In this document: positions 1 through 64,000 of the stretch, piece by piece
Layout: each line of letters starts with the position of its first letter
Numbering within the stretch: position 1 is the first letter of the stretch
Source of the DNA: Eledone cirrhosa
Taxonomy: Eukaryota
Direction of reading: 5' to 3'
Length of the DNA stretch: 64,000 nt
Assembly (NCBI GenBank): GCA_964016885.1
Contig: OZ024755.1
Location: 3,968,001 to 4,032,000, forward strand
Program-made: the position numbers and the translations under genes
The notes under the pieces: model-generated
Database searches by the model: none
What the model was told of the DNA's origin: nothing
What the model saw: only the letters and a program-made list of their open reading frames with translations

Positions 1-279
<279 letters not shown>

Positions 280-452
280 CGCGTGTGTGCGCGTATTTAT
301 AGTGGTAACTGGCATTGCCTATGTGCTGAATATTTCCAACAAAATCTTCTTTATGTTGGACTTAAATTATTGAAATTATAGCAATATTCTATAAAGTTCT
401 TTATATACACACTGATTAATACACCTACACATACAGATTCGGTGACACAAGT

Positions 453-498
<46 letters not shown>

Positions 499-962
499 AC
501 CTACTTGAGCTGATCAGTGGCGAAACGCGCGTCACCAACCATTAAAAGTAATGAAGGGGTAACCAATCGTCCTTGTTATTTTATTTCACTATATATATAT
601 GTATATTAATAGCTACATAGAGAAAACTAAGGAAGATGGTTGGTGTGTTTTCAAAATCATTGCAAATCCGTATATGATTTACTTGATGATATTCCGGTTT
701 CTATAGATCTTTAAACTACAGAAATAAATCTTGAGCCATTAAAGCCTAGGATGAAAACCTTACACTAGTTTTTTCCGGATATTTTTTTCTGTTCAAATCC
801 TGACGTGGTCAAGTTTGTCTTTCATCATTTCTGAGTCGATTGTATAAAGTGTCTTTTTAAAACCACCACATGTGACTCTCACGTGACTTTAGTCCAGCCT
901 AAACCATCGCAAGCATTTTTAGGTTTGAGATTATTATCTGCCTTATCTTACGCCACACCTGA

Positions 963-1093
963 GTGCTATTAATGGAGCTTAAACCTCCACAAACGTTGTT
1001 CAATCTAAGGTTATCATCATCATCATCATCATCGTTTAACGTCCATCTTAAATTGAAGAACGTTTGTGGAGGTTTAAGCTCCACTAATGGCAC
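963..1093. repeat. Inverted repeat with about 47-bp arms around a (CAT)n-containing spacer
   Basis: gtgctattaatggagcttaaacctccacaaacgttgttcaatctaag versus cttaaattgaagaacgtttgtggaggtttaagctccactaatggcac. Confidence 0.9.
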
Positions 1094-1672
1094 ATGCAAA
1101 TATATTTACAGTTATATACACGTGTTGGTGGGCACACGTATGTTTATATAATTGTATATTTATATCAACAATTATTTGGCACTGTGTTCTTCTAATATTA
1201 ATATATAGCAAAACCAAGAAAGAATTTCCCGCTTCCTTTTTGCAATTTAAACAGCCATTGGTTACAGGTGAAAATTACAACTACCTCTTAGTGACCTTGC
1301 GTTTAACTGCTAAGACACGAAATTGATTCGTGTGATGGCTGTAGGCGTATATATCTAAACTCTTTATTCTTCGACTGACTGTCTTACACAGCTCCTAGCG
1401 TATCTCTTGATGATGTTTGTTACTATTTCCTCGACTTGGAAAACATAAAGAAACTTGAACATAATTTCAAAAGGTAATACAAACGGCGTGTATCAAATGA
1501 TATTTCCAGAAGGAACGGCGACGCGTGGTGGTAAAAACGTTATCAGATATAAGAATGGAATAGTCGAAAAGGAAGATCTGAGAAGATGCCTGCTGAACCA
1601 AGTAGAAAGTTAATGAACATAAGGTTTTTTCTGTTTATTCAGTCAGACACTTTTCATGTTCTTATGTATGTA

Positions 1673-1723
<51 letters not shown>

Positions 1724-1794
1724 GTGTGTGTCTTTCGTTTCTTCTTCATATTAGTAAGCAGCAGTAGTGGATATCAAATATTTCTTGTTCTAGT

Positions 1795-2254
<460 letters not shown>

Positions 2255-2770
2255 TGCTCTGTATGTGTAGGTGTCTGTTCTTTGATTTCTTCATATTAAC
2301 GAGAAGTGGTGGTGGTGGTGATGGTGACGATGGTGATAGTGGTGATGGTGACGATGGTGATAGTGGTGATGATGGTGGCGGCGGCGTTGATGGTGATGGC
2401 GGTGATGGTGGATATCAGACGGGAATGTTACAAGAAGGATCATAATAATAAACCAATTAAAACTAGTTCAGTTGATTCTATTAAGATAGAAAGGTTGGGC
2501 GGTAAGGCTCAGGTAAGGCAGAGTAAAAACTGATTTGATTATCGATTAAGTTGATTATAACCATTCCGTAAATATTTGTGGTTTGTGCTAATGTCATGAA
2601 ATCAATAAAACGACTGAGAAAGGTGGGGACTTGATAGAGACAAACACACTGGACTAAATATCTTATGTCAGTTTTTTTTAGTTTGAATTTAGTTTGTTTC
2701 GTGTTTGTTTTCTTTGGGGGTTCACAAAAATACGTTCCGAGATCCTAAAATAATATGAGAATAATAATAA

Positions 2771-3066
2771 TATTTTCTACTTTAGGCACAAGGCCAGCAA
2801 TTTGGGGGGAGGGGAAAGTCGATTAAATGAACCTTAGTGCATTACTGGTACTTTATTTTTATTGTTGCTATTACTATTGCTACGAAGCTTGTTGTACGAC
2901 GCTCTATCGATTCTGCCAATCCACCGCCCTTAATAGTAATAATTGTTTCTACTTTTGGCACAAGGCCAGCAAATACCCAGTGTATTACTGGTACTTTATT
3001 TTATCGACCTCTGTATGGATGAAAGGCAAAGTTAACCTCGGCGGGATTTGAACTCAGATCGTAAAA
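2771..3066 (-). mobile_element. SINE family A: degenerate long-form copy plus 5'-truncated short-form copy
   Basis: Shared core gcctttcatcc...gtcgataaaataaagtaccag and tail ggccttgtgccaaaagtagaaacaatt; cgcccttaatagtaataat duplicated at about 2924 and 3073 (TSD of second copy). Confidence 0.85.
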
Positions 3067-3852
3067 TAGTAACGCCCTTAATAGTAATAATAATAATGGT
3101 TTCATTTATTGTCCACAAGGGCCAGCATATAGGGGACAATACAACAGACGGCGACAGTGGGGAGTTTTACACAAAAATTGAGTAAATATAAACAATATAA
3201 AAATAATAAAAATAATAATAATGAACAACAACAATAAGCACATACACACACTCACACATACACACACATACACACACACACACACACATATGAGACACTA
3301 CTGCATTTATATAGAAGGTTTTAGTTTGTGTCTAAAACGTATACATATCAAAAGAGTTGGCTGAATATACACGTGCTTTTTCTAAAAAAATATTTTTCCC
3401 TTCCTTTCTCTTCTCACTCTCTATCTTCCTATTTCATTTTTTATTTCTCATTCTATATTCGGATGAAAGACTAATATCCGAAACGTAAAGACTCTATTCC
3501 TACTATATCAAGTGTTAAACTAATATATTTCTGTATTGTAATGTGTTTTTTGGTCTGTTTTTCCGCATATCTGTGGAATGCTCAGTCTCTTGCAAGTTAC
3601 TTTCATGGGCAAGCTGTTCTGTTAATCGAACAACTTGAACACTCTTCGTCAGAACTGATGGAGATCCAACATCAGCAACAACAACAACAGTTTATCTCAG
3701 TATATTATATTAACCAATATGCCTTAGGTCGCTTAGATGCTCCATCACTGGCCTCGCAAAAATGATTCATTTAGATGGAGATGGTTTAATATCCAACAAT
3801 TTATCATATAGGACGAACAGCTGTCGTTTTCTCCCACTAGATACACACACAC

Positions 3853-3911
<59 letters not shown>

Positions 3912-4212
3912 GTGTGTGTGTGTGTGGTGTTTATATGTGTGTGTATACATGTGTGTGTGTGTGTGTATATGTGTGTGTTGTGCACGTATATATATATATA
4001 TACGTACATGGAGGTAATATCACTCTTCAGGCTTTGACTTCTAAATCAAGATTAATGTATTGATACATCACACAACGTAGCGAGAGGAATTTGGTAATAA
4101 TAAAAGAAAAATAGACATTAACCTGTTGCATAAAAAGTAAGCTTTCATAACATAAAACTATTATGATGGATTATTTTGTCAATTTTCAATTTCGTTGATA
4201 ACCAGAAACTGT

Positions 4213-4388
4213 TATACAGGGTGTCACTAAAGTCTGACGAAAATGTGAAGTTAATATATCGGGTTGGGTTCACGGGAATCTCACAAAAGACATCAAACTT
4301 TACTATACAGGGTGTCACTAAAGTCTGGACGAAATGGGGAGTTAATGTATTGAGTTCACGGGAATGTCACAAAAGACATCAAACTTTA
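4213..4388 (+). repeat. Two tandem about 91-bp units starting with a Tc1/mariner-like terminus (TA-CAGGGTGTC)
   Basis: tatacagggtgtcactaaagtctg at 4213 and 4304. Confidence 0.65.
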
Positions 4389-4523
4389 CATCTCAGATGT
4401 TAGAAATCACATTAAAGATGTTATTTATTAATATTTCAATTAAGTAAAATCTTTCATAGTAAACGTCTATTAATATCGAAACAAATTTATGACTAATATT
4501 ATTTGTATTATTCCGATATGTAA

Positions 4524-4564
4524 CCTCGGACATGTTTCGATCTTATGAGAATTCTTCAGCGAAG
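4524..4564 (-). ncRNA. Minimal type-I hammerhead ribozyme motif, stem II partly degenerate
   Basis: Minus strand CTTCG-CTGAAGA-attctcataagatc-GAAA-CATG-TC-CGAGG; stem I CUUCG/CGAGG, palindromic stem III ACAUGU, GUC triplet. Confidence 0.6.
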
Positions 4565-4766
4565 TCTGGACTCTCTGTACCTGCTGAGGTTGTAATGAGC
4601 GAATCACTAAAGATACATAACCGTTCTAAGTAAGTTGATGTAGCTAATTTGGGAATTAATTAAAGAAAGAAGTAGAAAATTAATTGTTCAAAGACATCAT
4701 TGACATTTAAAACTAAATAGTTAAGTTAACGTTAGCTTAGTTAATAATTAAAATAATATTAGATAT

Positions 4767-4955
4767 AATTATTTCTACTTTTGGCACAAGGCCAGCAATT
4801 ATCCCAGTGCATTACTGGTACTTTATTTTATCGACCCCGTAAGGATGAAAGGCAAAGTTAACCTCGGCGGGATTTGAACTCAGACCATAAAGGGCCGTAA
4901 CTCTATGCTGCAAAGCATGGCGTCCGACCCTCACCGATACTGCCAATCCACCGGC
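4767..4955 (-). mobile_element. SINE family A, full length
   Basis: tRNA-like head (A box tggcagtatcgg, B box gagttcaaatcc), conserved core and tail; attag(a/c)tataat on both flanks. Confidence 0.9.
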
Positions 4956-5667
4956 CTTATCATTAGCTATAATGCATCCAGGTACATATTATCCTAGATA
5001 CACGACTCCTTTCATTTTTGAGAAGCTAGGGTCTTATTTCATATGTACGAATTAGTATATCTATAGGGCTGTGTGGAATCTAATTTGTCCCTTTGTTTTT
5101 CAACTTTCATTCCGAGATAGATAACATAAAGATCAGTGTAAAAACAAATTAGTGGAGTTTCTACAATCTTTAATAACCTTGTATAGGGGATCGCAGCAGG
5201 ATTCCAGTTCAATGAGTGAAGTCTGAAGAACAAAAATTAAAACAAAATAAAGGGGGAAAAAGTCATTTAAATGAGTTGAAGAATTTGGTGTATTTCTGGA
5301 AGATTTTGGTGATTAGTTTCATTCTTCTTCCAGTAGGTCTGGGGAAGCCAATCCTTTACTTTGCCGGAGTCCAGAGAACTCCAATTATCGTCACTCACCT
5401 TGTTATTTCATTTTGGAAAGAGTTTTGAGAGCGCGCGCGCACGCACACACGCTCACTCACATACACACATACACACACACTCACACACAAGCTCGCATAC
5501 GAAGTTATAATTTTACCCCGTTCTCTTTCTATATATCTATATATAAGTATATATATACATATATATATATATATACGCATACATAAACATACGGTATATA
5601 TATGCATATATATATATATACACATACATAAACATACGGTATATATATGCATATACATATATATATA

Positions 5668-6093
5668 TATAATAACTAGAAATTGATTAACATATAAATA
5701 AACATGAATAATCACAGGAGATAATTTTTACAAGTGTGTAACCACACATAGCTAAGTAGGTAACTAAATAAAGTTGACCAGAACTTCAAAAATAGATACC
5801 TTATAATATGATTAAGGGAAGATTAATCATATTATAAGGTATCTATTTTTGAAGTTCTGGTCAACTTTATTTAGTTACCTACCTAGCTATGTGTGGTTAT
5901 ACACTTGTAAAAATTATCTCCTGTGATTATTCATGTTTATTTATATGTTAATCAATTTCTAGTTATTATAAAATGCTCGGACCTACTCGTAAGAATCTTA
6001 GAGCTTATTTTCCGGGTGATATGGCGCATGTCTTTCTGGCATGACACCCATTATTTTGATTTAGATTAAATTCATTTGATTTATCTTAATTTT

Positions 6094-6097
<4 letters not shown>
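5668..6097. mobile_element. Fold-back cassette in (TA)n: 148-bp inverted arms, 7-nt loop, about 125-bp unpaired tail
   Basis: 5668-5815 is the reverse complement of 5823-5970 with about 2 mismatches; loop gggaaga; TA runs on both sides. Confidence 0.75.
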
Positions 6098-6140
<43 letters not shown>

Positions 6141-6637
6141 CATACATAAACAAATACGGTATATATATATGCATATATATATATACACATGAACATACGG
6201 TATATATATATATATATATATACATAACTAATATAAATGTATATGTAGTATCTTATAATATGTAGTATCTTAGTTATTTCCGTCTATTCCTTCATTCTTT
6301 AAGTTCTATCGCAGCTACAAGAAATGGGTTGAAAAATACCTCGTTAAGCTAAATTATGGCGTATTCTGTGGAGCAGATATTTGTCTTATTACTGAACATA
6401 TATATAGTCTCTCAAAGACGTTAATTCCCTGTTGAGCACTTTGAAATTGTTTCGCCTCATAAGAGAAATTCATTCAGTTAAATATTAAAATGTCTAATTT
6501 TTTTTCGGAGTGGGGGTTGGGGTGCACTTTTTATCAGCTCCAGGTAATGTTATATTCAGCCATTGTGAACTCGGTACTTTTTCACGGCTTGGTGAGAGTT
6601 ATAGTCCTTGAAACAGAACATACCGTGGCAGAAGACA

Positions 6638-6776
6638 TAATTGTTTCTACTTTTGGCACAAGGCCAGCAATTATCCCAGTGTATTACTGGTACTTTATTT
6701 TATCGACCCCGTAAGGATGAAAGGCAAAGTTAACCTCGGCGGGATTTGAACTCAGACTGTAAAGGGCCGTAACTCT
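6638..6776 (-). mobile_element. SINE family A, 5'-truncated
   Basis: Core and tail match; TSD agacataat. Confidence 0.9.
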
Positions 6777-7350
6777 GAGACATAATAGGAGGAAGATTGC
6801 GAGTGTCATCTTTATATCGTCTGTCAGAGGATAGTTCTCTTATCCTTTCATTCTTTAGACTTACTCCTATATCTCGGTACCAACCAAAGCTCAGTGGAAG
6901 GATCCAGCGTTGCCAAGGTCCCAGAATATCACGTTAGGTGCGTAATAATATCAAAGTAATGCTGGCTCTTTTCTTCGGCTACCGAGGCGTTTCGCATCAC
7001 TGACACCACCAAGTACTTAAGAGGTTTTCTCCAACCTAAGTTTGGAGAATTCTTCGACAGACGACGTATAAACGATATAGTAAGAATTACAGAGAGTGAA
7101 CGAAGAGAAAGAGTAAGTCAAAGTGAGATAGCGTTACTAAGACCTTATAAATATTGGAATGAATAAATATATTCATTGACTGTTTATGAAAATTCATTGA
7201 TGAAAATAGTTAGAAGAACCATTCTCACAAAACACACACACATATAAGTATATATATATAAATATATAAATATATAAATAAACAAACATACACACACACA
7301 CATGCATATATACATACATACATATATATATATGTATGTGTGTGTGTGTG

Positions 7351-7389
<39 letters not shown>

Positions 7390-7407
7390 GTATATATATA
7401 TATATGT

Positions 7408-7441
<34 letters not shown>

Positions 7442-8009
7442 ATGTATGTATGTATATGTATGTATATATATATATATATATGTATGCATATATGTATATA
7501 TATACATACATACATATATACAGAAAGATATGGAAGGAGAAAGTTTGAAAGAAAGGACAGGTAGTAAAGAGAATGACAAAGAGAGATAGGGAGAGAGAGA
7601 GATTCTAAATATATTCTAGTCATCCAATTGTCCCTGGATCTGAGTTTTAATGTGAAATTTAGCCTAGGTTTACAGCTGACAAAATGATTGTTGTAGGTCT
7701 TGAATACTTCAGAAATAGTCGTTTCTTCATTTATAAAATAAAGAGAAACAAAACATTGAAGTATCTTTTTTCTTTTATTACCCGATAATTGAAGAATTTC
7801 TTTCCCATACTTACTATTTTGGAATCATTGCACTCCATTCTTTTGTCTTGGACAAAATAAGAAAGGTTTATTGTCTCATTGTTGTTTATTTTATTTATTA
7901 TTTGTTTGAATAGTTTATCTGAAATATTTATTCATTATTTTGTGTGCAATTAGCTAGCGTGAATTACTTTCTGTTTTGTTTGCTTAGCCGGCTATATGTG
8001 TGTGTGTGT

Positions 8010-8040
<31 letters not shown>

Positions 8041-9089
8041 ATGTACATATATGCAGACCACACATACACACATAGATATATATATAAATATACGAATGGT
8101 TTTATATATATAAATATATATACCAGGAATAACTAGGCAGAATGAATTGGCCAAAAGGAAAAAATTATTGACAGTTCATTCTTTAACATATGTTTCGTGT
8201 GTGTGTGGATATATATATATATATATCCATATATATAAAGAATATATATATATATATAAAGAATATATATATATAAAGAATGATTGTCTGAGGAGATTGT
8301 TAGGAACGTTCAGATTTGGGGGCCCGGGGCAGTTCTGTTTTGGAAGACCGTGGGCTATTCCTAGAGAAGAGGGGTGTCCTGTTTGATTAGGGATGCCCAC
8401 GGCATTCATTCGCTCCTCTCCTCGATAAATCCGACCCTGGCTTCTTAATATAACGTAAAATTGGCTAACGACTTTTAGATTATACAGATATATAAAATTA
8501 TATAAAATTAAATTCACGAGACTATGTTGATGTTGAAAACATATCTAATACATTATACCGATACTACAACATAAATATTGAATTATGCTAATATTAAAAT
8601 ATAGCTATAAAAACGAATCCGATATCGGAAGAAAATTATTTTACTCTGGTGTTATACAACCAACACCATAAAAACCTGTTCTATTTTCAAATTAAATATC
8701 GAACGGGATACATCTAAAGTTCCATTTGGATTGCAACTATTTAATGCTCTTCGGAATTATGTCTAAAAATCTATTCCGACAACGTAAATGGCAAATTTTG
8801 TCTGGTTAATATACAGACGGGAAAGAAGCTTTAATGGACTGAAAATAAGATTAGTGCCAGGTCTGAAATAATTGGTTGGTGAATAGAGTATCCAGAGCAT
8901 TGAGGCATAGATATATTAGGGATATGATGACTAGTGGGAGGGAGGGAAGGTGGTTGGAGGGGAATAAAGTACTGGGCACCGAAGGCTATAAAGAATCAGT
9001 GATGTAAAAAACAAAATAGGGTTAAGAATGTGTCAGAGATATTGGTTATTATATAGATAGACAGGTAGATAGGTATGGAGGTAGAGCGG

Positions 9090-9630
9090 TACATATATAC
9101 ATACATACATACATGCTTACATACATACATACTTATATACATACATACATGCTTACATACTTACATACATACATACATGCTTACATACATACTTACATAC
9201 TTACATACATACATACATGCTGACATACTTACATACATACATGTTTACATACATACATACATACTTACATACATACATACATACATTCATACATGCTTAC
9301 ATACATGCTTACATACATACATACATGCTTACATACATACATACATAGCTACATATATACATATACATACATACATACATGCATAGTTACATACATACTT
9401 ATATACATACATACATGCATAGTTACATACATACTTAAGTAACTAGACAGAAAAAAAGCATGCAAATATAAATGCATATAGGAGTCGATAGATAGATCGA
9501 TAGATGGATAAACAGATAGATGAATAGATAGAATATATATATATATATAGAGATATATATAGATATAGATAAATACATATATAAATATATATATATAGAT
9601 ATATACATATAGATAGATAGATATAGATAA

Positions 9631-9667
<37 letters not shown>

Positions 9668-9688
9668 GATAAATACAGATATAGATAA

Positions 9689-9725
<37 letters not shown>

Positions 9726-9882
9726 GATAAATACAGATATATATATATATATATATATATAGATAGATAGATAGTTAGATATAGATAAATACAGATATAT
9801 ATATATATATATAGATATAGATAAATACATATATATATATACATAGAGATAATACAGATATATATATACATAGAGATAATAC

Positions 9883-9933
<51 letters not shown>

Positions 9934-10360
9934 TAACTATAGATAAATACAGATATATATAGATAGATAAATATAGATAAATACAGATATATATATAGAT
10001 AGATAACTATAGATAAATACAGATATATATATAGATAGATAAATATAGATAAATACAGATATATATATAGGGAGATAGATAAATATAGATAAATACAGAT
10101 ATATATATAGGGAGATAGATAAATATAGATAAATACAGATATATATATAGGGAGATAGATAAATATAGATAAATACAGATATATATATAGATAGATAGAT
10201 AAATATAGATAAATACAGATATATATATAGATAGATAGATAAATATAGATAAATACAGATATATATATATATATAGATAGATAAATATAGATAAATACAG
10301 ATATATATAGATAGATAGATAAATACAGATATATATATAGATAGATAAATATAGATAAAT

Positions 10361-10401
<41 letters not shown>

Positions 10402-10540
10402 AATACAGATATATATATATATATAGATAGATAAATATAGATAAATACAGATATATATAGGTAGATAGATAAATATAGATAAATACAGATATATATATAG
10501 ATAGATAGATATAGATAAATACAGATATATATATATAGAT
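9090..10540. repeat. (TACA)n-derived tract followed by an about 40-bp ATAG/AT minisatellite
   Basis: Repeated agataaatatagataaatacagatatatatat units. Confidence 0.9.
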
Positions 10541-10889
10541 AAGAGAGAGAGAGAGAAAGAAGCATGAAATGAAAAACAAATGGAACGATAGAAAAAAACA
10601 GAAAGTGCAAATTTTAAAGAAAATTTTAATTCTAAATGGTAAATTTTAAATCGGAATAGTATTCTCATTCTTGTTTCGTGTTCTTTCATTCTTTCTCTCC
10701 CATTTTCATTCTACCCCCCCCCCCCTCTTTCTATCTCTCTTTCTCTGCCTTTTTGTTGATAATCAGATAAATATTAGATGCATTCATATTCATTTTCATA
10801 AATCTTTATATTTTATATGAATAAATCTATCTATCTGTCTATCTTTCCATCTATATATCTATCTATTGATCTATAAATCCATCTCTGCC

Positions 10890-10930
<41 letters not shown>

Positions 10931-10984
10931 TATATATATATATATATATATATTGGTAATATTGGGATCGTGGGAAAGCTTACG

Positions 10985-11204
10985 TATAATATAAATAAAT
11001 ATATATATAAAATAAATATATATATATAAATATATATGTATATATATAAATATATATAAATAAATATGTATATATATGAATAAAAATATATATAAATATA
11101 TATAAATATATATATATATAGGAATAAAAATATATATAAATATATATATATATATGAATAAAATATATATAAAAATATATATAAATATATATATATATAT
11201 GAAT

Positions 11205-11244
<40 letters not shown>

Positions 11245-11395
11245 TAAAATATATATATATGAATAAAAAAAAATATATATACATATATATGAATTTTAAA
11301 AAAAATATATATATATATGAATAAAAATATATATAAATATATAAATATATATATGAATATATAAATATAAATAGATATATATAAATGAATAAATA
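10985..11395. repeat. AT-only low-complexity tract with gaataaaa(ta)n units
   Basis: Direct observation. Confidence 0.85.
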
Positions 11396-11819
11396 TGGAT
11401 AGAAAGAAAGAACGAAACAAGGAAGAAATGAGTGGAACGCAATGGCAGAAAGGGGAAAGAAAATTATAGTAAAAAAAAAATGATAAATAATAATAAAAGA
11501 TATTATTAGTGAATGAGATAAAGGTATGAGAAAGGTAAGTGGCATGTTGTAAATAGATGTAAGAAAATTGAGGACTGAGGCCATTTAATTTATTTTAGTT
11601 GGAAAAAGCAGAGAATGTCTCCCGGAAACGTCCATTCTGGGGCACACGGGCGTAGTTTAATAGAATCTAATTGAGAGAAGGAAGAGAGGAATATTATGAG
11701 TAACGGTGGGGGGGGGGGCTTAAATACTTTGTATGTGGTGGTGGAGTTGGTATGGTGTTGGTGATGGTGGTGGGTAAGTAGAAATAAAAATAATAATATA
11801 TGATACAATGTGATATAAT

Positions 11820-11992
11820 ATAATTGTTTCTACTTTTGGCACAAGGCCAGCAATTATCCCAGTGTATTACTGGTACTTTATTTCATCGACCCTGTAAGAA
11901 TGAAAAGCAAAATTATCCTGGCGGGATTTGAACTCAGACCATAAAGGGCCGTAACTTTATACTTCAAAGCATATTGTCCGACGCCCTACCGT
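11820..11992 (-). mobile_element. SINE family A, head-truncated
   Basis: Core and tail match. Confidence 0.88.
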
Positions 11993-12071
11993 ATAAATCT
12001 ATCTTTCTAGCTTTCTTTCTATGCATCTCCCCCGCTCCTCCCCACTCTATCTCTCTCTATATACATGTATG

Positions 12072-12103
<32 letters not shown>

Positions 12104-12277
12104 CACACACACGCACACACACACATATATATATATAATACATACATACAAACGTGTGTGTGTTTTATCCTCGCACTTACAATCTCCCTTAAAGCATGGC
12201 GTCCGATCTTCTACCGTTACTGCCAATCCACCAGTAACAATAATATTGGAACGTAGGGGCACACTAGAGAACATAGA

Positions 12278-12465
12278 AATAATTGTTTCTACTTTAGGCA
12301 CAAGGCCAGCAATTACCCAGTGCATTACTGGTACTTTATTTTATCGACCCCGTAAGGATGAAAGGCAAAGTCAATCTCGGCGGGATTTGAACTCAGATCG
12401 TAAAGGGATGTAACTATACTGGAAAGCATGGCGTCCGACCCTCTACCGATACTGCCAATCCACCG
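12278..12465 (-). mobile_element. SINE family A, full length
   Basis: Head, core and tail match. Confidence 0.9.
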
Positions 12466-12627
12466 CAATGATCATATCCACACACAGAAAAGACGCAATG
12501 CTCCGACAGATTACAGAAGCGACAAATATAAACGAATTCCAACCAAAACTAAACAGAAAACATGAGTGGGATAGCAGCAACATCACAACTAGTAATTAGG
12601 AACATGATAAAGACATACAGAGACAGG

Positions 12628-12858
12628 TGACGGAGAGTACAGGACTATCCCCAACCCACCACACCACCACCATGGACAGGACGCCAAATGATCGCATAAC
12701 TAAACCTCCAGCTATTGCTGGTACTCATTTCCAGCTGACTCTACTGGAGCAACGTGAAATGAAGTGTTTTTCTCAAGAACACAATACACAACCCAGTCTA
12801 AGAATCGAACCCATGACATTATGATCGGAGGAACAACACCCTTACCACTAGGCCACGT
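12628..12858 (-). mobile_element. SINE family B (tRNA head, V-SINE-like body)
   Basis: Minus strand tggcctagtgg A box, ggttcgattc B box, tgtgttcttgagaaaaacacttcatttcacgttgctccag, tggcgtcctgtcca; matches 48824 and 55795 copies. Confidence 0.75.
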
Positions 12859-13887
12859 ACAATGGCTACTACTAAAAATTGAAACTGGATCACCGACTCG
12901 TGAATTTACCATTTCAATTCCGGTTCCAATTACTAATAACGAAATTATAGCCACATTATCGATATATGATAACAAAAAGTTATAGAGAGTGTTTTCTAAT
13001 CCTCATTGACATTAATTGACCTACTCAGAACAAGTTGAATTATTAACCCTTCATGAAAGGTTAATAATATTAACTTAACATCCAACACAGCGCTGAAAAT
13101 TGCTGATATTTTAACACTTTTATCTCTAAATGTTGTTACTGATTTGCTAACATGAAAAGACGGATATAAAATATAAAAAGGAACACCATTTTTATATGGT
13201 ATTCCTTCGTTTGAAATTTTACGTTTGCCAATCTTCTTAACTTGAAAGGGTTTACGAGCAAATAAATTGACTTAGATCGAGTTAAATTGGAGTATTTTCT
13301 GATTGTTTTTTTAATTTTATTTCTTCTATACGCCCAACACATTGAAAACTAACTCCTTTTACAGTCTTCAAGTAAATCAGGAACTCTTAAATTATCGTTA
13401 TTCTGTGTCCTAATGAATGAACCAATAGTGTCTAACTCTATATTAGCACCAGAGGATATTATGTCAGACAATCAGACACTCTTGTAGAGGAGATTGTATG
13501 TGCGATGATATAACACACACACACACACACACACACACGAGTATGTATGTATTATATGTATGTATTATATGTATGTATTATATGTATGTATGTATTATAT
13601 ATATATATATATGTATGTATTATATATATATATATATGTATGTATTATATATATATATATATATGTATGTATTATATATATATATATATATGTATGTATT
13701 ATATATATGTATGTATGTATTATATATATGTATGTATTATATATATGTATGTATGTATTATATATATATATGTATTATATATATGTATGTATGTATGTAT
13801 TATATATATGTATACAGAAAGAGATAGAATGGGGAAGAGCGGAGGGTGGGAGAGATGCATAGAAAGAAAGCTAGAAAGATAAATTTA

Positions 13888-14062
13888 TACGGTAGGGCGT
13901 CGGACAATATGCTTTGAAGTATAGAGTTACGGCCCTTTATGATCTGAGTTCAAATCTCGCCGAGGTTTACTTTGCCTTTCATCCTTACGAGGGTCGATAA
14001 ATAAAGTACTAGTAATACACTCGGATAATTGGTAGCCTTGTGCCAAAAGTGGAAACAATTAT
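13888..14062 (+). mobile_element. SINE family A, head-truncated (inverted duplicate of 11820 copy)
   Basis: Same truncation point and same flank as 11820-11992. Confidence 0.88.
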
Positions 14063-14696
14063 GTATAATCTCCCTCATTTCTCCGCGTTTTGGGGGCATT
14101 TTTTCTCATGGTACTCGCTGTTTGGGTTTTTTAGAGGTTGGCAGGTCTAGGTCTGCACTGGGGTCAATTTAATCGACTTCCCCTACCCTGAAATTGTTGG
14201 CCAGAAACCGTTTTATAATGATATCAATATCTATAATATCTACAGAAATTGAATTGTAATTTTACTTCAAGAGGCGATCTAATTTGAACACAGAAGGTTG
14301 AACAGCTTAGAGATAAACAGCGAGGCTATAGAAAACTTGGAACGTCGATTGAGTGTACTGACAGAAAACATTTAGGAAACGGGACAAATGTGAAAAGAAT
14401 TTTGTAAGGAAAAAAGAAAACATTGTAAAGACATTTCAATAAGATTAGACATTGATCATAAAAGATTAATTTTTTATACTGGCGACTAGAAGAAAAAACA
14501 CCATTCTCCAAAACACACACATACATACACGCACATACATACTCACATATATATATATATATATATATACATACACATATACATACACACACATATATAT
14601 ACATACATACACACACACACACACACATATATATATACATATATACATATATATATATATATACATGCATATATACATATATACATATATATATTC

Positions 14697-14727
<31 letters not shown>

Positions 14728-15171
14728 GAAATCATACACACATACATACACAGAGTTATATTAAAGCAGAACAGAAGAATTTCTAAGGAAAACAAAACGA
14801 ACAGTTTTAAAGATCTTGGTTTTGGTGGAGACAATTAAGGTAATGAAATAAACAGAGAAGTCTTTGATAAGATTTCGTGCAGTATTTATCGTCTGTTTCA
14901 ATGAATTATGTGTGATCTGTTGTGGAAGTAAATCTAATTAGGTTTCAGTGTCTTCAGCCATTGTTTTGTTCATTATTGTCGAGATAATAAGATATATTCC
15001 TTCTTTGTAGATATATACACACACATACACACACAAACTAAGACACACACACACATACACACACAAACTAAGACACACACACATAGGTAAAAAAACCAAC
15101 ACAGATAGAACGAGAGAAATCAGGTAGAAAAAGTGAGAGGTTAAAATAGGGTAAAAAAAGGTAAAGAACGG

Positions 15172-15269
<98 letters not shown>

Positions 15270-16692
15270 GTAAAACAGCAACACAGATAGAACGAGGGGT
15301 TAAAACAAGATTAAAACAAAGTAAAAAAATGGAGACACATTTTTGTACAAAATTTTACAATTGAAGCTTCGAGGGTTTACAGAGGGATTAAATAAAGCGT
15401 TGACACACACGCACATACACATCTGGAACCGTCATCGTCGAAACCGACGGATGTCCATTGTCTATCCCAGCTTCCATTATGTGTGTATGTATAGAATTGA
15501 GATGGAAATGTGAAAATTCATCATTTTACGAGTATAAAAGGACTTCAAGGTTGACATTGGATTTTTATGTAAAGAACGTTTTACATTTAAAGCTTGGAGG
15601 GTTTACAGAGAGATTAAGTAAGGCGTTGACTCAGACACACCACACACGTACACATATGCCCACACAGACACACACATTCATTCACGCATATATATATACA
15701 AACACATACACATATGCCCACACAAATACACACACATACATAAATACACACATATACATAAATACACACACATATATAGCTATACAAACACATAACATAT
15801 GCCCACTAAGACATAAACACATACATACATAAACACATACATACATACACACACATACATTCACACATACACATATGCCCACTCAGACACACACACACAC
15901 ACACACATACATACATACATACATACACACACATACATTCACACACATATATACAAACACATACACATATGCCCACTCATACACATACATACATACACAC
16001 ACATACATTCACACACGTATATATATATAAACACATACACATATGCCCACTCATACACATACATACATACACACACATACATTCACACATATATATACAA
16101 ACACATACACACACAAAAAAAACCTTAAGAAGATCTCTTCTAACATTAGTTTGATGATAATCAGCGACATTCATCCCTATCTGATTAGTTCTATTGACAT
16201 TAGGGGCGAAAGAAAAGAATAGAATTTTGACTTTTGAAGATAAGTAAAGTAAAATCTATAAATCTAAATAAATAAATACACGTATAAACATATAAATATA
16301 AATAAAAATGGTGATTGAAGCAGGAAAGTAGGTGTGAGGATCTAGGTTCAATTTCTAACGTCCTCATCCTATAAATATATGTATATAATATCACATCTAT
16401 CTACTCAGGTATTTCGTTATCAAAATCCTGACATTCAAACAAAATCATCTCTCCTAACACCCGGGTTCTCCTTTTAGAGATCTCATAAAATTGCATTCAT
16501 AAATACATACATAAATACATACATAAATACATACATAAAGACATTCATAAATACATACATAAAGACATACATAAAGACATACATAAAGACATACATAAAG
16601 ACATACATAAAGACATACATAAAGACATACATAAAGACATACATAAAGACATACATAAAGACATTCATGTATATAGAGACATACATATAGAC

Positions 16693-17006
16693 ATGGTGGC
16701 TGCCAACTCGTTTTCGAGTACGGCCACTATTTTATATCCATGTAGGAGAACCCCTACCGATGCGCTGAACGTGTGTGACTTTTTACTCCAGCCAGCGACT
16801 TGAAAACTCTGGTACAAACACTACATTTGTGACAATTACTAACACATAGTGCTGGGCCCATGGTACCATGTGAGGACAAGTGCAGAGAGATCTCCAGATA
16901 TAAAGCAATGCCTGTGCCGTGAAGCTTTTATAGTGAGCAAAGGCACTGCACAAAGCCAGTCCCACTCTCTTAACCAAGATGATATTTACCAAAAAGAAGA
17001 ACAAGT
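16693..17006 (-). mobile_element. RTE-derived element 3' portion with C2H2 zinc-finger codons and (ATGT)n tail
   Basis: Near-identical to 62741-63028 and 63087-63400; minus frame CHKCSVCTRVFKSLAGVKSHTRSAHR*. Confidence 0.75.
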
Positions 17007-17080
17007 AGACATACATACATATATACATATAGACATACATACATATTATACATACATGTTATTGGCGCTGCCATAAGCAG

Positions 17081-17117
<37 letters not shown>

Positions 17118-17520
17118 GTACACACACACACACACAATATATATATATACACACACACATATATGTATATATAAACATACATATATATGAATACACACAC
17201 ACATATATATGTATATATACGTTCATGCATACATATGCACACACACACAAATATATATGTATATATACATTCATGCATACATATGCATACACATATATAT
17301 ATATGTATATATACTTTCATACTTATATTTATATATATATAAATGCACATATATATTTATGCGTGTTAAAATATATATATATTGACATTTTCAAATATAA
17401 TTTGAAATGTTTTCAACACCACGTGGCAATGGTGTAGCTTGGAGCGTTAATCTTTTAAAACTGAACATAAAAGATGCCTACATCTGTTTATAAGGCCCCC
17501 AGTTTCTGTTTACCACATAT

Positions 17521-17685
17521 TTACCACACCTCCCTATGCACATGCGCTAACAAACAATAGGGCATACAGACGATATAAAAAATAAATAATCACACACACG
17601 CACACACACACGCACACACACACACACAGATTAGCAGTGATTCAGGTATACCTCGACTTGCGTAGTTTCGAGTTTCGACAATTTC
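17521..17685 (+). repeat. About 160-bp direct duplication, copy 1
   Basis: ttaccacacctccctatgcacatgcgc...tttcgacaattt repeated at 19001-19160. Confidence 0.9.
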
Positions 17686-17898
17686 ATATATTTGAAATTG
17701 TAGAATATTTCATATATTTGACACAGATACATACCCCATATATACATTCGGTTACTCGACCTATCATAAATAACAACGTAATCTCCTTCAAATCATACCC
17801 TACCACCTGAACAAAGGAAGAAACCATTGGATGGATTAATTAGACACGGTATGTCTGAAAATGAAAAACTAAGACGTCCATCATTGCAATCTATTTTA

Positions 17899-18127
17899 TT
17901 AACCCTTTAGCATTTACATTACTCTATATTTACTATTGTATTTTTGTGGTAAAGGCTTTACCTCACATAATTATCTCACATAATATCAAATTTATGAAAG
18001 TTGTATGTTATTTATTTTGAGAGCAATACCTTAACATCAGTATGAGGGGCTGGTTACAGCTGGTTTGAATAGAAAGAAGTGAGAGAATTCTGGCCGGATA
18101 TGGCCGGTTTAAATGCTAAAAGGTTAA
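17899..18127. mobile_element. piggyBac-like MITE
   Basis: TTAA-CCCTTTAGCATTTA ... TAAATGCTAAAAGG-TTAA terminal inverted repeats with TTAA flanks. Confidence 0.75.
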
Positions 18128-18682
18128 TTGTACCAATATATGATGTAAAATATCTTTGGAAAACAACCAACAGAAACTAGTATTTGACTGATATCTTATT
18201 TTAAACTGTAAGGCCAAGTTGACCTAAACAGAATTTGAAACCAGAGCGTATTGAGCAGGAATAAATACCGTAAGGTATTTTGTATAACATTCTAATGAGC
18301 TTTTAGAAGAATATTAGGATTAACCTGTTCCACAGTAACATATAAAAAAGAACAGATACACATACGTACACCCACACAGCAATATATATAGCTTTACACA
18401 CACCCATATCTCTATCTCTCTATATACATAGCTTCACCTACACTTACAGATATACTTACACAATCATCCCATAAATTATTGAGGGCCATTAAAATGTCAG
18501 TATTAAATATGAAATAATGTTGAAGGCAGGTAATAGCTGATATATATAAACAGACAATAAACAGAGAAAAACTGCAATGAAAGCAGATTTCAAACTACTT
18601 CACTAACAATATTAATGAAGATTTTCATACAAAAATTTCAAAATTTTAGCAACCATCTTGTACTTATTGAGTCGATAACTTA

Positions 18683-18900
18683 TAATGGTTTCTTATATAA
18701 GCACACAGCCGGCAATTTTAGAGGAGGGGTAAGTCGATTAAATCGACCCAATACGTGACTGGTACTTTATTTTATCGACCCCGTAAGGATGAAAGGCAAA
18801 GTTAACCTCGGCGGGATTTGAACTCGGATCATAAAGGGCCGTAATTCTATGCTGCAAAGCATGGCGTCCGACGCTCTACCGATACTGCTAATCCACCGAC
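18683..18900 (-). mobile_element. SINE family A, long form
   Basis: Has the extra gtcgatttaatcgac hairpin segment; tgagtcgataac on both flanks. Confidence 0.88.
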
Positions 18901-19000
18901 CTGAGTCGATAACAATAAGTTTTTCCTTTCACCTAACTCTCTTTTATGTCTTCTCTTTACATTTCATTCTTTCTTTCCTTCCTTCCTCGTTCTCTTACTC

Positions 19001-19160
19001 TTACCACACCTCCCTATGCACATGCGCTAACAAACAATAGGGCATACAGACGATATAAAAAAGAAATAATCACACACACGCACACGCACGCACACACACA
19101 CACAGATTAGCAGTGATTCAGGTATACCTCGACTTACGTTGTTTCGTGTTTCGACAATTT
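19001..19160 (+). repeat. About 160-bp direct duplication, copy 2
   Basis: Matches 17521-17685. Confidence 0.9.
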
Positions 19161-19629
19161 TTCTTAATATTATATGGCAAAATTTATATATAGAGAGAAG
19201 TACACAAATCTTATTAGTTTCACGGTTTATATGAAAATATAATGAAATACCAATATACCCAACTATATTATATTGAAAATATAATGAAATACCAATATAC
19301 CCAACTATATTATATATTGTATGTGCATCTCTCTCTCTCTCTTATAAATACAATATATTAATAAATGGAAACTATATTTATAAAACCATATTTATTTTAT
19401 TATACATATTTCAAGGACAACCAAGGCAAATTATGGTGCGCTTTCATCAGATAAAATACAGATTTGTTTTATAAATAAATATTGACTACCCGGAAAAAAA
19501 AACAACCTTAACGGTTGGAGCTTCCTGGATAGTTGTGTATTTGCTCCACTAATCTGTTGAGTGCTTTATTTTCAGTTATAAAAATGTTTAAGCTTGTTGA
19601 ATCCCAACAAATTAAATATAACCTTTGCA

Positions 19630-19953
19630 TATCATCAGGTCGAGCTTGCTCGGCTTTCTACGACACGTTTCCTCCACCCATCTCTGTCTCTCATAGCGTT
19701 TGCCAGTTCTTCCGCAATGCATCCAGTATCGTCCCCAAGTTGCTTGACTTATGTCTTCTTGGGACGACCAGCGTTTCTTGCTCCATGAGATGGACTCCAT
19801 AACAACACATCGCCTGCTATTTCTTCTTTGCTGCGCCAACAGTGGCCAGGAAATCTGAATCTCTGTCCACGTATTGACCTGCTGATAGGTGGTATATTGC
19901 CATAGAGATCCTTATTTGTTGGGCGTTCCCTCCAAGACACTTTTAAAGCAACA
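19630..19953 (-). mobile_element. RTE-clade LINE 3' fragment (ORF C-terminus, pseudogenised)
   Basis: SWRERPTNKDLYGNIPPISRSIRGQRFRFPGHCWRS..LLWSPSHGARNAGRPKKT*VKQL..MRDRDGWRKRV resembles RTE C-terminal GH..R / GRP / DR..W motifs; in-frame stop. Confidence 0.85.
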
Positions 19954-20119
19954 CATATATATATATATATATTTCCCCAACTGTAGTTTCTCTGAATTAC
20001 CTCGTTTCTTCCATTAGAATTATATTGTTATTGAAAGTCATATCTAAATATCAATCAATTACTGAATTATACATTGAATTTCATACATTGAATTATTGTT
20101 CTTATTAATAATTGATATA

Positions 20120-20732
20120 AGGGCGGTGAATTGGCAGTATCGGTAGAGGGTTGGACGCCATGCTAGGGCGGTGGATTGGCAGTATCGGTAGAGGGTTGGA
20201 CGCCATGCTTTCTAGTATAGTTACGTCCCTTTACAGTCTGAGTTCAAATCCCGCCGAGGTTAACTTTGTCTTCATCCTTACGGAGTTGATAAAATAAAGT
20301 ACCAGTACGTACTGGGTAATTGCTGGCCTTATGCCTAAAGTAGAAACAATTATTAATAATTGATATTTATAATGTAGTAGAAGGGCAGAATCGGTTGAAC
20401 GTCTGATAAAACGCCATTGCAGTATTTATTCAGGTTCTTAACATTCTGAGTTCAAATCCCGCCGAGGTTAACTTTGCCTCTCTCATCCTTACAGGGTCGA
20501 TAAAATAAAGTACCAGTAACGTACTGGGGTCGATTTAATCGACTTTCTTCATTCCCCCTAAAAATTGTTGGCCTTGGTATGGTTCTCTACGGTTTGGGTT
20601 GAAATCCTACTGAGGTTAACTTTGCCCTTCATCTTTTCAGGGACGATACACTAAAGTACCAGTTAAGTACTGGGGTCGATTTAATGAACTACAATCTTCC
20701 CCAAATTTGCTGGCCTTGTACCAAATTTAGAT
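20120..20732 (+). mobile_element. Cluster of three SINE family A copies; first has a duplicated about 46-bp head
   Basis: gggcggtg(a/g)attggcagtatcggtagagggttggacgccatgct twice; TSD ttattaataattgatat; two older long-form copies follow. Confidence 0.87.
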
Positions 20733-20741
20733 ATCTATAAT

Positions 20742-20779
<38 letters not shown>

Positions 20780-21009
20780 AGTCTGGGTAGGTATTGCGTA
20801 GATTGTCTGCACTGAAAGCATGTCCTTTACACACACGCACACGCACACGCACGCATGCACGCACGCACGCGCGCGATAGATTATTAAGTTTGTTAAATCC
20901 TATCTATAATGTCTGCCTATATTTGCTAAGGAATCAGATAAGCAACTATTCAATTAAGCAATAGGAATTTATAAAGCTTCTTCCTTTCCCGTCCTTTCAC
21001 ATCTAATTT

Positions 21010-21054
21010 GTCACGTGGTCTTCTTCTGTTGCTCTACAATAATGGCGGCGGAAG
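21010..21054 (+). promoter_or_regulatory. Candidate promoter motifs (E-box GTCACGTGG, YY1-like AATGGCGGC, ETS-like CGGAAG)
   Basis: Motif cluster in non-repetitive DNA; GTGAGT donor at 21174. Confidence 0.25.
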
Positions 21055-21349
21055 AGGAGGGAAGAGCGAGAAACTTCGCTTTGTTTTAGTTAGCTATAAA
21101 ACGATTATGTCATCTCATCTTTAAATGAAATACCAGCAGTTGGTGGTGGTGGTGGTAGTGGTGGTGGTGGTGGGTGAGTAGAGAAGGGAGATTATCCATT
21201 GGCTACTGTTGCATTTTTCCTGTTTGATAAGAGAATAGACATGACTATAGTACTTGTAAAGTGTATTATCCTCCTACAACACACACCACCTATACTACAT
21301 GTTATCATGCACCAATCAGCGAGAATGTCTAAAGGAATTTTAGCGAAAA

Positions 21350-21693
21350 TACGACAATCGGTGAAACGTTCAAAGGCTGACCAAGATACTCTCATGGAAT
21401 GACCAAATGAGGTTTATTTTTCAACATAGTCATTCGAAAGAAACAATGCAGTTATTAATAAGAAGAGTTAAAATTAATGCATGCAAGATTTCATAGCACT
21501 AGCATCATTCCTTCATAGGATGACCAAGATACTCTCATGGAATGACCAAATGAGGTTTATTTTTCAACATAGTCATTCGAAAGAAACAATGCAGTTATTA
21601 ATAAAAAGAGTTGAAATTAATGCATGCAAGATTTCATAGCTCTAGCATCACTTCTTCATAGTCATCCTATGAACTTCTCAGTCAACTCTCGTA
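21350..21693. mobile_element. Mariner-like MITE with internal about 140-bp tandem duplication
   Basis: Ends tacga...aaacgttcaaaggctgac and gtcatcctatgaacttctcagtcaactctcgta; homologous to 28157 and 58239 copies. Confidence 0.75.
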
Positions 21694-21788
21694 TAGGTTC
21701 ATATTAAATTGAGTTTACATATAAATACACTCTTACGTTTTGTAAGAGATGGAAACGCATTACCCAGGAAACTAAAATATATATACAT

Positions 21789-21829
<41 letters not shown>

Positions 21830-21838
<9 letters not shown>

Positions 21839-21964
21839 AACAATATATATATATATATATTGTTATACTTATATATGTATAACAACATATATATATATAT
21901 ATATATTGTTATACTTATATATGTATAACAATATTTATATATATATATTGTTATACTTATGTAT

Positions 21965-22028
<64 letters not shown>

Positions 22029-22081
22029 ATACTTATATATGTATAACAATATATATATATATTGTTATACTTATATATGTA

Positions 22082-22120
<39 letters not shown>

Positions 22121-22140
22121 ATATATATATATTGTTATAC
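21830..22140. repeat. Tandem palindromic units gtataacaa(ta)nttgttatac
   Basis: About 5 units, each a self-complementary hairpin centred on TA. Confidence 0.85.
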
Positions 22141-22464
22141 ATACATATATATATATCACATTTTCGAATGAATTGATCCGCCAATGCACCACTAGAAACC
22201 GAAGATTTAGGTGGTCGATTACGCGTATATTTTAAACTTTTCTTCCTAGGAGTCAATTATTACTTTTAAGTAACTATAAGCTCTTGATTGAACTTTCCAT
22301 TCTAAGTTCGGAATGTTTGTACCAAAGAGTAGTATTTGGCACGTGATGAATCCACGAATAGCTGGAATATCCGTTCAGAGATTCACCTCAAATAGATTGG
22401 ATATTAAAAGGAAATAAATTCTGTTGACTGTGATCAAAAAGTCTTTATTAATAATAGATATTGA

Positions 22465-22650
22465 GCGGTGGATTGGCAGTATCGGTGGAGGGTCGGACGC
22501 CATGCTTTCCAGCATAGTTACGTCTCTTTACGATCTGAGTTCAAATCCCGCCGAGGTTGACTTTGCCTTTCATCCTTACGGGGTCGATAAAATAAAGTAC
22601 CAGTAATGTACTCGATAATTGCTGGCCTTGTGCCTAAAGTAGAAACAATT
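22465..22650 (+). mobile_element. SINE family A, full length
   Basis: 18-bp TSD ttaataatagatattgag. Confidence 0.92.
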
Positions 22651-22806
22651 AATAATAGATATTGAGATAATATAGGATTGGAGTGAGGAAAGGCAAGAGA
22701 TCTAGACCGCCATTATAATATTTACTTCCGGTATAAAATATGAATTCGGAGAATATATCAACCGGAGTATATAGAGAAAAGAAATCTATGTATTCCCGGG
22801 CGGAAA

Positions 22807-22853
22807 TCACTGAAGATGTCACAGAAAAAATATGTTTGACGAAAGAACTTTGA
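22807..22853 (+). ncRNA. Minimal type-I hammerhead ribozyme motif
   Basis: TCA-CTGAAGA-tGTCA(cagaaaaaatatgtt)TGAC-GAAA-GAAC-TT-TGA; stem I UCA/UGA, stem II GUCA/UGAC. Confidence 0.55.
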
Positions 22854-23025
22854 GAAACTTTGAGAAATTATATTTATATTTATAATTTTAACTGTTGGTC
22901 AATCAAGGATAAACATTGATTGCCAGCTAAATTATTTATAAAAATGTGTATATATAAAGATATACTGAACTGAAGCGAAAACCAAACCAAACAGGGAGTG
23001 TGTTTTATTATTATTTTTGGCAAAA

Positions 23026-23470
23026 GAGCAGTGGATTGGCAGTATCGGTAGAGGGTCAGACACCATGCTTTGCAGCATAGAGTTATGGCCATTTATGATC
23101 TGAGTTCAAATCCTGCCGAGGTTAACTTTGCCTTTCCTCCTTACGGGGTCGATAAAATAAAGTACCAGTAATACACTGGTATAATTACTGGCCTTGTGCC
23201 AAAAGTAGAAACAATTATTAATTTGGGCAAAAGGGCGGTGGATTGGCAGTATCGGTAGAGCGTCAAACACCATGCTTTGCAGCATAGAGTTGTGACCATT
23301 TACGTTCTGAGTTCAAACTCGGCAGAGGTTAGCTTTGCCTTTCGTAACTTTGCCTTTCATCCTTACCGGGTCGATAAAATAAAGTACCAGTAATGAACTG
23401 GGTAATTGCTGGCCTTGTGCCAAAAGTAGAAACAATTATTACGGGGTCGATAAAATAAAGCACCACAATG
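23026..23470 (+). mobile_element. Tandem pair of SINE family A plus a core fragment
   Basis: Two full copies separated by a near-repeat of the flank atta..tt(t)ggcaaaag. Confidence 0.88.
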
Positions 23471-23511
23471 TAGTTTACAGGTAGATGAAATATAGAAAAG
23501 ATTGAAAGAGG

Positions 23512-25185
23512 GGGAGAAGGAGAAGTGTTTTGGTGTAGAGAAGTGACTGGGAGAAGGAGAAGTGTTTTGGTGTAGAGAAGTGACTGGGAGAAGGAGAAGT
23601 GTTTTGGTGTAGAGAAGTGACTGGGAGAAGGAGAAGTGTTTTGGTGTAGAGAAGTGACTGGGAGAAGGAGAAGTGTTTTGGTGTAGAGAAGTGACTGGGA
23701 GAAGGAGAAGTGTTTTGGTGTAGAGAAGTGACTGGGAGAAGGAGAAGTGTTTTGGTGTAGAGAAGTGACTGGGAGAAGGAGAAGTGTTTTGGTGTAGAGA
23801 AGTGACTGGAGAAGTGGTTTTGGGTGTAGAAGAGAGTGACTGAACGGAGAAGGAGAAGTGTTTTGGTGTAGAGAAGTGACTGGAGAAGGAGAAGTGTTTT
23901 GGTGTAGAGAAGTGACTGGGAGAAGGAGAAGTGTTTTGGTGTAGAGAAGTGACTGGGAGAAGGAGAAGTGTTTTGGTGTAGAGAAGTGACTGGGAGAAGG
24001 AGAAGTGTTTTGGTGTAGAGAAGTGACTGGGAGAAGGAGAAGTGTTTTGGTGTAGAGAAGTGACTGGGAGAAGGAGAAGTGTTTTGGTGTAGAGAAGTGA
24101 CTGGGAGAAGGAGAAGTGTTTTGGTGTAGAGAAGTGACTGGGAGAAGGAGAAGTGTTTTGGTGTAGAGAAGTGACTGGGAGAAGGAGAAGTGTTTTGGTG
24201 TAGAGAAGTGACTGGGAGAAGGAGAAGTGTTTTGGTGTAGAGAAGTGACTGGGAGAAGGAGAAGTGTTTTGGTGTAGAGAAGTGACTGGGAGAAGGAGAA
24301 GTGTTTTGGTGTAGAGAAGTGACTGGGAGAAGGAGAAGTGTTTTGGTGTAGAGAAGTGACTGGGAGAAGGAGAAGTGTTTTGGTGTAGAGAAGTGACTGG
24401 GAGAAGGAGAAGTGTTTTGGTGTAGAGAAGTGACTGGGAGAAGGAGAAGTGTTTTGGTGTAGAGAAGTGACTGGGAGAAGGAGAAGTGTTTTGGTGTAGA
24501 GAAGTGACTGGGAGAAGGAGAAGTGTTTTGGTGTAGAGAAGTGACTGGGAGAAGGAGAAGTGTTTTGGTGTAGAGAAGTGACTGGGAGAAGGAGAAGTGT
24601 TTTGGTGTAGAGAAGTGACTGGGAGAAGGAGAAGTGTTTTGGTGTAGAGAAGTGACTGGGAGAAGGAGAAGTGTTTTGGTGTAGAGAAGTGACTGGGAGA
24701 AGGAGAAGTGTTTTGGTGTAGAGAAGTGACTGGGAGAAGGAGAAGTGTTTTGGTGTAGAGAAGTGACTGGGAGAAGGAGAAGTGTTTTGGTGTAGAGAAG
24801 TGACTGGGAGAAGGAGAAGTGTTTTGGTGTAGAGAAGTGACTGGGAGAAGGAGAAGTGTTTTGGTGTAGAGAAGTGACTGGGAGAAGGAGAAGTGTTTTG
24901 GTGTAGAGAAGTGACTGGGAGAAGGAGAAGTGTTTTGGTGTAGAGAAGTGACTGGGAGAAGGAGAAGTGTTTTGGTGTAGAGAAGTGACTGGGAGAAGGA
25001 GAAGTGTTTTGGTGTAGAGAAGTGACTGGGAGAAGGAGAAGTGTTTTGGTGTAGAGAAGTGACTGGGAGAAGGAGAAGTGTTTTGGTGTAGAGAAGTGAC
25101 TGGGAGAAGGAGAAGTGTTTTGGTGTAGAGAAGTGACTGGGAGAAGGAGAAGTGTTTTGGTGTAGAGAAGTGACTGGGAGAAGGA
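23512..25185. repeat. 37-bp minisatellite, about 45 near-identical copies
   Basis: Unit gggagaaggagaagtgttttggtgtagagaagtgact; only variant units at about 23808-23885. Confidence 0.97.
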
Positions 25186-25262
25186 AATTTCAACAAACGA
25201 TTTCACATCAGAAATCTTACAAAGAAAGACATCGCCGAAAGAATGAAGTTATTTAGGAATTA

Positions 25263-25452
25263 AAGGGCGGTGAATTGGCAGTATCGGTAGAGGGTCGGAT
25301 ATGCTTTCCAGCATAGTTACGTCCCTTTACGATCTGAGTTCAATTCCCGCCGAGGTTAACTTTGCCTTTCATCCTTACAGGGTCGATAAAATAAAGTACC
25401 AGTAATGTACTGGGATAATTGCTGGCCTTGTGCCAAAAGTAGAAACAGTTAT
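25263..25452 (+). mobile_element. SINE family A, full length
   Basis: 17-bp TSD gttatttaggaattaaa. Confidence 0.92.
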
Positions 25453-25714
25453 TTAGGAATTAAATAGAATAGAAAACTGTTTTGATTGGAATTGATCTCA
25501 GATATCGAACTACGAGATTGTCAATTTTGGTTAATTAAGACATGCCTGAGATAATGTTACTAATTACGTAAATATGTGTGTGTCGTGGGGGGGGGGGTCT
25601 ATGTGTGTGTGTGTGTGTGTGTCTGTATATGTCTGTGTCAGTGTGTTGATATTTGTGGGCGTCTGTATATGTCTGTGTGCGCGTGTGTGTGAATGTATGT
25701 GTGCGCGCGCGTTA

Positions 25715-25752
<38 letters not shown>

Positions 25753-25924
25753 ATGTTTGTGAAAGTTTGTGTGTGCGTGGTTATGCTTGTGAATGTGTGT
25801 GTGTGTGTGTTTGTGAATGATTGTGTTTATATCTCTCTTTGTGTGTATGTCTATGTGTGTATGTGTGTTTGTGTGTGTGTATCTCTGTGCGTGTTTCTGT
25901 GTTTGTGAATGTCTGTGTGTGTTT

Positions 25925-26270
25925 GGTGGCGGCGGCGGCGGCGGCGGTAGAGGTGGCGCTGGTAGTGGTGGTGATGGTGGTGGCGGCGGAAGAGGTGGCG
26001 GTGGTAGTGGTGGTGATGGTGATGGTGGCGGTGGTAGCGCTGGTGGTGGTGGTGGCGCTGGTAGTGGTGGTGGTGGTGGTGGCGGCGGAAGAGGTGGCGC
26101 TGGTAGTGATGGTGATGGTGATGGTGGCGGTGGTAGCGCTGGTGGTGGTGGTGGCGCTGGTAGTGGTGGTGGTGGTGGTGGCGGCGGAAGAGGTGGCGCT
26201 GGTAGTGATGGTGATGGTGATGGTGGCGGTGGTAGCGCTGGTGGTGGTGGTGGCGCTGGTAGTGGTGGTG
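25925..26270. repeat. GGT/GGC triplet tract with 90-bp higher-order repeat
   Basis: ggcggcggaagaggtggcg recurs at 90-bp intervals (about 25982, 26081, 26180 is 99 bp by eye; period 90-99 bp). Confidence 0.8.
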
Positions 26271-26372
26271 TCGTTGCTAGATATCCAAACGGTGGAGACG
26301 AATCAACCATTAAGGGATATTACAGATATTCCGACATTTAGGATCTTACAGATTTCCAAGATACGTTCAGGT

Positions 26373-26386
26373 GTTACTATGGAAAC
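26373..26386. promoter_or_regulatory. RFX X-box-like motif GTTACTATGGAAAC
   Basis: Matches X-box consensus GTYNCY-AT-RGNAAC apart from position 4 freedom; GTTGCTAGATA about 100 bp upstream. Confidence 0.3.
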
Positions 26387-26693
26387 GGATGCTTATTCAA
26401 GTTTATAATTAGATTTTTTTCAGCACACCGGATTTAACTTATAAATGGAATAAAATGATTCCGAAAAAATATGAAATATGAAATATTTGTACAACTAGAA
26501 AGTAAAGCTTCCCTCGTGATATTTTAGATTCATCTTCTACAATATTTTACGGTCTATCTATTTATTTGTTTTCTTTCTATGGTGAGGGTTGGTTATGTTT
26601 TCTGGGGGCAGCCATTTTGTTTCTGGAAACGTCCATTTTCATTCGGGTTTTGAAATGTTTACATTGGAAATCTACAGATAGTTGGTGTAGAAG

Positions 26694-27310
26694 TAATTGT
26701 TTCTACTTTTGGCACAAGGCCTGCAATTATACCAGTGTATTACTGGTACTTTATTTTATCGACCCCGTAAGGATGAAAGGCAAAGTTAACCTCGGCGGGA
26801 TTTGAACTCAGAATGGCAAGGGCCGTAACACTATGCGTCAAAGCATGGCATCCGACCCTCTACCGATACTGCCAATCCACCGCCTTTGTTGGTGTAGAAA
26901 TAATTGTTTCTACTTTAGGCACAAGGCCAGCAAATACCCAGTGCATTACTGGTACTTTATTTTATCGACCCCGTAAGGATGAAGCACAAAGTTAACCTCG
27001 GCGGGATTTGAACTCAGACCGTAAAGGGCCGTAACTCCATGCTGCACAGCATTGCGTCCGACCCTCTACCGATATTGCCAATCTTACGTAATGAAAGCTA
27101 TAACCATTTTCACAAGAGAAGACATCTCTCCCCGTCGGACGGGGAGAGTTAACAGGTCTCCCAGTGCGTAACTGGTACTCTATTTTATCTGATGAAAGAC
27201 AAAACTAACCTCAGTGGGATTGGAATCCGGACGTAAAGGGTTGTAACTCTATGCCGCGAAACATGTTGTCCGACCCTCTACCGATTACTGCCCTTTCATC
27301 CACGGCCCTT
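26694..27310 (-). mobile_element. Two young tandem SINE family A copies plus one old long-form copy
   Basis: gttggtgtagaa(g/a)taat precedes both young copies. Confidence 0.88.
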
Positions 27311-27980
27311 TCATATCATTATAAAATAATGTAGTTTTCGTAACAAGTAACGCTAATTTAAAATCCATTTGCTGAATACAGCTAGAAGTGAAGAGGGGGC
27401 CATGGGGGGAGGGGGTATGGCTACAACAAGAATAGGGTCTCAGAGTTTCGCTTTTAAGTGGTTCAACTATTCACACAAACTAGTTATGTTTGTTTAGTTG
27501 TTGTTGTTGTTGTGTTGTCGTTTGTTGTTGCTGTTGTTTTATAGCCGAACCCTCAGTTTAATCTAATCTCTTCACTTTCTTCCCAAGCAGTATTTTTTCA
27601 GAAACAAAAAGTGGAATTCTAATTTAATAAACCAGAGAGAGAGAGGGGGGTGGAGAGAGGGGGGTGGAGAGAGAGGGGGTGGCGAGAGAGAGGGAGGGTG
27701 AGAGAGAGGGGTGGCGAGAGAGAGGGAGGGTGAGAGAGAGAATGAGATAGTAAGACGGGAAAATAGTTTTTTTTCTTTAACAAATGAAAGTAGAAGGGAT
27801 TCAGGCTCCAGTGCATTTCAAGATAAGATGTTTGAGTATAACAACATATTTTCAAATGGAGATTGGTGTGCACATGTGTACTAAATTGTGACTCCGTGCA
27901 TGTTTGCATGTGCGCATGTACATATGTGTGTGTGCACGCATGCGTGTGTATGGGTCGAATCTTTTACGAAGTTGAATAAA

Positions 27981-28012
<32 letters not shown>

Positions 28013-28156
28013 CGAGTGTTGGCTGAGAAGTTCATAGGCTAACTATGAAGTAGAAGAAATTCCTCAAAATGACCGAGCTGACGAAGCAGCCTCCTAAAGC
28101 TAGAAATAGCAGCCAAATTCTCTCATTTTAGAGACTCTGCCACCTTATAAAAGACG

Positions 28157-28492
28157 TACGAAGGTCGACAGAAAGGTTCATAGGCTCAATATGAAGGAGC
28201 GATGCTAGAGCTGTGAAATCTTGCATACATTAATTTCAACTGTTCTTTTTAATAACTGCATTGTTTCTTTCCGAGGACTATGTTGATAAAATAAAGCTCA
28301 CGTGGTCATTCCATGAGAGTATCTTGGGCATAGGCTGTCTATGAAAGAATGATGCTAGAGCATTAGTTTCAACTCTTCTTATTAATAACTGCATTGTTTC
28401 TTTCCGGGGACTATGTTGATAAAATAAACCCCATTCGGTCATTCCATGATAGTATCTTGGTCAGCCTATAAACTTTTCAGTCGGCCCTCATA
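28157..28492. mobile_element. Mariner-like MITE with internal duplication
   Basis: TIRs tacgaaggtcgacagaaaggttcataggct / agcctataaacttttcagtcggccctcata; extra terminus at 28011-28050. Confidence 0.78.
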
Positions 28493-28507
28493 CATATTGG
28501 ATTATGA

Positions 28508-28706
28508 AGGTGCGTGGTCTTGGCTAGAGAATTGGATTCGCTATTGTGAAGTTGCGAGTTCGATACCCGGACCGGGCGATGCGTCATATCCTTGAACAAG
28601 ACACCTTATTTCTCGTTGCTCTTTCTGCCAGGAGTTGTAACCAGTAGATAGTATCGGCAATTAGAATGACCAATGGAAACATTGTTTCTTTGGTCTGATT
28701 TGACGA
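28508..28706 (+). mobile_element. SINE family B variant (tRNA head, ccttgaacaagacac core, distinct 3' end)
   Basis: Homologous over its full length to 47656-47850. Confidence 0.75.
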
Positions 28707-28964
28707 GTTCCACCCCACTCGTTAACTGAATGGGGTCTGGGGAATTCCTGTCTTAGATTTACAAAAAGGGCGGTGATAAGATAATCAGAACAGAAACCTC
28801 TTTGATCGGGAATCACCTGTGACTCAACAACAACAACAACAACACTCAATGTAAATTCAAGCGTTAAATTAATATATTTCTTCCATGTACTGTACCGTTT
28901 GTTTTGTTATTTCCTTATTTCTGTTATTTCCTTATTTGTTTTGTATTTTCCTTTTGTGTTTTCC

Positions 28965-29222
28965 TTTTACATAAATATATTATACTTTAATTTTTACATA
29001 AATATATTATACTTTAATTTTACATAAATATATTATACTTAAATTTTATATAAATATATTATACTTAAATTTTATATAAATATATTATACTTAAATTTTA
29101 TATAAATATATTATACTTTAATTTAACATAAATATATTATACTTTAATTTAACATAAATATATTATACTTTAATTTTACATAAATATATTATACTTTAAT
29201 TTTATATAAATATATTATACTT
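28965..29222. repeat. 26-27-bp AT-rich minisatellite, about 10 copies
   Basis: Unit ttttacataaatatattatactttaa. Confidence 0.92.
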
Positions 29223-29570
29223 TTCTATGTTTTGCCATCATCCACAACCAGTGTAAATAAAATCACAATTTATAAATAGCCAGGAATGATATTGGAGTTT
29301 CTCTAGCGACTATGGTAAAGTGTAATCTGAAAAATGTGGCAATTACAGATAATTTTACACGTGTTTCGATAAGAACGTTCCACTTCTTTCACGTCATTAC
29401 AATTTCCCAAACTCTTGAAGAGATGGCTGGAGAGTCTGATAAACGATGTCGTGGAGTTAAGGATATATCTATCTAAATAAAAGGGCTACACATTTATTTG
29501 TAGGATCTCCATACTTTGTGATTCATTATTTGTATAGGATAAGATGTACAAGTAGTATTTGCTTTCTCTA

Positions 29571-29660
29571 TACACAGGGGGTCCCACAAAAAAATGTATA
29601 CACACTTCAACAGCGTTCTAATAAATATGTGTATACATTTTGGGGAGGACACACTATATA
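29571..29660. mobile_element. Very short Tc1/mariner-like MITE
   Basis: cagggggtcccacaaaaaaatgtatacac / gtgtatacattttggggaggacacacta inverted ends, TA flanks. Confidence 0.6.
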
Positions 29661-29949
29661 TTGGAAGTTCCACCTTAGTTCTTTGCCTTTCACGGACCCG
29701 GGGTCGATAAAATAAATACTAGTTATTATTGTTGATGTTTAGCACCAAGTGATAGATGTGTTTATCTTCTGAGGAATAGAAAATAACCCTTAAATAATCC
29801 CCACCCCCACCACCGCCTTTTCTTTATCAAATATTATAATTAAAATAAAGTACCAGTAATGCACTGGGGTCGATTTAATCGACTTTCTCCTCCCCCAAAA
29901 CTGTTGGTTTTATGCCTAAATCAGAATAGAAACCATTGCTAATACTTTG

Positions 29950-30232
29950 CTCCTCCTCCTCCTCCTCCTCCTCCTCAGCACCAGCATCACCACCACCACC
30001 ATCACAGCATCACCACCACCACCAACACCAGCATCACCACCAGCATCACCACCACCACCACCAACACCAACAACAACACCACCACCACCATCACAGCATC
30101 ACCACCACCACCAACACCAGCATCACCACCATCACCACCACCACCACCACCACCACCACCACCAACACCAACAACAACACCACCACCACCAGCATCACCA
30201 CAATCACCAGCACCAGTACCATCATCATCATC
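29950..30232. repeat. TCC/CAC/CAA triplet low-complexity tract
   Basis: Direct observation. Confidence 0.9.
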
Positions 30233-30333
30233 TGTAGCAGCAATGCTGTCACGTCGCCGAAGACGTTGTCTTTTAGTTCCTTTTATAGTTATATTTTCAG
30301 CAACAATATCTGTTAATACCTACCAAACATTTG

Positions 30334-30386
<53 letters not shown>

Positions 30387-30789
30387 CCTAACCCCAGCCC
30401 TCCACCCCACCCCTCTAATACTATATTTGGACTGGAAGATATTGAGTGTGAGAGGTGCCAACCTATAGCTCGCGTAGTAAAAGAAATATGCATTTGTTGA
30501 TGATGGTTCTCATTGCTAGAATTCTTATTCCATAAACACCATTACTGCCACGACGTAGCAAACTATACATTTTTCACAGCGAAGGTTCCACGTTGCAGCC
30601 ATAAAGAAGCATAAATCAATTTGGGAGTTTATGGATGTACATAAAATAGAATTTATTGCTACAAGAAGGAAATTAATAATAATTTAGGAATAATAAAAAC
30701 AACTTCGCTGTAAAAACTGAGAGATAATACCGTATTACAACTGGAGGTGTGAGCTAAAGTACTCTCCGTGGTAATAACACAGGCAGGCG

Positions 30790-31127
30790 TACACATACAC
30801 GTATATACACACACACGTACATACACACACACGTACATACACACACACACACGTACACACATACACACGCATACGTATAAACACACACGTACAAACACAC
30901 ACGTACATACACACACACACGTACAACACACATACACACATATGTACACACACACGCGTACAAACACACACGTACATACACAGACGTAGACACACACACA
31001 CACACAGTCAAATACAGATATATATATATATTATGTTTGTATATGTGCATATATATATATGTGCATATATATATATGTGTGTATATATATATGTGTGTAT
31101 ATATATATGTGTATATATATATATATA

Positions 31128-31168
<41 letters not shown>

Positions 31169-31510
31169 ATGTATATATATATGTGTGTATGTATATATAT
31201 ATGTGTGTATGTATATATATATATGTGTATGTATGTATATATATGTGTGTATGTATGTATATATATATATATGTGTGTATGTATATATATATATGTGTGT
31301 ATGTATATATATATATGTGTGTATGTATATATATATGTGTGTGTATATATATATATATGTGTGTGTGTATATGTGTGTGTGTATATGTGTGTGTGTATAT
31401 ATGTGTGTGTGTGTGTGTGTATATGTGTGTGTATATATATATGTATGTATATATGTATATATATATATACATATACGTATAGATACACACACATATATAT
31501 ATATACATAA
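30790..31510. repeat. Compound CA/TA/TG microsatellite block
   Basis: Direct observation. Confidence 0.9.
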
Positions 31511-31742
31511 ATCTAAAAATATATATGTTTATATATACATGTATGTGTGGTTTAGTGTGTGTTTATGTGTGTGTATGAGTGTGTATTTGTGTAATTTGAT
31601 TTATTACAGGTACATATACATAAAACTCCTATCCTCAAAAAGTTCACTGACACACACAGAGGTCTGTTACATTCAGATGCACAATTGCATTAAGACACAC
31701 ATATATACATACACACTTACACAGATTTCTATGCAAACACCC

Positions 31743-31837
<95 letters not shown>

Positions 31838-31919
31838 CACGTACATATACACACTCACACAGATTTATATGCAAACACCCGCATATATATACATATACAC
31901 ACACACACACAGAGTTGTA

Positions 31920-31954
<35 letters not shown>

Positions 31955-32339
31955 ATATATCTATGTATGTGTATATATTTATGTATGTGCATGTATGTAT
32001 GTATATATATATATATATATATGCAGGTATTTAACTGACAGTTTGGTGAGTCTCAGTTGGAAGCCAGTTCTGTCCATTTACATTACTAATGGAATTAGTT
32101 ATGGTTCTAAAGGTTATTTCCCTCTCACCTCCCCCACCTCACTACCACCAGCTCACATCAAAGTAAAGAGGATCTATCAGCTATTAAGGGATATTTCCAT
32201 ATTCCTGAATACAAATAACCAAACCAAAACACAATTCCTTTGTAAAAACAACCCTGAACACAATCGTGTTTTTTTTATATCTGAGAAATTTTAGGTGTGG
32301 CCTACAGGTAATTGAATTTATCTCTCGTTCGACGTAAAA

Positions 32340-32586
32340 TCTACAGGCTAGACATAACCCCGCGGAAGTTCCTGTGGCATACCCAGCACCAGGTGGCTGG
32401 ATGTCATCAAGGAAGATGTACAAGAGGCTCGACGTCCCCTTCATGGATGCTGAGGGGCTGGCATGGCACAGGACTGCCAGCGATGGAAGATACTGATGGA
32501 TCTGGTCAGCTCTACACATGATGTCCCTGGGATCACTGACCTCGGATGTCTCCAGTTTCGTCGTACAAGAGCAAAAAGAAGAAGAT
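32340..32586 (+). mobile_element. RTE-clade LINE 3' fragment
   Basis: Frameshifted PSTRWLDVIKED...AQDCQRWKILM resembles the RTE 'RW.D.I..D...AQDR..W' C-terminus; ends in (AAG)n. Confidence 0.65.
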
Positions 32587-32619
32587 ATGACTGGTACATT
32601 TCTGGTCGACAAAGAAGAA

Positions 32620-32808
32620 ATAATTGTTTCTACTTTTTGGTATAAGGTCAGCAATTACCCCAGTGCATTACTGGTACTTTATTTTATCGACCCCGTAAGG
32701 ATGAAGGGCAAAGTTAACCTCGGCGAGATTTGAACTCAGAATGGCAAGGGCCGTAACTCTATGCGTCAAAGCATGGCATCCGACCCTCTACCCATACTGC
32801 CAATCCAC
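32620..32808 (-). mobile_element. SINE family A
   Basis: Head, core and tail; atggcaagggcc variant. Confidence 0.9.
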
Positions 32809-33076
32809 AATGGACAAAGGCGATATCTCAGTTATTGTTATAAATTTATAAATTATCTTTATTGGTTTGCTGTGGTGGAAAGGGCTGCGTCCATGGGTCT
32901 TCAACGCCCTAAATAGATAATATTGATGCTGCTAATGTTCCAATAGAACTGTTTCAACTAGACAGGATATCATAATTTCCAGTCTTATACGTGGCTGGAT
33001 GTACAAATTCTAAAGAAAGTCAACTCGCTCGAAGTCCGTAGATTCATTACTACAAATCTAACATATAGTTACTTTG

Positions 33077-33107
33077 GTTACTGTAGCGACCCGCATATGC
33101 GCATGCG
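33077..33107. promoter_or_regulatory. X-box-like GTTACTGTAGCGAC next to NRF1-like TGCGCATGCG
   Basis: Two CpG-containing motifs 7 bp apart in unique AT-rich DNA. Confidence 0.3.
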
Positions 33108-34170
33108 TTTTGCAAACACATAGACCAGTTATGGAAGAAAACTCTGAAAACTCTGATCACTCGTTTGTTTTGTCTTGAACTGGTTAATCTTCGCATCTGA
33201 AAAGAGAGAATTAGCCCCGAAATATCATGTTAAATATACTGGGTAAAACATCTTGCTTTGTTTCATTTGCCATCATTTGATTTTCGTATTTTTCTACCAC
33301 ATTGTACCGGCTTTAGAAAACATTTAACGGTCTTTTACAACAAATCTCTATATATTTTTTAAGAAGTATATTTCATATTATTATCGTTTTCCTAGTTTCA
33401 GGTATTCGACTGCGCCTACTGAGGAACAATGCTTCCAAATGTTTAGTGGGTCATTTCTATCCTAGTATGTATGATATGTATGCCTTGTAGTCAATTCATC
33501 GATCTATATCTATCAAACCGCTGAGTTTCGGTTTAGACACAAAGGAACACAACTCTGCTTTCATTTAATTAATTTACTCCGACAGTATAGAATCGCAGTC
33601 TCTAGATTTTTGGCGATTGGAAAATTTGAGTCATGTGCTATGTACTAAGAAAGTAGCCATGAATACTACAATGTCCTGCCGCTTACACCAACAATATATA
33701 ACAATATATAATTCATATCGTGGTAGATATATCAACAAATGGCCTGACCCTTAGTGAACTAGACTTTTGAAAAGGAAGGACTTTACCAGATACAACATTC
33801 AGAGCAAGAAATCAGGTCACAAACTATAGAGAAATCCAACAATTGACTTTATGATATTAACTCACCTAACTCTTCTTTGTTATGTGATATGCCTGAAGGT
33901 TCATTCTACCTTAATATGCTATATACATATAATTCGATCATTGTATTTCTTGAATAATACATGTATAGCGAATGCTACACAATCTGATCATTGTAATGTT
34001 AATGACAATGGACTAACAAAACAAACCTAGCATCTATTAATATTTAGTTGTATTTTTATATTTTATGGTTTTAAATCTTACCAATAGCTCTTGCCTTTAA
34101 TTTTTTTGTTCTTACTTTTAGATCGATAAAAAAGTATCAGTAAGATAATGGAGTAGATAAATCGATAACA

Positions 34171-34474
34171 CAGTGGAACCTCGGCTCACGAATACTTTTT
34201 CCGAACATAAAACGTCTCGGTTCACGAACAATGTCTCGAGTAGCGAATACGCAAGCCGGTGACCATGGTTTGGCAACAAGTTTGGAGTTTCTACGGAAAA
34301 GCCTCACTTGCTGTGTAGTTAGTTACTATAATGATATCTATCTGTTGTTAACACAGTCTCTCTCTCTCTCTCTCTCTCAAAATTTCGTATGGGAAAAATA
34401 ATTTCGATTTAAGAACATTTCGAGCGACGAACAGCTTTCAGGAACGAATTAATTCGTGAACCAATGTTCCACTG
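34171..34474. mobile_element. pogo/Tigger-like MITE
   Basis: cagtggaacctcggctcacgaa / ttcgtgaaccaatgttccactg TIRs; right flank TA. Confidence 0.75.
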
Positions 34475-34959
34475 TATTTTCTGATAATATCTGACTTTCT
34501 GTTTAATCCTAGGAAATCATTATCGTGTGACAATTTACAGGTTACATTATAGTATAACTAATACATGTTACTATATTGTGTAATAGAATGTTCTGTAATC
34601 CACAATTAGAGATAATATCACACAGGACTATATTACAGTCTAAACCAATGATGGATAGGATGTAATATCGATGCAGTAACATTAGCTGGCATGAAATGAA
34701 TATTCGATGTGTCTGTTTTTCAATAAATATTGATTTTGCTTTGACCCAGACGACGTTTGAATGCTGCCAATAATATTTATCACAGTATGTGGTCAGTATT
34801 ATCAACAAAACTAGTTTTTCCGGCATTTTGTTTTAGTTGGTACGAAACTGTCAGCCAGATTAACGAAGACAAAATAACATTATTAATAAATTAAAAAGTA
34901 ATTGCAGAAACAATTAGATAAAATAAATGTAAATAAAAATGTGGTGATATAATTCATTT

Positions 34960-35480
34960 TATGCTAAACAAATCTACATTTATATTTATTCCATGTATGT
35001 TAAACAAATCCACATTTATATTTATGGATACATGTATGTTAAACAAATCCACATGTATTTTTATGCAATGTGTGTATGTATGTTAAACAAATCTCTATAT
35101 TTATACAATATATGTATGCTGAACAAATCCACATTTATATGTATGCAATGTATGTATACTATGTATGCCGAACAAATCTATTTATATTTATGCAATGTAT
35201 GCATGTATGTTAAACAAATCTCTATTAATATTTATGCAATGTATGCATGTATGTTAAACAAATCTCTATTAATATTTATGCAATGTATGCATGTATGTTA
35301 AACAAATCTTTATTTATATTTATGCAATATATGCATGCTGAACAAATCCACATTGATATGTATGCCGAATAAATCTATTTATGCAATGTATGCATGCATG
35401 TTAAACAAATCTCTATTAATATTTATGCAATATATGTATGCTGAACAAATTCCCATATATTTTTGTGCAATGTATGTATG
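34960..35480. repeat. Degenerate 40-44-bp minisatellite
   Basis: tttatgcaatgtatgcatgtatgttaaacaaatc repeated about 12 times. Confidence 0.88.
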
Positions 35481-35852
35481 TTTTCGCTATCTTCAACCTA
35501 TTTCATTATTACGATAGTAAAGATAATCGCAATAATAAAACACTGTACTCAATTGATTCTTGTATTTACTTTAGCCGTTCTAAATCCCAATTCAAATCAT
35601 GTTAGTATTTGCCTTATATTCATTTCTCTGGTGTCTATAAAACAGGCGCCAATATACTGTATAATTGGTCTTACTCAAAAGAAACCATGTTTTTGCTCGG
35701 CCTCTGCAGTATTCTTACAAACGTTGTCTCTGAATATGAACATCATATCTGCTGTTCAGAATAAATAAGAATATTTATTTGTTCTTAACAATAAGATTAA
35801 TTTCCAACACGATTTATGTTATGCAGTTATCTTTCGGTATGCATTTTCTGCT

Positions 35853-35985
35853 ATATATATATATATATATATATATAATGTGTGTGTGTGGGTGAGTGTG
35901 TGTGTGTGTAAAAGGTAAACATAAATAACAACAATAATATATATATATATATATAGTTCGAAATAACAAAAAACAAACAAACGCA

Positions 35986-36032
<47 letters not shown>

Positions 36033-36079
36033 GTGTGGGTGTGGGTGAGTGTGTGTGTGTGTAAAAGGTAAACATAAAT

Positions 36080-36110
<31 letters not shown>

Positions 36111-36163
36111 GTTCGAAATAACAAAAAACAAACAAACGCAGGATATATATATATATATATATT
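35853..36163. repeat. Tandem duplication of an about 150-bp TA-bounded unit
   Basis: gggtgagtgtg...aaaaggtaaacataaataacaacaat...gttcgaaataacaaaaaacaaacaaacgcagga twice. Confidence 0.88.
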
Positions 36164-36279
36164 GTGGGTAAGTGTTGAAAGCATAGTAGAAATTCCATAG
36201 TAATAAAACTCACCACCTGGCCATAAAAAGAATATTTAAACTCTACTTCGGTATTGAGAACTTATTCTTACGTCCGGCA

Positions 36280-36317
<38 letters not shown>

Positions 36318-36332
36318 ACGCACGCACGCACG

Positions 36333-36377
<45 letters not shown>

Positions 36378-36853
36378 AGAGATATATATATGTATGTATA
36401 TATACTTTCTTTATTCAAACAGCTGCCTTCTTTTCGAGATTGGCGACTGAATACATCTAGTGTGAAAGGTAACGATAGAAACTGGTTATATTGTTCAATT
36501 GTTAGTCTCAGTTTGAAGGCGGGTAATTTGAGTTCACTGTTTGTAGATTATTTCAAAGACTTGTTTGTTTCCTTGTGAATAAGAACTATGGTGCTATAGT
36601 AACCATTCCTGACATTTCAACAATAATATATTCCGATTTTCTTTGAACATTTAAAAGTGTCGACAACCATTCGCAGCTACAAGCTCATTAAATCTGAAGA
36701 GAAAACCGCAGTGAAGTTAAATATGTAATGATATATATGTAACACTCGTTAAACCTGGAGAGAGAAATCTACAGCGAAGTTAAACATATTATAATATACG
36801 CTTAAAACATTAAATCTGAAGAGAAAAGCACGATGAAATTAGATATAAAATAT

Positions 36854-36884
36854 ACTAGCAGCGATACTCGGTGTTGCCCGGGTA
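36854..36884 (-). mobile_element. Helitron-like 3' terminus
   Basis: Minus strand tacccgggcaacaccgagta hairpin, then tcgctg-CTAG followed by T. Confidence 0.6.
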
Positions 36885-37581
36885 CAGAATATGTAGAATT
36901 CTTTATATGTAGTTATGAATACCGCCCTTTTTCTTGCCAGTAAACCATAAAATTAGAAAAAAAAGAAACAAGACTAATTTAAGCATGTTCTAATCAAAGT
37001 ATAAAAGGAATCTTCGTAGGACATAACTCTGTGACAGGTAACTATTCCAGAAGTTTGATGCCAGTCCTAAGATACACTCTGTTATGTATTGTTTAATACT
37101 TGATATCTGATTCACGTAAAAGCTGTGAGGGTTGAAACAGGGACTACTTATAGCAATTAGTATGGCCTATATATAGTATGGCCTATATATATATATATAT
37201 ATAAGTATATATATAAGTATGTGTGCCTGTATGTGTGTGTCTATGTGTGTATGTCAGTTTCTCTATATCTGTCTGTTTCTACCGGTTTAAAAGCAACAAC
37301 AGCCACAACATCACTAGCAGCCAACGTAAGAACATCAGCAGTAACAACAACAACAACAGCAATAACAACAACAGCAACAATAACAAAAACAGAATTAATA
37401 GCCATCAAATTTTCTGGATTAATTTATGAGAAAAAAATTAGGGCTAAATATTCGTGCCAGATCGCAGGGGGTCTTTTAAAGCCCACTTCTAAAATACCAT
37501 AGAGGACTTTCTGGCTGTGGGTCGTGTGTGTGTATTGTGTGTTAATACGTGTGTGTTGTATTGTATTGTCTGTGTGTTTTA

Positions 37582-37625
<44 letters not shown>

Positions 37626-37720
37626 GTGCTCTACTGGCATACCGCATATGGAAGCATCCAAGCTACCCTACCACATATATATATGTGTGTGGTGTGAGTG
37701 TGTTGTGTGTGTGAGTGTGT

Positions 37721-37751
<31 letters not shown>

Positions 37752-37834
37752 GTGTGTCTGTGAGTGTGAGTGTTATATGTGTTGTTCTCAGTTATTTCTC
37801 ACTTATTCACAACTAGACAATCTTCTCAACATAT

Positions 37835-38508
37835 CTACCACCATCACCACCACCACCTCTAACCATCAGCACCACCACGAACACCACCACCTCTACCACC
37901 TCCACCTCTAACCACCACCACCACCACCACTACTACCACCACTACCACCACCACCACTACTACCACCTCTACCACCACCACCTCTAACCACCACCACCAC
38001 CACTACTACCACCACCACCACCACTACCACCACTTCTACCACCACCACCACCACCAACACCACCTCTAATCATCACCACCACCACCACCTCTACCACGTC
38101 TAACCACCACCACCACTACTACCACCATCACCACCACCACCACCACCACCTCTAACCATCACCACCACTTCTACCACCACCACCACCTCTACCACCTCCA
38201 CCTCTAACCACCCTACCACCACCAATACCACCACCACCACCTCTACCACCTCCACCTCTAACCACCACAACCACCACCACCACCTCTACCACCTCTAACC
38301 ACCACCACCACTACTACCACCATCACCACCACCACCACCTCTAACCACCACCACCACTACTACCACCATCACCACCACCACCACCTCTAACCATCACCAC
38401 CACTTCTACCACCACCACCACCTCTACCACCTCCACCTCTAACCACCACAACCACCACCACCACCACCATCACCACCACCTCTAACCACCACCACCACCA
38501 CCACCACT
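37835..38508. repeat. (ACC)n-derived tract with cacctctaac/cacctctacc subunits
   Basis: Direct observation. Confidence 0.9.
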
Positions 38509-38783
38509 ATTATCTCACGTTAGAATTACTTTCTCTCGCCATCTCCACTCCCCCTCCAACACTTCCACTTGCTATCAATCACACTAGTAACTCCCTGATT
38601 CACAAAAATTACCCATTTTTTTTTTTTGTTCACCCTCTTCCTGTTTGTGAAACGCCACTTAAAGACCCCTTCTCCCCCCTTCCTCTCCCCGCCACCCTCT
38701 CCCCGCCACCCTCTCCCCGCCACCCTCTCCACGCTACCATTCCTAATACTTTTTCATTCATACCCTTTCGCTACTTTTCTTTG

Positions 38784-38835
<52 letters not shown>

Positions 38836-38863
38836 TCTCACACACACATACACATATATATAA

Positions 38864-38908
<45 letters not shown>

Positions 38909-39020
38909 CACACATACATATGTATATCTATATATATATATATATCTAAATATATATATTCTCACACATACATATATATATGTGTGTATATGTGTGTGTT
39001 TGTGTCTATACTTATGTGAG

Positions 39021-39063
<43 letters not shown>

Positions 39064-39292
39064 ATGTATATAAGTGTGTGTGTGTATGAGTGTGTATATA
39101 TATATATGTGTGTGTGTATATATATATATATGCGTATGTATGTATGTGTGTGTCTGTTTAGTGGTAGTATTTCTTTCATTCAGTAATTTTACTTGTATTA
39201 CTTTCTTCCCGTTCTCCTTCATGCTCTTACATCCCCACCTCACCCCCTCATTTTACACACACTCACTTCCCCCTCTCTATACCTCTCACTAC

Positions 39293-40046
39293 CACTCTCT
39301 CTTCTCCAACACTTCTCTCTCTCTCTCTCTCAACACCTCACTCTCTCTCCAACACTTCTCTCTCTCTCTCTCTCAACCCCTCACTCTCTTCTCCAACACT
39401 TCTCTCTCTCTCTCTCTCTCTCAACCCCTCACTCTCTCTCCAACACTTCTCTCTCTCTCTCAACCCCTCACTCTCTCTCCAACACTTCTCTCTCTCTCTC
39501 TCAACCCCTCACTCTCTCTCCAACACTTCTCTCTCTCTCTCTCTCAACCCCTCACTCTCTCTCCAACACTTCTCTCTCTCTCTCTCAACCCCTCACTCTC
39601 TCTCCAACACTTCTCTCTCTCTCTCTCAACCCCTCACTCTCTTCTCCAACACTTCTCTCTCTCTCTCTCAACCCCTCACTCTCTCTCCAACACTTCTCTC
39701 TCTCTCTCTCAACCCCTCACTCTCTTCTCCAACACTTCTCTCTCTCTCTCTCAACCCCTCACTCTCTTCTCCAACACTTCTCTCTCTCTCTCTCTCAACC
39801 CCTCACTCTCTCTCCAACACTTCTCTCTCTCTCTCTCTCTCTCAACACCTCACTCTCTTCTCCAACACTTCTCTCTCTCTCTCTCTCTCAACCCCTCACT
39901 CTCTCTCCAACACTTCTCTCTCTCTCTCTCTCGCAACCCCTCACTCTCTTCTCCAACACTTCTCTCTCTCTCTCTCAACCCCTCACTCTCTCTCCAACAT
40001 TTCTCTCTCTCTCTCTCTCTCTCTCAACCCCTCACTCTCTTCTCCA
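39293..40046. repeat. Pyrimidine-rich minisatellite, about 41-50-bp unit with variable (CT)n, about 17 copies
   Basis: ccaacactt(ct)ncaacccctcactctct. Confidence 0.93.
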
Positions 40047-40446
40047 TCACTTCTCAATCTTTCACTCACACTCCCTCACTCCTTCCCCATCTGTATCTCA
40101 CTTTCTCCCTCCCTCCCTCCCTCTCTCTCTATCTCCCTCTCTCTCTATCTCTCCATCTCTCTCTATTCCTCTCCCTCTCTCACTCCCTCTATCTCTCCCT
40201 CTCCCCCTTTCTATCTCTTCCTCTCCCTTTCTATCTCTTCCTCTCTCTCTCTATCTCTTCCTCTCTCCCTTTCTATCTCTTCCTCTCTCCCTCTCTATCG
40301 CTCCCTCTCCCTCCCTCTCAGTACCTCACCACCACCTCACACTATACCTCCTAACAACCTCTACAGTCTTCTTGTCTGCTTTTTTCGCCTTCTTTTGGAT
40401 TTGATTTTTTTTTAATTTCTTTACTAATATCACTTACAAAGTTAGC

Positions 40447-40561
<115 letters not shown>

Positions 40562-41098
40562 GTATGTGTAATATGTATGTATGTATATGGTATGTGTGTA
40601 TACAAGTATGTATGTATGTATGTATATGGTATGTGTATACAAGTATGTATGTATATGGTATGTGTATACAAGTATGTATGTATATGGTATGTGTGTATGT
40701 GTATACAAGTATGTATGTATGTATATGTGTATACATACATGTATGTATGTATATGGTATGTGTATATGGGTATAATGTGTTTCTATCAGGGTGTTTGGGA
40801 AATTGCAGCACCCATGAACCCTATATATTTTCACGGTCTCCCTGTCAGTGGCGGGGAAAGGGGACAAGTTATTCTTAAACCTGATGCATAACCCTAATAC
40901 TTGCAACAAACTGAACTTTGTTAAAGGCTCTCAGGTACAAACAGACTGGTTTTAAACCGGAATGGTTTTAAACCGGCAACCATTTAAGTTTATAACATTC
41001 ACTGAGAATGTAGGGATCCGAAATGGATACCACAAGGCATTTGCCTAAAACTCACAAAACTCTATTTACCGTTGATACAGATGCATACATACAGACAT

Positions 41099-41130
<32 letters not shown>

Positions 41131-41330
41131 AATTAATAAAAATAATGAATAAAAACAAAGAAACAGTTCCTTATATTAAAAAATTCATCATTTTTTTACG
41201 ATCGTTTCTAGGATATATATGTGTGTGTTGGTATGTATATCATATAGATCTATGTAGTTTTACAAACTATCAGAGGGAATATACATACCTACACATATAT
41301 ATGCTGTCTTCAGAAATAATCTATCCTTAA

Positions 41331-41401
<71 letters not shown>

Positions 41402-41482
41402 CTTAAGGTAAATATTGATGCAATTCAATTCAAGCACTCAACGTACTTTTTCCACATAGGAGTAACGGAGTATATAACGGAG

Positions 41483-42004
41483 AAGAAAAAGCGAAGCAGT
41501 TTCAGATGTTAAAGTCCTTTAATGATAATTGTTTCTACTTTAGGCACAAGGCCAGCAATTACCCAGTACATTACTGGTACTTTATTTTATCGACCCCGTA
41601 AGGATGAAAGGCAAAGTTAACCTCGGCGGGATTTGAACTCAGACCATAAAGGGACGTAACTATGCTAGAACGCATGGCGTCCGACCCTCTACAGATACTA
41701 CCAATCCAATGATAATTGTTTCTACTTTTGGCACAAGGCCAGCAATTACCCAGTGTATTACTGGTACTTTATTTTATCGACCCCATAAGGATGAAAGGCA
41801 AAGTTAACCTCGGCGGGATTTGAACTCAGAATGGCAAGGGCCGTAACTCTATCCAATGATAATGCTGTGATTTACATTTCAATGACGACAGTGGCCACAC
41901 GGTTCTGGTGTACTAGTGCCGTGTGGCCACTGTCGCCATTGAAATATGTATCACAGTATTATCATTAACGGACTTTAACATCTGAAACGGCTTCGCTTTT
42001 TCTT
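41483..42004. mobile_element. Fold-back cassette (about 87-bp arms) interrupted by two SINEs
   Basis: aagaaaaagcgaagcagtttcagatgttaaagtcc...[SINEs]...gctgtgatttacatttcaatgacgacagtggccacacgg is inverted at 41919-42004. Confidence 0.8.
41527..41852 (-). mobile_element. Two stacked SINE family A copies
   Basis: aatgataat at 41521, 41708 and 41855. Confidence 0.92.
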
Positions 42005-42265
42005 ATTACTGGCGCACCGAACCGGCTTCGGTTTTCTTATATGTGTATATATGTATGTATGTGTGTATATATATGTGTATATATGTGTATATATATGTGT
42101 ATATATGTGTATATATATGTGTATATATGTGTATATATATGTGTATATATGTGTATATATGTATATATATATGTGTGTATCTATATGTTTATATGTGCGT
42201 ATATATATGTGTGTGTATATATGTGTATATATATATGTGTATATATATGTATATGTATGTATATG

Positions 42266-42312
<47 letters not shown>

Positions 42313-42748
42313 TTACATATATCTTCTCTCTCTCTTTTTCAGTCTCTAACTTTCATACATTTATTTGTGTGTGGATGTGAATATATGTTTGTGTGTGTTT
42401 GTTAGTGCACGTGTATCTATGTATGTGTGTATGCGAGTGTGTGTATGCATGTATATCTGTGTCTAAATACAAGCCCTATATTTCTGTACCTAGAAATGGT
42501 GTATTTAGTTCGTCCCACCAATATCTTCGATGGCCAACTTCCATCACAGCCCTGTCTCAACTGTAATTGTCAATTTCACAACCGTTTACCTAATTAAGCT
42601 ACACTTCCATTTCCGGTTGCGCACTCGCAAATTGTGTAACTTCCACTTACTTGTAATAGACGCGAAAAATACATATCATATACACACTAATATTCGCACA
42701 CACATACATACTTACATACTCTCTCACACACACACACACACACACATT

Positions 42749-42854
<106 letters not shown>

Positions 42855-42911
42855 TATATATATCCATGCATACATATATATACATACATACAATATATTC
42901 AGACATACTCC

Positions 42912-42959
<48 letters not shown>

Positions 42960-43266
42960 GTATATAAGTTAAAACAGAAAACAAAAACAATAACGAAGTG
43001 CACTACAAAGTGTTAGTATTAGGTTCACGCTTGAGAGTGATATATGTATATATATATATATACACACACAGTACATAAGCACACACAAAGGCACCACAAG
43101 ATGGAGTAAATATTACAGAATGAAAACGAATAGGAAACACAGAAGAGGAAGACTAGTAGTTGAGAAGGTCACAGAATGTGTGACGAAAGAGCTTTCACAA
43201 TAACTATACACTTACTAAACTGGGCCAAGGAATTGCCCAGTTTAACTAATAATAAAACTGAGTGCC

Positions 43267-43351
<85 letters not shown>

Positions 43352-43463
43352 TTGGCTTCTACAGGTCCAGAACTGTTTCATTTGTAAGAAACCATATATA
43401 TATATATATATATATTTATATAAACGTACATCCAGTTTTATTATTAATAGTATGTTTGTTCAT

Positions 43464-43515
<52 letters not shown>

Positions 43516-43577
43516 CATTTTATTATGGCTAAATAGTGAGTCTTGTTACTTTGGAGTTTAGACTGTTTATCACAGGG

Positions 43578-43610
<33 letters not shown>

Positions 43611-43613
<3 letters not shown>

Positions 43614-43818
43614 CGAAGGAAATGTGGTAAGGAACCAAGTGGACCATAAAGCACCAAAGTACTCAATACTTAGGGTAGTAGAGTGGGTAATAGGAACGAG
43701 TAGGACCCCGACGGCTGAGCTCAAGCTGTTTCGACGGCTAATTCTGGTCCAGAATCTAGTCCAGAATTAGCCGTCGAAACGGCTTGAGCTCAGCCGTCGG
43801 AGTCCTACTCGTTCCTAT
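43611..43818. mobile_element. Fold-back cassette in (TA)n with about 58-bp arms plus an 80-bp tail
   Basis: 43690-43747 inverted at 43761-43818; tail recurs inverted at 54961-55057. Confidence 0.8.
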
Positions 43819-43850
43819 ATATATATATATATATATACAGGCACGTTTCA

Positions 43851-43897
<47 letters not shown>

Positions 43898-44379
43898 TGT
43901 GTGTATGAACATATATGTGTATATATATGTATTTATTTGTTTTTATGTAATCTGCATGCAATTACACAGACAAGTATTAACGTCATTTGATTCGTTTGTT
44001 GTTCAGATAGAAAATATTGAAATATTTGACATCCATTAAATGATGTTTGAATTCTAACGCTTTTTTTCTATCATAAATATTCCCACCGCTACTAATACAT
44101 CCTTTCCTCGTTAATGTCATGTTTTATCGTTCTCAGTTTCATCTTTCAATAAATACACCACAACATTATTAAAGAGTGGTGCAGGGCAAAATTGCTACAG
44201 TGACCGACAATACACTGTGGTTATTTTAGAGTATGTCTGTCAATGCTAAGTTCAAATTTTGTTGTTTGTAGATATTGTACAATACGTTTCTAGGGTCTTT
44301 AAGATAATTTGTTAACCCGTTGTCGTTTAGTTAAGTTAAAGTTAATATATCATATCTGATGTAGCGTCGTCACTCGAAT

Positions 44380-44670
44380 ACGGTTAGAACGTCAGATAGA
44401 ATGGTAGAGACGTTAGAACGTAATAGAATGGCAGAGTGGTTAGAACGTCAGATAGAATAGCAGAGTGGCTAGAACGTCAGATAGAATGGTAGAGTGGTTA
44501 GAACGTCAGATAGAATGGTAGAGTTGTTAGAACGTCAGATAGAATACTTTGTGGTACTTGTTCTGGCTTTTTGCTCTCTGAGTTCAAATCTGGCCAAGAT
44601 TAAAATTTGCCTTTCGTGCTTTCAAGATCGATATAAAAAAAAGTACCAGTCATTTACTATGATCGATTCT
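44380..44670 (+). mobile_element. Old SINE family A-related copy with tandemly amplified 29-bp head
   Basis: gaatgg(c/t)agagtggttagaacgtcagata about 5-6 times, then ctgagttcaaat and degenerate core. Confidence 0.75.
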
Positions 44671-46045
44671 TCCTCATTTTTCCCATTTATCTGAGTCTCT
44701 GATTATTTCATGTTTTCTCTTTGTCACTCTCATTTTCTTCCTCTTTATCAAACTCTCCCTTTCTGTTAATTTCTCCCTTCCCTTTTCCTTCCTCTCCCCC
44801 TCCCTCTCTCTCTCCCATTTCTCAGTCCTCTTTTCTTACCCTTCTTACAATTCTCGTTCTTTCTCACAAACAAAAGATTAACGATTACTTCCGAAGCCTA
44901 TTAATTTCTTACCTTATAAATTTCTCTCATATATTAAATGTGCTTAAGTGATTTCTTCGTAATTTCTTTTAAACATATTTTTTTTACAAGACAAACATTT
45001 AAATGAAATCCAATTTAAGTTATTGACATCTTAACTTAAATTATTTTTATTTTACTTCTTACAAAGCTCGTTAGATAACAACTTTCTTTTAATCTTGTAT
45101 AATTATATAAACATTCTCTTAATTACATCAAAAATTCTTTAATGTCCTTTGAAACCTTTACAGGTTGAAACAATCACTTAAATATGGCGGTTATTTTTCA
45201 CAGTTTATTTTTCAGTTTCTCCTACTAATAATTTGGTTTGATATTATTACATTATTCTACCAACCAATTCCCACAGCTGCGTTCTTTTCCCTCTTCTATT
45301 TCTACAATACTTGTATGTCAATGTATACACGATATAATTAACGTTTAATTTCTTGACAACGAAACAGATAAAAAAATGTTCAACATTTATTAAAGTAAAT
45401 ACTAGAAATTTTCTGTTATAACAATACGTCTTTCTATTTTAATTGTAGCATTCTCTCCTCCTTGTCCGCAAGGTAATACACACCTATTAATAAATTTAAA
45501 CCACATTTCTTGAAAAAACAGAATCCCGAACGCCATCCTCCCGAATGTTTAACTATTCAAAGTTTAGAATTCGGAAAAGTTGAAATGCTAGAAACCACAA
45601 TTCTGAAAATATTTATATTAAGGGAAAAATAATATCAAATATTAAAACAAAAAACACATTCTTAAAAGACAAAGAAATATAGAAATTACGTCATACAACG
45701 GCTGGACCCTGATAATGTCCGTCACCCCTCTACCAGTAATTGAAGCAGGTCGGATATTGTTTGGCTGAGAGGGCTGGTGTATAGTTTTTGAAGAACGTGT
45801 TTGAGTGTATTTCATGGCTGGTGCGGTACAGGTTTTGGCGTAGGGATGATTGTGGGATTGTAGTTTGCGTTTGCTTGGTTTGGTGTTGCCATGGTTTGGC
45901 ATGGGTTTCGTTTAGATTTGTTTACATTCTCGTTGAGGCAAATAAGGTTTCAGTTTTTATATATTTACAGTTTCAAATAGGAATTTATTTGAGAAACTTA
46001 TTAAAGCACACATACGACAAAAATATTTAAAGTGGACTGCAAGGA

Positions 46046-46346
46046 ACGTAGGAGTTAGGCCTATAACGTAGGAGATAGGCCTATAACGTAGGAGATAGGC
46101 CTATAACGTAGGAGTTAGGCCTATAACGTAGGAGATAGGCCTATAACGTAGGAGCTAGGCCTATAACGTAGGAGCTAGGCCTATAACGTACGTGCTATGC
46201 CTATAACGTAGGAGATAGGCCTATAACGTAGGAGATAGGCCTATAACGTAGGGGCTAAGCCTATAACGTAGGGGCTAAGCCTATAACGTAGGGGCTAAGC
46301 CTATAACGTATGAGCGAGGTCTATAACGTATGGATAGGCCTATAAC
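46046..46346. repeat. 20-bp minisatellite, about 15 copies
   Basis: Unit aacgtaggagataggcctat containing the palindrome ataggcctat. Confidence 0.95.
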
Positions 46347-46402
46347 CAATATAGATAAGTCGCCAGCGGCAGGCTGAGGCTTCATACTACAGTGAATAGA
46401 AA

Positions 46403-46438
<36 letters not shown>

Positions 46439-47655
46439 GGAGGGAGAGAGACAGATATGTTTCTTTATTTGCCATAGATAGATGTGTGTCGGTGTAGTGT
46501 GTGTGTGTGTCTGTGTGTTTATCTAACCATATCATTCACTATTTATCTTTCTATTTATATGTCTACCTGTCTATTTTCTGACCTTCATTTTATATTTTCA
46601 CATCAATTCCGTATTTATCTTTATCTTTCATGCTATCTCTCTCTCTCTCTATCTCCATCTCTCTCTCTCTATCTCCATCTCTATCGCTCTATCTCTATCT
46701 CTCTCCATCTCTCTCCATCTCTCTCTCTCTCTATCTATCTATCTCTCTCTATCTATCTCTATCTCTCTCTATCTCTCTCTATATCTATCTATATCTCTCT
46801 CTCTCTATCTATCTATCTCTATCTCTATCTCTCTATCTCTATCTCCCTCTCTCTCTCTCTCTCTTCACCCCTCTCTCTCACTCTCTCTCACTCTTTCTCT
46901 TATCTCTTCTCTTTCTCTCCCTCTTTCAATTTCTACTCTTCTATTTCTCTCTCTATAATTTCATTATTTTCCAATTACCTTTTATTTTTATCAGTTTTAT
47001 AGTTGAATTTACATTTTTATTTTTATATCCCCCATATTCTCTTATTCAAATCTCCCTAAGTCCCTCTCTCCATTCCGTTTCACGCAATTTTTCTTCCCAT
47101 TCCACCTACCACTTATATTCACTTTAAATTACGTTTGCTAACATTTGTCACGTAAACCCCCTCAAAATCCTCTCCGTCGTCGTCTTTGTCGCCATCCTAA
47201 TTATTACAACCCACATCCTACGTCTCTAGTAATTTTAAGCAGAACACTAATCTCTCTCACCTCATCCAATATTACAGTCGAGTATTTCTATTCTCACTGC
47301 GATGATAGGAATTTAGTAGTAGCTTTTATAATATGTCACTACGTTTCTCTCAATTAATTTATATCTCTCTAACCGCCATTTTACTCTTCAATGTTTCCTT
47401 TTATAGATCTTCCTATAGATATTTTTCTATTCCACTTAAATTTTCTAAATCGAAAGTCTGTTTCAAACCCCGAGACCCACCAGGCCTGTTCTTATTCCGG
47501 TTTCCATGGCGTGAAGCGACTGGGAGTTTACAAGACTTCCCATCCCTTTCCAGATGCACTACGAATGTCACAGATTCTACTGACAGAAATAGAGGTCCCA
47601 TGAAAAGTAAAAGTTGTAAAGTATTCCGAATATATATATATATATATGCTGATGT

Positions 47656-47850
47656 GAAGGCGTGGGGCTGATTGGTTAGAGAACTGGATTCACAATCGTG
47701 AGGTTGTCGGTTCGATTCCTGGACCAGGCGATGTGTTATGTATTGAACAAGACACTTTATTTCCCGTTGCTCTTTCTACCTGGAGTTGCGACCGATAGAT
47801 AGTATTAGAAAGACCAACGGAAACATTGTTTCCTCGGTCCGATTTGACGA
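47656..47850 (+). mobile_element. SINE family B variant
   Basis: B box ggttcgattcc; homologous to 28508-28706. Confidence 0.78.
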
Positions 47851-48823
47851 AAGTCGATCGACAAAATATATATATATATATATATATACTCATAGCTGGA
47901 AATCTTTTATTTTCTAAAACTTTTTTTTTTCATTTTCCCAACGAAGAAAAAAAAAAGCTTTTAATTTATCTATTCCCTAAAGCATGAAACGTCGACAGAT
48001 AACTTTGGTTTTTATTATCCTTTTTTAAACCTTTTTATATGTAAGGAATCCTTATCTTTCCTTAAACCTTTCCTGATAAAGAACCATAGATGCGAAAATA
48101 TGATCCAATGTCGGCTATACACTTTCAAAGAATGACGTATCTAATTATGTCTCTACTTATCAAATAGGAACTTATGTGCTGAATATATAGTATAAAATAT
48201 AACTAAATCTATAACTCGAGAGGTGGATGAAGGGAAGGATTTGCTTTTAATAACTTATTAATTACCATTCTATCGAATGTGTTTGGAAACCTCCACATTT
48301 TAGACGTTTGTGTCATTTTGTGAGTCACGTGATTCTCTTTTGCCAGCCTTACCATACTTCGTAGCATATATCGTTTTCCAAAACAGGAAACATATTAGCC
48401 CTCGAACACAGTATAATTTATCTTATTTCTGTACAAGCAAAGTATTTCGAAGATATAGATATGCATTGCTGGAAGTGTTTCATTTTCTAGAGCAGTTAAC
48501 TGTGTCGCCTGACAGCAAACACTTTTGGCAGTTTATAAATTTACTTCATTAAACTAGATGACAACTTTCATTTGCCATATTTCCTTCGTATTCGGGAAAA
48601 GAAACCAAAAGCTTTTATACTTATAATGCTTGATTTGTGGTTTAAGGAAATTCTAGGGAGAATTACTGTAGGTTATCAACTATAGTTTGACACCGGCAAA
48701 ACTAAAGAGTGAGATCTTCTGGGACTTGCGAGTGCTGATAACTACTATTATATGTAGGATAAGCTCAAACATGTTGGTGCGGGGGTAGATAAATGATTAT
48801 GAGTGACGAGTGGCCTAGAGGCA

Positions 48824-48996
48824 AGATTGTTGGAATTTCACCCATAATGTCGTGAGTTCGTGTCCTGGACTGGGTTATCTGTTGTGTTCTTGAGGAAGAA
48901 CACTTCATTTCACGAAGCTCTAGTATACTCAGCTGAAAATGAGTACCAGCAATAGCTGGGGGTTTAGCTATGCGATGGACTGCTGTCCTGTCCAGG
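48824..48996 (+). mobile_element. SINE family B
   Basis: tggcctagagg, gagttcgtgtcc, tgcgatggactgctgtcctgtccagg. Confidence 0.75.
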
Positions 48997-49454
48997 TGTG
49001 GAATCGTGTAATCTCAGTCTCCACGCCAGATATTTAATGGTGTTGTATGGAATGTATCTGTAGAAAAACACACACGCACACGCACACACATTGCATAGAT
49101 ACGCACGCGCATGCTCATATAAATGCGTAACTACACAAACAAAACCAGGAAACAGAAAGATATATAAGCCGTGTGTGTGCACAAGAATCGTTCTATTTAC
49201 ACAGTTGGTTGTACAAAGCTGAATATATAAATATGAGACAAGAGCCCCAATCGTTCACTCTGCTTGTTCTAGCAAGACACAAACCGCTGATGTAATAGAT
49301 TCAATTTGTTGAAATACATTAAAGGAAAAAGGGAACGTTAAAACAAAATAGGGGAGAGAAAGGAAACTTTTAGAATGTTTGCATTTGGTAATGTAATATC
49401 GTGTTCTGAGAGATAGAATATCACAAGTGTCTAGTGGGAAAAGAAGGATATTAT

Positions 49455-50030
49455 TCGGTGGATTGGTGCCAGTAATCAGTAGAGGGTCGGACATCATGCT
49501 TCGCAGAATATTGTTACGGCACTTTGTGTTCTGAGTTCAAATCCCGCCGAGGTTAACTTTGCCTTTCATCCTTACACGGTCGATAAAATAAAGTACCAGT
49601 AATACACTGGGGTCGATTTAATCGACTTTCCCCTTTCCACAAGAATTGCTGGCCTTTTGCCCAAATTAGAAACCATTATTACAAGTCCAGCATAGTTACG
49701 TCCCTTTACGATCTGAGTTCAAATCCCGCCGAGGTTGACTTTGCCTTTCATCCTTACGGGGTCGATAAAATAAAGTACCAGTAATGCACTGGGTAATTGC
49801 TGGCCTTGTGCCTAAAGTAGAAACAATTATTACAAGTACGGTGGATTGGCAGTATCGGTAGAGGCTAGGACGCCATGCTTTGACGAATAGAGTTAGGGCC
49901 CTTGCCATTCCGAGTTCAAATCCCGCCGAGGTTAACTTTTCCTTTCATCCTTACGGGGTCGATAAAATAAGTACCAGTAATACACTGAGATTATACACTG
50001 GCCTTGACCCCAAAGTAGAAACAATAATTA
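49455..50030 (+). mobile_element. Three stacked SINE family A copies (long form, truncated short, full short)
   Basis: attattacaagt repeated at about 49676 and 49827. Confidence 0.9.
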
Positions 50031-50116
50031 CTATTATTGACAGCTGCCTTGCTTTAATATGTTTTCATATCAACATTCGAGGTTCCGGATTTGACTAAGT
50101 TTATTCTGCATGGGAT

Positions 50117-50306
50117 AATAATTGTTTCTACTTTTGGCACAAGGCCAGCAATTATCCCAGTGTATTACTGGTACTTTATTTCATCGACCCCATAAGGATG
50201 AAAGGGGAAAGTTAACCCCGGCAGGATTTGAACTCAGACTATAAAGGGCCGTAACTCTTTGCTGCAAAACATGGCGTCCGACCCTCTACCGATACTGCCA
50301 ATCCAC
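50117..50306 (-). mobile_element. SINE family A, tail-to-tail with the preceding copy
   Basis: Head, core and tail match. Confidence 0.9.
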
Positions 50307-50747
50307 AATATTTGGAATTTATTAATTTTAATCTTGGAACATTCTTGAAAGTTACCTTTACATGGTTAAGTCGAAAAAATAAACCTAATATTTTATAGCA
50401 ACTGACTCTGAACCAGTTCTTCACAAGAATAACACTGAACATCGTTTCGTCTACGAATCAAGCCTGTTCTTTGTTTATGTTTACCGTAATCCTTTAATTA
50501 ATTACCTAATCTTTACAATTTACACCTGATGACGTCGCCAGTCTTATGTCATCATCTGATGAAGTAACCAGGCCATAGAGATACGTATTGCGATTATGCA
50601 ACATAGAAAAAATATTTGGAATCTGGTCTTCTGGTGTCTTTATACAGATACACAAAAAATACACACGCACACATGTACACATATATACATTCGTACACAC
50701 ATATTCACATGTACACATCCAAACTTATATTGTTATATACTTATATT

Positions 50748-50783
<36 letters not shown>

Positions 50784-51021
50784 CCCCCCCCCCTCTCTAT
50801 GTCAATGGTTGTCTCTATGAGTGACAGTCTCTTCGTATACATTCCTTTCCTGCTGTATTATTTTCGCATCGTCGTGTCTAATAATTCTGACCTTCAGTTC
50901 CATTCCAATCTCTTTAATTATGATACTTTTATTTCTCTCTCCTTTTTACACAGATACAGATAGAGAGACAGATAGACAGATATATAGATAGATTGACAGA
51001 TTGACAGTCAGATAGACAGAC

Positions 51022-51055
<34 letters not shown>

Positions 51056-51398
51056 GCAGACAGATAAACAGATAGATATTTTTTTAGATAAAGATACGTT
51101 TTTATTTTTTTGTATATAGATAAAAGGAAATAAGTTTTTTTAGAAAGTTTTGTGATTGTTTTTCATCGATATCTTCCCTCTCCTACCACTTGCTATTATT
51201 TTTACAATAGACGTCAGCAGATTTCTCAGGTAATGTCCATTCTCTGATGATTTACAATTTTACCATTCCAAGTACCTAACCACGAAGACTGATTGAGTAT
51301 TCTTTGGAACATTCCAATATATACTTTCTGCTTTTACTTATCATCACCATTACCATTACCACTATCACCACCACCACCGCAATCGCAATCGAATTTTG

Positions 51399-51459
<61 letters not shown>

Positions 51460-51460
<1 letters not shown>

Positions 51461-51730
51461 AAAAGGAATTCCAACTTTGACTGATTTACTCGTTTTATTT
51501 CAATCCTTTAAAATGTATAATGGTATTAAAATGAAATATTATGGTAGAATATTAAATGTTAAGTGTTAATTGAACAAGTACTTTCATGCTTTCGCAATCT
51601 TCAGGTTCATATTCTGTGGTGACAGTCAAGTTTGCAATTTTCAGCTGTTGAAAATTGCAAACTTGACTATCAGAATATGAAATAATCAATCAAAGTATGA
51701 GTAAATCAATCAAAGTTGGAATTCCTTTTA
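51460..51730. mobile_element. Nested fold-back cassette in (TA)n containing a hammerhead motif
   Basis: Outer arms 51460-51491 / 51699-51730; inner hairpin 51606-51681. Confidence 0.75.
51571..51609 (-). ncRNA. Minimal type-I hammerhead ribozyme, intact core
   Basis: TGAAC-CTGAAGA-tTGC(GAAA)GCAt-GAAA-GTAC-TT-GTTCA; perfect 5-bp stem I, GAAA-capped stem II, palindromic stem III AGUACU. Confidence 0.72.
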
Positions 51731-51768
51731 TTAATATAATCTTCTATACACAATCATACACACCCGTA

Positions 51769-51817
<49 letters not shown>

Positions 51818-51884
51818 ATGTAAAAGGTAAAGGTAAACGGAAATAACAACACAATAGGTACAGTATATGGGAGGGATATATTAG

Positions 51885-51918
51885 GTTAACGCTTTCGGAC
51901 GCTAGTCCTTCATCACAA
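51885..51918 (-). ncRNA. Degenerate hammerhead motif
   Basis: gTGATGA-A-GGAC(tagc)GTCC-GAAA-gcg-TT; similar to cggatgaaagactaatatccgaaacgta at 3460-3487. Confidence 0.45.
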
Positions 51919-52232
51919 GAAAGATGAGAAATAAGATAGATTGAGGGGACGGGCGGGTTGGAATTGGGGAGAAAATATATATATATGTATATTGTATAGT
52001 ATATTTTATATCCATTTGTATATGTGTGGAAGAGAGAAAGAAAGATAAATGCTAGAAGGCTGAGATCTTTTTTTATGTTTTACTGTAATAAGGGGTCGCT
52101 CTCCATCCCCGTTTGTATTACTGGTATTGCTAAAATTAAGAATCAACAAACAAACAAACAAAAGCAAAAACTGACGAAATGAGTAAAAACAAAACAAGAT
52201 CTATAGTTGGAAATATCTTTTACGTAACCATG

Positions 52233-52451
52233 TACAGTGTGTTTGCTTTTTACGCGAAGATGCGTTCGTGAACACGACACGTCAAGCACATTCGCGTAAT
52301 TCACGTATTATATTTCTGATAAATAAAAGAAATTAAAAACCACACACGTTATATCGCCTTATTCGGGCAAAATGAATATTTGATATTTTTTCAAAGTGTG
52401 TTAAAACGAATTCGTGTACTCTAAATTCGCGTAAAAAGCGAACAGACAGTA
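52233..52451. mobile_element. pogo/Tigger-like MITE
   Basis: tacagtgtgtttgctttttacgcgaa / ttcgcgtaaaaagcgaacagacagta. Confidence 0.7.
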
Positions 52452-52870
52452 GTATATTTATACGTAACCATGGAAATCTTTATACGTAACCATAGAAATA
52501 AAAATCTTTTTTTTTTTTTCGTCTTTTTAAAAAAATTCGTTTTAAATTTCAAAGTAATTATTTTATGATGTTTGTCTCGGATCAGTGAAGAGTGATTAGG
52601 CTGTTTAAAATGTTTCTTCTCAATCTCTACATTAAAACTAATGTAAAAGTAGTTCCCAGACGCTTTAATAATAATGAGGAGGAGGGGGAGAGGGGGTAGT
52701 TTTATAAATTAGAGTCTTTAGTTCACTCTTAATTGTTTTTCTATCTAATTACATTATCAGAGAAATCTGTAAAATTCGCCTTCCACCAAGGTAACAAAGC
52801 ATTTCATAATAATTTTATGGGGTATTTAGTTTGTTTTATGTTGGTGTTAATGGATACTAATTCTCACAGT

Positions 52871-52950
52871 CAGGGCCGGGTTTAATGGGGAGGAGGGGCA
52901 AGGGGGCAATTTCCCCGGGTCCCATGCAGTGGGGGGGGGGGCTCCACCAG
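52871..52950 (+). mobile_element. GC-rich hAT-like MITE terminus (CAGGGCCGG)
   Basis: cagggccgggtttaatgggg...gccc; related end cagggtcggattta on the minus strand at about 8440. Confidence 0.4.
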
Positions 52951-53084
52951 TGACGACCGTATCAATTTATTTGTGCCCACAGAGTTAAAATGAATGTATG
53001 CAAGATTTTAGAGCTCTAGCATCATTCCTTTATAGTCAGCCTATGGAAATTTCTGCTGACCTTTGTATTATTATCTCTATATTA

Positions 53085-53295
53085 GGGACGGTGGATTAGC
53101 AGTAATCGATAGAGCGTCAGACACTTTGTGGCATATATATTTACGGTCCTTTATATTCTGATTTCAAATCCTGCCGAGGTTAGCTTTGCCATTCATAGAT
53201 AAAATAAGGTACCAGTAATACACTGAGGTCGATTTAGTCGACTTTTCCCTTCCATCTCTCAAAATTATTGACATTGTGCCTAAATCAGAAATCAG
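53085..53295 (+). mobile_element. SINE family A, old long form
   Basis: Diverged head, core, hairpin segment and tail. Confidence 0.8.
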
Positions 53296-53626
53296 TGTTA
53301 TTTAACACCAGATCACCTCTGAAAGAATAAACCTATGACCAAAAGCTTCCCAGCCGTGACCATTCCATCGTTCTTCAGATATTGGTTAACTTAGTCTGCA
53401 AAATTCAAGGTCCTTGTTTTCTTCATATCTTTCTCCTTTCTCTCTTTTTCTTATGTCTCATTAATTGCTTGCTTTCATAAACAATCTCTGAAATATAAAT
53501 CATGATTTGTTTCAAAAGGGGAGAAAAAAATCTGTCCTTTTCCGATGCTAATAGATAAATCACGGGAGAAAATATAATCACTGCGATATTAAGAATCTAA
53601 GAGAATCTAAAGTAATATTTATAACG

Positions 53627-53660
<34 letters not shown>

Positions 53661-53826
53661 GCTAAAATAATATTTATGACATAATATATATATATATATA
53701 TGAAAGCTAACGAATATGAAACAACAAAAATGGAATTTTATTGGAAATTTCCCTTATTTTGGATTTAATCAAAATTTCTAAACTTCACATGCCCGAACAA
53801 ACATTTAAAAAATGTATTTCATTTGC

Positions 53827-53899
<73 letters not shown>

Positions 53900-54016
53900 A
53901 ATTTCATAAGTGTGTGCTTGATATATATATATATATATATATCAGAAATTTCATAAGTGTGTGCTTGATATATATATATATATATATATATATCAGAAAT
54001 TTCATAAGTGTGTGTT

Positions 54017-54050
<34 letters not shown>

Positions 54051-54389
54051 TTTCTTCTTTTCTGATTCCATAGAGAAACAACGATAATAATGTTTTAGTT
54101 TGGGGAAAGTTTTTTATCATTTAGTTTTTTTTAGGTTTTCCTTACGTGAAAACAAGTTGTTTATGTTTTAAGCCTCTAATAATGATGGTAGATATTTCAG
54201 TAATCTTCAAATAACGGGACGCTGCTGACTATAATAGCCTCGTTTATCCGGAAATAATATAATAAATTGGAAGATATATTCTGCAATATTCTCTAGTGCT
54301 ATTTCGAAATAAATCTTTCTATCTTAATATCAGAGTTTTTTATTATTAGGCCAATAAAGAAATTATTATTATTATTATTACTATTATCC

Positions 54390-54699
54390 TGTGGATTGGC
54401 AGTATCGGTAGAGGGTCGGACACCATGCTTTGCAGCATAGAGTTATGCTCCCTTACGGTCTGATTTCAAATCCCGCCGAGGTTAACTTTGCCTTTCATCC
54501 TTCTGGGGTCAATAAAATAAAGTACCAGTAATGCACTGGGATAATTGCTGGCCTTGTGCCAAACGTAGAAACAATTATTATTATTATTATTATGGCGGTG
54601 GATTGGCAGTATCGGTAGAGCGTCGGACGCCATGCTTTGTGGCATAGAGTTATAACCCATTACGTTCTGAGTTCAAATCCCGCCAGGGTTAGCTTTGCC
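54390..54699 (+). mobile_element. SINE family A full copy plus 3'-truncated copy in (ATT)n
   Basis: Both preceded by attatt runs. Confidence 0.88.
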
Positions 54700-54776
54700 A
54701 TATACAAATAGATGTGTGTTTTGGTAGTTTGGAGAGAAAAATATGATTATTGAGAGGCGGGGCAGTTCCACCGCCC

Positions 54777-54819
<43 letters not shown>

Positions 54820-54857
54820 CGTAACGATATATTATCACTACATTATTGATAACCTGA

Positions 54858-54901
<44 letters not shown>

Positions 54902-55054
54902 CTGATGATTTCTAAAGAATGAGACAGTTCTAGTCCTGTAGAATCTCATCTATATATATATATAGGAACGAGTCCTATTACCCACTCTATTACCCTAAGT
55001 TTTGAGTACTTTGGTGCGTTATGGTCCACCTGGTTCCTTACCACATTTCTTCCG

Positions 55055-55096
<42 letters not shown>

Positions 55097-55106
55097 AGAG
55101 AGAGAG

Positions 55107-55267
55107 AAGTAGTATCACAACAGTTATTTCACCTTGCGAATCTTCAGCTCGGTGAAACAATTGTTCTCGGTATGGTGAACTAACTGTTGTGTAACCACTT
55201 CTACCAAACTCGTCCCACGGACTGAGTGCTCTACCACTACGGATATAACCCTCCTCCAGTGTTCTAC

Positions 55268-55270
<3 letters not shown>
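55107..55270. mobile_element. TA-embedded cassette with an inversion through a hammerhead motif
   Basis: About 27-bp inverted arms 55107-55133 / 55174-55200; homologous to 57613-57678. Confidence 0.65.
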
Positions 55271-55331
<61 letters not shown>

Positions 55332-55676
55332 ATGGATCCAATATACATAGTCTGATTGTGTACAATGTTTAGAGCAAGCTGTTTGTAATACACATATGTA
55401 AAGAAAGACAAAACCGTACGTTCTTGGCAAGGAACTGTCTCTATGTAACTGACTACAAATATCTTAGGTTCTTGGCACTCTAATTACCAGTCTTGAGTTG
55501 AAAGCGCTTTCAGTCATATAAATGTTTTTCAACTCATACAGTGTCATCAAATGTACATACTGGTGTGAAAGAAATATTATGAAATTGCTAAAACATAACA
55601 CACCAGGAATAGTTTTGTTTTAATCACTGTACTGAAATATAAATATGCTTAAAATCTATTGTAGTCTTACAATAGT

Positions 55677-55975
55677 GGAGGTGCGTTGCCTAGTGCAAAA
55701 GGTGTTGGACTTACGATTATAATGTCGTGGATTCGATTTCTAGACTGGGTTGTGTGTTGCTTTCTTGAGCAAGTTATTTCATTTCACGTTGCTACGGTGG
55801 TAAGGATGTTGAACTTACAACCGTAATGTTGTAGTTTCGATTCCTGGACTGGGTTGTATGTTGTGTTCTTGAGCAAAACACTTAATTTCACGTTGCTCCA
55901 GTATACTCAACTAAAAATGAGTACCAGCAATAGCTGGGGGTTTAACCCTGTGATAGACTGGTGTCCTGTCCAGAG
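55677..55975 (+). mobile_element. SINE family B, partial copy followed by fuller copy
   Basis: Two tRNA-like heads with ttcgatt B boxes and ttcttgagcaa core; gatagactggtgtcctgtccag. Confidence 0.78.
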
Positions 55976-56543
55976 AGCAACCTTTCATCGTTTTGAGTTG
56001 GATAAAACATTATGAGTCTAGTACTGGGGTCGAATCTAGCTCCATTTCTCTTTCTCTCAATCTCACTTTCTAGCATCCTTTGGAAGGAATCAGACCTGGA
56101 AAGGAGAGGAGAATGCCAGGTTTAACAAAAGAAAAGCCCTAGAAACGCTGCATGTCAATACGGCGCCTCTACAAGTCCCTAGCCAGCTATGGACCCATAC
56201 ATACATGTTTGATCAGGTCTGACATGAGAAAAGCAAACAACAGATTAAAGCTGTCTCATGTTGCTGTTTATCGTATTAAATATCACATTAATTATTGATT
56301 TCTAGCATTGGCAGAAGACCAGAAATCTACAATAAAACCTGGTGATTGACTAGTTCATATATCATGGAACATATAACGAGGAAAAGAAAAGTTAAACTCA
56401 ACGTGTTTCACTCTAACAATTATGCCACATTAAATATAAATATTTTTGTTTTATCTTTATATTAATATTGATATTAACGTATTAAATTATTTAATTGAAA
56501 TAAACCGGAAAGGTTACATTGACCTCATTGTATATTGTTCAGG

Positions 56544-56632
<89 letters not shown>

Positions 56633-57069
56633 TCGGGGCCCGATGGCTGAGCTCCTGTCGTTTCGACAGCTAATCCCAGACTCATATATATGTATATGTA
56701 TGTATGTATATTTACACACTCACACACACACATACACACACACATATATATATGTGTGTATATATATATACATGTGTATGTATGTGTGTGTGTGTGTGTC
56801 ATAATGAAAGGCCAACTACATTTGTATGTTTCCATCAAAAGTAGACAAACAAAATATAAAAAGTGAAACAAGTTTGTCCGGATGTGGGGTGTTAAGTTGA
56901 AACACATAATAAGAGGAAAGGGAAATATAACATTTTATTGTTTTGTTCCTATCACTATGTTATTGAAGCTGTCTCTTTGCCTATTGTTTCCTACTGGCCC
57001 CGACCCTGGAGGGTTCGTGGCCCAGAATAACATGCACGAGCAAGGGAGAAAGTAGAGCTGAGAAAGGAA

Positions 57070-57208
57070 GAAGTGTGTTTGGAAGGGAGAGGTGTATTTA
57101 GAAGGGAGAGGTGTGTTTAGAAGGGAGAGATGTGTCTAGAAGAGAGGGGTGTATTTAGAAGAAGGGGATGTATTTAGAAGAGAGGGGTGTATTTAGAAGA
57201 GAGGGGTG
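57070..57208. repeat. 20-bp purine-rich minisatellite, about 7 copies
   Basis: gtgtatttagaagagagggg-like units. Confidence 0.8.
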
Positions 57209-57577
57209 GGAGCATAGATAGACATAACAAGGATTGGATATTTTTCGGTTCGGTTGTAATGTCACTCAATAGATTGATGAAATATTACTAACAGGAAGGA
57301 AGTAGATGTGTGTGGGGGGGTGAAGAGTGGTGTGAAAGGGAGAGGGAAAAGCTACAATAAAATAAGATCACTAAAATATATACAAAGTGGTATCATAGAT
57401 AATTATGGTAATGAAGGTTAAGAGAAAGGGGGGGAAGGGTGACATGGAAATCAATGGAAGAGGAAGTAACCGTTTTTAGGTAATGATAAGGACAAGGTCT
57501 GAAGAATATTTCTTACGTCTGTTATTACTGTTGTTGTTACATGATACTTTTTGGGATCATAATATGGTATGTGTGAA

Positions 57578-57615
<38 letters not shown>

Positions 57616-57690
57616 TAGTAACACAACAGTTAGTTCACCATACCGAGAACAATTGTTTCACCTTATGCGGATCTTCAATATATATATCTG

Positions 57691-57832
57691 GAAAAAAAGG
57701 AAAAGAATGACTTCACTTGTAGTTCTAAACAAATTGATTTAATTTTATAATACCAACTCATAATATTATAATATTATAAAATTAAATCAATTTGTTTAGA
57801 ACTACAAGGGAAGTCATTCTTTTCCTTTTTTC
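57691..57832. repeat. Inverted repeat with about 62-bp arms in TA context
   Basis: gaaaaaaaggaaaagaatgacttcacttgtagttctaaacaaattgatttaattttataata inverted at 57772-57832. Confidence 0.9.
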
Positions 57833-58179
57833 AAATATACCTAATTGTACCAAGGATCTCACACATTTTCCAATATATATATATATATATATGGATGGAT
57901 TCAGTTTGAAACTGGTTAGACCATTGCTCAAGAGCTCAACCGTCGGGCTCCGACTCTTTATAATATATATATATATATATATACAATAAGTTGACGGAAT
58001 TAGCGTTTTGTGTATGATATATTATTATTTTTTTTTTTTAAAGTGGATGATGGAGCGCGACTACCTGAAATGGAAAAAAAAAACGTTTTGTATATAGAAC
58101 TATACACGTGTGTTTGTGTGTGTGTTTGTGTGTGTGTGTGTTGTTATACGTCCGTACGAAACTAAGAGGATATGTGTGC

Positions 58180-58238
<59 letters not shown>

Positions 58239-58242
<4 letters not shown>

Positions 58243-58420
58243 CTGACCAAGAAGCTCTCATGGAATGACCAAATAAACTATATTTTTCAATAGAATCCCT
58301 GGAAAGAAACAATGCAGTTATTATTAATAAGAATAGTTAAAATGATATGTATGTTAGATTTCAAAGCTCTTGCATCATTCCTTCATTGTCAACCTATGTA
58401 CGTTTCAACCAACCCTCGTA
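58239..58420. mobile_element. Mariner-like MITE, single-unit form with left end lost in TA
   Basis: ggctgaccaagaagctctcatggaatgacc ... caaccctcgta. Confidence 0.72.
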
Positions 58421-58721
58421 AAATAAATTACTGAAATGTGGGATGCAAGCAGAGCTAATTCATTTAACGACTCAGTGAGCTTTAATGAATTGGATAAAAG
58501 CAAATAATATTCCGTGTGGAAAAGGAGTTAAGATTGTAATTACAACGAGGCAACCGACATAACTCTGTCATTTATGTGCAAGACATTGCCACTGCTAAAG
58601 AGTGATAATAATCACGTACACAGCTCATTGGTGACACTAAAATATCTCTTAGGAAATGAAAACATTCATTATATCTACAACGCATTCTCACACGAGATTG
58701 TTATATATAGGTTGTATCAAA

Positions 58722-58912
58722 AATAATTGTTTCTACGTTAGGCACAAGGCCAGCAATTACCCAGTGCATTACTGGTACTTTATTTTATCGACTCCGTAAG
58801 GATGAAAGGCAAAGTTAACCTCGGCGGGATTTGAACTCAGACTGTAAAGGGACGTAACTATGCTAGAAAGCATGGCGTCCGACCCTCTACTGATACTGCC
58901 AATTCACCGTCC
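58722..58912 (-). mobile_element. SINE family A, full length
   Basis: 16-bp TSD ttgtatcaaaaataat. Confidence 0.92.
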
Positions 58913-59095
58913 TTGTATCAAAAATAATCATCCGATTTTATTAACAATGTTTACAAATGTTCAATATATAAACAACTTTATATGAATTTATAAAAGTCAT
59001 AAGAAAACAAGAATACAACTCATATTCAGACATGTGTTGTACAAGTTACCGCATGATAATATGATCATTTATAAAAAAAAATATATATATATATA

Positions 59096-59258
59096 TACCG
59101 TATTTCCCGGCGCCGAGGACGCACCCTAATTTTGACAACCAAAAATTTGAAAAAAAATAATAAATAAGCAACCTTCGGCCTCCAGGATACATGGTAGATT
59201 TTTTTAGACTTATTTTAGGAGAAAAAAAGTAGCGTCTTCCACGTCGGGAAATACGGTA
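59096..59258. mobile_element. pogo-like MITE
   Basis: TA-ccgtatttcccggcg / cgtcgggaaatacgg-TA. Confidence 0.8.
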
Positions 59259-59354
59259 GCCTTTTTTATACACTCTGTACAACATCGGTGTCGACTTGCC
59301 TTACTATGTTGTCATTTCCTTTATGTATGCGGATGTGTGGGACAGTAGATTAAC

Positions 59355-59778
59355 AATAATCGGTAGAGCGTCGAACAACATGCTTCGTGGCATGGAGTTA
59401 TGGCCCTTTTGCGTTCTGAGTTCAAATCCCGCCGAGGTTAACTTTGCCTTTCATCCTTACGGGGTCGATAAAATAAAGTGCCAGTAACACAGTGGGGTCA
59501 ATGTGTTTATCGACTTTCCCCTCCCCCTTCAAATTGCTAGCCTTGTGCCTAAAACAGACACCATTATTATCATTATTATTATTATAAAGGTGGATTGGCA
59601 GAATCGGTAGAAGGTCGGACGCCATGCTTTTCAGCAAAAAGTTACGGCCCTTTACGGTCTGAGTTCAAATTCAGCCGAGGTTAACTTTGCCTTTCATTCT
59701 TACGGGGTCGATAAAATAAAGTACCAGTAATACACTGGGGTAATTGCTGGCCTTGTGCCAAAAGTAGAAACAATTATT
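59355..59778 (+). mobile_element. SINE family A long form followed by short form
   Basis: Core and tails match; attataaa on both sides of the second copy. Confidence 0.88.
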
Positions 59779-60347
59779 ATAAATAATTTCTTAGCACAGC
59801 AACATGCTACCTCAGGTTTCAAAGCTTACACTAGCGTCGGTCATAGTGACACGCTATATCTGATAGTGTTGCTTATCTTTCAAGCAATACCAATATATAT
59901 ATATATATATATATATTGAAGCTATTACATCCTATATATATATATAACAATAAATCTATCAATATTCCATATATCAGTTTACAACAACAACAACTGCAAG
60001 AACTACTATAACATCAACAACAACTGAAACATGCCTGCTCATAAGAAATGTTAGATTATATTTTACACGCTAAGCCTAGCTAAAAGTAAGAGATAACTCG
60101 AAACATTTGATTTAAACCACTTTGAAAATATCATTTAGAGATCTTAGGCTTTTTAGTAAATGACAGTCTTTGAAGCTAGAATATATTTTAGCAATTTTAA
60201 ATGGTTGATAAATATGGTAAACCCTATTTCAATTTAATATCAATAATCATCTTGAGAGTTGATGTTCGTTTACCATCCTCCCACTAGATAGAGAGCAAAC
60301 ACAATGGAATAGAGTGATTATATTTATTCTGGCTTGTATTCCTAGGA

Positions 60348-60610
60348 ATATGGCTTAGTGGTTACAGCGTCGGGCTTGCAATTGTGAGGTTGTGGGTTCG
60401 ATTTCTGGGCTGGGCGATGTATTGTGTCCCTGGGCAAGACACTTTAGTTTCATGTTGCTCTAGTTTACTAAGCTGTAGAAATGAGTTACTAAGTCACTGG
60501 TGCCAAAGTCATGGTAAAAACAGATGCCCCTAATGTGTCACGCCGGATGATCGAACCTGGAACTGCATAATTGTGAAGAGAACTTTTTAAACATGCAGCC
60601 ATTTCTGCAT
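60348..60610. mobile_element. SINE family B copy (plus) converging on a degraded tRNA-headed SINE (minus)
   Basis: tggcttagtgg, gggttcgattt, tgtccctgggcaagacac; minus-strand atggctg...ccaggttcgatc head at about 60500-60605. Confidence 0.65.
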
Positions 60611-60775
60611 CCACGAGAAATTGGATATAGTAGATATGAATTAGATATGAATACATATGAAGAGAGAATTGATTATATATGATAAATAACTGGAAGTGCG
60701 TGCTGTACATAATACACAGACACACATATGTATGTATGAACATTTTTGTTTTTTATGCTACTGATAGAATCTATA

Positions 60776-60827
<52 letters not shown>

Positions 60828-62480
60828 ATTATCGTTTTATTTATGCTATACATAGAACCTAGATGTTTTATAAATCAAACCTACCTTTCTAATAGAAGAT
60901 AGAAAATAAAGATTTTCTATATTTTTATTCATATTAAGCTTCATAAGCAAAAGTTGGTTCTATTTTATAAGGAACATAAAGTTAAATTCCTATCGAGTAA
61001 ACTAACTGCAATATGATTTCGAATTTCAATATTATTTTTGCTTAATAGAATTTTTAAATGGTTTCTTAATTTTATGGGGTTTTTTTTTATCAACTTAAAA
61101 TTCAAATTCAAAATAGAAATGCTGAGAAAAGCAAATTTAAACAAACTTAGAACTAAATTTCCAGCTCTCGAGAAACACTTGATAAAATTGCTAGTTTAAA
61201 AATAGAGGAATTGGTAAAGAATAGCTTAGCAGGGAGTTGCCTTATACTTCAACAGATATGGTCTTATTTGGAAGTTATTCGGAAGTTATTCTTACATTTC
61301 CTACAACAAATAATTACCTTTCCTTTTCTATTCAACACAGCTTCTATATCGATTTCCTATTGATAATAACTTTCAAAATTCTTTGGACATTGTTATTGCT
61401 GAGAATGCGGAAATTGGTTGATCAAATGAAGTGTTCACCTACTCAAAATTCTATGAGTTCAATTCTAAGATACTGCGGCTTCACGCATACTGGCCTCGAG
61501 ATAATAATTAATTTGGTAATGAACTTATAAGACTTTGCGACAAAACTGAAAAATAGAATGGTCATAATTATTCGGCCATTCAAGCCGCTATCGGCAAAAC
61601 AACGTAATTCAGAACCAAACCATATATATCATCGATAGTGGTTTGGTGTCTCTTTTAGTTATTCCGACGATACGAAAGCGATGTTTATTTTGAAATGTTG
61701 GCTAGTCTTCCGCGCTTGGCTCCACACAGGTACCAACGATGAAGAAATTGGTAACTACACGAAATATTTAACGATAGTGGTTAGTCGTGGTCATCTTGTT
61801 TATTTTGTTTATAAAGACACATTTAAGGATTTAAAACAATTCTGTTGTTAATTATTAGAAAAAACGAGATTGTCATGGGTGGGATACCTTTGATTACAAG
61901 AGTGTTCGATCTTGGCTGGAATGGAGATATCTTGGGAGAGATACCTTTAATTACAAATGTGTTCGATCGTAGCTTCAATGGTGCTAAAGAGCAACAACAA
62001 TACGAAGAAGAAGAAGAAGAAGCCAGCTATAGCAAAATATAAATAACTGTACTATACTGTAATGCATCATATTTTGTCATTACAGTATTTTGTTGCTGAG
62101 TCGGTGTTTTTCACGATATAACTACACAAGATTAAGCAGTACATTACTTGACAACATGCAACTAAACAATGTGATCATTATTATCCAATTTGAAAACTTG
62201 TTTCTGCTTTATTTTAGAAAATGGAAAGAGTGTAAGAATTGTTAATTCCTGATATTTATCATCTCGCATGAAAATATAATATTAGGAATTTACGTTGTTT
62301 GTTTGTTGGTTTGTTTGTTTGTTTGTTTATCATTATAAATACATGGCATTTGTATATATACATGGTATATACATTATATATACATACATACGTAAGAGCA
62401 AGCAGACACACACGCGTATCTATTCACATTTACGTACGCTCATACATCCATTCACACATATACACACACAAATATGTATG

Positions 62481-62517
<37 letters not shown>

Positions 62518-62740
62518 GTGTGTGTGTGCGTGTTTATATATATATATTATAAAGCGTCGGACCCGACAGATGAGCTCTTGCCGTTTCTTCATCTAGTTCC
62601 AGCCGTCGATTTAAACTGGTTTTATCGTTATATATATATAAATATAAATATATATACAATCAAATATAAATGCAGAGACAAGCACCATTCACACACTCAC
62701 ATACACACACTCACATACACATACATACATACATACATAC

Positions 62741-63028
62741 ATGGTGGCTGCCAACTCGTTTTCGAGTACGGCCACTACTTTATATCCATGTAGGAGAACC
62801 CCTACCGATGCGCTGAACGAGTGTGACTTTTTAGTCCAGCCAGCGACTTGAAAACTCTGGTACAAACACTACACTTGTGACAATTATTGACACATAGTGC
62901 TGGGCCCATGGTACCATGTGACGACAAGTGCAGAGAGATCTCCAGATATAAAGCAATGCCTGTGCCGTGAAGCTTTTATAGTGAGCAAAGGCACTGCACA
63001 AAGCCAGTCCCACTCTCTTAACCAAGAT
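62741..63028 (-). mobile_element. RTE-derived element, 5'-truncated copy
   Basis: 62802-62882 minus encodes CHKCSVCTRVFKSLAGLKSHTRSAHR*; (TACA)n on both sides. Confidence 0.78.
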
Positions 63029-63086
63029 ACATACATATATACACACATACATACATATATACATACATACATACATATATACACAC

Positions 63087-63696
63087 ATGGTGGCTGCCAA
63101 CTCGTTTTCGAGTACGGCCACGACCTTATATCCATGCAGGAGAACCCCTACCAATGCGCTGAACGAGTGTGACCCTCTAGTCCAGCCAGCGTATTGAAAA
63201 TTCTGGCACAAACACTACACCTGTGACAACCATTGACACATAGTGCCGGGCCCATGGTACCATGCGACGACAAGTGCAGAGAGATCTCCAGATATAAAGC
63301 AATGCCTGTGCCGTGAAGCTTTTATAGTGAGTAAAGGCACTGCACAAAGCCAGTCCCACTCTCTTAACCAAGATGATATTTACCAAAAAGAAGAACAAGT
63401 CATCATCATTGGATACCATCAGGGTTGCAGGTGTTATATCAGAGTTTTCCTTCTCCTAGAATTCTGCCTTGACAAAGGCTAAGGGGTCATCTCTCCCGGT
63501 GATTTTGGATGGCCATTGACTCTTAAGAGCTCCTTTGCCCTTTGACAGGTTTTGTTTTTAGTCCTGCAGGATGTCCAAAGTCACCCTCCTCACCAAGAAA
63601 CCTTGGTGGGGTTGCCAGTTTAGTCGCCAACGACCCGACCGTGAGACAGGTTGTACTGGGATACATGTTACCAGTAGCACCAACTGGTGACCTGAC
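63087..63696 (-). mobile_element. About 610-bp bipartite non-autonomous RTE-like element (5' UTR-like part plus 3' end)
   Basis: 3' part as in the other copies (CHRCSVCARIFNTLAGLEGHTRSAHW*); 5' part has aggcagaattctaggagaaggaaaactctga, recalled as RTE 5' UTR-like; (TACA)n flanks. Confidence 0.65.
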
Positions 63697-63874
63697 ACAT
63701 ACATACATAGATACATACATTTTCGCACTGTTTCCATTCACTAAATTTCACTCGCGAGGCATTGGTCACCCAAAGACAGAGAGAGGGGGGTAGATAGATA
63801 GATAGACAGAGAGATAGATAGACAGATAGACAATTAGACAGATAGATAGACAGATAGATATATATAGAGAGAGA

Positions 63875-64000
63875 TGATTGTTTCTACTTTTGGCACAACG
63901 CCAACAATTAATTCAGTACATTACTGGTAATTTATTTTATCTACCCCGTAAGGATGAAAGGCAAAGTTAACCTCGGCGGGATTTGAACTCAGATCGTAAA
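63875..64000 (-). mobile_element. SINE family A, runs off the window end
   Basis: Tail and core match. Confidence 0.88.

Follow-up and report, generated by a model that had tools for sequence, protein, structure and literature searches.

A hammerhead ribozyme motif in a head-to-head copy of a repeat family, likely the end of a Penelope-like element, in Eledone cirrhosa

A complete type I minimal hammerhead motif is located on the minus strand of the 64,000-nucleotide stretch of Eledone cirrhosa DNA that we analysed (contig OZ024755.1; hereafter the window), within a compact inverted insertion of about 51452-51772 (Table 1). We put at roughly 85% the probability that this insertion is an old copy of a repeat family with a hammerhead near its 3' end, likely the end of a Penelope-like element (PLE) that was inserted head-to-head into a (TA)n microsatellite. 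With high confidence the stretch behaves like a PLE end, and it is likely the ordinary truncated end of such a retrotransposon, the class being assigned by architecture and not by protein, since no reverse transcriptase (RT) or GIY-YIG ORF was recovered. Pfam analysis of 145 of the 287 filtered ORFs of the window gave neither domain, and two low-complexity matches stayed below the cut-off. The architecture comprises an inverted, 5'-truncated copy joined head-to-head with a palindrome at the junction, and a 34-nt tail on one end, which falls within the 30-40 bp of the optional PLE tail.

Table 1. Features of the insertion and of the hammerhead motif (window coordinates)
Feature	Position	Strand	Basis or remark
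Left (TA)n microsatellite, likely insertion target	51400..51456	.	sequence; element boundary blurred over 51452-51458
Left arm: 5'-truncated 3' end of high-copy repeat family, short 3' end without tail	51457..51645	-	mapped runs
Type I minimal hammerhead motif	51571..51609 (reads 51609-51571)	-	complete core; sequence inspection and structural descriptor
Stem I, 5' strand UGAAC	51609-51605	-	
Core CUGAAGA	51604-51598	-	
Stem II: U(51597)·U(51586) and 3 pairs closing GAAA loop	loop 51593-51590	-	
GAA	51585-51583	-	
Stem III palindrome AGUACU	51582-51577	-	
H17 = U, triplet CUU	51576	-	
Predicted cut site	between 51576 and 51575	-	
Stem I, 3' strand GUUCA	51575-51571	-	
Palindrome at the apex of the head-to-head pair (centred on 51646; exact arms of 20 bp)	51624..51668	.	
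Right arm: inverted copy of left arm with two deletions	51647..51738	+	alignment
Patchwork deletion junction	51677..51716	+	microhomology and tandem units; zero depth
A+C-rich (65%) tail of 34 nt, on right end only, family sequence	51739..51772	+	
Right (TA)n microsatellite	51773..51799	.	sequence

All core nucleotides that the original prediction had claimed for the hammerhead were found on the minus strand: C3-A9, G12-A14, the A15.1-U16.1 pair and an H17 other than G are all present. The 5-bp stem I, the stem II with its GAAA loop, the AGUACU stem III and the CUU triplet that it had named could each be confirmed in the sequence as well; stem II has 3 bp, and the palindromic stem III includes loop 3. 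Position 10.1·11.1 is a U·U mismatch in place of the usual, though not strictly required, G10.1-C11.1 pair. This mismatch is a known natural variant, which supports cleavage better than other mispairs do (PMC3088659, in the part available), and CUU comes last in the ranking of NUH triplets, in the weakest class (PMC8879150, likewise in part). The motif is the sole match of the structural descriptor across the 64-kb window. Among block-wise dinucleotide shuffles of the window, 2 of 200 contained a match to the loose descriptor and none of 200 a match to the strict one, the latter figure being optimistic because the strict filter was set from this motif itself. The single match in the window and the shuffles place the motif beyond chance. 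Rfam gave no match at gathering score anywhere in the window, and no hammerhead family was present among the 41 matches at E ≤ 10 in 51300-51900, which were only hairpin or microsatellite miRNA noise.

Public sequencing runs showed that 51466-51648 is a repeat family present in several organisms. Part of the stretch is contained in 11 of 16 listed runs (7 studies, 8 organisms), and none contains half of it. No RNA run was among those listed as containing it, a result without bearing on expression. Four runs were mapped at ≥80% on 51455-51765, namely X1 and X14 from organism A (1835 contigs and 2337 raw reads, respectively), X4 from organism B (1367 contigs) and X7 from organism D (4 contigs). 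Collinear pieces of the family are found, for example, in record 17 of X7 (51455-51608) and record 9 of X4 (51455-51623). The family runs on past 51648 in sequence other than that of this cassette, and extends upstream of 51643-51648 by at least 64-175 nt (median loose ends, X4). Contig depth is highest over the ribozyme, depth being no measure of copy number. The ends of X14 reads at 51568/51571 seem near the predicted cut site but are artefacts of the RAD library, all six pile-ups being at AATT sites.

The hammerhead looks conserved against its flanks across these copies. Sites with at least 5% of other letters were counted in 51571-51609 and in the rest of 51457-51648, among the variant-table rows listed. 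In organism A, 0 of 39 motif sites and 15 of 153 flank sites were variable in X1 (Fisher p 0.029), and 0 of 39 and 17 of 153 in X14 (p 0.017), among the rows listed; in organism B (X4) the counts were 2 of 39 and 22 of 153 (p 0.09, not significant), again among the rows listed. The expectation that the core would be conserved relative to the flanks is thus supported in organism A (p 0.02-0.03) and not significantly in organism B. The support is moderate, because X1 and X14 come from one organism, 8 rows of the variant table fall outside the counts, and the flank counts include the private changes of this copy. The main changes of the motif in organism B are tolerated ones: H17 is A in place of U in 20% of depth, and loop II has an additional A in 15%. 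The outermost stem I base, 51571, is changed in 19% of X4 and its partner in only 0.1%, so that the pair is broken and uncompensated; no linked compensatory stem change was visible in the mapped runs, in which variants at 51571 and 51609 are unphased. The motif is real and probably selected.

The inverted arms that had been predicted for 51460-51730 are present, but the insertion is wider than that range. Nor is the cassette doubly folded, as had been proposed: both inversions are parts of a single inverted copy. Four pairs of exact inverted arms (51460-51480/51710-51730, 21 bp; 51482-51491/51699-51708, 10 bp; 51606-51616/51671-51681, 11 bp; 51624-51643/51649-51668, 20 bp) all have the same polarity, and from 51647 onwards the plus strand repeats the left arm in sense orientation. 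Compared with the left arm, the right arm has lost 5 nt and, in addition, about 107 nt including the hammerhead. It can be followed from 51645 to 51606, a part that includes the 5-nt loss, by a jump at TGAA to 51502-51495, through two 20-nt units, then from 51493 to 51452 and into the tail. The family letter at 51644 is A in at least 98% of depth in X1, X4 and X14; if this A was original, the apex would be a 22-bp palindrome with a 1-nt spacer at 51646, the A pairing with 51648; the family sequence itself has an interrupted micro-palindrome at this point. Joints with the opposite strand in the mapped runs were left out of the count of inversions, being mostly ordinary copies that map on both arms.

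Both arms carry a letter that is nearly absent from the family (51480/51710; the other letter is found in 400 of 411 X14 reads), and they differ from each other at 5 of 85 collinear positions, which suggests one source followed by age. These findings bear on whether the inversion is a fold-back artefact of assembly or library preparation. Such an artefact would agree with the lack of any contig or read over 51675-51696 in four runs and with the fact that the best run contains only 48% of the sampled words; but the 5 differences in 85 positions argue against it, as do deletions specific to one arm and a tail on the right arm only, and we regard it as scarcely credible.

The tail belongs to the family, since depth remains high through 51765 in X1, X4 and X14. 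A long 3' end is seen in 295 X14 reads that continue behind 51763 into (TA)n, and a short one in 14 X1 contigs that pass into (TA)n immediately after 51738, the point corresponding to the end of the left arm. Hence a short and a long 3' end, separated by 34 nt, exist in the family, and both occur in this insertion, one on each arm. The predicted cut site is 124 nt from the short end and 158 nt from the long end, so the hammerhead is near the 3' end. That the cassette is instead a DNA transposon of the MITE or foldback type, placed at a TA site and bounded by terminal inverted repeats of 40 bp, with a hammerhead match due to chance, is extremely unlikely. The TA flanks, the inverted ends and the absence of a hammerhead hit in Rfam would fit such an element, but the cassette is not the unit of the family, as depth is zero in its middle and the family continues past 51648; moreover, the 34-nt tail lies outside the right repeat, and the hammerhead is rare in shuffles and less variable than its flanks.

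It had also been suggested that the inner inversion begins at the 5' strand of stem I (51606), and that the position of the ribozyme is related to the place where the inversion formed. The coordinate does lie in that strand, but it is a breakpoint of the internal deletion and not the start of the inversion; the apex is separated by 37 nt from the ribozyme's 5' end and by 70 nt from the scissile bond, which does not support the proposed relation. The deletion junction has the microhomology TGAA (51609-51606 = 51502-51499), the match continues for 8 nt, and behind it are two 20-nt tandem units with 17 of 20 positions identical. For comparison, 87 of 3519 random junctions had a 4-nt microhomology. 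The parse is not unique, as the opposite strand offers the junction filler another match of the same length, 8 nt, at 51531-51538. A global alignment that derived the filler from 51553-51536 had 5 mismatches in 18 positions, and the parse by exact matches was preferred. The junction looks private to this copy and not a feature of the family, as judged from the zero depth at 51675-51696 in all four mapped runs, a hole that by itself proves nothing. At least part of the rearrangement may postdate the insertion, since the duplicated unit carries a change of the right arm's own.

Whether the ribozyme fixed the inversion site, by cleavage or by a stem I that stalled the polymerase, has to be weighed against these data. 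The copied arm ends 4 nt into the 5' strand of stem I (51606), this stem could form in the cDNA too and stall synthesis there, and the probability that a single junction lands in exactly this 5-nt strand is about 0.026, for a target chosen post hoc. With four junctions, however, the probability that at least one falls in the 39-nt motif is about 0.59. Moreover, the scissile bond is 70 nt away from the apex and 30 nt away from the breakpoint, the jump does not land (at about 51499) in the partner strand of stem I, the 4-nt microhomology accounts for the junction, and the junction is absent from all four mapped runs. In the one PLE tested, according to the accessible part of the report, ribozyme mutants left insertion unchanged (PMC11167929). 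A role of the ribozyme in fixing the inversion therefore appears quite improbable.

The prediction that stem III is suited to dimeric folding agrees with the computed energies, in which the motif is of the dimer-type minimal hammerhead and the double form is favoured. The active form was calculated at +1.1 kcal/mol for a single-molecule hammerhead and at -13.8 for a double hammerhead, as expected for a motif of this type. The minimum-energy fold of the model dimer (-16.4) has pairing slightly unlike the active form. Folding of the motif by itself is weak (z -0.57) and yields stems I and II without stem III. The cassette 51455-51735 has a folding z of -14.9, and stem I has a pairing probability of 0.10-0.15 when the left arm is folded by itself and of 0.00 when the cassette is folded whole. 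By these predictions, the ribozyme would work solely as a dimer or with the help of a protein, and in a transcript spanning the entire copy it likely could not fold. It is probably inactive in place, because the inverted arm is predicted to sequester stem I and BLAST within the 64-kb window recovered no further family copy. Slow processing of a tandem precursor RNA, with two copies paired by way of AGUACU, would be the likely role of the ribozyme in the parent element.

The arrangement as a whole may be explained by the way in which PLEs insert. The GIY-YIG endonuclease of the element, located outside the window, would have nicked (TA)n, and reverse transcription would have started at the two ends of the target with RNA from a single source copy as template, the left arm being primed at the short start and the right arm at the long start, which would yield the tail. 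Two 5'-truncated cDNAs would then have been joined at the interrupted micro-palindrome 51644-51648, or one cDNA would have folded back there; the right arm would subsequently have lost about 107 nt, including the ribozyme, by microhomology-driven template jumps during or after insertion.

The (TA)n target, the inverted truncated copy, the apex palindrome, the one-sided tail and the U·U hammerhead all have counterparts in described PLEs, as far as the accessible portions of the cited papers go. Craig et al. in 2021 (PMC8557442) described a tail of 30-40 bp, often on one end only, and, at the 5' end, a 5'-truncated copy in inverted orientation; in Penelope-13_HM the 5' end bears an inverted copy that is 5'-truncated, as here. 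In the Penelope elements of Adineta vaga, Arkhipova et al. (2013) described head-to-head inverted pLTRs with junction palindromes that were read as self-priming, as well as insertions with a 31-bp tail and an internal microhomology-mediated deletion (PMC3846280); the head-to-head order, the palindrome at the junction, the one-sided tail and the internal deletion at microhomology are all shared with the present copy. In Anolis, the PLE protein of Poseidon PAc nicks and extends both strands at AT-rich DNA, its tail is an AC-rich stretch between two RT start sites, and its hammerhead is protein-assisted and dispensable for insertion in vitro (Frangieh et al. 2024; PMC11167929); the AC-rich tail between two RT starts resembles that of our element. 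In both Adineta vaga and Poseidon the ORF start overlaps the pLTR or the ribozyme, whereas each of the three sense frames of the left arm is interrupted by stops here, and a target-site duplication is not recognizable within (TA)n, unlike in these comparators.

In other PLE clades, ORF starts or intron ends overlap the ribozyme (PMC4209133 and PMC11167929, in the parts available). On the minus strand at 51555-51647, one sense frame runs through the ribozyme without a stop for 31 codons, and just upstream of stem I there is a CAG with a branch-point-like motif before it; both may be due to chance.

The ribozyme itself shares features with other metazoan PLE hammerheads. As described in the accessible part of Cervera and de la Pena (2014), solitary minimal hammerheads derive from truncated PLEs, the monomer is inactive and the activity of the dimer is low (PMC4209133). 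Those ribozymes are of type I, with palindromic 15.2-16.2 and loop 3 as here and a helix I of 4-5 bp, and they are mostly solitary with activity predicted for the dimer, which also holds here. In the typical form, by contrast, helix II is long, a base is bulged and G10.1 pairs with C11.1, while ours has a helix II of 3 bp and U·U.

The nearest ribozymes are found in the Hydra clade, e.g. in Hydra-1_Crog, Hydra-1_Ajap and Penelope-3_HM/-5_HM (PMC8557442, in part; the hammerhead figures that follow are our own count from its File S2). Common features are CUGAnGA-U, a short stem II, U-GAA, an H17 of U or A, the hammerhead near the 3' end and the (TA)n target. A hammerhead is listed for 25 families of the Hydra clade; U·U flanks stem II in 14 of them, of which 8 open the stem with UGCC/GGCA (UGC/GCA here), and H17 is U in 10, A in 11 and C in 4. 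In contrast to our motif, which has a perfect 6-nt palindrome as stem III and the triplet CUU, all 25 listed hammerheads have a stem III of 9-10 nt and a GUH triplet; a further difference is our stem II of 3 bp. The octopus Hydra-1_Obim is a different family, with another hammerhead and another 3' end. Insertion into (TA)n is given for 26 of the 27 Hydra-clade rows of File S1, and it occurs in Naiad and Neptune too, hence it is not diagnostic of Hydra. Since the clade is defined by RWK, DKT, no CCHH, a CxCX5C linker and RT phylogeny, an assignment made from ribozyme shape and target and not from protein motifs gives about an even chance that the family belongs to Hydra or near it.

The missing protein could also mean that the family is a non-autonomous hammerhead element without any ORF, such as a non-LTR retrozyme or a SINE-like PLE derivative, mobilized in trans, an alternative discussed in a review (PMC6765202, in part). 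The absence of an RT or GIY-YIG ORF from the ORFs searched is in keeping with this. Retrozymes likewise bear type I hammerheads in short AT-rich repeats, in one of them, HHR_Amex2, helix II has U·U at its base and cleavage is better in the dimer (PMC7229834, in part), and retrozymes have been argued to be PLE-derived (bioRxiv 10.64898/2026.07.22.740005, in part). However, according to the accessible part of PMC7229834 retrozymes are tandem repeats of 150-450 nt with canonical hammerheads that make circRNA, whereas this copy is solitary and inverted. Furthermore, both 3' ends of the family lead into (TA)n and not into a next unit, among the 20 of 256 loose-end rows listed, and the upstream extension of the family given above also stands against a unit of this kind. 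We consider a non-autonomous element unlikely; it overlaps with the PLE reading, as the family could be a PLE-derived non-autonomous form.

The window around the insertion has a GC content of 23-45% per 2-kb bin and contains many microsatellites and short interspersed repeats. This is the make-up of an animal genome, with repeats that look like those of an octopus. About 110 bp away from the cassette, on the minus strand at 51880-51925 with its core at 51916, there is a decayed hammerhead of the classic minimal form with a bulged A, G10.1-C11.1 and a 4-bp stem II, in which C3 is changed to G and stem I is absent; this piece, ending in (TA)n, is likely the end of another PLE family. The U·U layout pattern is found at two loci in the window, where 0.06 matches were expected. 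The motif at 55119-55147 (minus strand, in the TA-flanked 55094-55270) has the U·U layout with a 2-bp stem II and a GCAA loop, its stems I and III not being formed, and is probably a decayed related family. A further hammerhead core with palindromic ACAUGU and a GUC triplet, at 4529-4559 on the minus strand, failed the structural descriptor. A SINE-like family of about 200 bp is present in many copies in both orientations, some of them in tandem (49475-50318, 53088-53300, 54388-54747, 4770-4950 and 26681-27083). Three tandem units of 27-29 nt with (TA)n runs between them are located at 53830-54050, a very homogeneous 37-bp minisatellite (45 copies, 98% matches) at 23512-25185, and other arrays have periods of 143 (21369-21661), 99 (25924-26270) and 20 (46045-46346). 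Repeated ORF-like fragments at 16786-17058, 62834-63455 and 19615-20027 resemble Tc1/mariner transposase (three copies) and the end of an RTE-type LINE; Pfam gave no match for them.

A further possibility, which we hold to be very unlikely, is that the hammerhead stays nearly invariant across species because it serves chiefly for the pairing of two element RNAs and not for cutting. The slowest chemistry would then have been kept (CUU/CUA triplet, U·U and a 6-nt palindrome), and the RNA dimer would give one template to each nicked (TA)n end. A dimer serving as a double template would explain head-to-head arms with short and long RT starts, as they are found here.

No prior description of the family was found in the literature searched, including two papers on octopus repeats, neither of which mentions a hammerhead or a ribozyme. 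A 20-letter search of the accessible supplement of PMC8557442 gave no match, which FASTA line breaks can hide, and exact pattern scans of metagenome contigs and viral contigs gave none. This high-copy family is probably uncatalogued; Repbase, Dfam and supplements may contain it. While PLE hammerheads and inverted, tailed insertions have already been described, new is a family with an unusual combination in its hammerhead (U·U, a 6-nt stem III and CUU), together with a compact copy in which both 3' ends and the apex palindrome lie within 320 bp. This copy is a test case for the role of PLE hammerheads and for the formation of head-to-head insertions.
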